IMG/VR virus record: IMGVR_UViG_3300035696_000002 | DNA from: a virus | Lineage: Duplodnaviria > Heunggongvirae > Uroviricota > Caudoviricetes | Direction: 5' to 3' (one strand) | DNA: 64,000 nt | In this document: one piece after another, positions 1 through 64,000 of the stretch | Layout: each line of letters starts with the position of its first letter | Numbering within the stretch: position 1 is the first letter of the stretch | Made by a program: the position numbers and the translations under genes | Notes under the pieces: generated by a model | Seen by the model: the letters and a program-made list of their open reading frames with translations, nothing else | Databases searched by the model: none | Told to the model about the DNA's origin: nothing

Positions 1-1
1 G

Positions 2-253
2 CAGTGGGCTGCCGACAACCCGAATTCGCTGGTGGTGATCGTCTCCACATTCAGCTACGAGAACTGTGTGAAGTACGAGGCCGAGGAGTTGGGCCTGACC
101 GATCTGCACAACATCGTCGTTGACTCGTCCATGGGCGGGTTCGATCTCGCTGACCCGGACAAGCAGAATCCGTGGTACAAAGGCAAGCGGTACAGTCCGC
201 TCCCGGAGTGGTTTGAAAGGGCTCACGGGATTGAATCGAAAGAGTACGAGTAA
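2..253 (+). CDS. hypothetical protein, 5' truncated by window edge
   Basis: frame open from window start; stop overlaps next ATG (TAATG). Confidence 0.7.
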   Translation, partial: QWAADNPNSLVVIVSTFSYENCVKYEAEELGLTDLHNIVVDSSMGGFDLADPDKQNPWYKGKRYSPLPEWFERAHGIESKEYE

Positions 254-444
254 TGGCAAGCATGATCCAGCTACCGCCTGATCCAGAACCGCTGGTTAGG
301 GGCAAATGGCGGATCGCCGCGTGGTGCCTGTTCTGGGCGGTTGTCGCGGAGATGATCTTGGCACTGGTGGTGAACTGCGTACCGCCTGTCACGCGGTACT
401 GGCAGAAGCATGTTGACTCACAGGTGGGGCAGAGACGGAAGTGA
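253..444 (+). CDS. small membrane protein
   Basis: hydrophobic stretch IAAWCLFWAVVAEMILALVV; coupled start. Confidence 0.6.
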   Translation: MASMIQLPPDPEPLVRGKWRIAAWCLFWAVVAEMILALVVNCVPPVTRYWQKHVDSQVGQRRK

Positions 445-650
445 GGAAGCGGCGGTGTGACGGTGGGTTCTGCTTTCCTGAGGGCGTGGACAGGATGTTC
501 GAGTATTGTCCGGCCTGCAAGTTTGGCCAGAACAGCCGGGCCGCAGGTGGGAACGAACGCTGCTTTCACTGTGAGAAATGCTGGTACGTCGAGTGCATGA
601 TTTGTGAATGCTACCTCAGCGATGAGGAGATGGAGGCGATGGGCAAATGA
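441..650 (+). CDS. Cys-rich small protein
   Basis: several CxxC pairs; GTGA overlap. Confidence 0.55.
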   Translation: MRKRRCDGGFCFPEGVDRMFEYCPACKFGQNSRAAGGNERCFHCEKCWYVECMICECYLSDEEMEAMGK

Positions 651-787
651 GTTGGTCAGAAGCGTTTGCAGCCGTGGGCATAGCCTTTGCAGTTGCGTGG
701 TTATTCCGGGGTTTGTCCGGCTGTGATGAAGTCACCATTCAATGTCCTTGTCATGACGACGAGGAAGAAAGTGAAGATGGACAGTGA
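647..787 (+). CDS. 46-aa membrane peptide with acidic tail (not in ORF track)
   Basis: MSWSEAFAAVGIAFAVAWLFRG...DDEEESEDGQ; ATGA overlap. Confidence 0.5.
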   Translation: MSWSEAFAAVGIAFAVAWLFRGLSGCDEVTIQCPCHDDEEESEDGQ

Positions 788-1107
788 AGGTATTACTCCT
801 TTCCTTGCTTGCACTTACTGAGAAGCCGTATGAGGAATACAACGAGCTTCTTGAGAACATCAAAACCCAATTGGAGACCCCGCAGCGGGTCGCCTTATTC
901 GAGAAAACGCTGGCCGAGGAGCTACCGCTCACGACTGCCCGGCGTGCCTACAAGACGGCCATCCGGGTCGCCTGTGGGGAGAAAGACGTGCCTCGGGAAT
1001 TCCATGGGCACCCGGCCAAACACACCAAAGCGGTGAGTCCGGCCCGGCAGAAATGGATCGACACCAAGGGCTCGAAGAAAAAGACATCGCCAGTAATTCA
1101 AAAATAA
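784..1107 (+). CDS. hypothetical protein
   Basis: ORF track; GTGA overlap. Confidence 0.55.
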   Translation: MKVLLLSLLALTEKPYEEYNELLENIKTQLETPQRVALFEKTLAEELPLTTARRAYKTAIRVACGEKDVPREFHGHPAKHTKAVSPARQKWIDTKGSKKKTSPVIQK

Positions 1108-1177
1108 GTGATTTTCTGGTATCATATACCAGAGAGACTTTGACGGCCTGTACGGCCATCGAACAACATTTTGACAT

Positions 1178-1260
1178 TGGCGGCTATGCTGGTGCTTCCT
1201 TCTACATTCATGGATCGCCGGGGCAACCCGGCTCAAAACTAGCCACAGCGGTTTCCGCCA
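1178..1260 (+). ncRNA. structured RNA copy 1 (Y-RNA-like candidate)
   Basis: terminal stem TGGCGG/CCGCCA; inner stem GCTG/CAGC; CTTCCTTCT tract; GCAA-tetraloop hairpin GCCGGG-GCAA-CCCGGC; conserved with copy 2. Confidence 0.75.
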
Positions 1261-1261
1261 T

Positions 1262-1332
1262 AGATTCTGAGAGAGTCACGGTAAACTATCGGCCTAGCAG
1301 TGCGAAATAGGCTCGATCTCTCAAATCTTTTT
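1262..1332 (+). terminator. multibranch hairpin followed by T-run (terminator or third small RNA)
   Basis: AGATT.TGAGAGA/TCTCTCA.AATCT outer stem, two inner hairpins, TTTTT. Confidence 0.45.
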
Positions 1333-1333
1333 G

Positions 1334-1361
1334 TTGCAATTTTCTCAAAAATTGATACTAT
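1334..1361 (+). promoter_or_regulatory. sigma70-type promoter with extended -10
   Basis: TTGCAA-N16-TACTAT with TGn; predicted start about 1368, the first base of RNA copy 2. Confidence 0.6.
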
Positions 1362-1367
1362 GGAGAT

Positions 1368-1440
1368 TGGTCGGCTATGTTGGTGCTTCCTTCTACAAAT
1401 TCAACCATTGACTGAAACTAGCCCCAGCGATTTCCGACCA
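1368..1440 (+). ncRNA. structured RNA copy 2 (Y-RNA-like candidate / 5' leader)
   Basis: terminal stem TGGTCGG/CCGACCA (compensatory versus copy 1); same GGCTATGYTGGTGCTTCCTTCTAC and AAACTAGCCMCAGCGRTTTCCG blocks. Confidence 0.75.
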
Positions 1441-1448
1441 TAAAATTT

Positions 1449-3728
1449 ATGACACTCAACTCGATCCTTCTTCGCCGCACGAACAAGTTCCTCCTGCCGG
1501 AGCACAAGACCAAGACTGTGCTGCCGGGCGATGTCGTCGCCACGTTCAACCTGAACCTCCAGTCCTTGGGGTACACTCTGTCCTCGTCTGCCCTTAAGGC
1601 GGTGAAGCATCTCTCCCCGGATGCGGTGAAGTCTCTGTTCAAGGAAATCACTGCGACTCTGGCCGAGGCACGCGGCGTGAAGAACTACAAGCCGATGTAC
1701 CCGAACTTCCCCGAGCAGGTGATGGAAGCCACGGACGCCGAGTTGTATCTGAACGCGATCCTGCATTACTTCACCGTGTGGGTTGCCGATATCACTGGCT
1801 CCGGTGCAGATGCGGACTTCATCTATCTGCCGAAGTACACCAAGGAAAAGCGTGAGCCGCTGGACGAGAAGGTCAAGCTGACGGTTCTTAACATCGCCAA
1901 GGAAGACGAACTGGGCGTGCTGGCGACTCGCATCGCTACGTCCAACACGTCGCTCTCCGCGACCGATCAGGAAGAGTTGATCGCTCTCGTCGAGAGCGGT
2001 TGGTTCGATCTGTCCACGCAGATTCCGCAGAAGGAAAATCTCGCGATCATCACGGCGATCCTGATTGACAAGGTCGTCAAGGGCCGCAAGCTGCCGCTGT
2101 TGCAGTTGTTCCCGGACATTTTCGCACAGTTCAAGACGGCGACGGATGTACTGCGTCTGGCGACGGCCCTGTCTGGCGGCGACGTGTCTCTGGCTGCCGA
2201 TACTAAGTTCAAGTCTTTCAAGCGTTCGATCCGTCGTTCGCTGCTCCAGTTGCTCAATGAGGCTGGTTCCATCGAAGAGGATATGCTTCGCCATGCCAAC
2301 CGTTGGGTTGCCCTGAGCGAACGCCTGCATCCGGGCGAGTTCCACACGAAGTTCGACAAGGCGTACACCGCCTTCTGGAAGCTGCGTAATCAGTGGCGTC
2401 CGGGCGTCCCGAAGATTGAGACGTTCAACTCGAAGATCGAGGCCTTGGTTGGCGGCAACGCTGTCGAGACCCGTGAAGTAAACGTGCTCAAGGCTGTAGC
2501 TTTGCTGAGCAAGCGTCCGGGAGATTTTGCCCGCCGTCTTGACTCGCTGCTCCGCTTCAATCAGGCGAAGGGTACCCGTGTCGTTGAGGCCTTTGCGAAG
2601 GTTGCTGAGGAAGTGTCCACCCCGGTGCTGTTGCAGGTGATGGCTCACTTCAAGAACCGCAACAAGAACGACATGCGTGTCGTGTTCCCGAAGGGGAATC
2701 TGGCGAAGGTTCAGGCGATCTCTGGTCGTCGGGAAATTCTGCTGCACGAACTGACCTCGGCTGTTGTGAAGGTGGTCGAAGAGGCCCTGACGGCCCGCTT
2801 TGCTAAGCTGCCGAAGCTGGGCAAGGTGTACGTCGATCCGAAGCTGGCGGACTACCTCGTGCCGTTCTCGCAGCGGTCTGCCAACGCGGCACTCCGCACG
2901 CTGGTACGCGGTTCCCGCATTGAGTTCCCGGCAGACAAGAACACCATCCGCTTCTTCATCTGGTGGAAGAACATCGCTGCAAAGGATGCTCGTCACGAGA
3001 GCGAGGATTCGCCGTACTACGGCTACTCGGATGGTCGCGTTGACCTTGACCTGTCGTCCATCATGTACGATGAGAACTGGAAGCAGATGGAGTACATCAC
3101 GTACTACAACCTGCGTTCGGCTCACTACAAGGCCTGCCACAGCGGTGACATCACCACGGCACCGAAGGGTGCGTGTGAGTTCATCGACGTGGACATCCCG
3201 TCCATACTGAACTACGGTGGGCGTTATGTTGTCATGATGGTGAACAGCTTCACCGGGCAGAACTTCTCACAAATCCCGGAAGTTGCTGCTGGCTGGATGC
3301 TTCGCGAGAAGCCGCAGTCAGGGGAAATCTTCGAGCCGAAGACTGTGCTCGACAAGATCAACGTCACCAGCGAATCCAAGCAGGTGATGCCGATGGTTCT
3401 GGACTTGGTTGAGCGTAAGGTCATCTGGGCCGACGCTGCGATCAAGGCGAACGGCGGACGTTATGGCCGCATCTGGGGCAACAACGTCGCGAACAACTCT
3501 GATTCGATCTCGCTAATCGGTCAGGCGTTCACCAAGATCAAGAAGCCGAACCTTTACGAACTGTTCACCCTGCACGCCGCTTCGCGTGGTCGGCTGGTGG
3601 GCGATCCGACGAAGGCCGATGTTGTATTCTCGGTCGAGGCGGGTACACCGTTTGAGTTGGAGAAGATCGCGTCTGAGTTTATGCCCAACGCTAACGCAAA
3701 GGGCAAGGCGAAGGCCGCGAAGAAGTAG
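1449..3728 (+). CDS. large helical (ROT/TROVE-like) protein with C-terminal TerD domain
   Basis: TerD-like motifs VDLDLS, HSGDIT, EFIDVD, VNSFTGQ; N-terminal helical region with TATDVLR and RPGDFARRLDSLLR. Confidence 0.75.
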   Translation: MTLNSILLRRTNKFLLPEHKTKTVLPGDVVATFNLNLQSLGYTLSSSALKAVKHLSPDAVKSLFKEITATLAEARGVKNYKPMYPNFPEQVMEATDAELYLNAILHYFTVWVADITGSGADADFIYLPKYTKEKREPLDEKVKLTVLNIAKEDELGVLATRIATSNTSLSATDQEELIALVESGWFDLSTQIPQKENLAIITAILIDKVVKGRKLPLLQLFPDIFAQFKTATDVLRLATALSGGDVSLAADTKFKSFKRSIRRSLLQLLNEAGSIEEDMLRHANRWVALSERLHPGEFHTKFDKAYTAFWKLRNQWRPGVPKIETFNSKIEALVGGNAVETREVNVLKAVALLSKRPGDFARRLDSLLRFNQAKGTRVVEAFAKVAEEVSTPVLLQVMAHFKNRNKNDMRVVFPKGNLAKVQAISGRREILLHELTSAVVKVVEEALTARFAKLPKLGKVYVDPKLADYLVPFSQRSANAALRTLVRGSRIEFPADKNTIRFFIWWKNIAAKDARHESEDSPYYGYSDGRVDLDLSSIMYDENWKQMEYITYYNLRSAHYKACHSGDITTAPKGACEFIDVDIPSILNYGGRYVVMMVNSFTGQNFSQIPEVAAGWMLREKPQSGEIFEPKTVLDKINVTSESKQVMPMVLDLVERKVIWADAAIKANGGRYGRIWGNNVANNSDSISLIGQAFTKIKKPNLYELFTLHAASRGRLVGDPTKADVVFSVEAGTPFELEKIASEFMPNANAKGKAKAAKK

Positions 3729-3916
3729 TGCCAAAGAAAAAGAAAACTCGCTACTACCACTACGCCATCATCTGTCCGTATCCAGAGATCGGGCAGGTGG
3801 GCTGTGGCTGGGCGAGTTCTCTGAAAGAAATGATCGGCCAGTTGGAAGACAAGTGCGACACGGCAAAGCGTATGCTGGTTCGTGATTGCCCTGTCTGTAA
3901 GGAAAGCAACCGATGA
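3728..3916 (+). CDS. hypothetical protein
   Basis: ORF track; coupled. Confidence 0.5.
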   Translation: MPKKKKTRYYHYAIICPYPEIGQVGCGWASSLKEMIGQLEDKCDTAKRMLVRDCPVCKESNR

Positions 3917-4359
3917 TTTTCGAAGTAATCAATCCGAGCGACCCTGTTGTTTTCGAGACGGAGAATTTCGAGGCAGCAGCGGTCGCTTGTGTTATAGTGG
4001 GCGAAGGCCGCTATGGCTTGCAGGGCACCGTCAATGACATCCGATGGGAAGTTCCCCTGTTTCTGTTTGGTGGTTCTGACGAGTGGTTCACGGCTTCTTT
4101 CGGCCATGACCTGCAAACGTCGGTAGCCAAATTCATGGACACTCCCGAGGGCCGGGCCGAACTGGCGACCGTGCTAGAGTCTTTCATGATCGGCAAGGAA
4201 GAGGATTTGGTCAGCTACAAGAAGGCCTTGGAACTGATCCCTGCTGAGAAGCAGGCGGAATGGCGAGATCACTGGAAGGAACAACGCCGCTCCTCACTGA
4301 ACGACATTTGCGATTATGCTTGGCGTGTAGCCAAGAACCTACGTAAGAAGAAAGGGTAA
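3913..4359 (+). CDS. hypothetical protein
   Basis: ORF track; ATGA overlap. Confidence 0.7.
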   Translation: MIFEVINPSDPVVFETENFEAAAVACVIVGEGRYGLQGTVNDIRWEVPLFLFGGSDEWFTASFGHDLQTSVAKFMDTPEGRAELATVLESFMIGKEEDLVSYKKALELIPAEKQAEWRDHWKEQRRSSLNDICDYAWRVAKNLRKKKG

Positions 4360-4362
4360 GTC

Positions 4363-4605
4363 ATGGCTGTCATTACGCGAGGCAAACCCGGCGACTTGAA
4401 CTACGTCGAAGGGACATGCAAGGCAGTTAAGCGACGCATCAAGGGCCAGAAACATCCAATCGTTACGATCCGTGATGGAGTTGAAGGAACGGGCGTATCG
4501 CTACCTTTCACCTGTGGCTTTTGCAAGGACTCACTCGGACGGCCCACTGTGGCTTTCCGATCTCGGAAACAGAGGAATCAGCACACCAACTTCTGTCCGA
4601 AATAA
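4363..4605 (+). CDS. basic protein with C2H-type Zn motif
   Basis: CGFC...H...C. Confidence 0.55.
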   Translation: MAVITRGKPGDLNYVEGTCKAVKRRIKGQKHPIVTIRDGVEGTGVSLPFTCGFCKDSLGRPTVAFRSRKQRNQHTNFCPK

Positions 4606-4757
4606 CGACACCCCAGAGCGTTTTGGCATGGGACACTCTCCCCCGGATTTAAGCCGGGTAAGAGAAGATGCACGTGGCGATGCCACGGCTGATACCGCCG
4701 ACGTAATGGATAGGGGGGACTAAGGCCGCATGCAGCCGAAGTCCCCTCGGGCCTTTT
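4606..4757 (+). ncRNA. putative structured intergenic RNA
   Basis: hairpins CCCGG/CCGGG, CGTGGC-GAT-GCCACG, GGGGACT/AGTCCCC in a 150-nt gap. Confidence 0.4.
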
Positions 4758-5192
4758 ATGACCATCCGTATCGGCTTTACCGGGACGAACAAAGGAATGA
4801 CGCAGGGGCAGAGATTGCAGCTTGCCGCCCTGTTCACCGTGCTCAAGGCTGAATACGACGGGCACCTGATTGAGTTCCACCATGGGCTCTGCATCGGTGC
4901 CGACGAGCAGGCCGCGAAGCTGGCGAAGCAGTTTGGCTTCCGCGTTATCGCTCACCCCGGTTTCAACTCCCGCAAACCCAAAGACACGATGTTCCGTTCG
5001 GATTGGACTGGCAGCGACGAAACCCGCACAGCCGAGCCCTTCCTCAAGCGAGATCGTGGTATAGTGGATGAGACGATACGTATGATCGCTACCCCTCTTA
5101 CCCGCGAGGAACAAGTGCGGTCAGGAACATGGACAACAGTACGCTATGCTAGAAAACAGGGGAAACAGGTGGACGTTCTATATCCCGCATGA
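4758..5192 (+). CDS. SLOG/DprA-like nucleotide-binding protein
   Basis: IGFTG, HHGLCIGAD, RDRGIV, SGTWTTVRYA motifs. Confidence 0.7.
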   Translation: MTIRIGFTGTNKGMTQGQRLQLAALFTVLKAEYDGHLIEFHHGLCIGADEQAAKLAKQFGFRVIAHPGFNSRKPKDTMFRSDWTGSDETRTAEPFLKRDRGIVDETIRMIATPLTREEQVRSGTWTTVRYARKQGKQVDVLYPA

Positions 5193-5389
5193 AAGCTCTT
5201 TTCCAAAGTCGGTCTATGGGTTTAATTTCCTGCACGATAGTCGAAGGCCCGCGACTACTGACGCGGCCAGCCGACTGGCTGGTGTGGCAGGAGATGGTGA
5301 TGTATCGCATCAGATTCCAGAACAGCCACGGGAAGACTCACTGCGTGTGGGTAAACGCCAAGAGGGTGCGGACTGTTCCCTCTGCGTAA
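5189..5389 (+). CDS. hypothetical protein
   Basis: ATGA overlap. Confidence 0.5.
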   Translation: MKALFQSRSMGLISCTIVEGPRLLTRPADWLVWQEMVMYRIRFQNSHGKTHCVWVNAKRVRTVPSA

Positions 5390-5604
5390 TGGGAATTCCT
5401 GTTCGGACGAACAGCTACGTGCCTGCGGTGGTTCAGAAACAATTCCGGTTCCCGCGATCCAAGAAGAAACGCATTCAGAAAAAGTGGCGGAAGAACCCAA
5501 ACAACTGGCGGAACATGTCCGTTATCTGGTTGGTCTCGGACAAGATCACATCCGCTATTTGTGGTGGGTCACGTGATGTTTCGATACAAAGTGGTCGATT
5601 GTAA
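5389..5604 (+). CDS. small basic protein
   Basis: RFPRSKKKRIQKKW; TAATG coupling. Confidence 0.55.
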   Translation: MGIPVRTNSYVPAVVQKQFRFPRSKKKRIQKKWRKNPNNWRNMSVIWLVSDKITSAICGGSRDVSIQSGRL

Positions 5605-5644
5605 GAAACACGCTGAACGTGGCAAGAACCAGAATGACTGTCAT
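5555..5644 (-). CDS. 29-aa single-pass membrane peptide with His-rich tail (not in ORF track)
   Basis: MTVILVLATFSVFLTIDHFVSKHHVTHHK; GGAGG RBS at 5654-5650; sigma54 promoter upstream. Confidence 0.7.
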   Translation of the reverse strand: MTVILVLATFSVFLTIDHFVSKHHVTHHK

Positions 5645-5666
5645 AGAATCCTCCACAGTGAGTAAG

Positions 5667-5682
5667 GCAACTGGAGTGCCAA
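5667..5682 (-). promoter_or_regulatory. sigma-54 (-24/-12) promoter
   Basis: minus strand TTGGCAC-TCCAG-TTGC matches the TGGCAC-N5-TTGC consensus exactly. Confidence 0.75.
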
Positions 5683-5729
5683 ACTGCGGGGTAGTGATTG
5701 CTACAACTTAGCGAGTGAACAGAATCCCA

Positions 5730-5805
5730 TGTGTTGCGATCTGCAACTGGAAAATTACAACACCTGAATTGCTGGGATTTTCAGCGTGGAGAAACGCAAC
5801 ATGGG
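5730..5805. promoter_or_regulatory. putative enhancer (UAS) sites for a sigma54 activator
   Basis: palindrome GTTGC-GATCT-GCAAC plus half sites ACAACAC and GCAACAT, 50-125 nt upstream of the -24 box. Confidence 0.45.
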
Positions 5806-5815
5806 TTGTTGAAGA

Positions 5816-6523
5816 ATGCCTCAGAAAAAAGTCAAACTCGCGGCGGAAATCTACGCGAACTGCGGCGGGTGGTTCGCTGATCCCGATCTTGACCCGGCGA
5901 TGTTCAACAATCTCCCGGCGTGGCGACGGAAAGAAATACTAGAGTGCAAGCGAATCTTCCGGGAAATCCCCGGCGTCCAAGCTTACGAGATCATCGAGCC
6001 GGGTACGTGGAAGCCGTATCCGAACCAAAAGCTGGCCGCTGACTACTATCGGACTGAGGCCCTTGAGCCCGAGCCGAGCGATCTACCGGAGGTTCCCCCG
6101 AGCATCAAGTACACCGTCCCGAACGGTGTGCCGCTTCTGAACTTCCGCATGGATCGAGTCCTGTATACTGGGGACACAGAATTGCGTTCGGCCTTGGAGA
6201 TGCACGTGGCACTGCCTGCGGTGTCGAAGGCCTGCACGGTGAAGGGTGAAGGAATCGAACTCTTGCGGGAGAAGCCGTTGGATGGCGTCTATGCGTTCGT
6301 CTGGCGGATGGCGAGGTTCCAAGCCGGGCTCGATGCCAGCGTGCCTGTAACGGCGTTCTGGGACTTGGAGGACGGCATTCGCCTGCTGGGCGGGCCTCGG
6401 TATCCGGCGACCAAAGAGATCGCATTCCTCGAAAGCCGGGCCGGGGAACTTGCACGGTCGGTTGGTTTGAACAGATACGAAGCGGCCCAACGCTGGGGCC
6501 GGGCACTGGGAAGGACTCTATGA
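5816..6523 (+). CDS. hypothetical protein
   Basis: 235-aa ORF, divergent from the sigma54 unit. Confidence 0.7.
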   Translation: MPQKKVKLAAEIYANCGGWFADPDLDPAMFNNLPAWRRKEILECKRIFREIPGVQAYEIIEPGTWKPYPNQKLAADYYRTEALEPEPSDLPEVPPSIKYTVPNGVPLLNFRMDRVLYTGDTELRSALEMHVALPAVSKACTVKGEGIELLREKPLDGVYAFVWRMARFQAGLDASVPVTAFWDLEDGIRLLGGPRYPATKEIAFLESRAGELARSVGLNRYEAAQRWGRALGRTL

Positions 6524-6777
6524 TTTATCATGCAGGGTGGTTGGCACACATGCCATGGTGGTTTGCTTACGCGGTACCGTACCCGTTTGCGGTGCTGATC
6601 GCCGTTGTACTGGGCGAATCCAAATGGAAGCGGATCACTGGCTCCGTCATGCTTTGTCTGCTGGTAACCCTCAGCATGTACTCCAGTTTGATGGACTACG
6701 AAAGGCTGCAACCTATTGCAGTTGTTAGACATATCGACCCACCGCTCCACTGGTGGAAGACCCCACCTTTGCCCTAG
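6520..6777 (+). CDS. membrane protein
   Basis: two hydrophobic segments. Confidence 0.55.
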   Translation: MIYHAGWLAHMPWWFAYAVPYPFAVLIAVVLGESKWKRITGSVMLCLLVTLSMYSSLMDYERLQPIAVVRHIDPPLHWWKTPPLP

Positions 6778-6804
6778 CCAAAAAGGCCCCGAAGTCCGTA
6801 TACT
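6775..6804 (+). promoter_or_regulatory. class I phage promoter
   Basis: TAGCCA-N18-TATACT-N6-ATG. Confidence 0.7.
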
Positions 6805-6810
6805 ATAGTC

Positions 6811-7026
6811 ATGCCACGGCATACCGATAACACCGGGAAGAAGGCCGTCACATACGAAGCGACGTTGCCCGATGGCCGCGTCGTCCGCAAGAAGAGTTTC
6901 AACGTTGACCAGCCCAAAGCCGTCCTCGGTTGCTACCAAATGAATGGCGTGTGGCAGTACTCAGGCATCGCTGCGGCCCCGGAGAATTGGGGCGTCCAAA
7001 TTTTTGTGGAGGCTACGCGAGTATGA
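6811..7026 (+). CDS. hypothetical protein (leaderless)
   Basis: ATG 6 nt after -10. Confidence 0.65.
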   Translation: MPRHTDNTGKKAVTYEATLPDGRVVRKKSFNVDQPKAVLGCYQMNGVWQYSGIAAAPENWGVQIFVEATRV

Positions 7027-7220
7027 GCGAACAGAAATTCAAAGAAGTGAAACGCTTCCGCGTCGGCATCCGCATGGGCTCTCAGGGACTCAGGGTCAAG
7101 GTCACGGATGGCGGCAGCCGCCGCATTCGCCGGGAAGTCGCGAAGGCCGGAGCCGGGGCGACCTACACTTTCGATTACATGACTCAGGAAGCAGTCATCC
7201 TCGTACCGGAGGAAAAGTAG
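7023..7220 (+). CDS. hypothetical protein
   Basis: GGAGG RBS; ATGA overlap. Confidence 0.6.
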   Translation: MSEQKFKEVKRFRVGIRMGSQGLRVKVTDGGSRRIRREVAKAGAGATYTFDYMTQEAVILVPEEK

Positions 7221-7399
7221 TGGCGTCCTACCGCAAAGGCGTGGCATACATTGCCTTGTACGACGAGCCACATTGCATGGACGCGGATGAAATGCGAGGC
7301 TACGCTTCGGTGCACGTCCTCGCGGAAGTTTTCGACAAAGACGAGTTCAAGGTTGCACAGGATGTCGTTCGATACCGCTTACAACACGAGGGAGAATAA
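7220..7399 (+). CDS. hypothetical protein
   Basis: GGAGG RBS; GTG start. Confidence 0.55.
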   Translation: MASYRKGVAYIALYDEPHCMDADEMRGYASVHVLAEVFDKDEFKVAQDVVRYRLQHEGE

Positions 7400-7400
7400 C

Positions 7401-7961
7401 ATGTCAAAAATTATCGACCAGCGTGACGCAGAACTTTTCCGAGGCCCGGTGGAGCAGTACTCCGGTGAGAAGGGCTGCCGCACGTTCATCAAAGCTGAGA
7501 ACCGTGTGTGCATGGCGGAACCCACGACCGTGGTTGAAGGCCGCAAGTATTGTGCCGATCACATTCCGGGAGGCCGCTTGGATGTCAAGTACGTCGGCGT
7601 CCGCAATGTGGACAGCGATCTGTTTGAAGTCGTGGTTGAACGTGCCGGGCAACGCCCGTATCATCTGAACCCGCGTACCGACATCGTCAACCATTCCCCG
7701 ACTGGCGTGTGTTGGGGCTACGGCGGTTCCGGCCCGGCTCAGCTTGCCCTCGGCCTGTTGATTGATTTCCTCAGCGAGGGGAAGGCGGCTACCACACGCG
7801 GCAACATTGAATGTGCCGCACTGGAACTGTATCAGGAATTCAAATGGGCGACGGTTGCGAAGTTCGCCATGGACGAGGGATGGGAAATGACCGGGCAGGA
7901 AGTTGACGCTGAGTTGGTCAAGATCAACGCCCGGCGTTTCGCGGAGAGGAAGGTTCTGTAA
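7401..7961 (+). CDS. DUF6166-like protein with N-terminal Zn finger
   Basis: NHSPTGVCWGYGGSGPAQLAL motif. Confidence 0.65.
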   Translation: MSKIIDQRDAELFRGPVEQYSGEKGCRTFIKAENRVCMAEPTTVVEGRKYCADHIPGGRLDVKYVGVRNVDSDLFEVVVERAGQRPYHLNPRTDIVNHSPTGVCWGYGGSGPAQLALGLLIDFLSEGKAATTRGNIECAALELYQEFKWATVAKFAMDEGWEMTGQEVDAELVKINARRFAERKVL

Positions 7962-8152
7962 TGCGGGAGTTGATTCTCAAACGAATCGCCGAGCTACGGC
8001 GAAGCGACTCCGGCCTCAATGCCTACCGTCAGTTTGGCAAGAACGGGCAGTATTACCTATGGTCGCAGGAGCGGTTCGCGGCCCTGACAGACGAGGAGTT
8101 GATACGGCACTTCGAGATTATCTGCGGAATGGGGTATCGTCAGTATGGCTGA
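7961..8152 (+). CDS. hypothetical protein
   Basis: TAATG coupling. Confidence 0.55.
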   Translation: MRELILKRIAELRRSDSGLNAYRQFGKNGQYYLWSQERFAALTDEELIRHFEIICGMGYRQYG

Positions 8153-8735
8153 TGTTTTGACAATTCGGCTTTGGGACGACCCGGTACTGTCCAAGGTCTG
8201 TGACCCGGTTGACGAAACCGAGTTCGGCCCCAAGCTGGAGGAGTTCGGTCGGCAACTGCTGGCGACCATGGACTTCAAGAATGGCGTCGGGCTGGCGGCA
8301 CCGCAGGTCGGCGTCGCGAAACGCATGTTCGTGATGCACTTGCCGGAGCACATGGACGACCGGGACTATGGGGTGTCCCCGAAGGCCCCCATCGTCGTGT
8401 GCAATCCAGTGCTGGACTTGCAGGGCGGGAGCGTATATGCTAGGGAAGGTTGCCTTTCGCTGCCGAACGTGTTTGAGCAGGTCAGCCGGGCCGAGAAAGT
8501 CGTGATGCGGTACCGGAACCCCCTCGGCCAAGAGATGGCTGAGTTGACCTTTGACACTCAGGGTACTGGTATCACGAATGCCCGAGTCGCACAACACGAG
8601 TTCGATCATTTGAACGGCATCATGTTTTTCGACTACAAGGACAAACGTCCAACCTACGGAGCACGGATGTCAAAGCAGGTGAGCAAGCAAGTCGTGCGTG
8701 CGTGGGACAAAGAAAAGGCCAGATATGGTAGATGA
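8145..8735 (+). CDS. def: peptide deformylase
   Basis: GVGLAAPQVG, EGCLS, QHEFDHLNG motifs. Confidence 0.95.
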   Translation: MADVLTIRLWDDPVLSKVCDPVDETEFGPKLEEFGRQLLATMDFKNGVGLAAPQVGVAKRMFVMHLPEHMDDRDYGVSPKAPIVVCNPVLDLQGGSVYAREGCLSLPNVFEQVSRAEKVVMRYRNPLGQEMAELTFDTQGTGITNARVAQHEFDHLNGIMFFDYKDKRPTYGARMSKQVSKQVVRAWDKEKARYGR

Positions 8736-8910
8736 ATACGATGGTGCAGAGCCGATGCCGCCTCGCACCCTGACACTCAAAGAGGGCAATCAGGTTTCGG
8801 TGGTTGCGGCGGACAAGACGTATCGAGGCACCCTAAGTTGCGATGGCGAACGCTGGTTCATCAAGCTGGCGACAACGGGCGACGAAGTAGTGATCGCGAG
8901 AATTGACTAA
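8725..8910 (+). CDS. hypothetical protein
   Basis: ORF track. Confidence 0.5.
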   Translation: MVDEYDGAEPMPPRTLTLKEGNQVSVVAADKTYRGTLSCDGERWFIKLATTGDEVVIARID

Positions 8911-8919
8911 CAGATTTGC

Positions 8920-9171
8920 ATGAGATTCTGGATCAGCAAGTACGCACTGACGCAAGGCCTGTTCGCAATTGACACCGATGAGCCGAGTGCCGAGTTTCCG
9001 AACCTACTCTCGGTGAAACAGGAGAACACCTACGCCGACTGCTACCATGGCGAGGGCCGGGAGTGGCACCGCACTTATGGCGAGGCCGCGAAGAAGGCGA
9101 ATCAGATGGTGCAGGCCAAGATCAAAAGTTTGAAGAAGCAACTCAAGAAGTACGAGAACATGGTGTTTTGA
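8920..9171 (+). CDS. hypothetical protein
   Basis: ORF track; codon usage like neighbours. Confidence 0.65.
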   Translation: MRFWISKYALTQGLFAIDTDEPSAEFPNLLSVKQENTYADCYHGEGREWHRTYGEAAKKANQMVQAKIKSLKKQLKKYENMVF

Positions 9172-9172
9172 T

Positions 9173-10243
9173 ATGAGCGGAGATTTCACAGAGCAGCGGT
9201 ACGACTACTCCAAGGGGCGGGAGAACGCCGGGGAGTTGGTCATCATGGTCGGCATTTCCGGCTCCGGGAAGTCCACGCTCGTAAAGCAGTGGGTCAACCG
9301 GGGGCGGGGCGATACCGTCCGGCTGAATCGCGATGACATGCGACGGATGATCTATGTGGACGTGCCGTGGGAGAACCATCGGGACGACCTGATCCGCGTG
9401 CTGGAGCGGGATATGGCCCGGTTCGCTCTGCGTAAGGGCAAGACCGTAATCATCGACGACACGAATTGCGTTGCACGTACCCGGCATGATTGGGAAGTGC
9501 TGGCACAGACCACGTACTCGAAGCTGCGGATCGTGACGATGACGACCCCGCTGGATGTTTGCATTGAGCGGGACTCGCTGCGTGAGGGTATCGCACGAGT
9601 TGGCGAGGGCATCATCCGAAAGCAGTTGAAGGATTTGCAGAAAATGACGAAGGAAAATCCCAAGACGCCTGTTCTGACGCGGCCCGTGTTCGAGCGGGAC
9701 GAACTGAACACCGGAGTGTGGAACGTTCGCTTGCCGAACGCACCGTGGGTTTTCTTCGACATGGACGGCACGACTGCGTCCCACCTGCGGGTGAACGGCA
9801 CGCTGATCCGCAACCCCTACGACGAGTCCAAGGTTCTTCTGGACGAGCCTGTTGAGGTTGTGTGCGAATGGCTCCGTACCCTGTACCCGTTCTTCAACCT
9901 GTGTGCGGTGTCTGGCCGTCACGATAAGTGCGGCGACGACACGTGCGATTGGCTGGACGGGCACGCGGTTCCGTTCGATCACATCCTGATGCGGCGTACT
10001 GGCGACAACCGCCCGGACACCGAGATCAAGCAGGAAATCCTCGACGAGTTCGATGCGAAGTTCGGCAAGGAAAACATCGCATTCGTTCTGGACGACCGAC
10101 CGGGTGTGGTTCAAATGTGGCGGGACAATGGCGTGAAGGTGTACCCGGTTCGCGGGGGTACGACTCACACGCCGGGCTGCCAGTACACGTTTGAAAAGGG
10201 CTATCGGTACTGCCCACAGTGCGGTGCACTGGAGGACTTCTGA
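9173..10243 (+). CDS. pseT: T4 Pnk-like polynucleotide 5'-kinase / 3'-phosphatase
   Basis: P-loop GISGSGKST plus RDD; HAD DMDGT, SGR, DDR; C-terminal CxxC. Confidence 0.9.
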   Translation: MSGDFTEQRYDYSKGRENAGELVIMVGISGSGKSTLVKQWVNRGRGDTVRLNRDDMRRMIYVDVPWENHRDDLIRVLERDMARFALRKGKTVIIDDTNCVARTRHDWEVLAQTTYSKLRIVTMTTPLDVCIERDSLREGIARVGEGIIRKQLKDLQKMTKENPKTPVLTRPVFERDELNTGVWNVRLPNAPWVFFDMDGTTASHLRVNGTLIRNPYDESKVLLDEPVEVVCEWLRTLYPFFNLCAVSGRHDKCGDDTCDWLDGHAVPFDHILMRRTGDNRPDTEIKQEILDEFDAKFGKENIAFVLDDRPGVVQMWRDNGVKVYPVRGGTTHTPGCQYTFEKGYRYCPQCGALEDF

Positions 10244-10431
10244 TGACCAAGGCTGAACTTGCAAAGGTCGAGCGGCGACGCAGAGTATTGCAAGCCAGCC
10301 TTGACATCAGTCGTTTCATCGAACAGACGCGAAGGAATCGGCGACTGTCCGTGAGAGATGTATTTGAAATCGTACAAGAACTGGCTGGCGTCTATCTCAA
10401 GGCTCTGTTGCGGTTAAGAGGAGTGAAATGA
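10243..10431 (+). CDS. hypothetical protein
   Basis: GGAGG RBS; TGATG coupling. Confidence 0.55.
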   Translation: MTKAELAKVERRRRVLQASLDISRFIEQTRRNRRLSVRDVFEIVQELAGVYLKALLRLRGVK

Positions 10432-11039
10432 TTCCCGTTATCCAGAAGCAGATCACGTTCTTCGGCAAGCAGGTAATGACCGGGTGCGACGCCAATTGCC
10501 AAAAAGCTTGGGGACTCAACGGCGGTCGCCCGAGAATCTACTTCAACAAACGCGGAGAAATCCTCTTTGTGAGAGTCACCCGGAGGATGCAGCACCCGAG
10601 TTCAAAGGATTGTGTTTGGAGTTCCTGTGACGAAGATTACTGCCAGACGCACAACCAAATGAAGCCGTGCATGGCAGAGTTTGACGATGACAACTTTGCC
10701 TACGCCCCGGATCAACTCTGCGATACGGCACCAAGTGATCCCGGAACGTATGAAGGTGGGCACGCAAAGCCGATATGGGACGGCGACCGATTGAACAAGT
10801 GGTGCGTGCGGGAATGCGAACGCAATCAGTTCGCCCCACACACGAATCCCTTAGGCCCCATTGACTGTGACGACTGGAGCAAGTTCGTTTTCAATATGCC
10901 GGACATCAGGAAGCTGGTAGAGGCCCGGCCCAACTGGGAACAGGAATTGACGGACGCGATACTGGAGGCGAAACGTGAAACGGTCACTCCGCAAGAAGGA
11001 CTTGAAGGCAGCGAGGAAAGCGAGACAGCGAGACCCTGA
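10428..11039 (+). CDS. Cys-containing hypothetical protein
   Basis: ORF track; RBS. Confidence 0.7.
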   Translation: MIPVIQKQITFFGKQVMTGCDANCQKAWGLNGGRPRIYFNKRGEILFVRVTRRMQHPSSKDCVWSSCDEDYCQTHNQMKPCMAEFDDDNFAYAPDQLCDTAPSDPGTYEGGHAKPIWDGDRLNKWCVRECERNQFAPHTNPLGPIDCDDWSKFVFNMPDIRKLVEARPNWEQELTDAILEAKRETVTPQEGLEGSEESETARP

Positions 11040-11325
11040 GGTCAAGCGTGGCTTTCGCAAGCTGGTGGTGAATGGCAACGAGGTTTACCAGTGGCGTCAA
11101 GGCGTGCGGGGCCGGACTGTAGAGATCAGGACGCCGGGCAGCCTTGGAATCAAATGGCTCGTGCCGATCTGGACGCTCCAAGGGCATGCTTCGGAAGAGG
11201 CTTGGCTCGACGCCCACAAGGATTGTTGCCATGAGGGATGTTGTGACCCGTGCTTCATGTGGACGGCAACACCCGGCGACGTGCGGAAGTACATCGACGC
11301 AATGCGGGGAGTAAAATGTTCGTAG
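10975..11325 (+). CDS. hypothetical protein
   Basis: GGAGG RBS before GTG. Confidence 0.55.
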   Translation: MKRSLRKKDLKAARKARQRDPEVKRGFRKLVVNGNEVYQWRQGVRGRTVEIRTPGSLGIKWLVPIWTLQGHASEEAWLDAHKDCCHEGCCDPCFMWTATPGDVRKYIDAMRGVKCS

Positions 11326-11672
11326 ACGAAACGTTTTGGACACTACTTCGCGACAAGGCCCACTGGGAGTTTGAAATTTTCCTGATGCTGTTGTTTGACG
11401 GCCTCGTAGGTGCCATAATGTGGCCGTTTATCAAACGGCACTGGAACCACCATATTGAACGGGACAAGAAAGAAGCCATGGCCGAGGAACCGGAAGCACC
11501 AGCCAAGAAACGACAGCACCGGATATCCCGGCAGGAGTTCTACTTCGCGTACATCCTGTCGATCTTCTCCGGGGCGTCATTTTTGGATGGCAGTAGGGGC
11601 TGGGGATTTGGCTTGCTTATTGCCTCAGTAGCGGTTATAGTAGTCACTGATATTTTTGGAATCGAGATATGA
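11316..11672 (+). CDS. membrane protein
   Basis: three hydrophobic segments. Confidence 0.6.
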   Translation: MFVDETFWTLLRDKAHWEFEIFLMLLFDGLVGAIMWPFIKRHWNHHIERDKKEAMAEEPEAPAKKRQHRISRQEFYFAYILSIFSGASFLDGSRGWGFGLLIASVAVIVVTDIFGIEI

Positions 11673-12061
11673 AGAAATCACTCAAACCCGGCAAAGTGGC
11701 TGTGCACCCAGTACAGCCGCTAATCACTGACGAACACGGTACCACGAGGTTCAAGGAAAACGCTATCGTGTCTTTCCTGCTCGACAGAGCACGAGAGACT
11801 AAGATCGCGGACATGAACCTCTTGGCGACGATCCCATTCACCCAAGAAGACCGTGAACAGTTCGCCCAACTCGTTGGGTATTCCCTATCGGGATTCGGTG
11901 AACTGAGTTATGTCAGCGACGCTACATACGAACGAGCAGCCAAACAGCCCGTTTTCGGCAAACAAAAACCCAAAGACAGACGGGTCGCCGGGTACAAAGG
12001 GCCAGATTTTAAGAGTACCTACGACGATACAGCGGCGGAGAAGGTCAAGAACCCACGGTAG
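11669..12061 (+). CDS. hypothetical phage protein
   Basis: ATGA overlap. Confidence 0.7.
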   Translation: MKKSLKPGKVAVHPVQPLITDEHGTTRFKENAIVSFLLDRARETKIADMNLLATIPFTQEDREQFAQLVGYSLSGFGELSYVSDATYERAAKQPVFGKQKPKDRRVAGYKGPDFKSTYDDTAAEKVKNPR

Positions 12062-12073
12062 TGCTCACCTAAG

Positions 12074-12087
12074 CAGTATTAAGGGGT
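12074..12087 (+). promoter_or_regulatory. class II motif CAGTATT-N7-ATG
   Basis: recurs at 33892 and 57954 with identical spacing. Confidence 0.5.
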
Positions 12088-12459
12088 ATGGGCACATACC
12101 CCGGTTACAAAAACCTCACCGAAACTCAAAAGCAAGCCCGTCGCCGGGCGGTCAGTAAAGCCGTTAAGAAACGGCGAAAGACTGGCCACCATCGTCGCGA
12201 AGAAGCCATTCTGGCCAAAGGCGGCAAGTGTCAAATACCCACCTGCGGGTATTCTCGTTGCATACGAGCACTTGACTTCCATCACCTAAACCCGAAAACA
12301 AAATTGTTTCCCCTTGTAGTGCGTGCATTCTTCGAACGGAGTGAGGCCGCTATACAGGCTGAATTGGCAAAGTGCATTGTCGTTTGTTGTAGGTGTCATC
12401 GTGAGATCGAGGCGGGTGTAATCACGAACGAAGAGATTCAAAAACTCATTGGAGGTTGA
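12088..12459 (+). CDS. HNH-type endonuclease (free-standing)
   Basis: CGY..C..ALDFHH...KCIVVCCRCHRE. Confidence 0.8.
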   Translation: MGTYPGYKNLTETQKQARRRAVSKAVKKRRKTGHHRREEAILAKGGKCQIPTCGYSRCIRALDFHHLNPKTKLFPLVVRAFFERSEAAIQAELAKCIVVCCRCHREIEAGVITNEEIQKLIGG

Positions 12460-12460
12460 T

Positions 12461-13582
12461 ATGGTTTATCTCAAGGATGTTTTCTCTGTTGACAAGTTGC
12501 GTGAGCACGTCAAGAACGGCGTAGTCCGCCGTCAGGTGCACCCGCAGTATCCCGACCTGTTCATCTACAACTACACGGAAGTCGCTCAGTTCGACCGCAT
12601 CTGGGACGAAGTGACGAACGTGTGCCGTGGCCTCATCGTGCACGAGTGCGATGAGCCCGTTGTAGTGGCTCGTCCGTTCCGCAAGTTCCACAATCTGAAC
12701 ACGTCCTACGTGCCGGAGACGATGGAAGAGAACTTGCCGAAGGACACGCCGCCGATCTGCACCCAGAAGTTGGATGGCTCCATGGGTGTCCTGTACACGT
12801 GGGACGACAAGTTGTGGGTCGCAACCCGTGGCTCGTTCGCTTCGGAGCAGGCAATCTGGGCAACGAACTGGGTACGGCAGAACTTGAATTACAAGCTGTA
12901 CCCGGCAGATTCGACGCCTGTGTTCGAAATCATCTACCACGAGAACCGGATCGTAGTTGACTACGACTTCGAGGGACTTGTGTTGCTGGGAATCATCCAC
13001 AACGCAACCGGGAAGGAGTATGATTTCTACGAGGTTCGCGGGTGGGCCTTGCAGTGGGCGGCTCAGGTTGTCGAGACCTTCGACAAGACGTTGGCTGAGT
13101 GCGTGGCTGAGGACAACCCGAACGAGGAGGGGTACGTGTTGACCTACTCGAACGGAGTGAAGGTGAAGGTGAAGTTCGTAGAGTACCTTCGCCTGCACCG
13201 CATCCTGACCGGGCTCCAGCCTCGGGCGATTTGGGAGATGTTGGTTGCCAAGCAGAATGAGGCAATCGACACGCTGCTCAACGACCCGAAGACGCCTGCA
13301 TCGTTCAAGGTGTGGTTCGGCGGGTGGGTAAACCAGCTTCGCACGCAGTTCGCGGACTTGGAGAACACCACGCTGGTTGCATTTGCAGGCCGTCCTGACG
13401 ACTCTTTGAAGGACGTTGACCCGAAGGGCTGGCGGAAGGCTCAGGCGTTGCATTTCCAGAAGACGCCGGGACTGACCTCTGCCCTGTTCGCTATGCTTGA
13501 CGGGAAGGACTATGCGGAGCCGCTGTGGAAGAAGTTGTATCCTGCCGCGACCGGGACTTTCCAGAAGGACGGCGAGTCGTAA
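12461..13582 (+). CDS. T4 Rnl1-like RNA ligase
   Basis: YNY, CRGLI, RPFRKFHN, KLDGS (motif I), ATRGSF, FEII, EGYV, KVK; GGAGG RBS. Confidence 0.9.
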   Translation: MVYLKDVFSVDKLREHVKNGVVRRQVHPQYPDLFIYNYTEVAQFDRIWDEVTNVCRGLIVHECDEPVVVARPFRKFHNLNTSYVPETMEENLPKDTPPICTQKLDGSMGVLYTWDDKLWVATRGSFASEQAIWATNWVRQNLNYKLYPADSTPVFEIIYHENRIVVDYDFEGLVLLGIIHNATGKEYDFYEVRGWALQWAAQVVETFDKTLAECVAEDNPNEEGYVLTYSNGVKVKVKFVEYLRLHRILTGLQPRAIWEMLVAKQNEAIDTLLNDPKTPASFKVWFGGWVNQLRTQFADLENTTLVAFAGRPDDSLKDVDPKGWRKAQALHFQKTPGLTSALFAMLDGKDYAEPLWKKLYPAATGTFQKDGES

Positions 13583-13610
13583 CCTATAGTAACTATTACC
13601 GATCTGGGGT

Positions 13611-13640
13611 TGGCCAAAACCGCCCCAGACCGGGTATACT
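13611..13640 (+). promoter_or_regulatory. class I phage promoter
   Basis: TGGCCA-N18-TATACT-N6-ATG. Confidence 0.7.
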
Positions 13641-13646
13641 ATAGGC

Positions 13647-13916
13647 ATGACACTCACATGGGGTCAGACCATCGGCGGCGGACGCCGCCTGCTTGACGAA
13701 TCCAATCCGACCTATCTTCGCCGCCTCGCCAAAGAAGTCAACAAGCCGGGCACCAGTCCTCGCTACCATGGGCACCTTGTTGCCGAGGGCAAATTTTCAA
13801 AGGGTTCGCTCCGCATCCGCTTCGTCGGCGAACGCATGTGGCGGATCGTCGGAAACCTTGCCGCACTCCAGAACGAACGCGGCGAACAGGTTGTGGCCAG
13901 CCGGGAGATTCGATGA
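13647..13916 (+). CDS. hypothetical protein (leaderless)
   Basis: follows class I promoter. Confidence 0.6.
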   Translation: MTLTWGQTIGGGRRLLDESNPTYLRRLAKEVNKPGTSPRYHGHLVAEGKFSKGSLRIRFVGERMWRIVGNLAALQNERGEQVVASREIR

Positions 13917-14185
13917 CGTTCGACTATCTTTCAGTTTTCACAGACAAGACCGGAACTAAGTACCGCGTGTACATCGTCGGTCGCCCTGAATACCACATAA
14001 TGGACTGGCGTGGCTGCAATTTCAAACGCCTCGCCCTGCCGCGAGAGTTGCGGAAAACGTTCACCAACGAGACCGATGCCAAGACGTACCTGAAAGAAAT
14101 GGAGACCCGCGAAGAGGAAATGATCCGGTATGCTTCATCCCTCGGGTATGGTGCATCGTTCGATGAAAGTTTGATGGTGCTCTAA
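13913..14185 (+). CDS. hypothetical protein
   Basis: ATGA overlap. Confidence 0.6.
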   Translation: MTFDYLSVFTDKTGTKYRVYIVGRPEYHIMDWRGCNFKRLALPRELRKTFTNETDAKTYLKEMETREEEMIRYASSLGYGASFDESLMVL

Positions 14186-14364
14186 TGTTCGTGCTCTTTT
14201 GGGAAACGCTGTTTGGGTGCAGTCACGCATGGGGCTGGCCACAGGCTTTGGAGAAGGAAGAGCCGGGCTACGATTCCTATCAGGCGTGCACAGAATGTGG
14301 TAGAACCCGCTTCTACGATTCGGCTACAATGACAGGTGGGCCAACATTCACGGAGATACGATGA
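14185..14364 (+). CDS. 59-aa Zn-binding small protein (not in ORF track)
   Basis: LFGCSH...CTECG...YD; coupled at both ends. Confidence 0.6.
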   Translation: MFVLFWETLFGCSHAWGWPQALEKEEPGYDSYQACTECGRTRFYDSATMTGGPTFTEIR

Positions 14365-15665
14365 CACCAAGGGACGCAGCAACCGCAGTAATCCGAGCAT
14401 TGAAGAGCCACGGCTTCGAGGGCTACCTCGTCGGCGGCTGCGTGCGTGACCTTGTCCTGTACCGCGATCCCAAGGACTTCGACGTGACGACCAACGCTAC
14501 GCCGGAACAGGTACAGCGAATTTTCGAAAAGACAATTCCAGTCGGTGCCAGCTTCGGTGTCATCATCGTCGTAGTTGACGACGTTCACATTGAAGTTGCC
14601 ACGTACCGAACTGATGGCCAGTACTCGGACAACCGCCGTCCTGATGACGTTGCCTACAGCACGAACGTCAAGGATGACTTGGTTCGCCGGGACTTCACGA
14701 TCAACGGGCTTATCATGATCCCGAAGGATCAGTACGCCAAGAAGCTGACGTATGACGAAGTCTTGGCCTTCGGTGCCCCGGTTGAGCATTGGGAGCACGG
14801 CGTGGTCATCGACTACGTCGGCGGCATGAACGACATTCGCGGGAGCAAGATCACTTGCATCGGCGACCCTGATGCACGTTTCGGTGAGGATGCTCTGCGG
14901 ATGCTGCGTGCTGTTCGTTTCGCTGCTCAGCTTGGTTTCACCATCGACACGGCAACCGGAGATTCGATCACCAAGAACGCTGCCAGCATCGTGAATGTCA
15001 GCCGTGAGCGTATCGCGGCGGAATTGTTCAAGCTGGTATCGTCCTCGTACCCGGTGAAGGGCCTTGTGCCGTTCGCTACGACCGGGCTGCTGCGTTATGC
15101 CCTGCCGGAGTTCGACGAGGGTGCACGGTTCGCATACACCTTGGAGCGGTTCGCAAAGTTCCAGACCAGCGACCCGCTGTTCGGGCTGACCATGCTTCTC
15201 GCGGATGCCGACTTCGTGACAGCAACGACTACGTTGGACGGGTTGAAGCTGTCGAACGAACAGGGACGGCTGGTGCGGAATGCGTTGCAGGTTCGTGCCG
15301 AGTTGCCTAATGTCGGGCGTCTGTCGCTCTCTCAAAAGAAGCGGCTGGCACGCGGAGTTGGGTTGCAGTATGGTCTCGACTTGTTCGCTCAGGACGAGGC
15401 CATTGGCCGAATCAGCATCGGCACCACTGCGGTCAGGGCTACCACGGACACGCTCCTCTCGTTCACACCTGAGGATGTTCGTCCGAAGCCGCTGGTGACC
15501 GGGGATGACTTGATTTCCATGGGTCTGACGCCGGGGCCGGAGTTCAGACACATTCTGGACATGATCGAAGAGGGGCAGTTGAGCGAGACCATCACGTTTC
15601 GTTCGGTTGCCGTCGAAGTTGTGAAGAAGATCGCGGAAGCACGGGGGTTGACGATCAATGCCTAG
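14361..15665 (+). CDS. cca: CCA-adding tRNA nucleotidyltransferase (class II)
   Basis: VGGCVRD, DFDV, RRDFTIN, EDALRMLRAVRF, SRERI. Confidence 0.9.
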   Translation: MTPRDAATAVIRALKSHGFEGYLVGGCVRDLVLYRDPKDFDVTTNATPEQVQRIFEKTIPVGASFGVIIVVVDDVHIEVATYRTDGQYSDNRRPDDVAYSTNVKDDLVRRDFTINGLIMIPKDQYAKKLTYDEVLAFGAPVEHWEHGVVIDYVGGMNDIRGSKITCIGDPDARFGEDALRMLRAVRFAAQLGFTIDTATGDSITKNAASIVNVSRERIAAELFKLVSSSYPVKGLVPFATTGLLRYALPEFDEGARFAYTLERFAKFQTSDPLFGLTMLLADADFVTATTTLDGLKLSNEQGRLVRNALQVRAELPNVGRLSLSQKKRLARGVGLQYGLDLFAQDEAIGRISIGTTAVRATTDTLLSFTPEDVRPKPLVTGDDLISMGLTPGPEFRHILDMIEEGQLSETITFRSVAVEVVKKIAEARGLTINA

Positions 15666-16236
15666 CTTCCACACGATCTACGTGTTCAGCGATAACGAGG
15701 CGTTAGCTGCCGACATCACGGCTATCCTAACGTCTCGTTATCCCACGATTCGGATCGTTGCTCCGGTTATGCCTTTCGGGCCGGGCGTTCCCGTCTCTGC
15801 CGTTCTGGCGTGGGCACGGACGACCTTCCGCCCGCTGGTCGAAAAGAACTCACTCATCATCGGCTTCGGTCTCGGGGGCCTTGTCGCGTGTGCCCTACAG
15901 GAACAGGAGCCCGACCTCAATGTGTCGGTCTTTGCAGTCAATGCTCCGGTGTGGGACGGTACAGACGGGCCGGGAGCAGTTGAACTGGCGTGGGATTGCG
16001 GAGGGCCGGAGGCAGCCACTATGCGGATCGCCCTGTACTCCAGTGCCTATGAGCCGTTGGCAAACTGGCAAGCATGGGCCGACGAGGCCTATGACGTTCC
16101 ATGGCTCCAGCACGGGGCCGATCTGGCCAAGCACGCCATCGTCTACATGATCGCGGCCTTCCTCCGCGACGGCAGCATCAAGCAGGAAATCGCTACGTTA
16201 TTTCCCGATCCAAAAACAGAAGACTCCGCTCACTAA
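15658..16236 (+). CDS. alpha/beta-hydrolase-like protein, nucleophile apparently lost
   Basis: LIIGFGLGG in place of GxSxGG. Confidence 0.45.
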   Translation: MPSFHTIYVFSDNEALAADITAILTSRYPTIRIVAPVMPFGPGVPVSAVLAWARTTFRPLVEKNSLIIGFGLGGLVACALQEQEPDLNVSVFAVNAPVWDGTDGPGAVELAWDCGGPEAATMRIALYSSAYEPLANWQAWADEAYDVPWLQHGADLAKHAIVYMIAAFLRDGSIKQEIATLFPDPKTEDSAH

Positions 16237-16254
16237 TCTGTGCTACAATTTGGT

Positions 16255-16632
16255 ATGGCAATGCCACTGCCCATCAAGCCGGGGTGTAGACATCCGGGGT
16301 GCTCCGCAGTACACGCCCCGAATGATGTGTACTGTCCAGCCCACGCCCACGCATTGAAACTCGGAGCGGTGCTTCTGCCGCCCGGCCCGGACATTAAGTT
16401 CAACTACATTAAACGTCCGCTCTCAGTCCGGTTATGGGAATGGACTAAGCACGCCTTCGTGGGCACGTGCCTTATGGCGTTCATACTCGCCGCCGCGATC
16501 TCAGGCATCCTGATACTGCTTGGGGCTGTCAATGACCAGTGGGATGCAGTCGCCTTGGGCTCAGTTCTCTTTTTGGTTTTTGCTTTCGCTGGCTGGAAAT
16601 TCTACAACCAACTCATGGATATGATCGAATGA
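16255..16632 (+). CDS. membrane protein with N-terminal Zn finger
   Basis: CRHPGC...CPAH; two TM segments; TGnTACAAT just upstream. Confidence 0.6.
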   Translation: MAMPLPIKPGCRHPGCSAVHAPNDVYCPAHAHALKLGAVLLPPGPDIKFNYIKRPLSVRLWEWTKHAFVGTCLMAFILAAAISGILILLGAVNDQWDAVALGSVLFLVFAFAGWKFYNQLMDMIE

Positions 16633-17375
16633 TTGAAAAATGGCCACAGGAACTATTGCTGGTACGCCACGGACGTTCTGTAGCGAACGACCGTAAGAAC
16701 GCTGCCAAGGCAGCGGGGCTCGAACCTGCATGGACAGACATCCAACGGGATATGGATACCCCGCTCACCCTGTTCGGCCAAGGTCAAGCATCCGCCCTCG
16801 GCCTGTACTTGGGCAAGCAATATCCGACATCGGGAGAAGGTTGGGTGCCCGGCCCCGGCGTGAGCACCAATGCTCCGCTGGACTACATCATCATGTCGCC
16901 ATACGTTCGTACCCGGCAGACAACCAAGCTGATCGTCGAAGGCATGGGTTACTCGCCTGAGATCGTGGTGGACGAGCGTATCCGTGAGATCGAGTTTGGC
17001 ATCATGGACGGCATCGACCGTGCCCGGTTCCGCAAGCTGTACCCGGATGAGGCTGCACGTCGGGATCGGGACGGCAAGTACTGGTACTGTCCACCGGGCG
17101 GCGAGAATCGCCCGCGAGTCCGCGACCGAATTCGTTTAATTCTTGACACGCTTAATCGCGATTACGTTGGCACGCGAGTATTAGTAGTGTGTCACAGCGT
17201 CGTGGTTCTTGCTTTCCGCAGTTTGCTTGAGCGGTGGGGCGAGGAAGAGTACATGAAGGTGGACAAGGAAGACGACGTGGTGAATTGCGGCCTGACCCGG
17301 TACGTCCGGGAAGACGGTCGCCGCTTGAAACTTATCGAGTACAACACTATCGTTCCGGGGACACCAACAGAATGA
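16629..17375 (+). CDS. histidine phosphatase (PGAM-like)
   Basis: LVRHG, SPYVRTRQT, REIEFG, PGGE, VCH. Confidence 0.9.
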   Translation: MIEKWPQELLLVRHGRSVANDRKNAAKAAGLEPAWTDIQRDMDTPLTLFGQGQASALGLYLGKQYPTSGEGWVPGPGVSTNAPLDYIIMSPYVRTRQTTKLIVEGMGYSPEIVVDERIREIEFGIMDGIDRARFRKLYPDEAARRDRDGKYWYCPPGGENRPRVRDRIRLILDTLNRDYVGTRVLVVCHSVVVLAFRSLLERWGEEEYMKVDKEDDVVNCGLTRYVREDGRRLKLIEYNTIVPGTPTE

Positions 17376-17551
17376 CCTTGCATACGAAACTCAGCTACAT
17401 GAAGTCCGTCCTCCGCATCGGCGGATACACTCTGCTGCTTTGGGATGTCATCACTGGCGTCATCATGCTCATCGTTGCCGAACTTCTGGGCATCGCCGAG
17501 GAGGCTTGGCCGGGTGCCTACAAGGGCACCGAAACGAACAATGATTGCTGA
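17372..17551 (+). CDS. small membrane protein
   Basis: hydrophobic; ATGA overlap. Confidence 0.55.
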   Translation: MTLHTKLSYMKSVLRIGGYTLLLWDVITGVIMLIVAELLGIAEEAWPGAYKGTETNNDC

Positions 17552-17723
17552 CTACCCCACTGACGGCAGCACGTGTTGCAGCCGAGAGCCGGAGCCGGAT
17601 GCGTATTGCAAGACCCGCTGCCCGGAGTGCAAGCATTTCCTGACGTTCATCTATGACGCAGACCCATCAGATGGGGCGTTGAACTGCACTTGGCCGGATT
17701 GCCCCACGAACGAGTGTTTATGA
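17541..17723 (+). CDS. Cys-rich small protein
   Basis: CPEC. Confidence 0.5.
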   Translation: MIADYPTDGSTCCSREPEPDAYCKTRCPECKHFLTFIYDADPSDGALNCTWPDCPTNECL

Positions 17724-17923
17724 CTCCCGAAGACTTCCTCAACCTGAAAATCGGTACTAAAATTCGTAAGCCGAACAGGCCTCAAGACGTGTATACTGTA
17801 ATCAACAACGACCCGCCCGGAAACATAATTCTGATTCCCGGTCGGATCACGAAGATTGCGTATCGTCCAGTTCACCCGAAAAGTTGGGAACTAGACCCAG
17901 ACCAAAATGACAGTCAGACATAG
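17720..17923 (+). CDS. hypothetical protein
   Basis: ATGA overlap. Confidence 0.5.
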   Translation: MTPEDFLNLKIGTKIRKPNRPQDVYTVINNDPPGNIILIPGRITKIAYRPVHPKSWELDPDQNDSQT

Positions 17924-17958
17924 CCAAGCTTCACGTTGCTTTCTTAGGGGAGTCCGCC

Positions 17959-18114
17959 ATGGACAAGGAAGAAATCCTCTCTGGGATTACGCTCTTCACA
18001 CTCGTCGTTGGAGTGCCGCTCACTCTGTTGTTCGCCGCCGTTCATTTCTCACAACCCAAGGAACGGGCACACACGCAGAAGGACGACTATCCTGATGACC
18101 ACTTCTTCATCTAG
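17959..18114 (+). CDS. 51-aa membrane peptide (not in ORF track)
   Basis: GGGGAG RBS; MDKEEILSGITLFTLVVGVPLTLLFAAV. Confidence 0.55.
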   Translation: MDKEEILSGITLFTLVVGVPLTLLFAAVHFSQPKERAHTQKDDYPDDHFFI

Positions 18115-18391
18115 CTTCGTTTCCCCCTGCTTTTTCCGGGCCGATGGGGTTTACTGCGAGGGCGGCTACCTGTGCTATGCCGACCCCAAGTACACCGTTG
18201 GTGTTGGGGAGTCCCTTAGACAGGCCCGTGTCATGGTGGAGGGGGAGCCCGTTACCTGCACTTGCTGCGAAGGCCGGGGTGTGATCCTCACACCGTTGGG
18301 GAAAGACATGCTGACGTTTATCAAGGTCTTCGGGCGATCTGAATTTCGCGATTTGGTTGATGAATTGTTTGAGGAGCGAGAGCAGCGGTAA
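18095..18391 (+). CDS. Zn-finger hypothetical protein
   Basis: CxxCxGxG motif. Confidence 0.55.
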   Translation: MTTSSSSFVSPCFFRADGVYCEGGYLCYADPKYTVGVGESLRQARVMVEGEPVTCTCCEGRGVILTPLGKDMLTFIKVFGRSEFRDLVDELFEEREQR

Positions 18392-18588
18392 TGTCCCGAT
18401 TCGACGATCTACCTTACGACGATCTTGAGTACGACTACCCCGAGGATTTCCACGACGTGCCCGAGGAAGATGACGTGCCGGAAGTTGCACCGCACACTGA
18501 GGCCGACGACATCTGCAAGACATGCGACGGCACTGGCGAAGTGCACGAGCACCTATGCAAGGACTGCGGGGGCAAAGGATACCGATGA
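18391..18588 (+). CDS. acidic protein with DnaJ-type CxxCxGxG repeats
   Basis: CKTCDGTG, CKDCGGKG. Confidence 0.6.
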   Translation: MSRFDDLPYDDLEYDYPEDFHDVPEEDDVPEVAPHTEADDICKTCDGTGEVHEHLCKDCGGKGYR

Positions 18589-19097
18589 TGATGAAATCGA
18601 AGTACGCCCACATTGAAGTCGAGATGCGAGTTACGTCCCCCTACGTCTACGACATGAAGGACGAGCTACGCCGGATACAGCGTGAATGGAAAGCAAACGA
18701 GGGCCGGGGCACCGGAGCACCCATCGTTGACAACTTCGTCCATTCTCGCCGGAGCGAAGGCAAGACTACGGCCTTGGTTGAGTTCATCGCCGAACGGCAT
18801 TTGACCCTCCGTGCCCCGCAAGTATGCGGTGTGGTTTCGCCGAGCGTTGACATGGCCGTCCATTTTGAACGCATGTTCCACGAGATGTTTCCCCAGATCA
18901 GGCTGCCGCGAGTCGTATGTGCGGAAGATGCCCGGAGCCGAATCGAGGGAGCATTCAGGGCCGACCACGATGTCGTTGAAGTCTATGCTGATGAAATGCT
19001 GATGATGGAGCCCCGATTCATCAAGAGCATTCAGAACTTCGTGGCTGGCGTCGGCACCATCGAACGGGCCACGGCTCTGCGGCTGGATCGCTGGTAA
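18585..19097 (+). CDS. small P-loop protein
   Basis: RRSEGKTT Walker A-like; VYADE Walker B-like. Confidence 0.55.
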   Translation: MMMKSKYAHIEVEMRVTSPYVYDMKDELRRIQREWKANEGRGTGAPIVDNFVHSRRSEGKTTALVEFIAERHLTLRAPQVCGVVSPSVDMAVHFERMFHEMFPQIRLPRVVCAEDARSRIEGAFRADHDVVEVYADEMLMMEPRFIKSIQNFVAGVGTIERATALRLDRW

Positions 19098-19274
19098 TGG
19101 AAAAGCGGATCACGATCAACGAAAACGGCACCGTGACCGAAGCGACGATCATGAATCTGGGCGAAGGTCGCCTGTTCATCAATGGCGTCGATTTGGGCCG
19201 GGTGACGCAGGTCGAACTCACCATGAACACCCGCACAGAGCCCCTAATCCCTGAAAAATAAAGGCTTTACCCAC

Positions 19275-19304
19275 TAGCCAAAACGACTCCAGAACCCGTA
19301 TACT
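19275..19304 (+). promoter_or_regulatory. class I phage promoter
   Basis: TAGCCA-N18-TATACT-N6-ATG. Confidence 0.7.
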
Positions 19305-19310
19305 GTAGGT

Positions 19311-19760
19311 ATGAGCGACGCCTACCGACAAGAGATGCAGTATCTTGAGGCCGAACGGGCTGATGGAATTGCCGCCCTTCGTGCAGAAGAGAACCGCTGG
19401 AAATTCAGCGTTGAATCCGATCTGGCTGTCGTGGGTCACAATCCTGAAAACGCCGACATGAGCAACCCGTCCGGCGAAATCATCCAACATCGCTATTTCA
19501 TGGTCGCTACTGATGGCCTCGGCTATCAGAAGCGTTACGGCTACGAGAAGTCGCCCGAAGCCGCCGAACTCGTGTTCCAGCTTTTCGCACCCCCGGTCTC
19601 TGAGTGGCTGGACTGGCGTTGCGTGTACGGCTCTTTCGCGTATGAAATCGAGGGCTGTGAAGTCGCCCAACTTGCCGACGAAATGGAAGCCGATCTCGGG
19701 CCGAATTGGATGGTACAGGCTCCCGAAATCGCCGCTATCGTTTCCGCAGGGGGCCGCTAA
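19311..19760 (+). CDS. hypothetical protein (leaderless)
   Basis: follows class I promoter. Confidence 0.7.
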   Translation: MSDAYRQEMQYLEAERADGIAALRAEENRWKFSVESDLAVVGHNPENADMSNPSGEIIQHRYFMVATDGLGYQKRYGYEKSPEAAELVFQLFAPPVSEWLDWRCVYGSFAYEIEGCEVAQLADEMEADLGPNWMVQAPEIAAIVSAGGR

Positions 19761-20038
19761 TGGCGAAGGGCAAAGCAAAATTCGCACGCTTCGTAGTCCG
19801 CAAGGATGGCGGTCTCATGCTTGGGAAGTCCTTCGGCGGTCTCCTGAAACCCAACCGCGTGTACCAGATCGACACGGTTTTGGACGAGTTGATTATCCGC
19901 GACATGGGGCCGTCCTGCATCGACACAGGCGTACCCGAAGTGACTTGGAATCGCACCGCCAATGATCTCGTGACGAATGGGCACCACCTGCACACCGTCG
20001 AGGAGTACAAAATTCTCTGTGAACGAGGCAAGCGATGA
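19760..20038 (+). CDS. hypothetical protein
   Basis: TAATG coupling. Confidence 0.6.
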   Translation: MAKGKAKFARFVVRKDGGLMLGKSFGGLLKPNRVYQIDTVLDELIIRDMGPSCIDTGVPEVTWNRTANDLVTNGHHLHTVEEYKILCERGKR

Positions 20039-20289
20039 ACTACACAGAAGCACGTACCCTCTATTTCGACTCCGCCCGGTTCTGGCTCGAACGAGTCCAA
20101 CAGGCCGATAGTCAGACGGTCGAAGATGTCCTCGCGATCATGGACTGGAAGCAGGAGCACAAAGACATCCGGTGGGCGGCTCACCATGGCCGGGCTCAGG
20201 TCTACGCCTCAGCCATCATCCGGGCAAACGTGGTCTTGGCCGAACTCAACATGCGGCGTGCGGTCATCGCCGAACGGAGCATCGCATAA
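20035..20289 (+). CDS. hypothetical protein
   Basis: ATGA overlap. Confidence 0.6.
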   Translation: MNYTEARTLYFDSARFWLERVQQADSQTVEDVLAIMDWKQEHKDIRWAAHHGRAQVYASAIIRANVVLAELNMRRAVIAERSIA

Positions 20290-20441
20290 TGAAAACCCAC
20301 GGCACCAATCGCGACGGAGAAGCTTTGTGCGGACAGGCGAACCCCAAGCTGGTACTGTCGCCCAAGCTGGTGACGTGCAAGCGTTGCCTGAAAGTCATGA
20401 CCAAGGTAGTTTTCAACCAACTTTTTCGAGGGGGCAAATAA
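20289..20441 (+). CDS. small Zn-finger protein
   Basis: H...LCG...VTCKRC. Confidence 0.5.
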   Translation: MKTHGTNRDGEALCGQANPKLVLSPKLVTCKRCLKVMTKVVFNQLFRGGK

Positions 20442-20734
20442 TGGCGTACATGTCCTTCACACCTGAGCAGTGCCGCATCGCCAAGCAACTCGCCCGGCAG
20501 CTTTCCCGCATCGCGGGTATCGCCGGGGACAACGAACTCTACATGGGCAACGGCGGCGACATCGGCTCCATGTTGGGCGGCATCGTGACCGAACTCGAAG
20601 ATATCGCGAACTCGACGCCAGCGGCGAAGCACGACCCGGCGAAGTGCACTTGGCCGTGTGAAGTGTGTGCCGACAGCGACCCCAAGTATTTCGAGAAGCA
20701 GAAGGCCTTGGGGAATACCTTGGAGGCTCGTTGA
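20441..20734 (+). CDS. hypothetical protein
   Basis: TAATG coupling. Confidence 0.6.
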   Translation: MAYMSFTPEQCRIAKQLARQLSRIAGIAGDNELYMGNGGDIGSMLGGIVTELEDIANSTPAAKHDPAKCTWPCEVCADSDPKYFEKQKALGNTLEAR

Positions 20735-21033
20735 GCACAGCATCAAAGGTCGCAGAACATAAAGCCAAACACCCGGAGTTGTACTGCCCGACGAAGCGTT
20801 GCTTGTGGCACACCGGGGGTGGGCATTGTCCGCGACACGCACCGAAGGCGGAAGTGGTTTGGTCGCAGGGCAGCATCACTGGCGACCCGTATCCGGTGCT
20901 CAGAATCCGTACAGGGCGGCAGAGTCAGGGCCGGGATTACATCACGCTCCAGATGACCTGTTCGTCCTACGAGGAAGATCGCGTTGCTGCGTGCAAGGAT
21001 TTGGAATCTATCGCGGAGGCAATCAATGGGTAA
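20731..21033 (+). CDS. hypothetical protein
   Basis: GGAGG RBS; TTG start. Confidence 0.55.
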   Translation: MSTASKVAEHKAKHPELYCPTKRCLWHTGGGHCPRHAPKAEVVWSQGSITGDPYPVLRIRTGRQSQGRDYITLQMTCSSYEEDRVAACKDLESIAEAING

Positions 21034-21340
21034 GGTCGAGTACGAATTTCACCACAGCAATGGTTTCGGCAAGGGGCACAGCGTGCACGTTGGCGTCACC
21101 ACCAACTGCTACGGCAAGAGCCTCAGCTTCATCAACGAACTGGCTCACAAGTTGCGGACATCCATCCCATTCCCCTACAATGAAGAGAGTGAGCCCGGCG
21201 TAGTTGTCCTTGGCGGCAACCGCAAGAAGGGCATGATTAGTGTCGAAATGGGAATCACTTTCGCCATCACCGAGGCGGAAGCCCGGAAATGTTTTGAGGC
21301 CGCTGGTTGGTTCAGCGACATGGAACCGACCGCTGCATAG
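21026..21340 (+). CDS. hypothetical protein
   Basis: GGAGG RBS. Confidence 0.6.
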   Translation: MGKVEYEFHHSNGFGKGHSVHVGVTTNCYGKSLSFINELAHKLRTSIPFPYNEESEPGVVVLGGNRKKGMISVEMGITFAITEAEARKCFEAAGWFSDMEPTAA

Positions 21341-21347
21341 GAGGAGT

Positions 21348-21878
21348 ATGAAAAATCGCAACAAGCAGATTGCCCTCGTCGCTGAGATCGTTCATCTGGC
21401 GTATGAGCTAGTTGACGCCCGTGCGGAAGTGCGGAAGCGTGAGGCCATGCTGGCTCCCGGTGCAACCTTTTGCCTCAAGCACTACGAGGAAATCACCAAG
21501 AAGCTGCAACGATACCAGCATCAACGTGACTACGTCCTTGACAGGCTGGACAAGAAAGTTCCAGCACTGGCGAAGGCCGGGTATCTGCACCTGAAACCCT
21601 TGGTGCGTCCGGCACGCCCGGCATTGAAGCCATGGATCGAAGTCTATTGGGACGACGCTGGTATCCGGGGCGGCAAACGCGGCTGCTGGCGTGCTCGTGT
21701 CCGCAAAGACCACAGGTACCACGCGGCTGGCCAGACATGGCGTGAGGCGATCAGCGACTTGCTCCTCACGCTCAAGAGCCTCGACAAGAAGTACCACAAG
21801 AGTGATTACCGCTATGTTATGCTGGATTACGATCTCCGGCAGCAAGGCGAGGATCACGGCATCGCAATCACCCTATGA
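21348..21878 (+). CDS. hypothetical protein
   Basis: AGGAGG RBS. Confidence 0.65.
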   Translation: MKNRNKQIALVAEIVHLAYELVDARAEVRKREAMLAPGATFCLKHYEEITKKLQRYQHQRDYVLDRLDKKVPALAKAGYLHLKPLVRPARPALKPWIEVYWDDAGIRGGKRGCWRARVRKDHRYHAAGQTWREAISDLLLTLKSLDKKYHKSDYRYVMLDYDLRQQGEDHGIAITL

Positions 21879-22276
21879 AAACCATCAAGCTGTCCATTAG
21901 TCAACTCCGGCGTCTTGAGGAAGAGGGCCGTCTCTGCCTCACTGCGAAAGATGCTTCCCAAACCCAATACGGATTGCCAGCAACGGAACAGATTGAAATT
22001 CTGCTGGACAAACCCACGACCGTGGCTACCGGGGCCGAGATTCGAGATTTCTTCGACAACGGTTGGGACATGGACTACTACCATGAGGCTGATGACGCTA
22101 AGATTCAGATTCAGGACGATCTCGGCAAATGGCTTCTGGACGACGCAAAAACCTACGACGTATCCGATCTCGGTTGGCTTTGCTGGCAGGGGAATCCGAG
22201 CACCCCGGAAGAGGCTGGCAAGCCGGGCAGTATGACATTCGAGGAGGCCTTCCTGAAATGGCGGAGCAGAAAGTAA
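21875..22276 (+). CDS. hypothetical protein
   Basis: ATGA overlap. Confidence 0.65.
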   Translation: MKTIKLSISQLRRLEEEGRLCLTAKDASQTQYGLPATEQIEILLDKPTTVATGAEIRDFFDNGWDMDYYHEADDAKIQIQDDLGKWLLDDAKTYDVSDLGWLCWQGNPSTPEEAGKPGSMTFEEAFLKWRSRK

Positions 22277-22596
22277 GTCAGTACGAGCAGGAGCGGCGAG
22301 ACAACGAAAACCTGTTGTTCGATCTGTCGGTCAAGACTCACGTACCGTCGAAGTATCGCGTAGTCGATCTGGAAACCGGGGACATCTGGAAGTACGACGG
22401 CACCGCGACGAAGTGGACTCGTGCGGACGACATCAGCGTAATCGACCACACGGACGTGCCGGGCGGGATTGAAATCCTGAACGCCAACCGTACTCCGTTG
22501 GTTGGGCCGTTTCCGAAATCTGTCAGGGTTCGCGATTCGCACGATGCGGTCTGCAAGAACCCCCCGAATTGCAAGGGCAATTGCTATGAGTATTGA
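22258..22596 (+). CDS. hypothetical protein
   Basis: GGAGG upstream. Confidence 0.55.
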   Translation: MAEQKVSQYEQERRDNENLLFDLSVKTHVPSKYRVVDLETGDIWKYDGTATKWTRADDISVIDHTDVPGGIEILNANRTPLVGPFPKSVRVRDSHDAVCKNPPNCKGNCYEY

Positions 22597-22939
22597 GACC
22601 AAGCCGACACTCATGTACTGCGAACTGACCACGAACCACAAAGGTCAGCCGTACATGCAGTTCTTTTTTCAAAGCAAGTTGCAAGTTCGCATGTGTGTCG
22701 GCGACCCCAAGGTCGGCAAGTACCTGCAAGTTGAGATCACAAAAGGTGACCACAACATTCCAGACGGCTATTGGGGCTGGTGGAACATCGAGACGCAGCG
22801 ATTTGAAATGGTGTTCGCGTCCAAGGTACAGGTGGAGGTTTGTTTCCCCTACGGCTCCAAGGCCGAAGAGGATCGGGGCCGGGGCAAGCTGCTCCCGCTG
22901 AACGTGCGAGTGATCGGAGAAGTTGACATCAATGGCTGA
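22586..22939 (+). CDS. hypothetical protein
   Basis: ORF track. Confidence 0.65.
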   Translation: MSIETKPTLMYCELTTNHKGQPYMQFFFQSKLQVRMCVGDPKVGKYLQVEITKGDHNIPDGYWGWWNIETQRFEMVFASKVQVEVCFPYGSKAEEDRGRGKLLPLNVRVIGEVDING

Positions 22940-23264
22940 GATCGGCAAATACGACGTTCAGGGCCTCATCGACGCTTGGGCCAGTGGTACCACGCACCAC
23001 CACATTACGTCGGTGTTTGCCCAAAGCAAGAACTTCGTAGTGTTCCGGGTTGAGGGGCACAAGTACTGGAGCGGTCTCGGCCAACCCTTTGCTTACGCCC
23101 CTGTCACCTACGTTCTGGTACCAAAGGGTATTGACGGATGGCGTGCTCCCCGTAGAGAATGGGAAGGTAGGCTCACGAAGGCGAAAGAGCGGGAGATTCG
23201 GGAAGTGCTGCAAGCCAGCGAGGATGCTGGCTATGTGTGCGGTTGGCGAGTGGAGGCGAAGTGA
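22932..23264 (+). CDS. hypothetical protein
   Basis: ORF track. Confidence 0.6.
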   Translation: MAEIGKYDVQGLIDAWASGTTHHHITSVFAQSKNFVVFRVEGHKYWSGLGQPFAYAPVTYVLVPKGIDGWRAPRREWEGRLTKAKEREIREVLQASEDAGYVCGWRVEAK

Positions 23265-23623
23265 GCAGGGTCATTCCGGGAATTCAAGGCGTGCCGTTCC
23301 GCAAGGTGACGGACAAAAAGTCGAATGGGCGATGGCACGTGCTTGAGACGCTGGAGTGCGGCCACACTGTTGACCATCTGGTGGAGGAATGGCATCCGGC
23401 GACGAAGCGTCGCTGCTACACCTGCAAGTGGCAAGCCGATCATCCGAAACCAAAGGCGAAAAAGAAAGTGAAACTGCCGACTGAGCGAATCAGTTCCGAT
23501 GCGGCGATGGTCAGGTATGACGCCGACTTCAAGATCGCACAGCGGGATGGTACGCCCCTGTTCACGTTCTCCGGCTGGCTGGCTGAGCATCCAGAAATCG
23601 AGTTGCTAGATGAGGGGTTTTGA
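23261..23623 (+). CDS. Zn-ribbon hypothetical protein
   Basis: LECGH...CYTC. Confidence 0.6.
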   Translation: MSRVIPGIQGVPFRKVTDKKSNGRWHVLETLECGHTVDHLVEEWHPATKRRCYTCKWQADHPKPKAKKKVKLPTERISSDAAMVRYDADFKIAQRDGTPLFTFSGWLAEHPEIELLDEGF

Positions 23624-24038
23624 ATTGAATCGTAAACATAAACCGCAGAAATATCCACATCTTCGGGCTGCCTTGGAACAGCAGTACGGGCTCGTTCTCA
23701 CGGCCCGGCAGTTGGAGAAGTTGGCGACAGACCCGAGAGAGAAGCGGGACTTAAAGATTGACTCCACCGACACCGCGACTCGGGAAGTGTTTGGCACTCT
23801 CGTTGTGTGGGATGTCCTCGGCAAGGGCCGCAATTGGCCCGTCAACGGCGACGGTTTCGAGTATGCTGACGGATTCTACCTCGAATTCTTTCCGGCAGCA
23901 AAACGCAAGGGCTACAAAGTCCTTGACGCAATCATGGCCGACCTCTTCACCCGGCGTGACGCCCGAATCAAAAGACTCCAAGCACAAATGGTTGAGGCGA
24001 CTAAAGAAATCAATCGACTTCTCATGGAGGAATTTTAA
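23610..24038 (+). CDS. hypothetical protein
   Basis: ORF track. Confidence 0.6.
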   Translation: MRGFELNRKHKPQKYPHLRAALEQQYGLVLTARQLEKLATDPREKRDLKIDSTDTATREVFGTLVVWDVLGKGRNWPVNGDGFEYADGFYLEFFPAAKRKGYKVLDAIMADLFTRRDARIKRLQAQMVEATKEINRLLMEEF

Positions 24039-24397
24039 TGCCATCAGTTCTGGTCGTCGATGACGATGCCGATCTGCGAAAGCCGCTGGTGATGTTCCTC
24101 GAAGCCCATGGCTTCAAGGTTGCTGAGGCCAAGGACGGTGTTGAGGCCGTACACCTTTTCCGCCACGTAGAGAACGTTGTCGGGGAGAACCCGTTTGACT
24201 TCGTCGTGAGCGACTATCAGATGCCGCGAATGAACGGCGTGCTGTTGCTCATGGAACTTCGTCATCTGGAGCCGACGCAGAAAATGGTTTTGATGTCTGC
24301 CGACCCACCGAAGCTGCCGCAGGAGATCGCAGACATTCCAGTGATGCACAAGCCGTTCCGGTTGAAGGAACTGGTTGAGTTGCTGACCAAACTTTAG
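24038..24397 (+). CDS. stand-alone response regulator receiver (CheY-like)
   Basis: VLVVDDD, SDYQMPRMNG, MSA, KPF. Confidence 0.9.
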   Translation: MPSVLVVDDDADLRKPLVMFLEAHGFKVAEAKDGVEAVHLFRHVENVVGENPFDFVVSDYQMPRMNGVLLLMELRHLEPTQKMVLMSADPPKLPQEIADIPVMHKPFRLKELVELLTKL

Positions 24398-24427
24398 GAG
24401 TCAAATCCAAACGAGGAGGAACGTGAG

Positions 24428-24655
24428 ATGGCAAAGGACGATGCAGTCCGAAACCAGAAAGCGTTCATCCGCTTATCCTCTGTGCTCGAACTCCAGAGGC
24501 GGTATAGCCAAGCCGTCGCTGAGTACGAACGCAAGAGGAAGGACGCGGTGCCGGGTCAAGTCGTTGACCATGTCGCCCCGGCCCTGATGCGGAAGAACAC
24601 CCTTGAGCAGGTCATTGAACTGCTCGAATTACCCATCCAAACGCTAGGTAACTAG
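24428..24655 (+). CDS. hypothetical protein
   Basis: GGAGGA RBS. Confidence 0.6.
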   Translation: MAKDDAVRNQKAFIRLSSVLELQRRYSQAVAEYERKRKDAVPGQVVDHVAPALMRKNTLEQVIELLELPIQTLGN

Positions 24656-24677
24656 CTGAAACCACTGGGGATAGGTC

Positions 24678-24707
24678 TGGCCAAAACAGGCCTGTCCCCG
24701 GTATACT
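24678..24707 (+). promoter_or_regulatory. class I phage promoter
   Basis: TGGCCA-N18-TATACT-N6-ATG. Confidence 0.7.
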
Positions 24708-24713
24708 ATAGGC

Positions 24714-25343
24714 ATGGAACTTCAAACAGCCCAAACGTTGGCCCTGCGGCTGATGAAAGAGTTTGGTCTGATGGACGGCCCCCGTGCCCTCCACTATGGG
24801 ATGCACCGCCCATGGTCGTTCCAGTTCGACAATCGCAAAAAGCGATTTGGTTCTTGCAGCGAATCCCGCCGCACGATCAGCTTGTCCGCCCCGCTCACCC
24901 GGCTGAACGATGACGCCACGGTCGAGGATTGCATCCGTCACGAAATCGCCCACGCTCTGGCTGGACACAAGGCCGGGCATGGTCTCCTCTGGAAATCCTA
25001 TTGCCGCACCACTGGTGCCGATCCGAGCCGCTGCTACGAAATCGCCAAGGTCAATCGCCCGGAAGGCGACTGGCAAGCTGCGTGCCCCGGCTGCAAGACG
25101 ATGCACTACATGTTCCGCAAGCCGAAGCGTAACGGCACCACGGCGTGTGTTTCGTGCTGCCGCAAGTACGCCGGAGGCAAATTTTCGAATCGCTTCCTGC
25201 TGGTCTACTACCACAAGAGCACGGGCATGGCGAAATCCATCGCCTCGTATCAGCCGAAGAACAACACCCCGGCCCCGGCTGACCGGACTGCTGAGATTGA
25301 AGCCATGAAGAAACGAATTCTGGAACTCGGGGGGATGCTCTAA
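24714..25343 (+). CDS. SprT-like zinc metalloprotease
   Basis: HEIAH, HG..W, CPGC...CVSC. Confidence 0.85.
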   Translation: MELQTAQTLALRLMKEFGLMDGPRALHYGMHRPWSFQFDNRKKRFGSCSESRRTISLSAPLTRLNDDATVEDCIRHEIAHALAGHKAGHGLLWKSYCRTTGADPSRCYEIAKVNRPEGDWQAACPGCKTMHYMFRKPKRNGTTACVSCCRKYAGGKFSNRFLLVYYHKSTGMAKSIASYQPKNNTPAPADRTAEIEAMKKRILELGGML

Positions 25344-25870
25344 TGTCGGACTGCTCAAATTGTGGTGATTACAACAACGAATTCTTTCGCATGTTCGCGA
25401 CGGAGTTTAACGTTGCCGAGGCAAACAAGCTGGTGGTCGAGGGCCGCGAAACTCGTGTGGTGCCGGAAGCTTTCCTCCGCAGCGTCGGTCTGCCGCTTGA
25501 CCCGGTGAAGTGCCTGAACTGTTCCGCCCCGGTCGATGACTGCACGTGCGGCAAAACATCGCACCACATTTCCATGGTGCACATCAACGAAAAGCATCTG
25601 GCTCACTTGCAAGACCCGAATCGCCCCGGCATCATTGCGATGCTGCTCTGGAAAAAGCCGCAGGGCGATTCGAATGCCGCGAAGTGTTCGGCGATCCTGA
25701 TCGACGGCAATCATCGGGCGGTGCGTGCGTTCCGCGAGGGCCGCGAATTCCGGGCGATCATGCTGACGCCGCAGGAGACTTGGAAGATCATGTCCGGCCA
25801 CACGTCGGCTTGTTTGAACCCGAACACGAAGGCTGGCAAGGCCCGGCTGGCAGAATTGGGTTGGAGCTAA
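25343..25870 (+). CDS. ParB/Srx-like domain protein
   Basis: LIDGNHRAVRA. Confidence 0.6.
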   Translation: MSDCSNCGDYNNEFFRMFATEFNVAEANKLVVEGRETRVVPEAFLRSVGLPLDPVKCLNCSAPVDDCTCGKTSHHISMVHINEKHLAHLQDPNRPGIIAMLLWKKPQGDSNAAKCSAILIDGNHRAVRAFREGREFRAIMLTPQETWKIMSGHTSACLNPNTKAGKARLAELGWS

Positions 25871-26256
25871 TGACCAGCACTGCCACATTCGCGAGGCGGC
25901 ATGGGGTACTGGAGGCTTTTACGTTCAAAGGTCAGTACTATGGCACCCCCGAAGGCACGCCGTGCCGGGGCTGCGGCAGCCTGACTCGCCAGTGCTTCAA
26001 TGTCCGTACCGCTGGCGACCGTGCCGTGGTGATTGGCCCCTGTTGCTTCAAACACTTCCGGCTAAAGAACCCGGTCGTGTTCGCTCAGTTGCAAGCTGCA
26101 AAGTTCTTGCTCGAAGCCGTTTCGGCGGCTATAGTAGCAGATACGAAGCGTTATGCTCCCCTGTCCAAGGTTGAAGCGTGTCAGAAGCAGGTACGATTTC
26201 ACGAACGCGAAATTGCCCGGCTGAAACGTCAAATGAACAAAATTTCAGTATCTTAG
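25870..26256 (+). CDS. hypothetical protein
   Basis: TAATG coupling. Confidence 0.55.
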   Translation: MTSTATFARRHGVLEAFTFKGQYYGTPEGTPCRGCGSLTRQCFNVRTAGDRAVVIGPCCFKHFRLKNPVVFAQLQAAKFLLEAVSAAIVADTKRYAPLSKVEACQKQVRFHEREIARLKRQMNKISVS

Positions 26257-26269
26257 GAGAGAGCAGATT

Positions 26270-26575
26270 ATGGAGCCCAAACTTCGCTTCCGACTCAATG
26301 GCGAGATCATCCCCGAGATCGACATCCGCTACGTCATCGTAGACGGCTATCCCACGGGCGACCGCGAGATCGCGGTGAAGGACGAAGCCCTCGGCTGGTT
26401 CACCATCGACGACAACACGAATTTGTGGGATAATGATCTTCCGAAGTTCGTGCTAGAATACCGGAACGAGAGCGTCCCGGCAGAGATTCGCCGGACGTTG
26501 CCGAACCGTGGATGGGTGCAGGTCACCACAAAAGAACTGCTCAACGTTTTACAAGCTACCGGGGTCATTCAGTAG
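26270..26575 (+). CDS. hypothetical protein
   Basis: AGGAG RBS. Confidence 0.65.
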   Translation: MEPKLRFRLNGEIIPEIDIRYVIVDGYPTGDREIAVKDEALGWFTIDDNTNLWDNDLPKFVLEYRNESVPAEIRRTLPNRGWVQVTTKELLNVLQATGVIQ

Positions 26576-26587
26576 AGGAAGCAAAGC

Positions 26588-26809
26588 ATGCCGTTTTTTG
26601 ACGACGAAGAAGAGCAGCTAGAGGAAGATCAGGGCTACTACCCGGAAGATGAAGAAACCGACCCGGAAGAGGTAGACCCCGACGAGGAAGAGGAAGAAGA
26701 GGGCGAAGAGACCCTTGAAGAACTCGACTTCGATGAGCGTGGCCACATCAAGACCGGGCGTCGCCGCAACGGGTTCGAGCCTGATCCATGGGGCGAAGAT
26801 TACAACTAG
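26588..26809 (+). CDS. highly acidic small protein
   Basis: long D/E runs. Confidence 0.6.
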   Translation: MPFFDDEEEQLEEDQGYYPEDEETDPEEVDPDEEEEEEGEETLEELDFDERGHIKTGRRRNGFEPDPWGEDYN

Positions 26810-27190
26810 ATGGCGTCCTTTGAGGAGCATTGCCGGGACTGTGAGCGGCTGTTGGGCAACCGCTGTGAGCCAGTCAATCGCTGGCTGGACGAAAAGTTCC
26901 GGCAGTTCGGCCCTCTTCACCGTTTCGCCCGGCACCACTGGCGTGGCGTAGACGAAGCTGGCAAGCTATTCGGCGATATCGGGCGTAAAGCAGCCATCGT
27001 CCACATTTTGAAAGACTGCGGTCATATCCCCACCGACCGCGATTGGAAAGAAGAAAAAGTAGATTCACTTGGCTTCAAAGTTTCACGGCCTTACGGCGAG
27101 GGGCCGACAGTTGAACTCGTGAGCGTATTCAATGGGTATTGGGACGCGAAGGAATTCACGGCAGCCGCAACCGAACTGCTGAAAGGCTAA
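26810..27190 (+). CDS. His-rich hypothetical protein (DUF6915-like)
   Basis: HRFARHH...HILKD. Confidence 0.6.
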   Translation: MASFEEHCRDCERLLGNRCEPVNRWLDEKFRQFGPLHRFARHHWRGVDEAGKLFGDIGRKAAIVHILKDCGHIPTDRDWKEEKVDSLGFKVSRPYGEGPTVELVSVFNGYWDAKEFTAAATELLKG

Positions 27191-27192
27191 CC

Positions 27193-27489
27193 ATGACGAA
27201 GAGTCGGCTATTTCTGATAGCGGCAAGCGTACTGGCGATCACCCTGTGCACCTTTCGGATCACAATGGCTGTGATGAACTACCGCAAGGTTCAGGAACTC
27301 ACCGCGAAGCGTGATGAACTGCTCAAGCAGAACGAATTGCGTAAACAGTGGGCCGATCACCTTGAACAGAACCCTCCCCCGATTCCTCCCCCGGCTGTCC
27401 CGCCAACATTCGCACCTGTAGAACCCTCAGAGCGATTCAACGTGTGCGTCGATGAGCAGTGCAAATTGCGACAAGTCAGCCGGATATGA
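27193..27489 (+). CDS. membrane-anchored coiled-coil protein
   Basis: N-terminal hydrophobic helix. Confidence 0.55.
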   Translation: MTKSRLFLIAASVLAITLCTFRITMAVMNYRKVQELTAKRDELLKQNELRKQWADHLEQNPPPIPPPAVPPTFAPVEPSERFNVCVDEQCKLRQVSRI

Positions 27490-27755
27490 CCCGAAGCCTA
27501 TACGACGCGATAGCGACTGAGATCAAGGCTCCGGCTCTGGCTGCCCTTGCCGAAGTCCTCCAGCCTGTAGCCGCCGATATCCGCCTCAGCTACGGTAAAG
27601 AGCCCGAGACTTGGTGCCATGGCCCACAGTTCGCGTGGGGCGTCCCCATTCGTAATCTTCTGCGTAAGCAAGGGTATGATGAAAAATATTTCGGCGTCCC
27701 TAACCTCGACGACATCTACGTGTTCCTTGTCGAGGATGCGTTGAAACTTCACTAG
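27486..27755 (+). CDS. hypothetical protein
   Basis: ATGA overlap. Confidence 0.6.
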   Translation: MTRSLYDAIATEIKAPALAALAEVLQPVAADIRLSYGKEPETWCHGPQFAWGVPIRNLLRKQGYDEKYFGVPNLDDIYVFLVEDALKLH

Positions 27756-27786
27756 ATTTGCAGTATTATCTAGGTGGAGGCCTACC

Positions 27787-27945
27787 ATGTACGGAATGAC
27801 TGATGATCTGGTCGCCGAACGCGAAGATAACAAAGTCCTGAGAGCGATGATTAAGCGGCTTCTGGTCTACGCTCCAGCCGACGTGCGGGAGATGGCCATT
27901 GAAACTCTTAAGGCAAAGAACCTATTGCCAGACGGCGTAGAATGA
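27787..27945 (+). CDS. 52-aa hypothetical protein (not in ORF track)
   Basis: GGAGG RBS after CAGTATT motif. Confidence 0.5.
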   Translation: MYGMTDDLVAEREDNKVLRAMIKRLLVYAPADVREMAIETLKAKNLLPDGVE

Positions 27946-28625
27946 CCTTTACGCGAGAACAACTCGAACGCAAAATTCGCCAGCGTGTGAAAGCCGCGAC
28001 CCGCAAACGGCTGCCAGAGAAAGTCGGCGAGGCCGGGCGGCATTTCTTCGACGATCATCGTCATTTCCGGGGCTACACCGGAGCAGAACTCCGCACCCTC
28101 ACTGCATTCGATCAAACTAGCTGCACTACGGCGTGGGATTGGGAGATCACAGTCCCCATAGCATGGGCGTCTAAGAACGACGACGGCTGGCGAGTCAGCG
28201 AGGCCAAGAAATGGATCATCCTCCAGTACGGGTTCAGTCATTGGGGGCATTCAGAAGCGTCAGTAAAGTTGAAGACGCGGACGATGGTGCCCAATGAGGG
28301 GGTCAGCCTATCCAACGCCGCTTATTTCCCGGAGTGGGTGCAGCGTGACAGCTTCGTCACCGTCCTTGAAGCCCGTGGTGTCAGCGACGAAGAGAAGAAA
28401 GAACCACAGGCTGACGCGAACGGAGAATGGTACTACGAGACCTACGTGCCCGGCCCATGGGAGCGTCTATTGGACGGCCCCAAACTGGAAGAGGCTATTG
28501 AACGTCATCGACAGGCCGAGGTCAGACTTGTCCGGCAACAGCAAGCACGTCATGAGCGTGAACTTAAAAAATCCCCGGCTCCCGCAGAGCATGTGAAGGA
28601 AGCTGGAAAACGTTACGGCATTTAA
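27942..28625 (+). CDS. hypothetical protein
   Basis: ORF track. Confidence 0.65.
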   Translation: MTFTREQLERKIRQRVKAATRKRLPEKVGEAGRHFFDDHRHFRGYTGAELRTLTAFDQTSCTTAWDWEITVPIAWASKNDDGWRVSEAKKWIILQYGFSHWGHSEASVKLKTRTMVPNEGVSLSNAAYFPEWVQRDSFVTVLEARGVSDEEKKEPQADANGEWYYETYVPGPWERLLDGPKLEEAIERHRQAEVRLVRQQQARHERELKKSPAPAEHVKEAGKRYGI

Positions 28626-28635
28626 CGGAGGCACT

Positions 28636-28890
28636 ATGAGCCACAAGAACGATCCTGATTACCACGACATTCGAGCGAAGGTTCTGCTCGAAGCTGCAAA
28701 CCACATCAAACAGTACCAGAAGGAAAATTTCGGACTCGATCAGATGACGCCGGGACTGGTTGAGGCCGCTGCTGAGCTTCGCCGTCTGGCATCCAATGCC
28801 CGTCGCCAGCACAAGAAAGTTGCCGACAGGCGGCGTCAGGAGTCACGCGATAGTGACGCCCGTGCCAAGGCCTTTGGCTTCGGCGGCTAA
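28636..28890 (+). CDS. hypothetical protein
   Basis: GGAGG RBS. Confidence 0.6.
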   Translation: MSHKNDPDYHDIRAKVLLEAANHIKQYQKENFGLDQMTPGLVEAAAELRRLASNARRQHKKVADRRRQESRDSDARAKAFGFGG

Positions 28891-29090
28891 TGCACACCTG
28901 CGACTATACGCCGCACGGCGGGCCTGAGTGTGAGAAGATCGCAACGAAATGCATCCAACTCGTTGACTACTACACCAACGGGGTGGAGCAGATCGTGGAT
29001 GCCGATACTGTCTGGCTCTGCGACGAACATTACAACGACCCCGAGTTGCGACAAAGCATGGAAGAGACCTTTGACGAGGTTCGCTACTGA
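28890..29090 (+). CDS. small Zn-finger family paralog
   Basis: TC...C.K.ATKC...WLCDEH. Confidence 0.6.
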   Translation: MHTCDYTPHGGPECEKIATKCIQLVDYYTNGVEQIVDADTVWLCDEHYNDPELRQSMEETFDEVRY

Positions 29091-29311
29091 TGCGTACCTG
29101 CGAATACCATCCTCATTGGGGTAATCCAATTCAGGCCGCGAAATCTCCTGCCTGCGGCAAGCCCGCTACCAAATGCTTTTGGGCTACATGGGCACCCATC
29201 TACGATCACCAAGAACCCATCTCACAACCGATTTGGGTATGTGACATACACTTTGAACCGGGCCTGATCCACGGAATGTGGCCCGAAGATAACATGACAC
29301 TGGAGTTCTGA
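29090..29311 (+). CDS. small Zn-finger family paralog
   Basis: TC...CGKPATKC...WVCDIH. Confidence 0.6.
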   Translation: MRTCEYHPHWGNPIQAAKSPACGKPATKCFWATWAPIYDHQEPISQPIWVCDIHFEPGLIHGMWPEDNMTLEF

Positions 29312-29535
29312 TGAGCGAGCCCGGCGTGTATCGCAGTGATGTCGAGGGGCACCTGTTGGTGCTCAAACTCAACCCTGTCTCTGTCACTTGCGTTGTCTGC
29401 GTAGAGACTTGCTCCCGTGCCGACTACAAAACCCTACTCGATTTCAAACCAGCCGCCGATGCGTTTGTCAGTAAACACGGGGCACTCGATAAGCGAATTG
29501 CCAACACCGTAGCAGAATTGATCCCATCGGACTAA
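29311..29535 (+). CDS. hypothetical protein
   Basis: TGATG coupling. Confidence 0.5.
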   Translation: MSEPGVYRSDVEGHLLVLKLNPVSVTCVVCVETCSRADYKTLLDFKPAADAFVSKHGALDKRIANTVAELIPSD

Positions 29536-29571
29536 AGTCGTGCCTATCGCCCCCTTTGTTAAGGAGGCAGG

Positions 29572-29871
29572 ATGTACGAACGCTTTATCCTTCCCGGCGA
29601 AGTCGAACGCAACGGCACCCGGCAGTTGGTGCAAACCAACTTTGCCATCGCCCGACTGTGGGATGTTCACGATGAATGTGATTTCATCATGGACATGGAA
29701 CTCGCCCTCGACAAGACCGTCTTCTTCCGCTGGGCAGCCTCGACTGTCGGCCCGGCTGGTCTCGTCCTGTATTCCTGCTACAACATGTCCCTCGAATTGC
29801 ATGAGCCCCCGCTGTGGATGGTGCATGAGATTCGTTGCCTCGCCTACCGCCTCACTGACGGCGTAAAGTAA
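29572..29871 (+). CDS. hypothetical protein
   Basis: AAGGAGG RBS. Confidence 0.6.
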   Translation: MYERFILPGEVERNGTRQLVQTNFAIARLWDVHDECDFIMDMELALDKTVFFRWAASTVGPAGLVLYSCYNMSLELHEPPLWMVHEIRCLAYRLTDGVK

Positions 29872-29957
29872 ATTTCACCGCTACCGAACCCACTTGTAGT
29901 GGAGCATTGTCTCCTAGTGCAGTAAAAATTCAAAGTCAAGTACAGTGAGGTAACGTT

Positions 29958-30956
29958 ATGTCCCATATCGCTTCAGCGGGCGATTCTTTCCAGCCCGATT
30001 TCCAATCCAAAACAAATCTCAAAGTAAGCAACCTGCCACAACGCAACGGCGTGATTACGTATGCCGAAATCTCAGCAATGTTGGCAAAAGTCACCAATGG
30101 CCTGACTGCCGACCTCGTTCAGAACAGCGGCAAGAAGGCTGTCGCGAAGTTCGTCAAGGAGCTTTTCAAGACCGTCCGCCTGCGGGAATGGGTCAAGAGT
30201 GACGAAGATAAGGCCCTGTCGTACAAGCTTTGGACGCAGGATGAAACCATCTATGTCTGGGTGAGGGGCACCACTATTGAAATCGTGAAGGGCCTCCGTC
30301 ATTTCCCGATTGCTGTCCTGCCTGAGGCCCCGGCCCTGCTCAACAACATCAGCCACGCACAGGAGATGATCGGCGAATCCGTCTATCAGTCGCCAATTCT
30401 GCCGGGGGAAGAGGAAATCTCTTTCGATGAAGACCCTGTTGCTCACGCAGAAGCCGTTGAACAGTTGGATGAGATTTTGCAATCGCCTGACGAACCCAGT
30501 GTTTTCGGGGAAGCGGTTTCAGACACCGACGACACTCTGGACGCCAAACCGAACGAGGGATCACACACCGCCCGTGCCAATGAGGACGCCAAGCTGGAAG
30601 GCATCGAGTGCCGCTACTGCGGGGCCGTCAATGCTCATCCTTACAAGGGAACCTGCCCGCAGTGTCCCAAAAAGTATAAGCCTGAGCCGACATTCAACGG
30701 GGAACCGCTGAAACCCAAGCCAGCCAACAACGACGTATGGATGGCGGCAGCGGTCGGACGTGGGGCGATCTCGCAGTTCAAGTCCCTACAGGGGCGGGTG
30801 CTTACCGTCATCGAAGCGGCGATCTCGGACAAGTCTCAACGAGAAGCTGTGAAGACGCTCATTAACAAGGAATTCCGTTCTACCATGAACAAGGTGAACT
30901 TCAGCCATGAAGACGGAAGGCCGCTCCCTTACACCGAAGACAGCGACGAGGAGTAA
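29958..30956 (+). CDS. hypothetical protein with acidic linker and Zn ribbon
   Basis: CRYCG...CPQC; GAGG RBS. Confidence 0.7.
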   Translation: MSHIASAGDSFQPDFQSKTNLKVSNLPQRNGVITYAEISAMLAKVTNGLTADLVQNSGKKAVAKFVKELFKTVRLREWVKSDEDKALSYKLWTQDETIYVWVRGTTIEIVKGLRHFPIAVLPEAPALLNNISHAQEMIGESVYQSPILPGEEEISFDEDPVAHAEAVEQLDEILQSPDEPSVFGEAVSDTDDTLDAKPNEGSHTARANEDAKLEGIECRYCGAVNAHPYKGTCPQCPKKYKPEPTFNGEPLKPKPANNDVWMAAAVGRGAISQFKSLQGRVLTVIEAAISDKSQREAVKTLINKEFRSTMNKVNFSHEDGRPLPYTEDSDEE

Positions 30957-30959
30957 GCC

Positions 30960-31154
30960 ATGCGTCCAAAGACTATTCCAATCGCCAAGGTTGTGAAGAA
31001 CACCGATGGTACCATGGAGATTTTCTTCGAAGAGGGTACCAATGCCAAGTCCGCAGAGTTTACTACTGACGACGGCGGCAAAGTGAAGTTCATCAACCCC
31101 CGTGGGCTCTATCAAGCTTCAGATAGAATCAAGGAAATTTCGATTCGGGGCTAA
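30960..31154 (+). CDS. hypothetical protein
   Basis: GGAG RBS. Confidence 0.55.
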   Translation: MRPKTIPIAKVVKNTDGTMEIFFEEGTNAKSAEFTTDDGGKVKFINPRGLYQASDRIKEISIRG

Positions 31155-31172
31155 AACCCCGTAATAGGTAGC

Positions 31173-33146
31173 ATGGAAGATTCCCTCCAGTGTCCCCTTG
31201 TTACCGCTTACGCGACGACAGCCGGGTTAGGCCCGGCTGATCGTCCGTTTGAAGCTCTAAGTGTCGAACTGCTGGAGAAGCTGTACACCATCCGCAAATG
31301 GGATTTGGAGGCGTGGGGGCCGATTAAATTCAGTTGGCCATCGCTGCTCCGCAAAACCATCTGGGACATCACCACCGATACGGACTCAGGTGAGCCCCTG
31401 ACCCTGAAGGAATTTCAGAAACAAGCCATCATCCATCTCACCCGTATGCCCCGGTTCATCCTCGGCGATTCTGTGGGACTGGGGAAGACGCTGGACGCCA
31501 TCGCATCTTTCTGCTGGCTCAAAGAACGGTTTCCAGAACTCAAGCTCGTCGTAGTCACAACCAAGTCCACCACGTATCAATGGGCGGACGAAATCCGCCG
31601 CTACAGCCTCCTCCGGCCCTACGTGATGCGTGACACGTTCCGTGGCTTGAAAGGTTCAGAAGCCCGGTATATGCAGATGATCTCACTCCTCGAAGGCCAG
31701 AAAAAGGACGTGATGATCGTGAAGTACTCGTCACTGATCGGCACCCGCAAGACAGACGAGGAGGGACAGACCGAGCGGTTATCAGAAGAGATACGCACCT
31801 TCACCAAGATTCTCAAAGAGCACAGCGAGAACACGATTGTGGTGTTTGATGAGTGCCATAAATTCAAGAGCACAGGTACGTCAACTCGCAAGCTCGTTCA
31901 GGAGTTTTCGAAAAACATCCGTGCAGTCTGGGCGATGACGGCGACCGCAATCAAGAACGGGTTGGATGAGTTCTACAGCATCGCGGACGCAATCGGTATC
32001 AAGCCGCTGGGCAACATCTACGAATTCCGCAATGATTTCTGTCTCTACCGGAAGCAGTACATCGGCAGAGGCCGCTATAAGAAAATTCTGACTGGGTACC
32101 AGAATGTCCCCACGGTGAAAGCGGCCCTGCGGCCATTCTTCCTTGGTCGATCTCAGCGGCAGGTAAAGGAAAAGCTCCCACGGCTGAGCACTGTGTTTCA
32201 CCCTATCGACCTGAACGATAAGCAGGTTCAAATCCTTGAACACGATCTGCCCAGTGGCAATATCGAACTCCCACCAATCTTGTACAAGGTCGCCGGAGAG
32301 GCTGGCTGGCGGGAGAAAGAACGTGACCCGGAGAACAAATGGACGCAGCTTTCGGTGCAGCAGTTGGTAACCAATCACTGGGCGTTACTCGACCGTAACA
32401 ACGAGAAAGAGTTTCACACCCGGAGCCTGTCCCCCAAGGAAGAGGCCCTTCTGGACATGCTGGACGGCGATTACCGGGGTGAGAAGGTCGTAGTGTACAC
32501 CAAGTACCGCACGTGGATCGACCGTCTGGAGTGGCTTACCAAGAACAATTACTTCACCAGCAGGAAATTCCTGAGAATTACTGGGGCCGAGAACGAAAAG
32601 AAGCGGAACGACAACAAAACATTGTTCCAAGCCCCCGATTCAGGCCACGATCTGATCGTCATCAATGCGGCTGGGATGGACGGTATCAACCTCCAGCAGG
32701 CAGCCCACATGATTATGCTTGACGTACCGTGGTCATGGGGCGATCTGATCCAGCTTGTAGGCCGCATGGTGCGTATGGCGTCCCCGCACTCGGCCTGCAC
32801 GCTGCACGTAATGGTTGCAAAAGGAACGATTGACGAGTATGCTATCGACACGCTGAAGAGCAAGAAGGGCGTCTTCGAAAAAATCCTCGGAGAATCCCAC
32901 TCTGCTGGTATACTTGATGACGGCGGGCTCCTTGACCTTGAATCAGGTATGGAAGCCGGAGGTACGGAAGAAGAGTTTGCTGACATGCTGCATGCTCACG
33001 TGAAGAAGGGCAGCATGAAAGACTTCCTGTCCGGCGACAACATTGGTCGGGCCAAGAACGCGAATTATCAGATGTCGTTTGAGAAGGGCAAGAAGCAGCA
33101 GAAAAAGAAACAGGAACTCGTTCTTTTCGACGCAGAGGAATTATGA
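31173..33146 (+). CDS. SNF2-family helicase/ATPase
   Basis: DSVGLGKT, DECH, MTAT, GINLQ, QLVGRMVR. Confidence 0.9.
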   Translation: MEDSLQCPLVTAYATTAGLGPADRPFEALSVELLEKLYTIRKWDLEAWGPIKFSWPSLLRKTIWDITTDTDSGEPLTLKEFQKQAIIHLTRMPRFILGDSVGLGKTLDAIASFCWLKERFPELKLVVVTTKSTTYQWADEIRRYSLLRPYVMRDTFRGLKGSEARYMQMISLLEGQKKDVMIVKYSSLIGTRKTDEEGQTERLSEEIRTFTKILKEHSENTIVVFDECHKFKSTGTSTRKLVQEFSKNIRAVWAMTATAIKNGLDEFYSIADAIGIKPLGNIYEFRNDFCLYRKQYIGRGRYKKILTGYQNVPTVKAALRPFFLGRSQRQVKEKLPRLSTVFHPIDLNDKQVQILEHDLPSGNIELPPILYKVAGEAGWREKERDPENKWTQLSVQQLVTNHWALLDRNNEKEFHTRSLSPKEEALLDMLDGDYRGEKVVVYTKYRTWIDRLEWLTKNNYFTSRKFLRITGAENEKKRNDNKTLFQAPDSGHDLIVINAAGMDGINLQQAAHMIMLDVPWSWGDLIQLVGRMVRMASPHSACTLHVMVAKGTIDEYAIDTLKSKKGVFEKILGESHSAGILDDGGLLDLESGMEAGGTEEEFADMLHAHVKKGSMKDFLSGDNIGRAKNANYQMSFEKGKKQQKKKQELVLFDAEEL

Positions 33147-33484
33147 GTTTAGCTCTGACAGTGCTGGAGTTTGTTGCAGGCCTCACCTTCGGTGTGATCC
33201 TGTTGGCGTATGTTTACTACGCCGGAATGATACGCGGACAACTCAAAGAATTCGCGATCTGGGCTCAGTTGATCGACACTATCCAAGCCCCAAACTGGCA
33301 ATCCATTCCAAAGTTGTACGAAGACCCGGAGAAACAAAAAACCGCCGCACAGACCTACGTGGCGGTTTTCAACATGGTGAAGGATATTTTCCAGCGAGAT
33401 GCGTTGGTGCGGCGGTTTGAAACCGCCCTCGACGGCGACCAATTGATTTCTGACAAGGAAGCCGGGTCTGCTATCCATGGATAG
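33143..33484 (+). CDS. membrane protein
   Basis: N-terminal TM segment. Confidence 0.6.
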   Translation: MSLALTVLEFVAGLTFGVILLAYVYYAGMIRGQLKEFAIWAQLIDTIQAPNWQSIPKLYEDPEKQKTAAQTYVAVFNMVKDIFQRDALVRRFETALDGDQLISDKEAGSAIHG

Positions 33485-33677
33485 TTTCTTCGTCAATTGC
33501 CCTGATGTCATTCAAGCGACCAAGGCCCTCGAAACCCACATCAGAAATTGCAGAGATTGTCACGTAACGCCGGATGAAGATACCCACTACTGCTCCGAAG
33601 CAGAATTGCTGTGGATGGTTTACCGCGAAATCCTCAGGCAAAAAACATCCAAGATGGCCGCTGGCCAGATGAATTGA
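33477..33677 (+). CDS. hypothetical protein
   Basis: ORF track. Confidence 0.5.
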   Translation: MDSFFVNCPDVIQATKALETHIRNCRDCHVTPDEDTHYCSEAELLWMVYREILRQKTSKMAAGQMN

Positions 33678-33889
33678 TGGCGTTCAAAGACCTTAACTGT
33701 ACTTGTGACGAATACTGCCGCTGTTCGTATGGAGCCCCTTGTGCCTGTTCAGGCATGGGCGATGACCCGCACTGCATGTATTGCTGCCAACATCTGACTC
33801 CCGGCATGGAACGGGCGTGGCGAGAAGAATTAGCCACGATGCCCGACTTCGACGATTTCGAAAACGAAGAACCTCAATCCAGCAAATAA
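33677..33889 (+). CDS. Cys-rich small protein
   Basis: multiple Cys; TGATG coupling. Confidence 0.5.
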   Translation: MAFKDLNCTCDEYCRCSYGAPCACSGMGDDPHCMYCCQHLTPGMERAWREELATMPDFDDFENEEPQSSK

Positions 33890-33891
33890 TC

Positions 33892-33905
33892 CAGTATTAA
33901 AGAGC
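33892..33905 (+). promoter_or_regulatory. class II motif CAGTATT-N7-ATG
   Basis: repeat of the motif at 12074. Confidence 0.5.
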
Positions 33906-34217
33906 ATGAGTAAACCAGCGATTTTCGGAACCACCATTTCCATAGAATTCGGGGATAAAGAGTACGGGAATGGTTCGCAAGCCTACATGAACCTACAGGG
34001 CCGCTACCCAGAGCCCGGCAAGCCTATTGATGAACTGGACGATGTAATCATCGACGGGCTGGACATGTACTTCGCCGCGTGGAAAAGTCTGCTGGCGGGT
34101 CGCTACGCATCAGGTGTCATCGACGGGAAAACTTTCAAGGAACAGTTGGCTGCAACCACGGCCAAGTTCGAGAAGGTGCGGAACTTTCTAAAGAGAGAAG
34201 CTGAAAACAATGCCTAG
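33906..34217 (+). CDS. hypothetical protein
   Basis: ORF track. Confidence 0.65.
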   Translation: MSKPAIFGTTISIEFGDKEYGNGSQAYMNLQGRYPEPGKPIDELDDVIIDGLDMYFAAWKSLLAGRYASGVIDGKTFKEQLAATTAKFEKVRNFLKREAENNA

Positions 34218-35241
34218 TATTGCCAGCATGTTGGCTGCCTTCAGGGCAGAGGCCTTGCTGGAAAACCAGCCGATCCTTGACGAGATCGCTCAACTTGTAA
34301 AAGACCTCCGTTACAACACTGACGGAGAAGTCATTGCCTTCGATGACTACTTTGAACGTCTGCACAAAGACGTGCAGGACTTACCCCGCCTTGCACTGCA
34401 ATCAGACCTTGCTCCCGGCGAGGACACCCAGTACACGTTGCAACTCATCACCACCATGCAGCAGGTCTACGACGACTGTGACCGTGTGCGTCGGAAAATC
34501 ATTCGCTTTGAAACCCGGCTGCTTTCGGCAAAGGATCAAATCGCCCAATTAGCGGCAACGTTCGGGGCGTGGTACATCTTGGCTGCCAATCAAATCATCG
34601 AGACCAATGAATTGAAATTCCCTGCCGTACAGGTGAAGCAGTTGGCAACCGCAGAGTTCTCCCGCCTCATGGATCACTTGGACATCAAAGTGAACTCCCT
34701 CTTGATGCAGGTCGAGGCTGAGAACATCAAAGTTAAGGAACACAAAGCCACGCAGAAAGAAAAGTTCACGATGGGCAAGACGCAGGCCGATCTCAGTTAC
34801 GCCAGCAATCTGCCCAACTACGGCGAGGCACCAGACAACTCCAGCCAGTTGACCGAGGAGCAGGAACCTGAGGAAGAAGATGGTGGGGATGTTCCGGCCT
34901 TCGTCACCCGGCGTCCGGTAGTCGGCAACAATCCGATGCAGGCTGCGGTAGATGCAGCTAAGCCCGGCGACACTGTGGTATTTGAATTCAAGGAAAACGT
35001 CGCACCAACCATCGCCGCGATCAAGGACAAGCTGACGGTGAGTCCCACGACTACGGTAGAGATCACTGTTGATCCAGTCCCAGACCCGGCCCCCAAGGGC
35101 ACGTTTCACAAAACACTCCCGGCCAAGCCTGTGAGCATTATTCATGACGACGGCGGGCCTATTGCCGCTCTCGATGATGAACCTGAGCCAGCACGCCCAC
35201 CTCGTAAGCACCTCGTGTTTGATGACGATGAGGAGATATGA
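34210..35241 (+). CDS. coiled-coil hypothetical protein with acidic C-terminus
   Basis: 343-aa ORF. Confidence 0.7.
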   Translation: MPSIASMLAAFRAEALLENQPILDEIAQLVKDLRYNTDGEVIAFDDYFERLHKDVQDLPRLALQSDLAPGEDTQYTLQLITTMQQVYDDCDRVRRKIIRFETRLLSAKDQIAQLAATFGAWYILAANQIIETNELKFPAVQVKQLATAEFSRLMDHLDIKVNSLLMQVEAENIKVKEHKATQKEKFTMGKTQADLSYASNLPNYGEAPDNSSQLTEEQEPEEEDGGDVPAFVTRRPVVGNNPMQAAVDAAKPGDTVVFEFKENVAPTIAAIKDKLTVSPTTTVEITVDPVPDPAPKGTFHKTLPAKPVSIIHDDGGPIAALDDEPEPARPPRKHLVFDDDEEI

Positions 35242-35768
35242 GAAACTTCTGCGGCACGATAGGACGGTATGACGGCAAGTTCCTAACCCTTGCCTTGCAT
35301 TGCCTCGTCCTACAGAAGCCGATCATGGATTTGGCCGATGCCCAGTATGAAGCCCAGACAGGCCTGAAAAAGAGCCGAAAATCTCATCCCACACTTGGTG
35401 CCCCAGTCACCGAAGAAACTGGACAGATCAGGATGTTCCCGCTCAGCACGGAACAGCGTGAAGAGTTCACCAAATTCGCCAAGAATCTCCAATATTTTTT
35501 GAAGGATGACGACAAGGCCAACGCTGGTATGTGGGATTGGATCACTGCCACAAAAGATTTTGAATTCGCTGACTACGATCATCACGTATTCTTCGACGCC
35601 ATTCCAAATGAGAAGTTGCGGCCCGGTATTGAGATGATGTTTAAGGTGGGGCGGGGGGAGCCATTGGAGGACTACGTGGAGCTTGTTAAGTTCCTGTCGT
35701 GGTTAAATGGCCGTGCCCTGCATGAGCACGAAGATCGACGAATGTCCGAAAGCGGGGGGTGTTTCTAA
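35238..35768 (+). CDS. hypothetical protein
   Basis: AGGAG RBS. Confidence 0.65.
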   Translation: MRNFCGTIGRYDGKFLTLALHCLVLQKPIMDLADAQYEAQTGLKKSRKSHPTLGAPVTEETGQIRMFPLSTEQREEFTKFAKNLQYFLKDDDKANAGMWDWITATKDFEFADYDHHVFFDAIPNEKLRPGIEMMFKVGRGEPLEDYVELVKFLSWLNGRALHEHEDRRMSESGGCF

Positions 35769-36377
35769 ATGCCGCCATTCTACCAAACAATCAACGAGAA
35801 GATCGCCAACGGCGAATATCTGAACAGGCACGAAATGGTCGCCATGTTCTCGGTCTCGAACCGCAAGGCAATCATCAAGCTCCTTGAAAAATACTACAAA
35901 AATTTCTCGGCTGCACGGGGTTCCAGCCACAACCACCAAGACTGGGAGGGCGGCTATTTGGATCACGTGGTTGAGACCATGAACATCGCCTGTCAGCTTT
36001 ACTATCGGTTTAATACGATCCGGGGCTTGCCCTTCGTGCTGGCGGATGCTCTCTTAGTTCTGTTCCTACACGATCTGGAAAAGCCGTTCAAGCACGGCAA
36101 GATTCTCACCTTGTGTGACTGTGGGGCCGAGTGCTCCTGCCCGACCATTCCGGCAACCAAGGAAAATCGCAAAGAATTCCGGGCCAACCTGATTAAGACG
36201 TATGGGATCACGTTATCGCCTGAACAGGAAAACGCCCTGAGATACGTTGAAGGTGTGCCTGACAGCGAGTACACGCCGGGCGAACGCACTATGGGCGAGC
36301 TTGCGGCTTTCTGCCACTGCTGTGACATCCTGTCCGCCCGCCTCTGGTATGATCGCGGGAGAGAACAGGCATGGTAG
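35769..36377 (+). CDS. HD-domain phosphohydrolase
   Basis: HNH..WEGGYLDH, LHDLEK, HCCD. Confidence 0.8.
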   Translation: MPPFYQTINEKIANGEYLNRHEMVAMFSVSNRKAIIKLLEKYYKNFSAARGSSHNHQDWEGGYLDHVVETMNIACQLYYRFNTIRGLPFVLADALLVLFLHDLEKPFKHGKILTLCDCGAECSCPTIPATKENRKEFRANLIKTYGITLSPEQENALRYVEGVPDSEYTPGERTMGELAAFCHCCDILSARLWYDRGREQAW

Positions 36378-36856
36378 AGATTGTCTTTGACCCAGATTTC
36401 ACCGGGCCTGACCTCGTAGCAATAGCCCCCGCCATCCCAAACACCCCGGACGAAGTGCTCCACGTTTCGTGGAAGAACACCCGCCAAGAAGCACTCATCC
36501 TCGAAGAGTTCCCCGACAGGAGCTTTGTCCTGCACGTTGATGATCTGGTCGATATCCAGCACGCGGCGTGGCGGCTGGGCCTGCCCTTGAAGGTAGAACA
36601 GAATTTGATCGAGGAGACCAAGCTCTCGCTCTGCCATCAGAAATCCTACAACTGGCGGAAGTTCACCGAAACGAACGGTGAATTCCGTTCCAAGAATGCC
36701 ATACTGAAACTCGCGGCGGAACTGATTCGTGCCAATACTCCGAGCGTGCATTTAACTAATGCAGCAAAAAATGTGGTATTAGACGGTGTGAGCCCGCAGG
36801 ATGCGGACTTGATGTTGAGACTCAGCTTTCTGGAGACAAAGCATGTCAGACCGTAA
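36371..36856 (+). CDS. hypothetical protein
   Basis: ORF track. Confidence 0.6.
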   Translation: MVEIVFDPDFTGPDLVAIAPAIPNTPDEVLHVSWKNTRQEALILEEFPDRSFVLHVDDLVDIQHAAWRLGLPLKVEQNLIEETKLSLCHQKSYNWRKFTETNGEFRSKNAILKLAAELIRANTPSVHLTNAAKNVVLDGVSPQDADLMLRLSFLETKHVRP

Positions 36857-37049
36857 ACACATAGGAAAAGGGGCCGTGAAGGCGGCGAATCGTGCACATC
36901 GGCACGCCGTACACAACGAGCAGATTGCCATCGCAATCCGCAAGGCACGCAGCGGTGAGACGCCCATGAGCGACAAGGCAGCAAAATTCTTTGCCCGGCA
37001 GGCGACTGACCGGATTCTTTCGGAGGAACGCCGTGCCCAAAAAGCTTAA
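36843..37049 (+). CDS. small basic protein
   Basis: GGAG RBS. Confidence 0.5.
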   Translation: MSDRKHIGKGAVKAANRAHRHAVHNEQIAIAIRKARSGETPMSDKAAKFFARQATDRILSEERRAQKA

Positions 37050-37248
37050 GCCGGAGTGGAAGATCACCGGAACACAAATCGCCCCGGCCCCGTACAACAG
37101 TGCGGGAGTTGAGCACACCTTCTATTTCGAGAAGATGCCAAACAGCAGTCATCCAACCGTCTTCATCTCGGCCTACTGTTACGAGAAGGATGACGTGAAG
37201 TTCATCGAGCAAACAGTGAAGGAAATCGAACGGCTCTTAAATGCCTGA
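37033..37248 (+). CDS. hypothetical protein
   Basis: GGAGG RBS; GTG start. Confidence 0.55.
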   Translation: MPKKLKPEWKITGTQIAPAPYNSAGVEHTFYFEKMPNSSHPTVFISAYCYEKDDVKFIEQTVKEIERLLNA

Positions 37249-37516
37249 ATTTGAGCACGAACCGGGATTCCCGAAAAAGTGGCTCGACAAGAAACAGTAC
37301 ATCCGTGTAGACCCGGTAACGGGTAAGCCGGAACTGATTCGGGTCGAGCCTATGGTTACTGAGGCTGGGGAACTTATCGCACATAGCGTGCTTGTCTACG
37401 TCGATAACAACTCGCCCATGGCCATGGATCGCGAGCAGATCGAAGCCTATTTGGCAACTCTTAATTGCGTTCCGGTCGAAGACGTGTCACAATACAAGCA
37501 CAAGAAGATTCACTGA
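37241..37516 (+). CDS. hypothetical protein
   Basis: ORF track. Confidence 0.6.
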   Translation: MPEFEHEPGFPKKWLDKKQYIRVDPVTGKPELIRVEPMVTEAGELIAHSVLVYVDNNSPMAMDREQIEAYLATLNCVPVEDVSQYKHKKIH

Positions 37517-37719
37517 TGCGGCAGGCTTGTGAAGCGTTTGTTTATTCCGAGGGCGGTTGTTCCCTTTGGGGACAGAAGGCCCTCGTGGTGGGTGAAACTG
37601 CTGAGCAGTGTGGGAAGCCCGGTGTAGATTACGTTTCACGGCCTGATAACGGGCGGCTGTGGTTGTGTGCGTACCATTATGATATCTGGTGGAAGATGTA
37701 CGGGCCGGGACGGACATGA
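37516..37719 (+). CDS. small Zn-finger family paralog
   Basis: ACE...CGKPG...WLCAYHY. Confidence 0.55.
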   Translation: MRQACEAFVYSEGGCSLWGQKALVVGETAEQCGKPGVDYVSRPDNGRLWLCAYHYDIWWKMYGPGRT

Positions 37720-37871
37720 GGAAATTTACAGGCGACAAATGCCCGACATGCGGCACTGAATTTATCGAGGACATGTGTCCGTCCGCTGTTGCCTATCGGA
37801 AACGTTTGAAGGCCCGCCGCTCACGGGCGGCGAAACGGGGATGGAAAACCCGCAGGAATGCTAAAGACTAA
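37716..37871 (+). CDS. small basic Zn-ribbon protein
   Basis: CPTCG. Confidence 0.5.
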   Translation: MRKFTGDKCPTCGTEFIEDMCPSAVAYRKRLKARRSRAAKRGWKTRRNAKD

Positions 37872-38118
37872 GTACGGCTACCACTCAGTCAAAATCAAGA
37901 AGGGTGAGTTGGGTGAGCTTTCCAAAATCCAAGAAGAGTTGGATGAGCTTAAAGACGCCGAAGAACAGAGCGTAAAGATTCTCTCAATGGTTGAACTTGC
38001 CGATCTGTATGGAGCGATCAGGGAGTTCGCCAGACGTAAATACGGCCTGAAGATGAGAGACCTGCACGACATGGCCAAATTGACGCGAAGAGCGTTCGAA
38101 CAGGGGTACCGAAAATGA
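37858..38118 (+). CDS. MazG/HisE-like NTP pyrophosphatase-fold protein
   Basis: KIQEELDEL...ELADL acidic metal-binding pattern. Confidence 0.6.
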   Translation: MLKTKYGYHSVKIKKGELGELSKIQEELDELKDAEEQSVKILSMVELADLYGAIREFARRKYGLKMRDLHDMAKLTRRAFEQGYRK

Positions 38119-38333
38119 ATTGGGAAAAGGCTACAAAGAAAACAATCGCCGGGGCAACGATGTTCGGGGCAATGCTGTTGATCGCCCCCATCGCAACCTA
38201 TGCTGTCGTTGTCGAGGAAGAGAACGTCCCCCATTGGTTGGAAGATGGGCTGGAGGCCATGTTCGAGGGCGTCGAAACCGTTCTCGATTGGGCTCAGACT
38301 ACGGCACCGGAGCCGGAGCTACAGGCAAAGTAG
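38115..38333 (+). CDS. small membrane protein
   Basis: hydrophobic segment. Confidence 0.5.
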   Translation: MNWEKATKKTIAGATMFGAMLLIAPIATYAVVVEEENVPHWLEDGLEAMFEGVETVLDWAQTTAPEPELQAK

Positions 38334-38334
38334 T

Positions 38335-38469
38335 ATGACTGACGCTGAAGTACTAAACTGGTTCGACGCCAACACGGATCGCCTTCAAGATGTGTACTGG
38401 CACATCGAGAATGAGGGTGGGACTGTCCGTGATGCTGTCCAAGCCCTCTCAGAAATGGATGAAGAGTAA
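38335..38469 (+). CDS. hypothetical protein
   Basis: fills gap; coupled to next gene. Confidence 0.5.
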   Translation: MTDAEVLNWFDANTDRLQDVYWHIENEGGTVRDAVQALSEMDEE

Positions 38470-38960
38470 TGGCCCTCCTCACCAAACATCACGGGTTTGA
38501 TCTGATGCAAATCGGCTATCAGAAGATGGTCAGCGATGAAGTGTTGAAGGGCCTCGCCCCGAATGCCACAGTCGAGGTCACGCAAGACATCCTCGGTGGA
38601 ATGATTTATAGCCTGCGTGCGTGGGTACTCAAGAGTGAGCAGAAGGAAACCAAGTACGTCAGCGTGGAATACCCGGCTACGTGGTTCGATCATTTCAAGG
38701 ACTATTACCTCAAATCGGGCAATCGCTTCATGAAATGGTTGGTGTCAAAGCTGGCCCCGCCGAAGATGCAGTACAAATCGAAAACCGTGGAAACATTGAT
38801 TCGGATTTGTCCACACGCGGACTATGCTTGGACGCCGGATCAGGTACAGGCGAAGCATGTGGACTTTCTGGAGTGGCGGTTGACTGATGGTGATCCGACG
38901 CCGCACCCGGATAGCAATATCTTCCCGCCGTCGCGACTCAACTTTGAGAAAAACAAATGA
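38469..38960 (+). CDS. hypothetical protein
   Basis: TAATG coupling. Confidence 0.65.
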   Translation: MALLTKHHGFDLMQIGYQKMVSDEVLKGLAPNATVEVTQDILGGMIYSLRAWVLKSEQKETKYVSVEYPATWFDHFKDYYLKSGNRFMKWLVSKLAPPKMQYKSKTVETLIRICPHADYAWTPDQVQAKHVDFLEWRLTDGDPTPHPDSNIFPPSRLNFEKNK

Positions 38961-39310
38961 CATTCAAGGAACGATGGGCGAAGGTCGAAGCAGCATGGAA
39001 TTGGTGGATCGCAAAGATCGAGGCCTTCCGCCAACGGGTAGGCGGAAACATCAGCATCTTCATCTACGCCTGCCTGTTCCTGCTTTATCCCGCCGTTCTG
39101 ATTCCCGCTGCGGTCTATGAGGCTGGCAGAGGGCACTGGCGGGACGCCGCTGTGATGTTCGTGCTGGGTCTGGTGATGATCCCCATTGCCCGGCTGTTTT
39201 ACTTGTTCGAAAAGTGGTTGTGGGCATTGAGTGATAGATTCATGGATTGGGTTGGGAGGAAGCTTGGTGTTACGGAGGTTCCGAAAGATGGTCGCACAGG
39301 AAAAGCCTAA
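38957..39310 (+). CDS. membrane protein
   Basis: two TM segments. Confidence 0.6.
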   Translation: MTFKERWAKVEAAWNWWIAKIEAFRQRVGGNISIFIYACLFLLYPAVLIPAAVYEAGRGHWRDAAVMFVLGLVMIPIARLFYLFEKWLWALSDRFMDWVGRKLGVTEVPKDGRTGKA

Positions 39311-39551
39311 GTACGAATTTGAGGGCGTGAAGCACACGCTCGAAATCGACCAAGACATTTGGGATCACACGCAACGCTACGTTCTCGATCAGATCGCAAT
39401 CATGCAGCGTCACGGTTCACAGCCTGATCCGCCTCTGACGCAGGCCCAGTTCGAGGACTTGGTCTATGTCACGGCGAAATATCCGCAACAGGTTCGCAAT
39501 TTGAGGAAGAAGAATGAAACCCCTACGATTAGTCGGCCCGACTCAATATGA
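39288..39551 (+). CDS. hypothetical protein
   Basis: GGAGG RBS. Confidence 0.55.
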   Translation: MVAQEKPKYEFEGVKHTLEIDQDIWDHTQRYVLDQIAIMQRHGSQPDPPLTQAQFEDLVYVTAKYPQQVRNLRKKNETPTISRPDSI

Positions 39552-40275
39552 GCGTCTGATGGACGCCGTCAAATACTACCAGCGGTTCGGCTATACCTAC
39601 CTCGACGTGCCGTGGGCTGTATCCAAAGAAGCTGTGGACATCACCCGGCCAAAAGAGTCAACAGGAGAACTGCCCCACTATACGGTGGATGCAGGAACGA
39701 AGGTGCAGCGACACGGCGGATGGTACAGCAACGCCACGGAAATTTATCCTGTAGCCTCGGCTGAGCAAAGTTTCTTACAGCTTCAGTTGACCAACGTGAG
39801 ATCGAGTTTGGATTCACGCGACTCAGGCGGCTATGTCACGCTTACTCCGTGTTTCCGTAACGAACCAATTCTGGACGACCTACATCAGCCGTATTTCATG
39901 AAAGTGGAGTTGATCGACTGGACGGGTGTTTCATCGAATGATGTCCATGACATGATCCAACTCGCTTACGAATTTTTCTCCGAGTACCTTCCGGTGGACG
40001 TTGTCGAGAACAAGGAAAAAGATGCGGGGGCCTACGCATTCGATATCGTGTCACGCCGAGGCCGTATCGAGGTAGGGAGTTACGGTGTCAGACAAAACGA
40101 AACGGTCGGTCTGTGGCTTTACGGGACGGGCTGTGCGGAGCCGCGATTGAGTTATGCCATCGAAGTCGAAGACAGGAAAAACCAGCCGAACCAGTCGGCC
40201 CAAACAAACTCCGCGTCGGGCAAACTCGGAGACCTCCTCCCCGCGTCCGAAGACTACCTCACCCGGCAAGGCTAA
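39514..40275 (+). CDS. stand-alone class II aminoacyl-tRNA synthetase-like catalytic core
   Basis: SAEQ, motif-2-like PCFRNE..H..YFMKVEL, EVGS, motif-3-like GTGCAEPR; no anticodon domain. Confidence 0.7.
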   Translation: MKPLRLVGPTQYERLMDAVKYYQRFGYTYLDVPWAVSKEAVDITRPKESTGELPHYTVDAGTKVQRHGGWYSNATEIYPVASAEQSFLQLQLTNVRSSLDSRDSGGYVTLTPCFRNEPILDDLHQPYFMKVELIDWTGVSSNDVHDMIQLAYEFFSEYLPVDVVENKEKDAGAYAFDIVSRRGRIEVGSYGVRQNETVGLWLYGTGCAEPRLSYAIEVEDRKNQPNQSAQTNSASGKLGDLLPASEDYLTRQG

Positions 40276-40279
40276 ACCC

Positions 40280-40387
40280 TTGAGTGACGAGCAGTTGCGT
40301 CGAGCCGCCCGGCTTGACCCCCGGCAGATGTCTTTTTTCGGGGAAGACCACGAACGAGAAATACGCCGAAAACGCCGTAAATCCTGA
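40280..40387 (+). CDS. 35-aa basic peptide with QMSFF motif
   Basis: TTG start after upstream stop; start uncertain. Confidence 0.4.
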   Translation: MSDEQLRRAARLDPRQMSFFGEDHEREIRRKRRKS

Positions 40388-40451
40388 TAAAATAGGGCCA
40401 TGGGGTTCGAGTCCACAGACTTCCCTTTTCATAAGGGTAGGGGGAGCCTGA

Positions 40452-40550
40452 ATGTGGATGCGGCGGTGTCCTCGGTGCGGTGCAGAGTTGCGTAAATCGC
40501 ACCTGAAGGAAATCGTTCGTTGCATCTGCGGATGGGTCTGGGGAATCTAA
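40452..40550 (+). CDS. 32-aa Zn-ribbon peptide (not in ORF track)
   Basis: GGGGAG RBS; CPRCG...CICGW; TAATG coupling. Confidence 0.55.
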   Translation: MWMRRCPRCGAELRKSHLKEIVRCICGWVWGI

Positions 40551-41011
40551 TGAATGAAGTGACACTGAACCAAGTTTTTGATCGACTCTTTGTCGGTGAC
40601 TGGCTCATGGGAGCCGGACTGGTCGCCTACAACCCACACAAGGTCACCGCTGTTCTGTGCGTCCACCAAGAGAACAGCTACAAGAAAGACCCGAACATCA
40701 TCTACGCCCTTATCCCGTTCGATGACGGGCACGAAATTCCTGAACGACAATTCAAAGAATGCCTCAGTTGGCTCAAGTTCATGTACGAGAACGGGCACAA
40801 CATCCTGATCCATTGTGCCGCTGGCAGATCGCGTTCTGTGACGATCACCGCAGCATTCATGCACTATGCGGGACTTGCTACCTTTGAGGAGGCATTGCAG
40901 ATGATCGCATTGGCCCGCCCGGAAGCAAGCAACCCGCACCCGGCAGTAGTTGTGTCGGCAAAGAAGATGCTCAAGATTTGGCCGTACTGTGAAGATGCAT
41001 TCAAGGAGTAG
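40550..41011 (+). CDS. dual-specificity / tyrosine phosphatase
   Basis: IHCAAGRSRS (HCx5R). Confidence 0.9.
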   Translation: MNEVTLNQVFDRLFVGDWLMGAGLVAYNPHKVTAVLCVHQENSYKKDPNIIYALIPFDDGHEIPERQFKECLSWLKFMYENGHNILIHCAAGRSRSVTITAAFMHYAGLATFEEALQMIALARPEASNPHPAVVVSAKKMLKIWPYCEDAFKE

Positions 41012-41014
41012 CCT

Positions 41015-41644
41015 ATGACCCTCGAAGAAACGTTGTCACAAGTGTTCGCGGCAGAGGGAATCACGCCGGAGCACCAAAAAGAGATTCTGGCTTACCTCAC
41101 CGTATTGAAGCAACGCGATGAGAAAACCTACGAGCACTCAATTCGAGTCGCTTTGAAGACAGTTGAGATCGTGAAGCAGGCTCACATGCCCGGCATCACA
41201 CCGCGAATGATGCTTTGGGCCGGGCTCCTGCATGACATCGGCAAGACGCTTATCCCACCGGAGCTATTGAAAAAGACGGGCGGCTTTACTGAGGCAGACT
41301 ATCAGGGCATGGAGCCGCACGTAGAGTATGGCTGGAAGATGCTCCAAGCCTGCCACGACTACACAGCCCACATCATCGTCCGGCATCACCAATTTGGCCC
41401 CAAACCCTACCCATCAGTCCTTCCCGACCTACCCGGCTACCTCAAAGACAAACGCGGCATGATCGACACAGCAGCCCGACTCCTGTCTCTGGCCGACTAC
41501 TACGACGCTATCGCGACCCGGCAGAACAACAAATTTGGAAAACCGCTGACCCCGGAAGAGAAGAAAGCCCAGTACGAGAAAGACAACGCCGACCGGGCGG
41601 AGTTGGTGCTCCAGCTTGAAATTGCTGGAATCTTGCGATTTTAG
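41015..41644 (+). CDS. HD-GYP-like phosphodiesterase
   Basis: EHSIRVA, LHDIGK, HVEYG, HH, PYP, ADYYDA. Confidence 0.85.
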   Translation: MTLEETLSQVFAAEGITPEHQKEILAYLTVLKQRDEKTYEHSIRVALKTVEIVKQAHMPGITPRMMLWAGLLHDIGKTLIPPELLKKTGGFTEADYQGMEPHVEYGWKMLQACHDYTAHIIVRHHQFGPKPYPSVLPDLPGYLKDKRGMIDTAARLLSLADYYDAIATRQNNKFGKPLTPEEKKAQYEKDNADRAELVLQLEIAGILRF

Positions 41645-41646
41645 GA

Positions 41647-41662
41647 CGCCTTAGTAGAGGCG
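41647..41662 (+). promoter_or_regulatory. RBS-sequestering hairpin
   Basis: CGCCT-TAGTAG-AGGCG, 3 nt before ATG. Confidence 0.45.
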
Positions 41663-41665
41663 GAG

Positions 41666-42193
41666 ATGTCACTTAACATCGAAAAACTGCACGCAGCAGC
41701 CAAAAATGGCAAGGTCGCCGCGACCGAAGTCAAGGCCCCCGGCAAGTACGATATTGGCCTAAAATACAGCATTTTCTTGGCTGGTGCCATTGACCAAGGT
41801 GCCGCCGTTGACTGGCAGAAGCAGGTCGCCCGTGCCCTTGACGATCTTGATGTCCTGATCCTGAACCCCCGCCGTGACGATTGGGACTCCTCGTGGGAAC
41901 AAACCGCCGACAACCCTGAGTTCCGCAACCAAGTGGAGTGGGAACTGGGTGCTCAGGAGAACGCCGACATGGTGATCTTCGTGTTCACCAAGGACAGCAA
42001 GGCTCCGATCACGTTTCTTGAGTTCGGCCTGTTCGCTCCGAAGAAAGACGCCATGGTTTGTGCTGAGGAGGGATTCTATCGGCAGGGCAACCTCGACATC
42101 GTCTGTCAGCGGTACGGCATTCCAATCTACCACAGCCTTGACGAAATGGTCGCTGATCTCCACACGGCGTTAGAGGACAAAGTCAATGGGTAA
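41666..42193 (+). CDS. nucleoside 2-deoxyribosyltransferase-like protein
   Basis: IFLAG, DWQ, LNPRR, QVEWE, PITFLEFG, GNLD. Confidence 0.85.
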   Translation: MSLNIEKLHAAAKNGKVAATEVKAPGKYDIGLKYSIFLAGAIDQGAAVDWQKQVARALDDLDVLILNPRRDDWDSSWEQTADNPEFRNQVEWELGAQENADMVIFVFTKDSKAPITFLEFGLFAPKKDAMVCAEEGFYRQGNLDIVCQRYGIPIYHSLDEMVADLHTALEDKVNG

Positions 42194-43334
42194 GCACGTA
42201 TTCGTCCTGACGGTCGTTCAAGGTGAGTGTGAGTACCCGGTCGCTGTGGTCACCGATCAGCAGGTTGCTGAGCAGTGGCGATCTGAGGCAAGAACTGGCA
42301 CACATAACTGGATTCCTCTGGAAGAGGATGATCTCGATACAGCACAGGGCTACGGCGGATTCACCACATTCAAACCTAAACCCAAATCCAAAAGAAACGA
42401 GCCTAGCCCGGTGACTCAGGACATGGAACGCATCCAGAAAAATCTTGAAGAGATTCAGCGGATGCAGAAACGGCGTAGCTCATGGCTGTTCGAACCGAAG
42501 GCTGCGAAGCCGCCCGTTGAGCCTACTGAAGGAGAACACCGCGAACAGTACGAGAAGTACTCCCCGCACAAGTACCGGGGGTACGCTGATGGGAACACGT
42601 GTTACGTCTGCTCCGCAAAGCGGAGTGTGCACCCGGAGACCCTTCCCCAAGAGCAAAAGCAAGAAGAACAGCCCAAGCCTCAGGTGCAACAGCAACAACC
42701 GAAAGAGGAGCCTAAGCAGCAACAGGCCCCCCAGCAGAGAACGCCGGAAGAGGAGTCGGCTCAGGCAGACTTCGATACGGAGATGGGTTTCGCCAAAAAC
42801 CTCCTCGCCGGGCAGGTGACCATCGAACAATTCCCATACTACGCCAGCTATAAATCCACAATTGATGCGGAGAGTAAACTTCTTCCGGCTGGCGGACGAG
42901 TATTATTTGTAGGTGGAGGCCCGATTCCCCTGTCGAGCATTCTGTTTGCCCAAAACGGATTCACAGTCGATACTTTGGAGTTGAACGGTGAAGCGAAACA
43001 GGTGGGTGAGCAGGTCGCCAAAGCTGTTGGTGCCCCGGTCGGCAAGTTCATGACTGGCGATGCCCGAACATTCAATGGCTACGCGGCCTACGATGGGGTT
43101 ATAATCGCATTAGAAGCCGGGCCTGAGGCCGTAAGCAAGTCTGCCGTGGTGAAGAACATCATGGCCAATGCGAAGCCGGGAACGGTCATTCTGGCTCGTG
43201 GTACGGCTGGCGGTGGTGGGGATGCTTTCGTGGATACGGCAAAAAGTCTGCCGCCCGGCGTCCGCATCACAAACGCGATCAGCACGTTTGACGGCCTGAG
43301 CAAAACTTACGCAATCGAGAAAACCAATGGTTAA
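42186..43334 (+). CDS. nicotianamine synthase-like (SAM-dependent aminocarboxypropyl transferase) domain with long N-terminal extension
   Basis: FPYYASY, VLFVGGGPIPLSSILFA, YDGVIIA, PGTVILAR match NAS-family blocks. Confidence 0.75.
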   Translation: MGKHVFVLTVVQGECEYPVAVVTDQQVAEQWRSEARTGTHNWIPLEEDDLDTAQGYGGFTTFKPKPKSKRNEPSPVTQDMERIQKNLEEIQRMQKRRSSWLFEPKAAKPPVEPTEGEHREQYEKYSPHKYRGYADGNTCYVCSAKRSVHPETLPQEQKQEEQPKPQVQQQQPKEEPKQQQAPQQRTPEEESAQADFDTEMGFAKNLLAGQVTIEQFPYYASYKSTIDAESKLLPAGGRVLFVGGGPIPLSSILFAQNGFTVDTLELNGEAKQVGEQVAKAVGAPVGKFMTGDARTFNGYAAYDGVIIALEAGPEAVSKSAVVKNIMANAKPGTVILARGTAGGGGDAFVDTAKSLPPGVRITNAISTFDGLSKTYAIEKTNG

Positions 43335-43650
43335 ACTAACGCCAAAAGCAGTAGAAAAAGTGAAAGAGATCATGGAGGCCCAAGACCCGAAGCCTGCCGC
43401 ACTGCGGCTGGGCGTCATCGGCGGAGGCTGTTCCGGCTTCTCGTACTCCATGCAGTTCGACAACGAAAAGGGCATGATGGACAAAGAGTTTGAATTCGAG
43501 GGGCTGAAGCTCCTTGTCGATGCCACGTCGATGATGTACCTCGACGGCTGCGAGGTTGACTACCTCGAAACACTGGAAGCGTCCGGGTTCAAGTTCAATA
43601 ACCCGAACGTGAAGAGCACATGTGGGTGTGGGTCAAGTTTCAATGCCTAA
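43327..43650 (+). CDS. iscA: A-type Fe-S carrier (IscA/HesB)
   Basis: GGGCSGFSY, NPN..TCGCGSSF. Confidence 0.95.
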   Translation: MVKLTPKAVEKVKEIMEAQDPKPAALRLGVIGGGCSGFSYSMQFDNEKGMMDKEFEFEGLKLLVDATSMMYLDGCEVDYLETLEASGFKFNNPNVKSTCGCGSSFNA

Positions 43651-43800
43651 CGAAGATTGGATTACCGAAGGGCACGTCATCCCGCTTGAGGTACAGGAAC
43701 AGATTGCTCGCGACCTAGCAAAGCGGGCACAGGAAGATCACATCCGCATGTTTGGTAGCTGCACGGTGCTCTGTCTGCGGCCTGAGAAAGCTGAGGAGTG

Positions 43801-43995
43801 ATGGAACTGACACGGGAAGAGGAGTTGTTCTACTGTTTCGCACCAGTCCTCGTGACTTTCAACGAATGGAAGCAACACCCAGAAAAGTTTTTGCTGGGCA
43901 CCGACATGGACAGGTATTTGCACGAAATGAGGCAGTATTACAAAGTGACTGTCGGCGAGTGGGACACGATCATGAAAAGGTTTGAGGAGAGATAG
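43801..43995 (+). CDS. hypothetical protein
   Basis: GAGGAG RBS. Confidence 0.55.
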   Translation: MELTREEELFYCFAPVLVTFNEWKQHPEKFLLGTDMDRYLHEMRQYYKVTVGEWDTIMKRFEER

Positions 43996-43996
43996 T

Positions 43997-44188
43997 ATGG
44001 GCTTAAGGGATGATGACGAGCAGATTTTCCGGGATCGTGCTTTGCTGGATTGGGCACGTGAGGCTCCACGGCCTCGTGATTATGACGCAGGGCCGATGAG
44101 CGAAGAGGAATCGGCGGCTCGCGAACACGCAACACGCAAATGGCTTGAGAAGAAGCCGCGTAGACGCCGCTACGCAGACGAAGACTAA
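43997..44188 (+). CDS. hypothetical protein
   Basis: GAGGAG RBS. Confidence 0.55.
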   Translation: MGLRDDDEQIFRDRALLDWAREAPRPRDYDAGPMSEEESAAREHATRKWLEKKPRRRRYADED

Positions 44189-44574
44189 TGGCATACAGCG
44201 ACAAGGTTCTCGACCACTACAACAATCCCCGCAACGTCGGCTCCATGGATAAAGCGAGCCCGGACGTAGGGACAGGTCTGGTTGGAGCACCTGAATGCGG
44301 CGACGTGATGAAACTCCAGATCAAGGTTAACAAAGAAACTGGAGTGATCGAGGATGCTAAGTTCAAGACCTTTGGTTGCGGCTCCGCAATTGCCTCATCC
44401 TCGCTCGCGACTGAGTGGGTCAAGGGTAAAACGATTGATGAAGCCCTTGCGATCCAGAACATGGAGATCGTAAAGGAACTCAGCCTGCCGCCTGTCAAGA
44501 TTCACTGCTCCGTCCTCGCCGAAGACGCCATCCGTGCGGCAATCGCAGATTGGAAGAAAAAACAGAGTGTCTAA
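44188..44574 (+). CDS. iscU: Fe-S cluster scaffold IscU
   Basis: NPRNVG, GAPECGD, GCGSAIASSS, LPPVKIHCS. Confidence 0.95.
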   Translation: MAYSDKVLDHYNNPRNVGSMDKASPDVGTGLVGAPECGDVMKLQIKVNKETGVIEDAKFKTFGCGSAIASSSLATEWVKGKTIDEALAIQNMEIVKELSLPPVKIHCSVLAEDAIRAAIADWKKKQSV

Positions 44575-45001
44575 AGAAGACGGACGCAATTTCCACGAAT
44601 GGTTTGACGGGGTGTATACGTTCACCCAGATCGACCTCCACGCTGGCTGCAAGCATGTGCACGTGCACAAGGTTCAACTCCCCAAGTATGGACAGAAGGG
44701 CTGGTATGTTTCGATTGGGAGCCTGAGTGCCTTCGCCCACAACGGCGATCAGGAAAAACACAAGGGCTGTTGGTCGCCGGATTACCTGTACGTGTGCAAA
44801 CGGTCGTATGAGTTCGAGGATGAGTGCCAAAACCTCAGTTCTCGCTGGCCCGATCTCGATGATCGCAAACTCCCGGTGACTGAACACGCAAGCCTCTGGG
44901 ATTTCTACAAGGCAGTCGGCTACGACTACAAGCGGAAGAAATGGCTTAATACTGACGCCAAGGCACCAAAACAAAAGTCCTTGAAATCTGCAAAAAAGTA
45001 G
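44567..45001 (+). CDS. hypothetical protein
   Basis: ORF track; GTG start. Confidence 0.6.
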   Translation: MSKEDGRNFHEWFDGVYTFTQIDLHAGCKHVHVHKVQLPKYGQKGWYVSIGSLSAFAHNGDQEKHKGCWSPDYLYVCKRSYEFEDECQNLSSRWPDLDDRKLPVTEHASLWDFYKAVGYDYKRKKWLNTDAKAPKQKSLKSAKK

Positions 45002-45048
45002 TATTGTTCCCTATGTAGGGCGACATTTCGCCCGAGAATAGGAGCAAT

Positions 45049-45504
45049 ATGAAACTACCCCGTAACAAACCACTGAAACCAGCACCTTGGAAGGATAGCC
45101 ACGACTACGAGAAGTATCCCGGTCGTCGCCCCTGCCCGCATCCTGACTGCCCCATCCCGTTCCGCGATCCGTGGCGGGAGTCGCAGTGCGTCCTCAACAA
45201 GCCCATTGGGATTTACATCCCACCGGGTGAGCACATTCACTTGGAGTGCCCGGTGCATCCGGGAGGCCACGTCATGTACGGCTCACCGATCACATTCATG
45301 GAAGTGCCGATGGAGAAACGTGAGAACAACTTGCCCGACCCCAGCTACAAGCTGACGGCCTTGGGCGGGGACATCCTCGACTCCAGCAAGCCCTTCTGCG
45401 ACTTTGATTCGAGCCGCCAGTTCGTGGACTACGACGCCTCCAGCAAGACGCATTTCGTCGATTACGATGCCAGTAAGCCGTTCGGCAGAACTACCATCGG
45501 ATAA
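45049..45504 (+). CDS. hypothetical protein with C-terminal peptide repeats
   Basis: AGGAG RBS; D(S/A)S.K.F.D(Y/F) repeats. Confidence 0.65.
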   Translation: MKLPRNKPLKPAPWKDSHDYEKYPGRRPCPHPDCPIPFRDPWRESQCVLNKPIGIYIPPGEHIHLECPVHPGGHVMYGSPITFMEVPMEKRENNLPDPSYKLTALGGDILDSSKPFCDFDSSRQFVDYDASSKTHFVDYDASKPFGRTTIG

Positions 45505-45534
45505 TCTTCTTTTCTCACAAATCTTGGTATTAAG

Positions 45535-45564
45535 AAGGGTGCGGCTGAGGCTGCACCCTTTTTT
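45535..45564 (+). terminator. intrinsic terminator
   Basis: GGGTGCGGC-TGAG-GCTGCACCC plus T6. Confidence 0.75.
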
Positions 45565-46125
45565 ATGCGATTTCCCTACAACAACGTACTGACCATCAAG
45601 CAGCAGTATAAATCAGGCAAGATCACACGCGAGGAAGCGAAGGAACAACTCGCTTACGTTCTCGACATAGAAGACGACGGTTGTGCGGACGCCCGCACGG
45701 AGCACGAGAAGACTCAGCCACTTGAATGGCTGAACCACGGCCCGCTGCTCATGCTGTCTGACGTGTGTGCCACGCTCCGCATGTGGGCCTCGATTCGCTC
45801 TACTCCCCTCGATACCGACTCAGATTACAAGATTAAAGAACGCGAAGAATTCGGTGAGACATGGCGTTCGCTCGACCTTGCGATTCGAAAGAGCAACTTT
45901 CTCGCCCGGCTATTTTTCACTGAAGAGGGTGTTCGCACTGTTCCGTGCCCCGACCACAAAGGGCAGTGGAGCGGCTGTTTCAGTGAATGCCACGTGCCGG
46001 GCAAAGAACACGGCCCCTGCCCCTGTCAGCATCAAGGCAACGTCACAGGTTGGCTGGCGACTGATCCGAAGCACGCCGATCTCACTTACTGGGATCAAGA
46101 AACTAAGGGGTACAAGCAGCCGTAA
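45565..46125 (+). CDS. hypothetical protein
   Basis: ORF track; Cys/His cluster. Confidence 0.65.
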   Translation: MRFPYNNVLTIKQQYKSGKITREEAKEQLAYVLDIEDDGCADARTEHEKTQPLEWLNHGPLLMLSDVCATLRMWASIRSTPLDTDSDYKIKEREEFGETWRSLDLAIRKSNFLARLFFTEEGVRTVPCPDHKGQWSGCFSECHVPGKEHGPCPCQHQGNVTGWLATDPKHADLTYWDQETKGYKQP

Positions 46126-47033
46126 TGGATATCAACTCCAAGCTGGTTCTCGCAAGCAAGAACATGTACACAGGCATGATCCTGTACACGTTTGTGCTCA
46201 CCTATCCCCGCGTGATTCTCGCGGAAGTCAACACGCACCGAATGCTCAGCCGCAATACTGCCTCTTCGCGTGCCATCCCCGCCAAGAAACAGCGGGAGCG
46301 GGTGCTCCTCAATCCTTTCGTGCCCGTCACCATCGGTGCAAATCAGAAAGGCATGCAGGCCGGAGAAGAACTCACGGGTTGGCGGCATTTCGTTGCCGTC
46401 CAGACATGGAAGCTCGCCCGGTATCCGATGGTCGGAGCCTCATGGATTCTCGATAAAGTCGGAGCCCACAAACAGGTTGTAAACCGCATCGTGGAGCCGT
46501 GGACGTTCACGCAACAAGTTGTGACGTGCACCGACTTGAAGAATGTGTTCAAGCTTCGCGATCACAAAGACGCGGAGCCCCATTTCCAGATCATTGCGAA
46601 ACAGATGCACAAACAGGTTGAGCGAGTTGAAGCCCTGTTTGGTGCTCTCGACTTCATCAAGGGCGATCAACATGACCGTTCCATTGGGCCGATTGATCCG
46701 TTCAACAACATCGAACGAATGCAGGGCCTCTACGAAGGCGAATGGCACATGCCGTTCCTCGACGAGAAGGAAGCGAGATCGCTGGACATCGAATCAGCGA
46801 AACAGGTCAGCACGGCCCGCTGTGCTCGCGTCAGCTACTTCCTGCCGGAGAGTGGTGCACGTTCAGATTTGAAACGAGATTTGGAACTGTGTCAGAGGCT
46901 TTCGTCCTCCGGGCACTGGAGTCCATTTGAACATGTGGCAACACCTGTTCACGAGAACGACTACGTCGGAAATTTCCGGTCGTGGAAACAGTACAGGAAA
47001 GAATTCGCCAGCGAGGCTGGCGGGGATAGGTAA
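46125..47033 (+). CDS. thyX: flavin-dependent thymidylate synthase
   Basis: THRMLSRNTASSR signature; ARVSY; GHWSPFEH. Confidence 0.85.
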   Translation: MDINSKLVLASKNMYTGMILYTFVLTYPRVILAEVNTHRMLSRNTASSRAIPAKKQRERVLLNPFVPVTIGANQKGMQAGEELTGWRHFVAVQTWKLARYPMVGASWILDKVGAHKQVVNRIVEPWTFTQQVVTCTDLKNVFKLRDHKDAEPHFQIIAKQMHKQVERVEALFGALDFIKGDQHDRSIGPIDPFNNIERMQGLYEGEWHMPFLDEKEARSLDIESAKQVSTARCARVSYFLPESGARSDLKRDLELCQRLSSSGHWSPFEHVATPVHENDYVGNFRSWKQYRKEFASEAGGDR

Positions 47034-47036
47034 CTT

Positions 47037-47537
47037 ATGACGGTATTTACATACGAAGAACTCGTTAAAGCACAGACAGAGGCCCGACTGGCAAGAATGA
47101 AGAAGTGGGATGACCGCTATCTTGAATTGGCCAAGTTCGTTGCTCAGTGGAGCAAAGACCCCAGCACGAAAACTGGGGCGGTACTGGTTTCGCCGACAGG
47201 CTCAGTGGTGGGTCTCGGCTACAACGGGTTTCCACGCGGTGTGGAAGACACCGATGAACGCCTGAATGATCGCGAACTGAAGTATAAGATGGTCGTGCAC
47301 TGCGAACGCAATGCCATGATCTCGGCTCTGGGAAACACCGGGCTTTACGGCTCTACGCTTTACACGTGGCCGTTCATGTCCTGCGGCCCCTGTGCTGGCA
47401 TGATGATTCAGGCTGGCGTCAAGCGGTGTGTGGCTCCCCGAAACGACAATCCCCGCTGGCAGGCTGACTTCGCTATTGCGATTCAGATGTTCAAAGAGGC
47501 CGGGGTAGTGATGGACTTCACGGAACCCGTGGTATAA
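47037..47537 (+). CDS. dCMP deaminase
   Basis: SKDPST, GYNGFPRG, HCERNA, CGPC. Confidence 0.9.
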   Translation: MTVFTYEELVKAQTEARLARMKKWDDRYLELAKFVAQWSKDPSTKTGAVLVSPTGSVVGLGYNGFPRGVEDTDERLNDRELKYKMVVHCERNAMISALGNTGLYGSTLYTWPFMSCGPCAGMMIQAGVKRCVAPRNDNPRWQADFAIAIQMFKEAGVVMDFTEPVV

Positions 47538-47544
47538 TCGGTCT

Positions 47545-48066
47545 ATGGCAGATTCCGTAGCAACGCTTAAATTCGCGAAGAAGACGAAGCTGGAACTCGA
47601 ATTCGAAGCTGCTGCAAGGAAGCAGAAGCGGGACGAGGAGCGGGCTGAGAAGGCCGAAAATCTTCGTCAGAAACGTGCTGCGGCTGCCAAGGCCCGAACC
47701 TTCCGGGTTCAAGTGAAGGAACTGCTTTCAGTGTTCCGCAAGAAAACGCCGATCAAAATCACTGAAGGCTCGGCTGGGTTCACCTTTCTTGGGGTTCCCT
47801 ATCACATCGTCTACGATCATTGGACTCTCGGTGGAAACACATCGGACGTTGACGACTACGAGACGAAGCACGAAGGCTGGGTGATCTACCCGGATAAGGA
47901 CTGGTCTAGCCGCCACACGTTGTACGAGGTAGAGAAGTATGCAACACCGCCACGACTGAAGCCCTCCCCGGAAGCTTTCTCGCGTGCGATAGTCGCCGCG
48001 TTGAAAGAATTCGATAGCACCATCAAATGGCGTGAAAGGAATTTCGGGAACAGATATCCCTACTAA
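47545..48066 (+). CDS. hypothetical protein
   Basis: TGGTATAAT extended -10 ends 6 nt before ATG. Confidence 0.65.
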   Translation: MADSVATLKFAKKTKLELEFEAAARKQKRDEERAEKAENLRQKRAAAAKARTFRVQVKELLSVFRKKTPIKITEGSAGFTFLGVPYHIVYDHWTLGGNTSDVDDYETKHEGWVIYPDKDWSSRHTLYEVEKYATPPRLKPSPEAFSRAIVAALKEFDSTIKWRERNFGNRYPY

Positions 48067-48071
48067 AATCT

Positions 48072-49106
48072 ATGCCACGTAAAGAAGACAAGAAACGCCC
48101 GTACCGGGTAGATTACATCAGACGCAATGAAGTGAAAGGTCGCAAAGCTTTCGTACATTCTGTCATCATCCGCACAACCACCGCAGTTGACGCCAAGCTC
48201 TTACTCATCGCCGAGGCCAAACTTTACGAAAACGACGACATCGAAATCATCCGCTCTCGCCGCTACTACAAGAAACTTGGCAAGACTCCGGTCGAGGCTT
48301 CCCTCAGCAGACTGTTTGGGCCGAAGCGTACTGCTTCCATTTTGCGGGACATTGAGCGGGACAAAAATCGTGCCAGTGCGACGCCGGGCTATGACAGCCT
48401 CGACGACGATAAGTCCCAAGCGGGAACCACAGTGACCGCCGATGAAATCTCAGGAAAGAATGCCCTTGAGAAGGCTCTCAAGGATTACCGCAAGCAATAT
48501 GAAGCTGGGCTGACTGTTGGAGGCCCCAGCCCAACCTCGGATGTCGCGGAATACCACACAACCCAGAAGCCGCCCGTGACTCTCCCAGAACACAGCGGGG
48601 CGGTTTTGAAACAGACATTCTCATTCTCGGCCCCGCAGCCGGATACAGTCCGTGGCCTCGGATTTCCCGATCACCCCGTGGTGCCAACTAAGGACGCAGT
48701 TTTCGATCACCAGATCGACCTTGACAAAGCAGCCCCGATTCTCCACCCGGCCCCCGAGGAGCCCAAGGTCATCGACCCCGGCCCTAACTGCTGGTCTGGT
48801 GGGTTGAAAATTCCAATGCCGACTGGGGCAGCCGTACCGCCTGTCGATCCGACGACATTGCCTCCGAGTCACCCGGATCATGTTTGTAGCGATGCCTGCT
48901 ACGATATCGTTCCACTGGACGACAAGCTGCTGGAGATACCGCCCGACATTCAAAACATCGTCACTACACCGTTCCCGGTGGGGATGCCGACCGAAGTGAA
49001 GGTCGAACGGCAGCCGTACCGCCCACCGTTTCTCGTGGTCATCATCGGTATCCTGCTCTTCATCTTCGCCATGTGCGAGTTGCTGAGTTTTCTCAGCCAT
49101 CACTAA
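48072..49106 (+). CDS. Pro-rich protein with C-terminal membrane anchor
   Basis: C-terminal TM FLVVIIGILLFIFAMC. Confidence 0.65.
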   Translation: MPRKEDKKRPYRVDYIRRNEVKGRKAFVHSVIIRTTTAVDAKLLLIAEAKLYENDDIEIIRSRRYYKKLGKTPVEASLSRLFGPKRTASILRDIERDKNRASATPGYDSLDDDKSQAGTTVTADEISGKNALEKALKDYRKQYEAGLTVGGPSPTSDVAEYHTTQKPPVTLPEHSGAVLKQTFSFSAPQPDTVRGLGFPDHPVVPTKDAVFDHQIDLDKAAPILHPAPEEPKVIDPGPNCWSGGLKIPMPTGAAVPPVDPTTLPPSHPDHVCSDACYDIVPLDDKLLEIPPDIQNIVTTPFPVGMPTEVKVERQPYRPPFLVVIIGILLFIFAMCELLSFLSHH

Positions 49107-49135
49107 TCGTTAGCCAACACCTACAACAACTTCCC

Positions 49136-49154
49136 CTCCCTCAATATGAGGGAG
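49136..49154 (+). promoter_or_regulatory. RBS-sequestering hairpin
   Basis: CTCCCTC-AATAT-GAGGGAG, 6 nt before ATG. Confidence 0.5.
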
Positions 49155-49160
49155 TTTGGG

Positions 49161-49727
49161 ATGGGCAAGAGCACCTTTTTCATCGTCGAAGCGAGCCATC
49201 TTTTCAGGGCCGGGGATAAGCATCAATGCCAGTTTTTTGTCATGGATGTAGTCAATTTCCTCCACACCTTGTACCCTGACACCGACGCAAAAGTCATCGT
49301 TCTCCATGGTTCCGTTAAAAACGAACAGGCCGACCGCTACGCGGCTGCTCTGGAGCGTTTTGGGGCCAAGGTGATTCGCATGAAGCCCATCGCCTCAGTG
49401 GTGGGGCCGGATAAGGTCTACTACAAGCCGACATGGTATCTTCACGGCATGATGGGACAGGAAATCCCCAAGGGCAGCGATGTTGTTTTGATCGGATTCC
49501 ACAACCCCCGGTATCGGACGTTCCTCCAGAAATACTCTGCTGACTTCAGTCTCAGTATGGCCGCGTTCACTACGCCAAGCCGGAAGCAGGGCTGGATGTC
49601 GATCCCAGAAGATTTCAAACCCTTCCTCAAAAGAATTATCGGCCTCGACGAACATGTTGCCGACATTCAAGCACAGTTCAAGCAAAAACGCAGTACTAAA
49701 GGTAAGAGAGCGGCCAACCCGGCCTAA
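49161..49727 (+). CDS. hypothetical protein, possibly degenerate NYN/PIN fold
   Basis: alpha/beta pattern; catalytic Asp residues not evident. Confidence 0.55.
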   Translation: MGKSTFFIVEASHLFRAGDKHQCQFFVMDVVNFLHTLYPDTDAKVIVLHGSVKNEQADRYAAALERFGAKVIRMKPIASVVGPDKVYYKPTWYLHGMMGQEIPKGSDVVLIGFHNPRYRTFLQKYSADFSLSMAAFTTPSRKQGWMSIPEDFKPFLKRIIGLDEHVADIQAQFKQKRSTKGKRAANPA

Positions 49728-49824
49728 AGCCTCGTCAGGGAGTAGTGCCCCCTCAACGATTTGTACTGGCCATCGTTGAGAGAGGATGCAACCGGGCGGG
49801 CCGCAAACTCTTACTGGAGGATAC

Positions 49825-50211
49825 ATGCGAAGAGCAGAACTGCTGAATCAAGAACCCACCCTAAACAATTACCAGAACCTAGCCCTGAACACCGCCGTCT
49901 ACAAAGGGCAGGGCACTTTCCAAGGACTCTGCTACTGTCTTTTCAAGTTGGCAGGCGAGGCCGGGGAAGTCAACGAGAAAATGGGCAAGCTTCTCCGGGA
50001 CAACTCAGTTGAATGGGACTCAGACCCGAAGTCGTGGCCGGATGAAATTCACGAGGCGTTCGTTAAAGAACTTGGCGACGTACTGTGGTATATCGGCGGC
50101 GTAGCGAAGGAGCTTGGTTTCACCATGCAACACGTTGGTGAGGTCAATCTGGAGAAACTGGAATCCCGGCAGGAACGAGGGAAAATTCACGGAAGCGGCG
50201 ACAACAGGTAA
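49825..50211 (+). CDS. MazG-like NTP pyrophosphohydrolase
   Basis: GEAGEV, KELGDVLWY, NLEKL..R, GSGDNR. Confidence 0.9.
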   Translation: MRRAELLNQEPTLNNYQNLALNTAVYKGQGTFQGLCYCLFKLAGEAGEVNEKMGKLLRDNSVEWDSDPKSWPDEIHEAFVKELGDVLWYIGGVAKELGFTMQHVGEVNLEKLESRQERGKIHGSGDNR

Positions 50212-50381
50212 TGGCGGAGTACCACACTTGCGAGCATTACGTCGAACGGAGCGACGGCAAGGTGGAAGTTTGCGAGGCCGTCGCTCACCTGCTTGATCCG
50301 TACTTTCTGGATGTTCATGGCATCACTCGTTGGTTGTGTGCGGCGTGCTATGATTGGGTTTGTAAGAATCGTGAGTGGTAA
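50211..50381 (+). CDS. small Zn-finger family paralog (not in ORF track)
   Basis: HTCEH...CEAVA...WLCAACY. Confidence 0.5.
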   Translation: MAEYHTCEHYVERSDGKVEVCEAVAHLLDPYFLDVHGITRWLCAACYDWVCKNREW

Positions 50382-50385
50382 ACGT

Positions 50386-50730
50386 ATGGCAAAGGAAAAG
50401 AAATTACTGTTCAGTCTGACCAAGAAGGATTTCGAGATTCAGACTTTCTGCACTGGCGGCAAAGGCGGGCAGAAACAAAACTCGACGAATTCTGGTGTTC
50501 GGATTATTCACCCGGCTTCGGGTGCCCGAGGAGAGGGCCGCGAGGAGAGGCACCAGTATGCCAACAAGGCGAGAGCCTTTGAGCGGCTGGTCGCCAGCAA
50601 GGAATTCAAGAAGTGGCACAAGGCCGAGGTCGCCCGGCGTCTGGGACAGGATGCGGAGTTGAAGCGGCGGGTCAACGAAGCGGTCGATCAGGCCATGATG
50701 GACAAGAACCTCAAGATTGAGGTATCCTAA
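50386..50730 (+). CDS. peptide chain release factor-like GGQ domain protein (ArfB/PrfH-like)
   Basis: GGKGGQKQNSTNSGVRIIH, RHQYANK; lacks decoding domains. Confidence 0.85.
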   Translation: MAKEKKLLFSLTKKDFEIQTFCTGGKGGQKQNSTNSGVRIIHPASGARGEGREERHQYANKARAFERLVASKEFKKWHKAEVARRLGQDAELKRRVNEAVDQAMMDKNLKIEVS

Positions 50731-50733
50731 GGC

Positions 50734-51087
50734 ATGAGCATGCACTTTCTGGATAAGCGGGAGAACGCCGTGCTGGCGGAAATGGCTGCCCGGCAGGAAC
50801 GGTCTGAAAAGGCCGTCATGCGAAGTGCTCTCCGCATCTACCAGCTTGTGGACAAGTACCAGCGAGAGGGCATGACGCTGGGGTTCCTCGACGATCAGGG
50901 AGATTTCTTTGATCCGTTCGATCACGACCTGCCTAAAATGGCACCCGTGCCCTATGGCGACTCAGAACTCGATCCTGACGCTTACGAAACACCAAACACC
51001 ACCGAGGCAGAGGATGAGGCAGCACTCAACGCCCTCCAAAACTTCATCAATGAGGGAGGCCCTGATGGGCAAGGCAACAGAAGTTAA
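50734..51087 (+). CDS. ribbon-helix-helix-like protein with acidic tail
   Basis: LAEMAARQERSEKAVMRSAL pattern. Confidence 0.5.
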   Translation: MSMHFLDKRENAVLAEMAARQERSEKAVMRSALRIYQLVDKYQREGMTLGFLDDQGDFFDPFDHDLPKMAPVPYGDSELDPDAYETPNTTEAEDEAALNALQNFINEGGPDGQGNRS

Positions 51088-51268
51088 GATCACGTCAAAG
51101 ATTCTGGAGCGTCTGGCCTCCGGCAAGACGGTCGTTGTCCGCCTGCCGAAGGACGCCGATACTCTCACCATCATCCTCGACCGGGAAGATGATTTTTCCC
51201 ATTTTGATCGGGTTTTTAGCAAGCTCTGGAAGTCCGTCCTCAAGAAAATCGAAAAGGCCGTCGCATAA
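51065..51268 (+). CDS. hypothetical protein
   Basis: GGAGG RBS. Confidence 0.55.
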   Translation: MGKATEVKITSKILERLASGKTVVVRLPKDADTLTIILDREDDFSHFDRVFSKLWKSVLKKIEKAVA

Positions 51269-51270
51269 CT

Positions 51271-51303
51271 TGGTTTCGCGTCTCTCTTAGAGAGGGCGAA
51301 CCA
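51271..51303 (+). promoter_or_regulatory. RBS-sequestering hairpin
   Basis: TGGTTTCGCGTCTCTC-TTA-GAGAGGGCGAACCA, reaching the start codon. Confidence 0.5.
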
Positions 51304-51971
51304 TGCCGCAGCAGTACTACATCGACGTTACAGAACAGGAGTTGCACGCACTCCGCGAGGCCCTGCCCATCCTTGAACGGATTCAGGTTGGTGCCCTTTC
51401 TGATCGCCTCGAAGTGTATCTCTACGGCGTGACAAAGAGCCCGGCAATTCTTGACGCGGCCAAAGAAGCCATTGCCAAAACCTACTACGATGCCCCCGAA
51501 GAAATCGACGAATCGGATGTAGAACTCACCGAGATTGCCCTTGCAGTTCCCCTGTCCTCCGACACGCTGTACTATCTGACGGGCTCAGGACTCAAACTGC
51601 GGAAGGGCGAATTCGCTTACAAGGTTCAAGAAGGCGGCGGAGTTAAGGATGGCAATTTACTCTACGCCGATTTCAAGCCACAAGTCAGCATTCACGATTT
51701 TTCCCACATCGGAATTTCCAATTCGGATCAACACGCTAACGAATTTCTGAGCAAGCACAGCACTGCACCCGGTGCCCAGATCAAGAAAAATATCCGTCGT
51801 ACTGAGGAAGCGACACAGCCCGGTGCACCCGCACCAGCCCCACCTAAGCCGAAGGCTCAGCCCGCACAGGCAGCCCCGGCCCCAGCAGCCCCCGCTGCCC
51901 CCCAGCCCAAGCAAACGTCAGTCCATGGTGCTGTGAAGCTACGCGATCTGCTGGAGGATTTCCTTGGCTAA
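51303..51971 (+). CDS. hypothetical protein with Pro/Ala-rich linker
   Basis: ORF track. Confidence 0.7.
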   Translation: MPQQYYIDVTEQELHALREALPILERIQVGALSDRLEVYLYGVTKSPAILDAAKEAIAKTYYDAPEEIDESDVELTEIALAVPLSSDTLYYLTGSGLKLRKGEFAYKVQEGGGVKDGNLLYADFKPQVSIHDFSHIGISNSDQHANEFLSKHSTAPGAQIKKNIRRTEEATQPGAPAPAPPKPKAQPAQAAPAPAAPAAPQPKQTSVHGAVKLRDLLEDFLG

Positions 51972-52317
51972 GGCTGAAGCCAATTCGCTCATACTCCTCG
52001 GACAGGAAATCGCCCCACCGAAACGTCCACAACTGCTTTCGTCGAAATCAGGCCGCATGAAAGTGCGGCTTTCGTTTTTGACTCACTCCCCGAAACACAT
52101 TCGCAACATCCTGCTTCAGGAACAATGCCACACCCAGCCGCCGTACATCGAAGACATCTGCATCCTGATGCCCCGGATGAAAGTCCTCACTTTACTCGAA
52201 ACGTACCTCCCCGCATTCGCCCATTTGCAGAAAATCGGCGTCATCCCAAATGACGCTAAACTACAGAGTTTCAAGATTTTAGACGAGGACGACATCACCC
52301 TCGCATTTTTAGTCTAG
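51964..52317 (+). CDS. hypothetical protein
   Basis: GGAGG RBS; TTG start. Confidence 0.6.
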   Translation: MAKAEANSLILLGQEIAPPKRPQLLSSKSGRMKVRLSFLTHSPKHIRNILLQEQCHTQPPYIEDICILMPRMKVLTLLETYLPAFAHLQKIGVIPNDAKLQSFKILDEDDITLAFLV

Positions 52318-52344
52318 CCAAAACACCCTCGAAACCAGTATACT
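52315..52344 (+). promoter_or_regulatory. class I phage promoter
   Basis: TAGCCA-N18-TATACT. Confidence 0.7.
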
Positions 52345-52363
52345 GTAGCTGTATACGTCCTAT

Positions 52364-53239
52364 ATGGCTAAGTCTACGAAACGCGATGCCCTCGGCGACC
52401 GGATGAAACGGTACGAGAATGTCACTCGGTTCACCCTCCCCAAACGCACCTACACCATCATGCGAATTGATGGTCGTGCATTCCACACGTGGACGAAGGG
52501 ACTGAAACGCCCTTACGATATTTCACTGATGGACTGCATGAATGCCGCAGCCCTCGCCCTGTGTGAGCAGATTGCGAACACCCGGTTCGCCTACATTCAA
52601 TCCGACGAAATCAGCATCCTTGCAACCGACTTTGAAACGACGCTCACGGAGCCGTGGTTTGACGGCACCATTCAGAAGTTCGCCAGCGTCGGTGCCTCCA
52701 TTGCAACGCAAGCCTTCAACAGTGCAGTCTCCGATCTCAACCTCGCGTATGACGAGTTCATCAATCGCGGACGCGATGGCGTCGCTGCGTTCTTGGAGCG
52801 TGGATGGGTCGGACAAAAGAAGGCCCCGGATGCAACCTTCGACGCACGTGTGTTTGTCATTCCCGATCTGATCGAAGTCGAGAATTATTTCGTCTGGCGG
52901 CAGCAGGACGCGGAGCGAAACTCCGTCACCATGCTGGCTCAGGCGTATGCCTCTGCGAAGGAACTCCACGGCAAGAACCGGGCCGCACAACACGAAATCA
53001 TCTACAAGGCTGGCGACAATTGGGCTAAGCATCCGGCGTCGTTCAAACACGGACGCATTGTTCGCCGTCAGGCAATCGACTACTTGGGGATTCCCCCGGC
53101 GATCCCTGCCGGGCGACAGAGCAACTGGTTTGTGGACGAGGATACCCCCGTGTTCACCAAGAGCCGTTTCTTTCTGCGTACCCTGATTCCACTAATTTGG
53201 GACAACGATCTTCTCGTGCGAAAGGATGACAAACAATGA
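52364..53239 (+). CDS. tRNA(His) guanylyltransferase Thg1-like 3'-5' polymerase
   Basis: RIDGRAFH, QSDEIS, FDAR, WRQQDA.RNS. Confidence 0.92.
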   Translation: MAKSTKRDALGDRMKRYENVTRFTLPKRTYTIMRIDGRAFHTWTKGLKRPYDISLMDCMNAAALALCEQIANTRFAYIQSDEISILATDFETTLTEPWFDGTIQKFASVGASIATQAFNSAVSDLNLAYDEFINRGRDGVAAFLERGWVGQKKAPDATFDARVFVIPDLIEVENYFVWRQQDAERNSVTMLAQAYASAKELHGKNRAAQHEIIYKAGDNWAKHPASFKHGRIVRRQAIDYLGIPPAIPAGRQSNWFVDEDTPVFTKSRFFLRTLIPLIWDNDLLVRKDDKQ

Positions 53240-53589
53240 GAGTCTTCGGCAACCTGACGAATCGCATCATCGAGACAGTGAAACCCGCGAAGCCGGAAGT
53301 CGGTATGGGGGCCACGATCATCTATTTCTCCGACCGCACCGCCGCGACAATCGTTGAAGTCTCGGAGAACGGCAAGACCATCAAGGTGCAAGCCGATAAG
53401 GCGATCCGCACCGACAGCAACGGGCAGAGCGATTCACAGGATTACCGCTACGAGCGGAACCCGAAGGGTAAGATCGAGACCGCCACGCTCCGCAAGAACG
53501 GCACGTTCGTGATTCAGGGCAAGGCGATGCGGAACGGCACCATCGTTCGCGTTGGGGAACGCGACGAATACTACGACTACAGTTTCTAG
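53236..53589 (+). CDS. hypothetical phage protein
   Basis: ATGA overlap. Confidence 0.7.
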   Translation: MRVFGNLTNRIIETVKPAKPEVGMGATIIYFSDRTAATIVEVSENGKTIKVQADKAIRTDSNGQSDSQDYRYERNPKGKIETATLRKNGTFVIQGKAMRNGTIVRVGERDEYYDYSF

Positions 53590-53597
53590 GAGGAACC

Positions 53598-53918
53598 ATG
53601 TTTCGAGATATCGAAGCAGTTGGCCGCAAGTTCCAGTTTGAAGTGCGGCAGCTTGAGACCGACATCATCGACGAGGGCACCACCATGACGTTCCCGAATT
53701 GGGACATCAAGGGCGTGCGTGAGCGGTTCTACATGGAGAACTACGTCACGGTCTCCGAAGAGGAGTACTTGAAGTCGATTCGCACCCTCGGGGCCGACGT
53801 TGTCGAGTACGGCATCACGGCAACAGATGTCGCCCGGTTCATTAAGGAACATCCCGGTAAATTCGAACCCGTGTCGGAAGATGAACTCATGTACACGGAG
53901 CTAGGAGCAGGGTCATAA
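53598..53918 (+). CDS. hypothetical protein
   Basis: AGGAGG RBS. Confidence 0.65.
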   Translation: MFRDIEAVGRKFQFEVRQLETDIIDEGTTMTFPNWDIKGVRERFYMENYVTVSEEEYLKSIRTLGADVVEYGITATDVARFIKEHPGKFEPVSEDELMYTELGAGS

Positions 53919-53919
53919 C

Positions 53920-55032
53920 ATGCTAAACCTGATGCTGTTGATGATCGTCCCCACGCTGATCGCCCTTTTCTGTCTGTTCTTTTTCAAGGGCAAGATCATG
54001 CTGTGGGAATTTTTCGGCCAGCTTCTTGTGGTCGCCTTGGTGATCTCAGCCGGGTTCTGGATTTCCTATGCCGGGCGAGTCAGCGATACCGAAATCTGGA
54101 ACGGCAAGGTGACGGAACGCAAGCGAGTCGAAGTCTCCTGCGAACACTCGTACAAGTGCAACTGCTCGACTGACAAGGATGGGCACGAGCATTGTTCGAC
54201 CTGCTACGAGCACAACTACGACGTAGACTGGAATGTTTACGCTACGACCGGGGAGAGTCTGGAGATCGAACGCGAAGATCGTCAGGGACTTGTTGAGCCC
54301 AAGCGGTGGGACGCGGTCTACCCCGGCGAACCGTTCTCCTCCATGCACCACTTCGAGAACTACATCCGGGCCAACCCGGATAGTGTACTGCTCGGCACAA
54401 AAGGCGACATGGAACAGTTTGGCAAGCTGGTGCCTGAGTACAACGACAAGGTCTACGATTACTACAAGCACGATCCGGTCATCAACATGGGTGTGCCGAA
54501 CGTGGACATGCAGTCGTGGAACTGGTTGATCCGGGAAGTGAACAAAGAACTCGGCCCGGTGAAGCAGATCAACAACATCGTCATCCTCGTGCCAACGAAC
54601 GATCAGGCGTACATGTTTGCCCTGAAAGACGCATGGCTCGGCGGCAAGAAAAATGACGACGTGGTGGTTATCGGTTCGACGGACGGGCACAGGATCGGCT
54701 TCGCGGACGTAATGACGTGGTCAACCAACAAAGCGTTCGCCATCGACCTGAAACACAAGATCGAAGACATCGGCACGCTGGACAAGAAAGACGACATCCA
54801 GCAAGCCATCTTGACGATCAGCAAGGCTGAGTTCGTGCGAATGCACATGCACGACATGAAGTGGCTCATTCGTTCGTATGAGCCCTCCAATGCGACGCTA
54901 TGGTGGTTGTTTTTCATCGCCGTGATCGTCGAGGCCGGGCTGGCTTTTGCATCAATCAAGGCAGGGTTTACGGAAGAGAATCCGTTTGGACAGGGGCATT
55001 ACGGGCGGATTCGCAATCGGTATCGGTACTAA
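53920..55032 (+). CDS. membrane protein with Cys-rich extracytoplasmic region
   Basis: two N-terminal TM, CEHSYKCNC...CSTC, C-terminal TM. Confidence 0.75.
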   Translation: MLNLMLLMIVPTLIALFCLFFFKGKIMLWEFFGQLLVVALVISAGFWISYAGRVSDTEIWNGKVTERKRVEVSCEHSYKCNCSTDKDGHEHCSTCYEHNYDVDWNVYATTGESLEIEREDRQGLVEPKRWDAVYPGEPFSSMHHFENYIRANPDSVLLGTKGDMEQFGKLVPEYNDKVYDYYKHDPVINMGVPNVDMQSWNWLIREVNKELGPVKQINNIVILVPTNDQAYMFALKDAWLGGKKNDDVVVIGSTDGHRIGFADVMTWSTNKAFAIDLKHKIEDIGTLDKKDDIQQAILTISKAEFVRMHMHDMKWLIRSYEPSNATLWWLFFIAVIVEAGLAFASIKAGFTEENPFGQGHYGRIRNRYRY

Positions 55033-55068
55033 GAATTCGTGGTACAATTCAATTCGAGGAGAATGCTT

Positions 55069-55653
55069 ATGAAGGGTTTATTGGTTGGAGTTGGGATCGT
55101 GTTCCTGATCGTGCTGTTCTTGGGTATGGGCTACTTCGGCTTCATCAAGGATGCCAACGCCTACGAAGTCAACATTCCTGCTCAGTACAAAGACATGCAG
55201 AACGTGTTCGACAACGGCACCAAGACGGTCATGGAGAAGTTCGGTATCTCGCAGACCTATGAGAAGCAGGTGCGTGAAGTGGTGCTCGGCGAAATGACCG
55301 GACGCTACGGTGCGAACGGCTCTCAGGCCTTGTTGCAGATGATTAAGGAAGACAACCCGAAGGTCGATCCAGCCCTGTTGCAGGATGTCTCCCGGTACGA
55401 CGAGACCTTCCATGCGACGTTTCAAGCGTCGCAGACCAAGCTGATCGCGTTGAAGCAGAGCTATGGGACGTTCCTCAAGACGACCACGAGCGGCCTGATC
55501 TTCAACACCATCGGCGGCTATCCCCGCATTCACTGCGGCGTGCCGGATGGCTCTCAGGACGACTACCAGATCGTCACGTCCGATTACACGCAGAAGACCT
55601 TCAAAGAGCACAAGGCTGACGCTCTCGACCTTGGTCAGGGCGGGCCGAAATAG
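55069..55653 (+). CDS. LemA-like membrane-anchored protein
   Basis: N-terminal TM followed by helical domain. Confidence 0.55.
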   Translation: MKGLLVGVGIVFLIVLFLGMGYFGFIKDANAYEVNIPAQYKDMQNVFDNGTKTVMEKFGISQTYEKQVREVVLGEMTGRYGANGSQALLQMIKEDNPKVDPALLQDVSRYDETFHATFQASQTKLIALKQSYGTFLKTTTSGLIFNTIGGYPRIHCGVPDGSQDDYQIVTSDYTQKTFKEHKADALDLGQGGPK

Positions 55654-55670
55654 TTCGTCCGACCAATGCA

Positions 55671-55706
55671 GGGCCGGGTGCAGTGTACCACCCGGCCCAA
55701 CTTTTT
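55671..55706 (+). terminator. intrinsic terminator
   Basis: 10-bp GGGCCGGGTG/CACCCGGCCC stem plus T5. Confidence 0.65.
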
Positions 55707-55717
55707 CAGGAGACCCA

Positions 55718-56143
55718 ATGTCCACTGCAATAACGCCACAACTCGACGTACCACAGCCGCCGAAGGGGATCAACGGCTTCCTGCTGGTGTTCGTGATCTC
55801 GCTGTTCGGCAGTGCCTTGATCTACATTCTCATGCTCTACACCCTCGGGCTGACCGGGCTCGTGAAGTTTCTGTTTGAGATCGTCCCGGTGCTGGCCGTT
55901 ACGTCGGCGATCCAGATCATCCGCAAAAAGAAAAGCGGGCAGATATGGTCGGCGGTGTTTTTAGGCTACCGCTTCGTCCTCGGCATACTGATGATGCTGG
56001 CGACAATTGGTGCCGTGGGGCCGAATGCGGCTGATGTCCAGATGATTGGCATCCTCTGGTTCCTGTGGGCGTTGGTCTACGGCTTCGTGTGGGGCGTCTA
56101 CCTATTCCGCTCGAAACGAGTGGCAGCAACACTGGTGAACTAA
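55718..56143 (+). CDS. DUF2569-like multi-pass membrane protein
   Basis: GINGFL start; YLFRSKRV..T end. Confidence 0.65.
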   Translation: MSTAITPQLDVPQPPKGINGFLLVFVISLFGSALIYILMLYTLGLTGLVKFLFEIVPVLAVTSAIQIIRKKKSGQIWSAVFLGYRFVLGILMMLATIGAVGPNAADVQMIGILWFLWALVYGFVWGVYLFRSKRVAATLVN

Positions 56144-56685
56144 TGGTCAAGACTTGGACAAGACGGGCTGGGAATGCGATATTCGCAACGCGATGGGTGC
56201 TGTACCCCATCAACATGGGTCTGGTCGTTGCCCTGTTCCTGTACGTGCTGGCCTTCCTCGTGAACGACTACCGCTTCCTGCGGCACGATTTCACGTGGGA
56301 TATGGAATCGTTCATGGTCATGCTGCTTGGCCTCGTGGACGCCAGCATGGTCGCCAACCTGATCGTCATGGTGGTGCAGGGCGGGCACCAGATTTTCATT
56401 CACAAGTTTGACCTTCTGGACAAGAACGACCGTCCGCAGTGGATCGACCACATTGATTCTGGCATCCTCAAGGTGAAGATCGCTCTGTCCATCGCGGGCA
56501 TCACTCTGATCCAGATTCTCAAAGATTTCGTCAACATTGAGCGGGTTGACTGGACGCTCACAAAACACAGAATCATCATTCACCTTGTTGCCCTCGCTTC
56601 GGCTCTGATGATGGCCTTCATCTGGCGGGTCACGCACCCGGAATGGGCACACACAGGAGAGCAGCAACCACATGCGAACCATTAG
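56143..56685 (+). CDS. YqhA/UPF0114-family membrane protein
   Basis: RWVLYP, LVD...ANL, F..K, PQWI..ID.G.LKVK. Confidence 0.8.
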   Translation: MVKTWTRRAGNAIFATRWVLYPINMGLVVALFLYVLAFLVNDYRFLRHDFTWDMESFMVMLLGLVDASMVANLIVMVVQGGHQIFIHKFDLLDKNDRPQWIDHIDSGILKVKIALSIAGITLIQILKDFVNIERVDWTLTKHRIIIHLVALASALMMAFIWRVTHPEWAHTGEQQPHANH

Positions 56686-57100
56686 ACTCATTTTCCTGCT
56701 GGCCGGGTTGATGACCCTCGCGTCCTGTGATGGATGCGATACTCGTCACAAAGCGACCATTTACAAAACGAAGCAGCACCACATTGTCATGAAAGACGAT
56801 CAGGGCAAGTGGTACGAATACGTCCTGAACAACGCCGACATCGACTTTGACATCCCGTTCAACCCGCGAGGCGAAATGGTGCTGCCCAAGGGCGGAAGCT
56901 GGCGTCCAGCGACTATTCAGGAAGAGGAAGAAGTCACCGAGGAAGCTGAGGCTACGAACGCTGAGGAAACTACGGTGGACGAGACCGACGCCGGGGCAGT
57001 CGATGGGGCCGGAGACGTGGGCGGAGACTCCGGGGGTGCTGGTGGGGACGCTGGCGACGGCGGGGGTGGTGATGGTGGAGGCGGCGGGGATGGCGACTGA
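56672..57100 (+). CDS. putative lipoprotein with acidic Gly/Asp-rich tail
   Basis: signal peptide with LASC lipobox; GGD repeats. Confidence 0.65.
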   Translation: MRTIRLIFLLAGLMTLASCDGCDTRHKATIYKTKQHHIVMKDDQGKWYEYVLNNADIDFDIPFNPRGEMVLPKGGSWRPATIQEEEEVTEEAEATNAEETTVDETDAGAVDGAGDVGGDSGGAGGDAGDGGGGDGGGGGDGD

Positions 57101-57335
57101 GAAGCCCAAGTTCCCCGCGTTTGATGCCGATCTGGTGCGGGCCATGTTTGCCAACTGGAATCCCTTCCCTGACCGGGCATACTGCGAGAAGGTGGGCTGG
57201 ATCGTGAACTCAGATGGGACGGTGGATACGCCGGGCGGTATCCGCATCCCAACCCGCGAACTCTGCGAAGTGAAAGAACTCGAACAAATGTACGAGGTCG
57301 CCGATCTTGAGGAATTGTACAGTAAGGGGGAGTGA
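57090..57335 (+). CDS. hypothetical protein
   Basis: GGAGG RBS. Confidence 0.55.
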   Translation: MATEKPKFPAFDADLVRAMFANWNPFPDRAYCEKVGWIVNSDGTVDTPGGIRIPTRELCEVKELEQMYEVADLEELYSKGE

Positions 57336-57775
57336 TGGGACGTGTGATGAGTTGGGAGGAGGCCAAGAAGATGCCAGTAGCAACTGCTGGACTGTTGTTA
57401 TCGACTGCCAAGAAATTCGCCGAGGTTTTCGGCGTAGAGTTGACTGACGATGTCATCGACGATGCCGCCGAACGTATGCGTGTGACATACCAGTTCGAGT
57501 CTGCGACCACGATCCGCGACGCGAAAGCGATGTTCCACATTGAACAGAATCCGGGCAGTGTTCTCTTCGAGAACTCCCGAACCAAGTTTGTGACGACCAA
57601 CGGCACTGAGTTCTGGCAGTCCATCAAGCAGGTTGGAAAAGACACAACGCTCGGGGATTTCAAGGCGTTCATTGCTACGCTGATCGAGAAGCACGGAGCC
57701 GACAAGGAATTCTACATTGAGTCGGATCACGGCGACGAGTATTTCATTTTGAGAACTCAAACGCTGGAGCGATAA
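57335..57775 (+). CDS. hypothetical protein
   Basis: TGATG coupling. Confidence 0.65.
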   Translation: MGRVMSWEEAKKMPVATAGLLLSTAKKFAEVFGVELTDDVIDDAAERMRVTYQFESATTIRDAKAMFHIEQNPGSVLFENSRTKFVTTNGTEFWQSIKQVGKDTTLGDFKAFIATLIEKHGADKEFYIESDHGDEYFILRTQTLER

Positions 57776-57975
57776 TGCCTCCGGCCCGGATACGCGGTAC
57801 CAGACAAGTCGCGGACATCGAAGCTGTACGTCCGCTGGATGGCGATACTAAGGCTGTGGAACTTTTCCGAAAAGAACTGGCCGGGCACTTCACCGAGTGC
57901 ACCAACAATTGCGGCTGGTTCTTCAAGGTAAAATGCCCAAAGTGCTTGCCATCCAGTATTGATATACATGTCTGA
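57775..57975 (+). CDS. small Zn-ribbon protein
   Basis: CTNNC...CPKC. Confidence 0.45.
   Translation: MPPARIRGTRQVADIEAVRPLDGDTKAVELFRKELAGHFTECTNNCGWFFKVKCPKCLPSSIDIHV
57954..57967 (+). promoter_or_regulatory. class II motif CAGTATT-N7-ATG
   Basis: third exact-spacing copy. Confidence 0.5.
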
Positions 57976-58480
57976 GACTCCGAACGTAAACTTCAAGAAA
58001 ACAGCCGAAGCGGAAACACAATACAGCACCGGAGCCCAACGCGACAGTCGTGTAGGCAAAGGTGCTTTTCACTGGATGCCATGGGACGCCCTGTTCTGCG
58101 TCAGCCGCATCTACGAACTCGGCAACAAGGGCCGCAGTAAGACAGGAGATGGCAACGACCGGAACTGGGAAAACGGTATGCCGCTCATCGACCTGTTGCA
58201 GAGTGCCATCAACCACATTACAGCCCATATCGCGGGCGACCGGAGCGAGCCGCATATTTCGCAGGCGATCTGGAATTTGCTGAACTATATTCAGACCTCG
58301 ATTTGGGTGATTCTCGGCTTCCGCTCAAAAGAGTTGAACAAACTACCGAACCACAGGGCAAATTGGAAGCCCGGCGATCAGCCGCCTTCCCCACTGTCCC
58401 CACAAGAAATCGAATGGTTACAATTCAAAGGGGTCATCCCAAAAAATGAAGAAGCGGCGTCTACAAAAGCGGGTAGCTGA
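57968..58480 (+). CDS. dATP/dGTP diphosphohydrolase-like (DUF5664)
   Basis: TGAQRD..GKG, RNWENG, SAINH, D.SE.H...A.WN. Confidence 0.75.
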   Translation: MSETPNVNFKKTAEAETQYSTGAQRDSRVGKGAFHWMPWDALFCVSRIYELGNKGRSKTGDGNDRNWENGMPLIDLLQSAINHITAHIAGDRSEPHISQAIWNLLNYIQTSIWVILGFRSKELNKLPNHRANWKPGDQPPSPLSPQEIEWLQFKGVIPKNEEAASTKAGS

Positions 58481-58658
58481 AATCGGGGAGATGCACGACA
58501 AGCTCACCCACTTGCTGGCCAAGGCCCCCAGTAACTCCGCTCAGTACCACTTTCTTTTCGGGGCTTTTCGTGCGATCCAATGGGTGCTGGGGTTCGATGC
58601 GTATATGGTTGGCCCCAAGTTCGAAGAGTCGATTGAAGACAGTCGAAAGCGTTTCTAA
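58446..58658 (+). CDS. hypothetical protein
   Basis: ORF track. Confidence 0.5.
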   Translation: MKKRRLQKRVAEIGEMHDKLTHLLAKAPSNSAQYHFLFGAFRAIQWVLGFDAYMVGPKFEESIEDSRKRF

Positions 58659-58665
58659 CCTATCG

Positions 58666-58681
58666 GCCTCTTTAGTGAGGC
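58666..58681 (+). promoter_or_regulatory. RBS-sequestering hairpin
   Basis: GCCTC-TTTAGT-GAGGC, 3 nt before ATG. Confidence 0.45.
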
Positions 58682-58684
58682 ACT

Positions 58685-59584
58685 ATGACGTTCCAGAACC
58701 CCCTGTTAAATGGCAAATTTGCCATTGAAGCTGCATATATCAGCGAGTCCGGCGAGGCCTTTCTCGTCACCGCCGACGCCTACTATCTGACCAAAGTTTC
58801 GAAGAAACCTCCTGAGGAATCCAAGGTCACGAAGCTCATGCTGTCGCATGGCTGGAAGATGACGCAAGGCAACAAAGCATTTTTGATCTTCAAACAGCCC
58901 GGCTACCCGGCTGGCGAGTTGATGGTCGTTCGCGGCACCAAGAAGTGGTTCTGGGATATTGAGGGTGAGCAGGAAGCCATCGCCGAGGGACAGGGCTTGG
59001 ACAGCCTAGCCGCCGCAATCGAGAACGGCACCATCGGCAAGCCCAAGGCTAAGGCCATGCACGCCTCGAACCCCGCCATTAAGAGCAATGCACCCGGCGA
59101 TCATCACGAAGAGATGACGATGGAAGACGCTCTCCCAGAGCACAAGGTTGGGCGTATACCGGGCATCGAGAACATCAAGTCAGACCGTCAATTCCGGGAT
59201 TTCATCCGCGATAAAAAAGAGAAAGAAGCTCGCGAGGTTATGCACGATGACTCTGGAGCCCAGACCGGGCTGCGGATGCGGCCCGATTACGGCGAATCGG
59301 ACTCTTACTCCGTGCAGATGAACGAGGCAAACTCCAAGGGTGCCTGCATCACTATCGAAGGCGGCTTCAAGTCCAAGGGAGCCACGATCAAGACGCCCAT
59401 GTACGTATCCGGGGTCGATTTTGTTCCCGGCGACGCCCTGAAAATTGCGAAATTCGTTTACAGTCCTGATCCGACAAAGGCCCTCCGCCTGCCCCGGCTC
59501 ACCGCCGCTGCCGTCAGTGCCCAGCTAAACGGCCCCGACTTCCGCCTCAAATCCAGCGTAATCAGCACCGTAAAAGCACAGTAG
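58685..59584 (+). CDS. hypothetical protein
   Basis: 299-aa ORF. Confidence 0.7.
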   Translation: MTFQNPLLNGKFAIEAAYISESGEAFLVTADAYYLTKVSKKPPEESKVTKLMLSHGWKMTQGNKAFLIFKQPGYPAGELMVVRGTKKWFWDIEGEQEAIAEGQGLDSLAAAIENGTIGKPKAKAMHASNPAIKSNAPGDHHEEMTMEDALPEHKVGRIPGIENIKSDRQFRDFIRDKKEKEAREVMHDDSGAQTGLRMRPDYGESDSYSVQMNEANSKGACITIEGGFKSKGATIKTPMYVSGVDFVPGDALKIAKFVYSPDPTKALRLPRLTAAAVSAQLNGPDFRLKSSVISTVKAQ

Positions 59585-59611
59585 ACAAACAGCCCCATTC
59601 CCGCCTATAAT
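59582..59611 (+). promoter_or_regulatory. sigma70-type promoter
   Basis: TAGACA-N18-TATAAT. Confidence 0.6.
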
Positions 59612-59619
59612 ACTGAGGA

Positions 59620-60177
59620 ATGGAGAATTTGTCACAGGCTATTGGTCAAGCCGTAGTCGCCCATCGTGACCAGATGGACACGGATGGTATGCCCCACATT
59701 GTTCACGTGCTGCGGGTAATGCTGGCCGTCGCAAAAGAATTCAAAGCAAACCCGATCCCCGGTTTCACTCTCGAAGAGATGATGATCGCTGCCGTCCTCC
59801 ACGATGTAGTCGAGGATTCGGACATCACCCTTGATGCCCTACAGTGGTCTTATGGTGAGAACGTGCGGGACATCGTTGACGGCCTCTCTCGCCGCAAGCA
59901 CGGCCCCGACAACAAGGAATCCTATCGCGATTTCATCTATCGTGCGAAGAAACATGCCGCAGTCAGATTCATCAAAACTGCCGATCTTCTCGACAATTTG
60001 AATCGGCTGACGCCGGACAAAGCCGGGATGGAAAAGCGGTACTCAATCGCTCTCTCCGTTCTCAACGACGAAGATGAGCCATCGTGGGAAGAGGCTGGAC
60101 GTTTGTTTCGCGACGGCCACATGTACGTTCCCGACCCGGAAGGCAAATTGAAGAAGGTTGTCCCCAACAAGGAGTAG
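59620..60177 (+). CDS. RelA/SpoT-type HD hydrolase (small alarmone hydrolase-like)
   Basis: AH..Q, P.I.H, AAVLHDVVED, IKTADLLDN. Confidence 0.85.
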   Translation: MENLSQAIGQAVVAHRDQMDTDGMPHIVHVLRVMLAVAKEFKANPIPGFTLEEMMIAAVLHDVVEDSDITLDALQWSYGENVRDIVDGLSRRKHGPDNKESYRDFIYRAKKHAAVRFIKTADLLDNLNRLTPDKAGMEKRYSIALSVLNDEDEPSWEEAGRLFRDGHMYVPDPEGKLKKVVPNKE

Positions 60178-60179
60178 TC

Positions 60180-60503
60180 ATGGCGATCAAAGAAGTCAAG
60201 TACACGGCAATCATCATTGAAAGCGAACGCGGTTGGGGCCGCAAGATCGACGAGGTCAAGGAATTCGACACGGAAAAAGAACGCGACGATTTCGTCAAGA
60301 AATTCAACAGCAAAAACCCGCCCGGCCCGGCACCTGACTGGTACATGATCGCCGAAAAGGGCGACGACGTTATCAAGGATGCCGATGCGGAGACGATCCG
60401 CAAGGCAGGGGCCTTGATTCCGAAAGAGGAGTTCCACACTGTTGTGGACACCAAGAAGATTGATCTCATCAACGGGGTGATACCAGATGTCGAAGAGCAA
60501 TGA
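60180..60503 (+). CDS. hypothetical protein
   Basis: AAGGAG RBS. Confidence 0.65.
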   Translation: MAIKEVKYTAIIIESERGWGRKIDEVKEFDTEKERDDFVKKFNSKNPPGPAPDWYMIAEKGDDVIKDADAETIRKAGALIPKEEFHTVVDTKKIDLINGVIPDVEEQ

Positions 60504-60876
60504 ACGACACGTTGTGTGCATCGTCAAAGCGAACGTGCACGGCAAAGACACCTACAATCTCCTGACCACCGACGCAGTCGAGGGGACGTGGACGATCCGG
60601 GGCTGGAAGACTTCAAAAGAAGCCCTTGAGTATTGGGAGGGTGCCTATCGCCGGGCTCATGCCCGGAGCTACGAAGGCTCCATGTCGGCGTGTCTGAACT
60701 TCATCTCGTTCAATCCCTCGATTCTTGAATTGACCCTCGACGAAATCGCACCACTGATCGCGGGTGATCGTCGTGTGGTGAACCTGTACACAAACTCTGG
60801 CAGCATTGATGCTGTCGTGCTCAACAACAAAGCGGCTGCCTTTTGGGAACGTGGCAGCAAACCAGCATTGATCTGA
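60487..60876 (+). CDS. hypothetical protein
   Basis: ORF track. Confidence 0.6.
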   Translation: MSKSNERHVVCIVKANVHGKDTYNLLTTDAVEGTWTIRGWKTSKEALEYWEGAYRRAHARSYEGSMSACLNFISFNPSILELTLDEIAPLIAGDRRVVNLYTNSGSIDAVVLNNKAAAFWERGSKPALI

Positions 60877-60886
60877 TCGGAGACGA

Positions 60887-61372
60887 ATGTACCGTTTCGT
60901 GGTGGAAGGATTCATCAAAGGGTACGAACGCCGGGGCCTCTTTCCAATCCCGGACGTGCTCAGTCATATTGGCGAGAACACCCCGGTGTTCGAGGGCGAC
61001 ATCGTTCCGGTGGTCTCATTGCGGTACATGGTGTTCAAGCGGTCGCTGGTGTGTGTAAGCTGCGGCCTCGAAGGCCAGTACTTCGCGAAGGAACGTTCGG
61101 CTCGGGCGATTTGGGGCAAGAAAGAACTGAGCGGCAAGTTCCTCGGTTATCGCCCGGCGACACAGTCTTGGCACTTCAACCTGTACGGGATCGACTTCAA
61201 CGGGAATGAAGTGATGCTGACGAAGGATCACATTATCCCCCGCTCGAAGGGCGGCAAAGAAGATTTGGACAACTTGCAGACCATGTGTGCGATCTGCAAC
61301 TGCAAGAAGGCCGATAATCCTGACTGGCAATACCGGATCAATTGGCCCGGAGGGTTTGACATTGGCAAATAG
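60887..61372 (+). CDS. HNH endonuclease
   Basis: CVSCG...TKDHIIPRSKGG...NLQTMCAICN..K. Confidence 0.9.
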   Translation: MYRFVVEGFIKGYERRGLFPIPDVLSHIGENTPVFEGDIVPVVSLRYMVFKRSLVCVSCGLEGQYFAKERSARAIWGKKELSGKFLGYRPATQSWHFNLYGIDFNGNEVMLTKDHIIPRSKGGKEDLDNLQTMCAICNCKKADNPDWQYRINWPGGFDIGK

Positions 61373-63488
61373 CGAAGTCGAGAAGTACGTTACAGACCTG
61401 ACCGCCTACCTACAGGCCGCACGCGACGCCTACTACAAGGCGAATGCCCCCATCATTTCTGATGAGGAGTATGACAAGCAGGAACGCCTCCTCCACAAAA
61501 CGATCCAGAAGTACCCGGAATACGCCGCCATAGCGGCCCCAATTCTCCAGCGAGTCGGTAGCGACATCGTGGCTGGTGGGCGTGTGAAACACACGACGCC
61601 GATGCTCTCCATCGAGAACAAGTACGATGAGAAAGAAGTCACTGGCTGGTTCGTAGACCTGCCGCCCGGCACTGTCCTTTGCGAAGAGCCCAAGTTCGAC
61701 GGCATCTCAGTGGAACTCCGCTACAAGAACCGTGAACTTGTGCAAGCTGTCACTCGCGGTACCGGGGTTGAAGGCGAAGACATCACGCAACAGATCATGG
61801 TCGTGGAATCCATCCCCAAGAAGCTGAACTTGGATTACCGTTTCTCCGAACGGCTCCAGATTCGCGGCGAACTGGTGATGAAGAACTCGACGCTGGAACG
61901 CATCAACGCTGAGGCACGCCGCACAGGCGGCAAAGAGTACTCCAGCACCCGCAACCTGACTGGCGGCACCATGAAGCTGCACGATCTGAATCTGGTTCGC
62001 GACCGCGAAATCCAGATGCGGCCATGGGACGTACTCGGCGGACACGATCTGCCGGACAGCGGCCTCGAACGACTCAGGGAGATCGCTAAGGAAGGGTTCC
62101 CGGAGCCATTAGGGGTGCTCGTTTCTGACGCGGCTTCCGTCGCCTCTGTCCTGAAACAAAAGCTGGCTGAACGTGACACCGTTCTCCGGCAGCAGATGTC
62201 GCTTGAAACCGATGGTGTGGTCATCAAGGTTGACAGCCACAAACTGCGTAAGGAACTCGGCGTCAGCAGCAAGTACACGAACTACCAGATTTGCTTCAAG
62301 CCGCAGTCGGCATCCGGCACCACCTACCTCCGGGCAGTGACGTGGCAGGTTGGCCGCACAGGCAAACTCTCTCCGGTCGCTGAATGTGATTCGGTTATCC
62401 TCGCCGGAGCCAAGATCGAACGTGCGAACCTGAACAACATTAGCTGGATCACCACCATGGGCCTGAAACTCGGGGCCAAGGTGGAAATGCTCCGTTCTGG
62501 TGACGTGATTCCGCAGGTTGTGAAGGTAATCGACGAGGGCGATGAGCCAATCCTGCCGCCGACGAACTGCCCCGAATGTCAGAGCCCGATAGAGGTTCTG
62601 AACGAGGAGCGATCCGGCATCACCACGCACTGGTGCGAGAACAAACTTTGTCCCGGTCGCATCACGGAACTGTTCACGTACATTGCCAGCCGCGACATGC
62701 TGGAGATCGACGGCCTCGGGCCGGAAATGGCCAAATTTATTGCAAAAAACGGGTACGCCCGTGATCTTGCTGAGTTGTTCTCATTCCAAACCGAGGCACT
62801 ATGCGGGCTGACAGACTTAGGCGAAGAGAAGTTCGAGCGGGGGATGGTGAAGCGTGGTTTCGGCGGGGCTGCCGTCCTCAAGATGATTCGATCCATGGAG
62901 AAGGCGAAGAAGGCGGGCTGGGATCGCTGGATCGCCGCACTCGGAATTCCAATGATCGGCAGGACTCACGGCAAGGCGATAGCCAAGGCCCTGTTCCTAC
63001 AACCTGACTCCATGGAGAAGCTGACGACAATGCTGGAGGTCGTCAACACCAAGGAAGTCGAAGGCCTCGGCCCAAGCCGCAAGGAGTCGATTCTGGCGTG
63101 GGCACGCGACGCCGCACATGTGCGGGTCTGCAAGGAACTGTTCACCGCTGGCGTCCGCCCGGCGTCCGTGGGCGGCACTCAGGTGGTCTCTGGGGCACCG
63201 CTGGTTGGTGTCGTGTTCTGCGTGACAGGTGAGCGGGCCGAAATGGACAAAGACCTTCTGGCGGCGAAGCTGGAAAGCCTCGGGGCCGTGAAGAAGTCCG
63301 GCGTCTCGAAGAAAGTCACGCATCTGATTAAACTAGATTCGCCGGGGCACAATAAACTAGCGTATGCACAGGAATTGATCGCCGCTGGCGTCAAGATCGA
63401 GATCGTAGGCTGGGATTGGGTGCTGAAAGCATTTGAATCGGGCGGCATCGAATCGCCGAAAGAGACCTTTGAGATGGAGGAAGTGTGA
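61362..63488 (+). CDS. ligA: NAD-dependent DNA ligase
   Basis: AYY..ISDEEYD, EPKFDG, TRG.G.GEDIT, DGVVIK, QVGRTG, SGDVIP, Zn finger, HhH, BRCT; TTG start after GGAGG. Confidence 0.95.
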   Translation: MANSEVEKYVTDLTAYLQAARDAYYKANAPIISDEEYDKQERLLHKTIQKYPEYAAIAAPILQRVGSDIVAGGRVKHTTPMLSIENKYDEKEVTGWFVDLPPGTVLCEEPKFDGISVELRYKNRELVQAVTRGTGVEGEDITQQIMVVESIPKKLNLDYRFSERLQIRGELVMKNSTLERINAEARRTGGKEYSSTRNLTGGTMKLHDLNLVRDREIQMRPWDVLGGHDLPDSGLERLREIAKEGFPEPLGVLVSDAASVASVLKQKLAERDTVLRQQMSLETDGVVIKVDSHKLRKELGVSSKYTNYQICFKPQSASGTTYLRAVTWQVGRTGKLSPVAECDSVILAGAKIERANLNNISWITTMGLKLGAKVEMLRSGDVIPQVVKVIDEGDEPILPPTNCPECQSPIEVLNEERSGITTHWCENKLCPGRITELFTYIASRDMLEIDGLGPEMAKFIAKNGYARDLAELFSFQTEALCGLTDLGEEKFERGMVKRGFGGAAVLKMIRSMEKAKKAGWDRWIAALGIPMIGRTHGKAIAKALFLQPDSMEKLTTMLEVVNTKEVEGLGPSRKESILAWARDAAHVRVCKELFTAGVRPASVGGTQVVSGAPLVGVVFCVTGERAEMDKDLLAAKLESLGAVKKSGVSKKVTHLIKLDSPGHNKLAYAQELIAAGVKIEIVGWDWVLKAFESGGIESPKETFEMEEV

Positions 63489-63553
63489 AGAAGCTATCCG
63501 AATTGCTTTGGATCAGCGTAGCCGCCATCCCTGTGGCCCTGCTCCTCGTCGAG

Positions 63554-63582
63554 TTGACAAAACTCCAAGCGTTAGCGATAAT
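63554..63582 (+). promoter_or_regulatory. sigma70-type promoter
   Basis: TTGACA-N17-GATAAT. Confidence 0.7.
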
Positions 63583-63597
63583 GGTGAGGAGGTAGAT

Positions 63598-63777
63598 ATG
63601 AGATATTACGAATTGAAAGGTTCTGGCAGACTAGCCGAAATCACCGAGGGCGAGTACGAATTCGTCATGCGGAAAGCAGTACGCCTCGCGTTTCACGAAG
63701 AGATGCGGACGCCCATGCACGGCTTCAACTACCTCGGTGTGGCGTACATCTGCTTGGAGGGAGAGCCGAGGTACTGA
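63598..63777 (+). CDS. hypothetical protein
   Basis: AGGAGG RBS. Confidence 0.6.
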   Translation: MRYYELKGSGRLAEITEGEYEFVMRKAVRLAFHEEMRTPMHGFNYLGVAYICLEGEPRY

Positions 63778-64000
63778 TGACAGGCAAACTCACAGCACGC
63801 ACTTGGAATCGCGGCGAAGAGCCCGTGGATTTCGTGTGGGACGGCACCTTCAAGTTCGACGATGTCATTGAGGGTGTACGTGTGCTCCTCGAAACCAAGG
63901 ACTTTGCAAAGATCGTGGATGCGGAGAACAAAGTCATCCTCTACTACCGGGCCTTTACCGACCCGTACCGAGGCCGTCTGACCGCATGCGGTATGAGCGT
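63777..64000 (+). CDS. hypothetical protein, 3' truncated by window edge
   Basis: TGATG coupling; open to the end. Confidence 0.55.
   Translation, partial: MTGKLTARTWNRGEEPVDFVWDGTFKFDDVIEGVRVLLETKDFAKIVDAENKVILYYRAFTDPYRGRLTACGMS

Follow-up and report, generated by a model that had tools for sequence, protein, structure and literature searches.

The 64,000-nucleotide stretch of DNA analysed here (the window) belongs to a 463-kb uncultured phage from peat, and the genes in the region of interest all lie on the plus strand. The locus raises the question of how a minus-strand unit with a sigma-54-type promoter came to lie among them, and whether it is a gene that the phage maintains. To our knowledge, enhancer-dependent sigma-54 promoters are almost unknown in lytic phage genomes. 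Read directly from the sequence, the unit is a compact module at 5555-5810 (minus strand), set between plus-strand phage genes. Its parts are as follows:

5785..5801, minus strand: distal enhancer-type unit, TGTTGCGTTTCTCCACG, followed by CTGAAAA at 5784-5778
5747-5733, minus strand: proximal palindromic enhancer-type site, GTTGC-AGATC-GCAAC (minus reading GTTGCAGATCGCAAC; plus reading TGTTGCGATCTGCAAC, 5732-5747)
5681-5667, minus strand: sigma-54-type -24/-12 promoter, TGGCAC-N5-TTGC (TGGCAC 5681-5676, TTGC 5670-5667)
5645..5666, minus strand: 22-nt leader, with GGAGG at 5654-5650
5644..5555, minus strand: 29-codon ORF, MTVILVLATFSVFLTIDHFVSKHHVTHHK (ATG 5644-5642, TAG 5557-5555)

The minus-strand TGGCAC-N5-TTGC, the GGAGG, the ATG at 5644 with its 29-aa ORF, the palindrome and the CAACA half sites had been pointed out in a sequence-only reading of this DNA, and direct reading confirms them. 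Other TGTTG/CAACA sites upstream lie at 5801-5795 (TGTTGCG), 5762-5757 and 5810-5806. The GG and GC doublets of the promoter are exactly ten bases apart, as expected of sigma-54 promoters, and its flanks are of the family type discussed below (GTT before, CTTA after). In the peptide, residues 2-19 make up one hydrophobic helix, and the tail is rich in His and Lys.

Transcription from sigma-54 promoters starts about 12 nt after the GC and needs rpoN and ATP hydrolysis by an activator. From the usual distance between -12 and +1, we infer a transcript start near 5655; the predicted transcript has about 11 nt ahead of the ATG, and a terminator after the ORF is absent. Rfam gave no match at E up to 1 between 4500 and 7000, and a tRNA scan of the whole window found none.

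The exact core TGGCAC-N5-TTGC occurs once in the window. Since about 0.12 exact matches of the 10-base core are expected per 64 kb on both strands (128,000 positions / 4^10), the core by itself is not significant; one-mismatch cores number 6 in the window against 5.2 expected, and the phage genomes examined are not enriched in the sigma-54 core. A second exact core was found in the related phage genome G008 (G008:C1:169959-169973, which is L108 360-374) and attributed to chance, as it falls inside a clamp-loader-like AAA+ gene with the motif GTGKT. Judged from sequence comparison, the significance of the module rests on homology and not on the core motif.

The homology is with a large bacterial family. 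A degenerate pattern combining core, Shine-Dalgarno (SD) sequence and MTVILV had one match in JGI metagenomes, on a 332-kb contig (IMGVR_UViG_3300033405_000002, classed viral in IMG/VR) where the same promoter, SD and N-terminus stand ahead of a 214-aa PF01597 (GCV_H) protein. Window DNA is 76% identical to this locus (L010) over 79 nt. The GcvH-like family has more than 4,000 proteins of 205-225 aa, and a scan of one genome per species returned at least 538 genome stretches encoding a relative. All but one of the best 80 of these loci are titled Acidobacteriota/Terriglobia, and many are from peat and bog. Aligned by profile with T. thermophilus GcvH, the family has an invariant glycine in place of the lipoyl-lysine.

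The sequence-only reading had proposed a resemblance between the peptide and the N-terminal anchor of GcvH-like proteins, and this is borne out. The peptide has 19 of 29 residues in common with the family member P0046. A profile of N-terminal residues 1-26, made from 68 Terriglobia GcvH-like proteins, matches the frame 5558-5707 (minus strand) at E 3.7e-13, the runner-up among 1,800 frames having E 1.2. Anchor positions 1-21 comprise eight invariant and six nearly invariant positions across the family; the peptide retains all the invariant residues (M1, T2, L5, L7, F13, L14, I16 and D17) and fits the family anchor consensus MTV.LVL.TF..FL.ID. A phmmer search with a 33-aa form against 1.84 billion representatives returned the peptide itself only; this is taken as a false negative, since the query is short and the database huge, and the profile was significant at the level of the window.

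The homology reaches codon 25, and the stop follows four codons later. The window contains no GcvH body: tblastn of five full-length members matches residues 1-26 only (residues 2-31 for P0019, which has five extra starting residues). A body that is split or frameshifted further on was rejected, as this search of the window finds anchor residues only. The window ORF is thus best described as a derivative of the 5' end of the GcvH-like family and not as a family member, the GCV_H domain being absent.

The family had also been proposed to stand under sigma-54 control in bacteria, and the Terriglobia loci agree. A promoter of the form GTTTGGCAYGGCGATTGCCTTTAG precedes the GcvH-like gene in 66 of 68 loci, with a leader of 51-82 nt between the -12 element and the ATG in these 66. 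A partly palindromic site with consensus cTGTTGCGATtTTCATCA lies upstream; counted from TGGCAC, its start is at -135 to -137 for 36 of the 41 sites. In Terriglobia loci L011-L090 a second unit, TGTTG...TTTCA, often lies 23 nt past this site, and in L058 the site is a perfect palindrome, TGATGCGATTCGCATCA.

RpoN is present in all four Terriglobia carrier genomes examined. At one locus (L026), the gene adjoins a peptidase M54, an NtrC-type sigma-54 activator and a histidine kinase. Among the best 80 loci, 6 have an activator signature (the GAFTGA motif) within 2-4.5 kb, and about 20 have an NrfD/4Fe-4S module beside the gene. The Terriglobia cassette comprises an NtrC-type activator, a sensor kinase, peptidase M54 and the NrfD/4Fe-4S module. 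The upstream site is a candidate operator for the NtrC-type activator of this cassette, and could serve to define that activator's regulon.

Two matrices were used to compare the window with these bacterial sites. On a 30-nt promoter matrix built from 66 Terriglobia promoters, whose own sites score 14.3-44.4 bits, the window site scores 17.6 bits, within the range of the bacterial sites; it is the top site of the window, and the runner-up scores 7.7. On an enhancer matrix built from 41 bacterial upstream sites, 5729-5749 is the best match in the 128-kb search space (18.3 bits, the next being 13.9) and 5804-5784 the third best (13.5 bits). By these ranks, both are candidate upstream sites for an enhancer-binding ATPase. 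The core of the proximal palindrome is identical to the site of Terriglobales locus L085.

The window module and the Terriglobia gene (compared at L040, L070, L085 and L026) have the same invariant anchor residues, the same -24/-12 flanks (GTTTGGCAY...TTGCCTTA) and similar upstream sites of the palindromic TGTTGCGA-T-TCGCAACA type. They differ in several respects. The window copy has no GcvH domain, and its leader is 22 nt, not 51-82 nt. Its upstream sites centre near -58 and -112, whereas the host site starts at -135/-137. It belongs to a phage genome, where the neighbouring genes run on the opposite strand.

The gene also has a phage-borne lineage. A scan of IMG/VR with the N-terminal pattern found eight contigs. 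Five distinct full-length genes of 205-214 aa, from other huge phages of peat and soil, carry PF01597 (L095/L099, on the 332-kb contig described above; L091/L106; L093/L105; L102/L103; and L100). On the 332-kb contig the neighbours are endonuclease VII, methylases and unknowns. More generally, the full-length phage genes, which lack the lysine and have their own sigma-54-type promoter, often adjoin homing endonucleases (GIY-YIG, LAGLIDADG, HNH); primase/DNA polymerase A is the other frequent neighbour. A full-length membrane GcvH-like auxiliary gene of huge phages appears to be undescribed.

The remaining phage-borne genes are anchor-only, and are found in four phages: the window phage (29 aa), G008 (IMGVR_UViG_3300032770_000001, 455.7 kb, rated 100% complete; 27 aa, locus L104), the phage of L110 (27 aa, found beside a primase homologue) and G006 (26 aa, locus L101). 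L104 and L101 came from the same IMG/VR scan. A sigma-54-type element precedes the gene in all phage-borne copies, and in every one the leader is 22-25 nt with a GGAG(G) SD.

The window module resembles the full-length phage genes in its promoter, its leader (22-23 nt in this comparison), its GGAGG-type SD, its proximal palindrome and a distal GTTG.GTTTC..ACGCTGAAAA block; it differs in being 29 codons long where those genes encode 205-214 aa with PF01597. The palindromes of phage loci L091 and L093 are near-identical to the proximal site of the window, and the spacing from palindrome to TGGCAC is 51 nt in the window and 52 nt in L091. The block GTTG.GTTTC.C.ACGCTGAAAA of the distal unit is common to the window and L093. 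Upstream regions of the window and L093 align with a local score of z 7.4, reached by none of 500 shuffles; the comparison with L104 gives z 4.4. The phages with full-length genes have no other gene in the sampled flanks in common with the window.

These comparisons bear on the earlier proposal that the phage captured a host promoter, enhancer and anchor. Capture of all three is supported, because promoter, palindrome and anchor are each homologous to the host locus. The immediate source is a different matter: since phage leaders are 22-25 nt and bacterial leaders 51-82 nt, the phage-borne lineage is likelier than a fresh capture from a host. By its leader and upstream sites, the window copy belongs to the phage lineage of the gene, which derives ultimately from Terriglobia.

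Whether the shortened gene is maintained can be judged from the other anchor-only copies, whose architecture is the same as in the window, with 27, 27 and 26 codons instead of 29. G008 is syntenic with the window phage. The two have in common the 759-aa protein, at 56-60% identity, as well as SLOG, both small ORFs described below, the 235-aa gene, peptide deformylase and PNKP. Its mini-gene (L104) lies at 140.8-141.2 kb. Across 96 nt the window and L104 are 75% identical; for codons 1-19 the figure is 81%. The complete G008 genome contains no GCV_H domain, and the 27-aa gene therefore stands alone. The intact host-type domain expected of an auxiliary metabolic gene is likewise absent from the window.

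L110 comes from a relative of G008, its primase being 64% identical in protein and in DNA, and the two mini-genes flank the primase/polA genes on the same side. Both have 27 codons and share the position of the stop; GGCAC...GTGCCTTA and GGAG are retained. Over codons 1-19, pS is 0.38 and pN 0.10 (omega 0.21, Fisher p 0.015). Between these two the eight codons of the tail vary freely, and the tail past codon 19 is poorly conserved between copies in general. Identical length and stop, together with this omega, indicate that truncation predates the split of L104 and L110 and that the short gene has been kept since. For this pair, the comparison indicates that the truncated form is maintained and is not a decaying relic. 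The sequence-only reading had named conservation in relatives as a check, and the ORF and promoter are indeed kept there, not decayed.

For the window copy, omega is 0.135 against L104, 0.146 against L110 and 0.24 against L101; all the omega comparisons span only 57-81 nt, so that the error is wide. The constraint seen between the window and the others could predate truncation if their common ancestor was full length. With a 6-nt indel, the last codons of the window ORF (GTG...AAA TAG) align with those of L104, which is a weak hint of a truncated ancestor common to both. L006 is 100% identical, and no close variant of the window copy is available from which to gauge constraint on it. The window phage's own primase/polA locus, sought for a second copy of the mini-gene, was not found. 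INPHARED phages gave no match, either by blastn or with the peptide in tblastn; a 46-mer of the module had no exact match in the searched IMG/VR collection; and an IMG/VR search for related loci with three window proteins returned no close relatives.

The genomic setting of the window copy differs from that of the L104/L110 locus. The mini-genes of G008, L110 and L101 are divergent from primase/DNA polymerase A genes, and their tails differ from that of the window ORF. The window copy is instead at a rearranged locus, about 1.9 kb downstream of the gene for the 759-aa protein, where G008 has a 76-aa gene. Automatic annotation called no gene in 5193-5815 (a 624-bp gap). The plus-strand genes around the module are the following:

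5189..5389, plus strand: small gene, ATG overlapping the preceding stop (ATGA), translated homologue in G008
5389..5604, plus strand: 71-aa gene with the FRFPRSKKKRIQKKW motif, ATG overlapping the preceding stop (TAATG)
5816..6523, plus strand: 235-aa gene, starting 14 nt beyond the distal enhancer unit

The 71-aa product has homologues by tblastn in L001/L002 (E 2e-10) and in G008 (E 4e-15), and a conserved FRFPRSKK.RI.KKW motif was noted in it. From their homologues, both small genes missed by the automatic calls are to be regarded as real, and the actual plus-strand gap is 5605-5815. The 235-aa protein has homologues of 37-50% identity in relatives.

The homology of 5389..5604 to G008 ends at residue 57, about nt 5559, and the G008 orthologue is longer. 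This end coincides with the stop codon of the mini-ORF, and the last 14 or so codons of 5389..5604 are antisense to the module. L001, L005 and G008 have a gene of 76-77 aa (MDF.KLL...) at the module's place, which the window does not have. The end of homology and the missing gene together indicate that about 250 nt (5555-5810), inverted, have replaced the 3' third of 5389..5604 and the whole of the next gene. An insertion or deletion that happened by accident would leave the same loss.

Between the SLOG-like gene and the 235-aa gene lies a hot spot of rearrangement (compared over window 5190-5815, L107 4755-6700, L001 4900-6000 and L003 4830-6020), in which three or four small genes differ in order or presence in every relative; L003 has an unrelated 248-aa gene there. 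Two further observations concern L001. The 118-aa call at 4511-4867 (minus strand) is probably spurious, since the plus frame there matches the 80-aa protein of the window (4363..4605) at 62% identity. Upstream of the syntenic block, at 3027-4514 (plus strand), a 495-aa gene has a precomputed TROVE (Ro-like) Pfam match, which may bear on a proposed Ro/Y-RNA-like system at window 1178-3728.

Genes downstream of the mini-ORF and regulators in the phages were also considered. On the minus strand of the window, the region after the ORF overlaps conserved plus-strand genes and holds no co-directional gene, so that the arrangement of an operon leader is absent; L110 likewise has no co-directional gene after the ORF. 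In L104 and L101 a co-directional gene does follow (263 aa, 110 nt away, and 198 aa, 45 nt away, respectively). In L110, two tandem tRNA-Phe (GAA) genes at 928-1108 (plus strand), convergent with the mini-gene, end one base from its stop. Activator signatures (GAFTGA, Walker A) were absent from all six frames of the window. PF00158 gave only matches of 26-27 bits, in five phage records; these were rejected as activators and ascribed to generic AAA+ similarity, as a control search was positive in 14 of 14 genomes, archaea included.

Several explanations can be set against this evidence. Chance would have the core, the SD and a short hydrophobic ORF arise by accident in an AT-richer intergenic stretch. 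Exact cores are indeed expected at about 0.12 per 64 kb, one-mismatch cores are at chance level and a 5+5 palindrome is commonly met by accident; however, the peptide homology (E 3.7e-13) comes with matching promoter flanks and enhancer sites, and DNA identity to L010 and L104 is 75-76% over 79-96 nt. Coincidence is accordingly hardly credible, and it is almost certain, as far as homology can tell, that 5555-5810 is a host-derived homologous module. A more serious alternative, though an unlikely one, is that the module is a passive relic: the body of a phage-borne gcvH-like gene would have been deleted or recombined away, leaving a 5' end that is undecayed and useless but may still fire. This would suit a hot spot with a different gene order in the window, G008, L001 and L003, a neighbour whose 3' third is gone and whose last 14 codons are now antisense to the module, an ORF that stops four codons past the family homology as from a random junction, and a window copy with no close variant apart from the identical L006. 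It fits poorly with the anchor-only forms of four phages, whose end points differ by no more than three codons and which all have an intact promoter, SD and ATG, or with L104 and L110, which have had the same 27-codon length and a low omega since their split. Nor does the complete G008 have a full-length copy for its mini-gene to shadow, and joint retention of 9 of 10 core bases, the ATG and GGAG would, on a rough estimate, occur about once in 1,000 cases at some 40% neutral divergence.

Selection might instead act on DNA or RNA only, with the enhancer and promoter serving as a sink, which would draw the host activator off its own cassette as the phage genomes replicate, or as a host-signal promoter for downstream or antisense RNA, and the ORF as a translation start that is carried along. 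Two of the window's three best enhancer-matrix matches do lie within 135 nt of the promoter, the window transcript, lacking a terminator, would continue into 5389..5604 and the SLOG gene in antisense, and the genes that follow the mini-ORF in L104 and L101 could be the ones served. Against this, selection on a protein is indicated by the low omega of the helix codons (0.14-0.24) and by the constancy of ORF length, the window and L110 lack a gene to be driven, and a pure sink needs no SD, ATG or open frame; a purely regulatory role is distinctly improbable. Roles as an activator sink, or as a signal-dependent antisense or downstream promoter, are nevertheless possible, and could coexist with a role of the peptide. 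On balance, the explanation that best accounts for the locus overall would be a sigma-54 module of host origin yielding a maintained membrane peptide. By its likeness to the other anchor-only copies, the mini-gene is probably maintained and functional in the window phage.

If so, expression of the peptide would follow the state of the host. In a Terriglobia host (uncultured, and suggested by homology), RpoN holoenzyme would bind 5681-5667. The NtrC-type activator of the cassette would bind 5733-5747 and 5785-5801 and open the promoter while its kinase is active. The module would then be transcribed only when host RpoN and the cognate activator of the redox cassette are active. The RNA would start near 5655, with the SD at its extreme 5' end; this is presumably workable, because full-length phage copies are arranged alike.

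The predicted product is a single-pass membrane peptide, and its basic C-terminal tail suggests an N-out/C-in orientation. With the invariant face of the host anchor, the peptide might take the place of that anchor on a membrane partner, as a mimic or competitor. This role is favoured because the anchor is unusually invariant in the family and the phage peptide keeps that face; as a specific mechanism, it is put forward only tentatively. The roles suggested in the sequence-only reading, as a decoy, a dominant negative or a titration site for the activator, are likewise hypothetical.

A known parallel in mode of action is found in cyanophages, whose pstS and phoA are under the control of the host PhoR-PhoB two-component system through Pho boxes. 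In both cases a host-derived phage gene retains the sites of a host regulator, and expression follows, or in the window would follow, a host signal. The cyanophage genes differ in having sigma-70 promoters and full-length products, whereas the window has an enhancer-dependent sigma-54 promoter and a helix only. A literature search brought up no paper describing a membrane form of GcvH-like protein from Acidobacteria, nor any on comparable phage sigma-54 modules.

If the module fires, it would place a phage gene under a specific host two-component signal, with the predicted sites of the activator included. The module of about 250 bp could also be used as a ready-made reporter for the regulator of the cassette. 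It links giant soil phages to Terriglobia hosts, and such host links are scarce. A bolder picture, speculative and rather unlikely to hold in full, is that giant phages of peat Acidobacteria plug into a haem- or redox-sensing circuit of kinase, activator and sigma-54, whose enhancer and promoter they retain so that a phage gene would fire only in a particular redox state of the host, and that in some lineages the pared helix of 26-29 aa would act as a dominant-negative anchor mimic, uncoupling or hijacking an orphan NrfCD-type quinone module during infection. The recurrent and conserved cut-down to the anchor suggests that the host anchor helix is a specific interaction surface; this surface may offer a handle on a widespread host redox cassette.

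Follow-up and report, generated by a model that had tools for sequence, protein, structure and literature searches.

CntL, which belongs to the staphylopine/pseudopaline pathway, makes a single transfer of an aminocarboxypropyl (acp) group to the amine of an amino acid, and its operon also encodes an opine dehydrogenase (CntM) and transporters. To our knowledge every characterised NAS (nicotianamine synthase) or CntL enzyme uses free amino acids, and we know of no NAS-family enzyme that acts on nucleic acids. The products of all characterised family members are metallophore precursors, and in the thermonicotianamine synthase of Methanothermobacter thermautotrophicus (MtNAS) residues E81 and Y107 deprotonate the acceptor amine (PMC10491745). 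The equivalent mutations in AtNAS1, E77Q and Y106F, inactivate the enzyme (PMC10248798).

The protein described here is encoded by an uncultured phage from peat, in a window (the whole stretch of DNA that was analysed) of 64,000 nucleotides. Eight contigs, drawn from at least four samples and up to 463,087 bp (~463 kb) long, encode it in identical form, and all copies of the gene are nucleotide-identical. The fusion of an N-terminal module to a NAS-like domain is genuine and not a product of assembly, since two of the loci fetched (L001 and L002) have 100% nucleotide identity to the window and the protein occurs on eight contigs.

Architecture of the protein and its NAS-like domain

The open reading frame (ORF) encodes 382 residues and is made up of the following parts:

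42186..43334, + strand: whole ORF (P0001), 382 aa, consisting of N-module, unique middle with linker, and truncated NAS-like domain
42186..42485, + strand: N-terminal module (N-module), aa 1-100, with 43% identity to the related protein P0056 and 24 further distinct relatives
42486..42740, + strand: middle stretch, aa 101-185, found in this protein only, with no counterpart in relatives
42567-42632, + strand: loose pattern H128-x10-C139-x2-C142-x6-H149, in the middle stretch
42633-42755, + strand: Q/P/E-rich linker, aa 150-190
42741..43331, + strand: SAM-dependent NAS-like domain in truncated form, aa 186-382, corresponding to MtNAS residues 68-266 (Pfam NAS, AF2 model and fold matches)

Taken from sequence and model together, the C-terminal 197 residues are an intact domain of the NAS/CntL family and a predicted enzyme. 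Residues 195-342 score 53.1 bits with the Pfam NAS profile (PF03059; cut-off 27.1, E 3.8e-14), and the match runs over positions 72-233 of the 276 in the profile; MtNAS chains match the query by sequence with an E of 3e-7. The AF2 model of the domain has a pLDDT of 94.7 and its strands and helices follow in the expected order. MtNAS is the best match in the PDB (Z 21.3-21.8, r.m.s.d. 2.2 Å, 191-192 of the 197 residues aligned to chain residues 68-266, 21-22% identity). CntL is matched with a Z of 19.6 over 187 residues (CntL residues 71-264) and the top-scoring methyltransferase, with a Z of 18.3 and 176 residues aligned, lies below both. Foldseek matches of the domain have TM values of 0.78-0.79, and the Atlas clusters nearest to the domain are NAS (TM 0.86-0.89). 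The original prediction of a C-terminal NAS-like domain, with MtNAS and CntL rather than a generic methyltransferase as its closest structures, is thus upheld. The four sequence blocks on which it was based are all present, namely FPYYASY, VLFVGGGPIPLS (residues 239-250), YDGVIIA (residues 302-308) and K318...PG...L.R338. The main residues and motifs are placed as follows:

42780..42782, + strand: E199, counterpart of catalytic Glu81 of MtNAS (E77 in AtNAS1, E84 in CntL), invariant in 38/38 short-clade and 17/17 classical sequences
42831..42851, + strand: FPYYASY block, residues 216-222, which includes Y222
42849-42851, + strand: Y222, counterpart of catalytic Tyr107 of MtNAS, aligned to position 107 of the 3fpe chain and invariant in both groups
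42912..42929, + strand: GGGPIP glycine-rich SAM-binding loop (G243-x-G245-P246-x-P248), residues 243-248
43113..43115, + strand: E310, in a clade-specific L-E-A-G motif after strand 4, Glu in 37/38 short-clade sequences

Conservation was counted over 38 sequences of the short clade described below, which are 27-57% identical to the query, and 17 classical sequences. E199, Y222, E229, K318 and R338, together with G243, G245 and P248 of the glycine-rich loop, are invariant in the former and (near-)invariant in the latter. Such strict conservation in a divergent clade argues for selection on NAS-type chemistry. At the position of E310 classical NAS has an A-L-V-G motif, with Leu or Met in 17/17 sequences; by analogy with the class I methyltransferase fold, E310 may lie near the sulfonium.

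Aligned to MtNAS, the domain begins at residue 68 (at residue 71 for CntL); the first ~67 residues of classical NAS are missing, which leaves the N-terminal helical domain over the buried reaction chamber incomplete. Members of the short clade are similarly without 45-70 N-terminal residues. In the tree, 47 of the 143 representatives separate from classical-length NAS (SH-aLRT 97, branch length 0.44), and the query is the sister of three giants, P0002-P0004, with a support (SH-aLRT) of 99. Solo members of this clade are of ~200 aa (186-215 aa), while 20 of the proteins in it are of 687-3,842 aa. By sequence, therefore, there is an N-terminally truncated NAS clade distinct from classical NAS, which probably circulates among uncultured phages and occurs both as solo proteins and as modules of giants. 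The relatives were found by an exhaustive HMMER search, which gave 346 hits; word-indexed searches with the whole protein, the N-terminal 150 residues or the C-terminus of P0056 returned the queries themselves only. There was no match to the query in 50,697 GenBank phage records (tblastn, megablast), the only structures matched in BFVD were generic methyltransferases, and a search of GTDB species genomes with one narrow peptide pattern found no close clade member. A search of PLSDB plasmids gave a classical archaeal NAS of 29% identity as its sole match. We found no paper linking NAS to phages or describing the truncated clade as a weapon or takeover tool, and the expectation that no phage member had been characterised holds for the GenBank phage records, BFVD and the literature found.

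The giants that carry the clade domain are of 1,100-3,800 aa and also contain ART-PolyVal, LPD22/LPD38, GNAT, GGDEF and SLT domains, which are hallmarks of polyvalent proteins. There are 21 multi-domain members, all with the NAS domain, and the other domains among them are DUF7178 (in nine), LPD38, LPD22, ART-PolyVal, SLT, NUDIX, GNAT, GGDEF and Radical_SAM. Methyltransferase domains separate from the NAS domain are present in two giants (P0008 and P0017), and a radical SAM domain in one. One multi-domain member is a 2,998-aa ORF on an IMG/VR viral contig. Viral origin is established for locus L003, an IMG/VR viral contig, and supported for L005 by a PHROG neighbour; the remaining clade-bearing contigs are mostly dark matter and a viral origin is only suggested. 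The domain family is common to the query and to bona fide multi-enzyme polyvalent proteins. The query has one recognisable enzymatic domain.

The N-module is built from three parts: a core of ~55 aa, recognisable by a PVAVVTD...AEQW...WIP..EDD-type motif, then a short linker, then a helix (MERIQKNLEEIQRMQK). Related phages from peat and soil keep it at the same place in the genome, and it matches no Pfam or PHROG family; the Q/P/E-rich linker to an unrelated N-terminus is as first described. The Atlas model of the N-module is weak (pLDDT 0.62) and matches small hypothetical proteins with TM values of 0.25-0.34, giving no confident fold, and a complex prediction with IscA (score 0.00, mark 0.32) speaks neither for nor against binding. 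The H..C..C..H motif noted originally is present as a loose pattern but is unsupported as a metal site, because this Cys/His stretch has a counterpart in 0 of the 25 other distinct related proteins.

Genomic setting and the variable C-terminus

The gene lies in a conserved block of HD, NDT, N-module, IscA and IscU genes, in which its nearest neighbours are:

41666..42193, + strand: nucleoside 2-deoxyribosyltransferase-like (NDT-like) gene, upstream (PF15891, E 4e-35)
43327..43650, + strand: IscA-type Fe-S carrier, downstream (PF01521, E 1.7e-22)
44188..44574, + strand: IscU-type scaffold, which closes the conserved block (PF01592, E 2e-55; synteny)

The stop of the ORF overlaps the start of iscA by 8 nt (AATGGTTAA), as had been pointed out, and iscU is found 0.9 kb downstream. 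The overlap is not special, because the end of the NDT-like gene overlaps the start of the ORF by the same 8 nt and overlaps occur at 18 of the 30 gene junctions called in the region around the ORF, with a length of exactly 8 nt at five. The Pfam scan of the nine neighbour proteins at 39.5-46.1 kb identified a DSP phosphatase, HD, NDT-like, IscA and IscU, with the other four below the cut-off; no opine dehydrogenase, racemase or transporter family was found among the nine, and the context of a metallophore pathway is thus absent from this interval. The neighbours include an HD hydrolase, the NDT-like protein, ThyX, dCMP deaminase and a dual-specificity phosphatase, and the window further encodes a polynucleotide kinase, an RNA ligase and a CCA-adding enzyme. 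Nothing in the base composition points to recent transfer, the GC content being 0.55 in both the NAS-like domain and the window. A scan for promoters and terminators near the gene gave nothing exceeding shuffles.

A module gene follows the NDT-like gene at 28 related loci, which encode 24 distinct proteins, and iscA is the next gene in 21. The module is alone at 17 of the 28 loci, is joined to a ParB-like motif domain at seven and to another C-terminus at three, and is represented by a 60-aa fragment at the last. The GNAT-like C-terminus of P0056 (locus L006) is an additional state beside these 28. Between the window and L006 the flanking genes are 64-94% identical, and the middle gene shares the N-module only (43%).

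The alternative C-terminal domains are weakly identified. For P0056 there is a hint of a GNAT-like fold: the AF2 model of its C-terminus, built from a single sequence, has a pLDDT of 55, and GNATs make up all of the top 50 Foldseek matches, though with E values of at least 7e-3 and TM values of ~0.3, while a sequence match to Naa20 has an E of 0.76. The ParB-like class is based on three sub-threshold matches to the ParB superfamily (E 0.002-0.09) and a DGNHR motif, and a PDB profile search for this class gave nothing meaningful. At L027 the 'LYHGTS' start resembles the beginning of the ART-PolyVal domain in P0008, but at the level of a motif only (E 0.66).

The NAS domain was found at 0 of the 154 related loci scanned, including 21 with the N-module/iscA arrangement. 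Conversely, six other loci with the truncated NAS clade were fetched (L003-L005 and L007-L009) and have neither iscA nor iscU nearby; FeoB is likewise missing from the genes called at these six. The link of the NAS-like gene to iscA therefore looks positional, because it is the N-module and not the NAS domain that is the conserved gene at this position. The original prediction of a coupling to the Fe-S carrier, through metal scavenging, finds no support in these results.

Possible functions of the protein

We consider the chances about even that the protein is a swappable effector which moves the aminocarboxypropyl group from SAM to an amine on some target. The NAS module would have been grafted through the disordered Q/P/E linker onto a small conserved N-module protein, whose C-terminus would be the swap site for enzymatic domains in related phages. 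The domain would bind SAM in the manner of NAS, E199 and Y222 would deprotonate an amine nucleophile, and the 3-amino-3-carboxypropyl group of SAM would then pass to this amine with the release of methylthioadenosine (MTA). Candidate acceptors are amines of proteins, of aminoacyl groups or of nucleic acids, as well as abundant metabolites, and the N-module would serve as carrier or adaptor, although for the adaptor role this is a guess. A host or infection-related target is more likely than a metallophore precursor, because the helices that close the chamber are missing and the kin of the domain are found beside ART, GNAT, GGDEF and lytic transglycosylase domains. It is also more probable that the domain serves the phage as a weapon or takeover enzyme than that it assists Fe-S assembly, because its nearest kin are modules in giant polyvalent proteins and not metal-uptake genes. 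The use of free amino acids by all characterised NAS/CntL enzymes speaks against such an effector, as does the position of the query, which is no giant and sits among nucleotide-metabolism and Fe-S genes rather than structural ones. A more specific version, which we put forward tentatively and hold to be rather doubtful, is a new class of phage effector that would place acp (+101 Da) on an amine of a host macromolecule (protein N-terminus or lysine, aminoacyl-tRNA, nucleobase), with the N-module aiming amine- or DNA-directed enzymes (NAS-like, GNAT-like, ParB-like) at the same target; such an adduct would be a new type of modification in phage-host conflict.

A metallophore synthase is very unlikely; it would combine SAM with an amino acid into a nicotianamine- or opine-like chelator and so deliver or buffer metal for the phage IscA/IscU. 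In its favour, the making of metallophore precursors is common to all characterised family members (PMC10491745), the residues for activation of an amino-acid amine are retained, and iscA and iscU are close at hand. Overlapping junctions are nevertheless the rule here, the NAS domain is absent from the 154 related loci and iscA/iscU from the six other clade loci, and none of the partner genes of a metallophore pathway is among the nine neighbours. The domain also lacks the N-terminal helices closing the amino-acid chamber, and the nearest kin of the domain are in polyvalent proteins. This kinship favours the alternatives proposed originally, either a repurposed acp-transferase acting on a macromolecule or SAM depletion. 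As a SAM sink the domain would convert SAM to MTA and starve SAM-dependent defences (type I/III restriction, BREX), and its occurrence in proteins with conflict-type domains is in keeping with this, as is an active site which, to judge from the truncation, could be open and unselective. Plant NAS closes an azetidine ring, and AzeJ and VioH (Rossmann-type) and the phage lyase Svi3-3 demonstrate that the cyclisation of SAM is within reach of such chemistry (PMC11794875). Conceivable routes are cyclisation to azetidine-2-carboxylate or homoserine lactone, or transfer of acp onto an abundant amine, for example glutamate. SAM depletion fits badly, however, because in some giants the domain is on one polypeptide with SAM-requiring domains (P0008, P0017 and the radical SAM protein); the strict conservation of the Glu and Tyr suggests a defined nucleophile, and no known phage SAM lyase fold is among the top matches, which is an absence of match only. 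We regard a SAM sink as unlikely.

Self-modification, in which acp or a derived group would be added to phage DNA, the nucleotide pool or tRNAs, draws on the neighbouring genes of nucleotide metabolism and on the RNA-processing enzymes encoded elsewhere in the window. Transfer of acp to RNA is established, but by unrelated folds (PMC10491745, PMC12630136). A core modification enzyme would be expected to be conserved, whereas this domain is unique among 154 related loci and unrelated domains replace it at the same position. With no nucleic-acid-acting enzyme known to us in the NAS family, self-modification appears distinctly unlikely. Finally, the resemblance to NAS might be superficial, the domain being a common methyltransferase or else an inactive or structural remnant. 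The class I methyltransferase fold is common, many methyltransferases match the domain with Z values of 16-18, and some clade members touch Methyltransf_25 models over the same residues. Given that NAS and CntL come first by both sequence and fold, with the most residues aligned, and that two NAS-specific catalytic and six family-invariant residues are kept at 27-57% identity, a methyltransferase or remnant is highly improbable.

The presence of an intact truncated clade in polyvalent proteins suggests that phages have turned acp transfer, or NAS-type use of SAM, into a weapon or takeover tool. If true, the polyvalent-protein repertoire would gain an enzymatic domain that is new to it. For SAM enzymologists the clade offers a minimal NAS core of 190 aa, and the interchangeable enzyme domains on a small protein by iscA/iscU could reveal the partner of the N-module. 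A NAS match beside viral Fe-S genes should not be annotated as an auxiliary metal-acquisition gene.

Comparison with known systems

The query resembles MtNAS (3FPE, 3FPF, 3FPG, 3FPJ, 3O31) in its Rossmann SAM domain, in the order of its motifs and in the two helices which carry Glu81 and Tyr107, equivalent to E199 and Y222. It differs in the absence of residues 1-67, the outer helices enclosing the reaction chamber, in the L-E-A-G motif with its (near-)invariant Glu after strand 4, in its fusion to an unrelated N-module, and in being of phage and not cellular origin. With CntL (7C7M, 7C9K, 7C9M) it shares the fold and the catalytic Glu (E84 in CntL), but it has no equivalent of the first ~70 CntL residues, and its nine neighbours have no opine dehydrogenase or transporter. 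The phage SAM lyases (T3 SAMase, Svi3-3) would be similar as phage enzymes converting SAM to MTA if the domain were a SAM sink; they are of an unrelated fold with no similarity detected, and are lyases rather than transferases (PMC11794875).

Flanked by genes of 64-94% identity, the fixed N-module and its C-terminus with at least five states are reminiscent of polymorphic effectors and toxins, in which a variable C-terminal enzyme follows a constant N-terminal carrier. The locus differs from them in having no immunity gene, secretion signal or delivery domain and in that its commonest form is without any C-terminal domain. Compared with the polyvalent proteins known from phages and conjugative elements (PMC5512222), the query is short at 382 aa, has one recognisable enzyme domain and lies among metabolic rather than structural genes. 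The NAS-like domain is not mentioned in the polyvalent-protein paper of Iyer et al. 2017 (PMC5512222). The ParB-like and GNAT-like C-termini at the locus nevertheless echo the polyvalent repertoire, solo and fused forms of the domain coexist as they do for other polyvalent domains, and the domain of the query is itself nested in a clade of multi-domain giants.

Fold and active site of the NAS-like domain

The query protein is encoded as follows:

42186-43334, + strand: query ORF, 382 aa

The + strand carries every long ORF of the window and, because these include a polynucleotide kinase, an RNA ligase, a CCA-adding enzyme, a SNF2-type helicase and a NAD-dependent ligase, the window belongs to a large phage. 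Eight metagenomic contigs, the longest of 463,087 bp, bear an identical query protein, and two loci, L001 and L002, match the window nucleotide for nucleotide. The largest protein of the window, a 759-aa product of the ORF at 1449-3728, carries no annotation and can be aligned along its whole length with phrog_33734 (unknown function; E 6e-100). The 253-aa product of 39514-40275 resembles phrog_4806 ('histidyl tRNA synthetase'; E 1e-37), yet its Pfam signal for class II aaRS is only weak; it is an aaRS-core-like paralogue that has no obvious tRNA-binding domain.

The C-terminal domain of the query has a nicotianamine synthase (NAS) family fold with an intact SAM loop and an intact amine-activating Glu/Tyr pair. 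Residues 195-342 match the Pfam NAS model at 53.1 bits (cut-off 27.1), and a sequence comparison pairs the protein with the chains of the Methanothermobacter thermautotrophicus enzyme (MtNAS) at E 3e-7. All the features described in the original prediction are found: four motif blocks, a Q/P/E-rich linker at aa 150-190 and, in a loose form, the H-C-C-H pattern (aa 128-149). The AF2 model of residues 186-382 (pLDDT 94.7) has as its top Foldseek matches MtNAS (TM 0.78-0.79, E 2e-12) and CntL (TM 0.77), an enzyme of staphylopine and pseudopaline synthesis. Similarly, VIA-align gives Z 21.3-21.8 against MtNAS (r.m.s.d. 2.2-2.3 Å, 191-192 of 197 residues aligned) and Z 19.6 against CntL, with the best methyltransferase at Z 18.3 over fewer residues. 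In the ESM Atlas, NAS clusters lie nearest to the domain (TM 0.86-0.89). The best structural match is thus of the NAS/CntL type, as had been anticipated, and not a generic methyltransferase. The Atlas also holds other short (185-215 aa) clusters labelled NAS/PCMT in Bacillota and Thermoplasmatota (TM 0.76-0.81 to the model).

An exhaustive HMMER search (E <= 1e-3) returned 346 relatives, and residues were compared after 38 of the near relatives had been aligned to 17 NAS proteins of classical length. E199 and Y222, equivalent to MtNAS Glu81 and Tyr107, are invariant throughout, and E229, G243-x-G245-P-x-P248, K318 and R338 are invariant or nearly so. In MtNAS this Glu/Tyr pair deprotonates the acceptor amine (PMC10491745), and mutations at the equivalent positions of Arabidopsis NAS1 inactivate the enzyme (PMC10248798).

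A clade of solo and multi-domain proteins

Of the 143 domains placed in a tree, 47 separate from classical-length NAS (SH-aLRT 97). Besides the query, these comprise 25 solo proteins, a multi-domain protein of 513 aa and 20 proteins with lengths of 687-3,842 aa. Three giant proteins form the sister of the query (51-55% identity, support 99), and an IMG/VR viral contig encodes one member as an ORF of 2,998 aa. A Pfam scan of the 21 multi-domain members found the NAS domain in all 21 and, among them, DUF7178 (nine proteins), LPD38, LPD22, ART-PolyVal, SLT, NUDIX, GNAT, GGDEF, DUF3293 and one radical SAM domain. The ART-PolyVal and LPD domains were defined on polyvalent proteins from phages and from conjugative elements, in a paper that does not mention a NAS-like domain (PMC5512222). 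The kin of the query domain are thus modules of polyvalent proteins. DUF7178, which is not mentioned in the literature searched, forms the C-terminal end of giants P0003, P0008, P0012 and P0014, is borne by five others, and is a separate next gene in L004 (12720-14144).

A domain of the phage family phrog_3170 (HD.FGH...GEENAW motif) has its own gene in L005 (813-1367), next to a solo NAS-like gene that precedes it, and its product is 41% identical to residues 1136-1288 of the 3,326-aa giant P0010, which come immediately behind the NAS-like domain in that protein. Solo and fused forms thus share a module pool, and the NAS-like domain is linked by fusion to an uncharacterised partner. No clade members were found in 50,697 GenBank phage records, in sequenced plasmids or, by pattern scan, in GTDB species genomes, and no paper found connects NAS or aminocarboxypropyl transfer with phage effectors. 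This truncated clade is so far unreported and would serve uncultured phages as a mobile enzymatic module.

The N-module locus and its iscA link

The original prediction coupled the enzyme to an Fe-S carrier and noted that its stop overlaps iscA; this overlap is of 8 nt. An identical 8-nt overlap joins the upstream NDT-like gene to the query, and 18 of 30 junctions in the region overlap. A distant relative, L006, has the same gene order (identity to the window: NDT-like 64%, IscA 80%, IscU 94%), and its 301-aa middle gene product shares only the first ~100 residues, the N-module, with the query (43%); the differing C-terminus may be GNAT-like. Just after iscU, L006 also encodes a 452-aa amino-acid permease (AA_permease; 3525-4883).

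Among 154 loci fetched with the NDT-like gene as anchor, the N-module gene follows it in 28 (24 distinct proteins) and iscA comes next in 21 of these. The module stands alone in 17 (102-151 aa), carries a DGNHR-motif domain in seven or another extension in three, and is a 60-aa fragment in one. The ~120-aa domain of the seven contains VLDGNHRLRA, with DG(N/H)HR.RA invariant, and its sole matches are three sub-threshold ParB-superfamily models (ddrB-ParB, ParBc_2 and phrog_620; E 0.002-0.09).

N-module genes with C-terminal additions
L019 1998-2831: ~120-aa DG(N/H)HR.RA domain
L022 1224-1970: ~120-aa DG(N/H)HR.RA domain
L023 6480-7229: ~120-aa DG(N/H)HR.RA domain
L026 612-1379: ~120-aa DG(N/H)HR.RA domain
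L031 757-1446: ~120-aa DG(N/H)HR.RA domain
L034 827-1567: ~120-aa DG(N/H)HR.RA domain
L027 6477-7220: further extension, LYHGTS near its start
L039 6558-7211: further extension
L057 6495-7022: further extension

The last three extensions are mutually unrelated; the LYHGTS of L027 may recall the start of ART-PolyVal domains. The surrounding block (window 41015-44574: HD hydrolase, NDT-like protein, N-module gene, IscA, small ORFs and IscU) recurs in 28 loci (L010-L040, L057, L084) from metagenome contigs and IMG/VR, contigs of 455 kb and 436 kb included, with IscU 85-98% and IscA 59-90% identical to the window.

By blastp and the clade HMM the NAS domain is absent from all 154 loci, and in six other loci, which do bear the clade, iscA, iscU and the NDT-like gene are all missing. 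Since overlaps are also common here, the NAS domain is an addition specific to this lineage, made where the C-terminus varies, and not a conserved Fe-S partner; the proposed coupling is not supported. The iscA link belongs to the N-module, and in this phage the enzyme sits on a small conserved protein whose C-terminus is swappable.

Proposed function and comparison with classical NAS

The domain would use SAM as the donor of a 3-amino-3-carboxypropyl group for an amine, releasing methylthioadenosine. Its company (ART, GNAT, GGDEF and SLT) and cassette-like locus suggest that it serves conflict with the host or takeover, the N-module acting as carrier or adaptor; we give this reading an even chance. 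A SAM sink is unlikely, as some giants join the NAS domain to enzymes that themselves need SAM, and a modifying action on nucleic acids of the phage itself, weakened by the lack of the domain in related phages, is slightly less likely again. A metallophore for Fe-S supply, which the position beside iscA had favoured, is improbable. The same low probability attaches to a plain methyltransferase or an inactive remnant; the Glu/Tyr pair is kept in clade members that share as little as 27-57% identity with the query.

The structural alignment takes in only MtNAS residues 68-266. Near relatives are shorter than classical NAS by 45-70 residues at the N-terminus, and solo members have lengths of 186-215 aa. 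Loss of the outer helices would open the acceptor site to a larger or different substrate than a free amino acid. The clade has a signature of its own: after strand 4 an invariant L-E-A-G replaces the A-L-V-G of classical NAS, and position 225 is Thr rather than Leu. The extra invariant Glu (E310) would lie beside the reactive centre and suit a cationic acceptor. The assignment to the NAS family holds except for one defining feature: in comparison to classical NAS, the phage clade has no closed N-terminal chamber.
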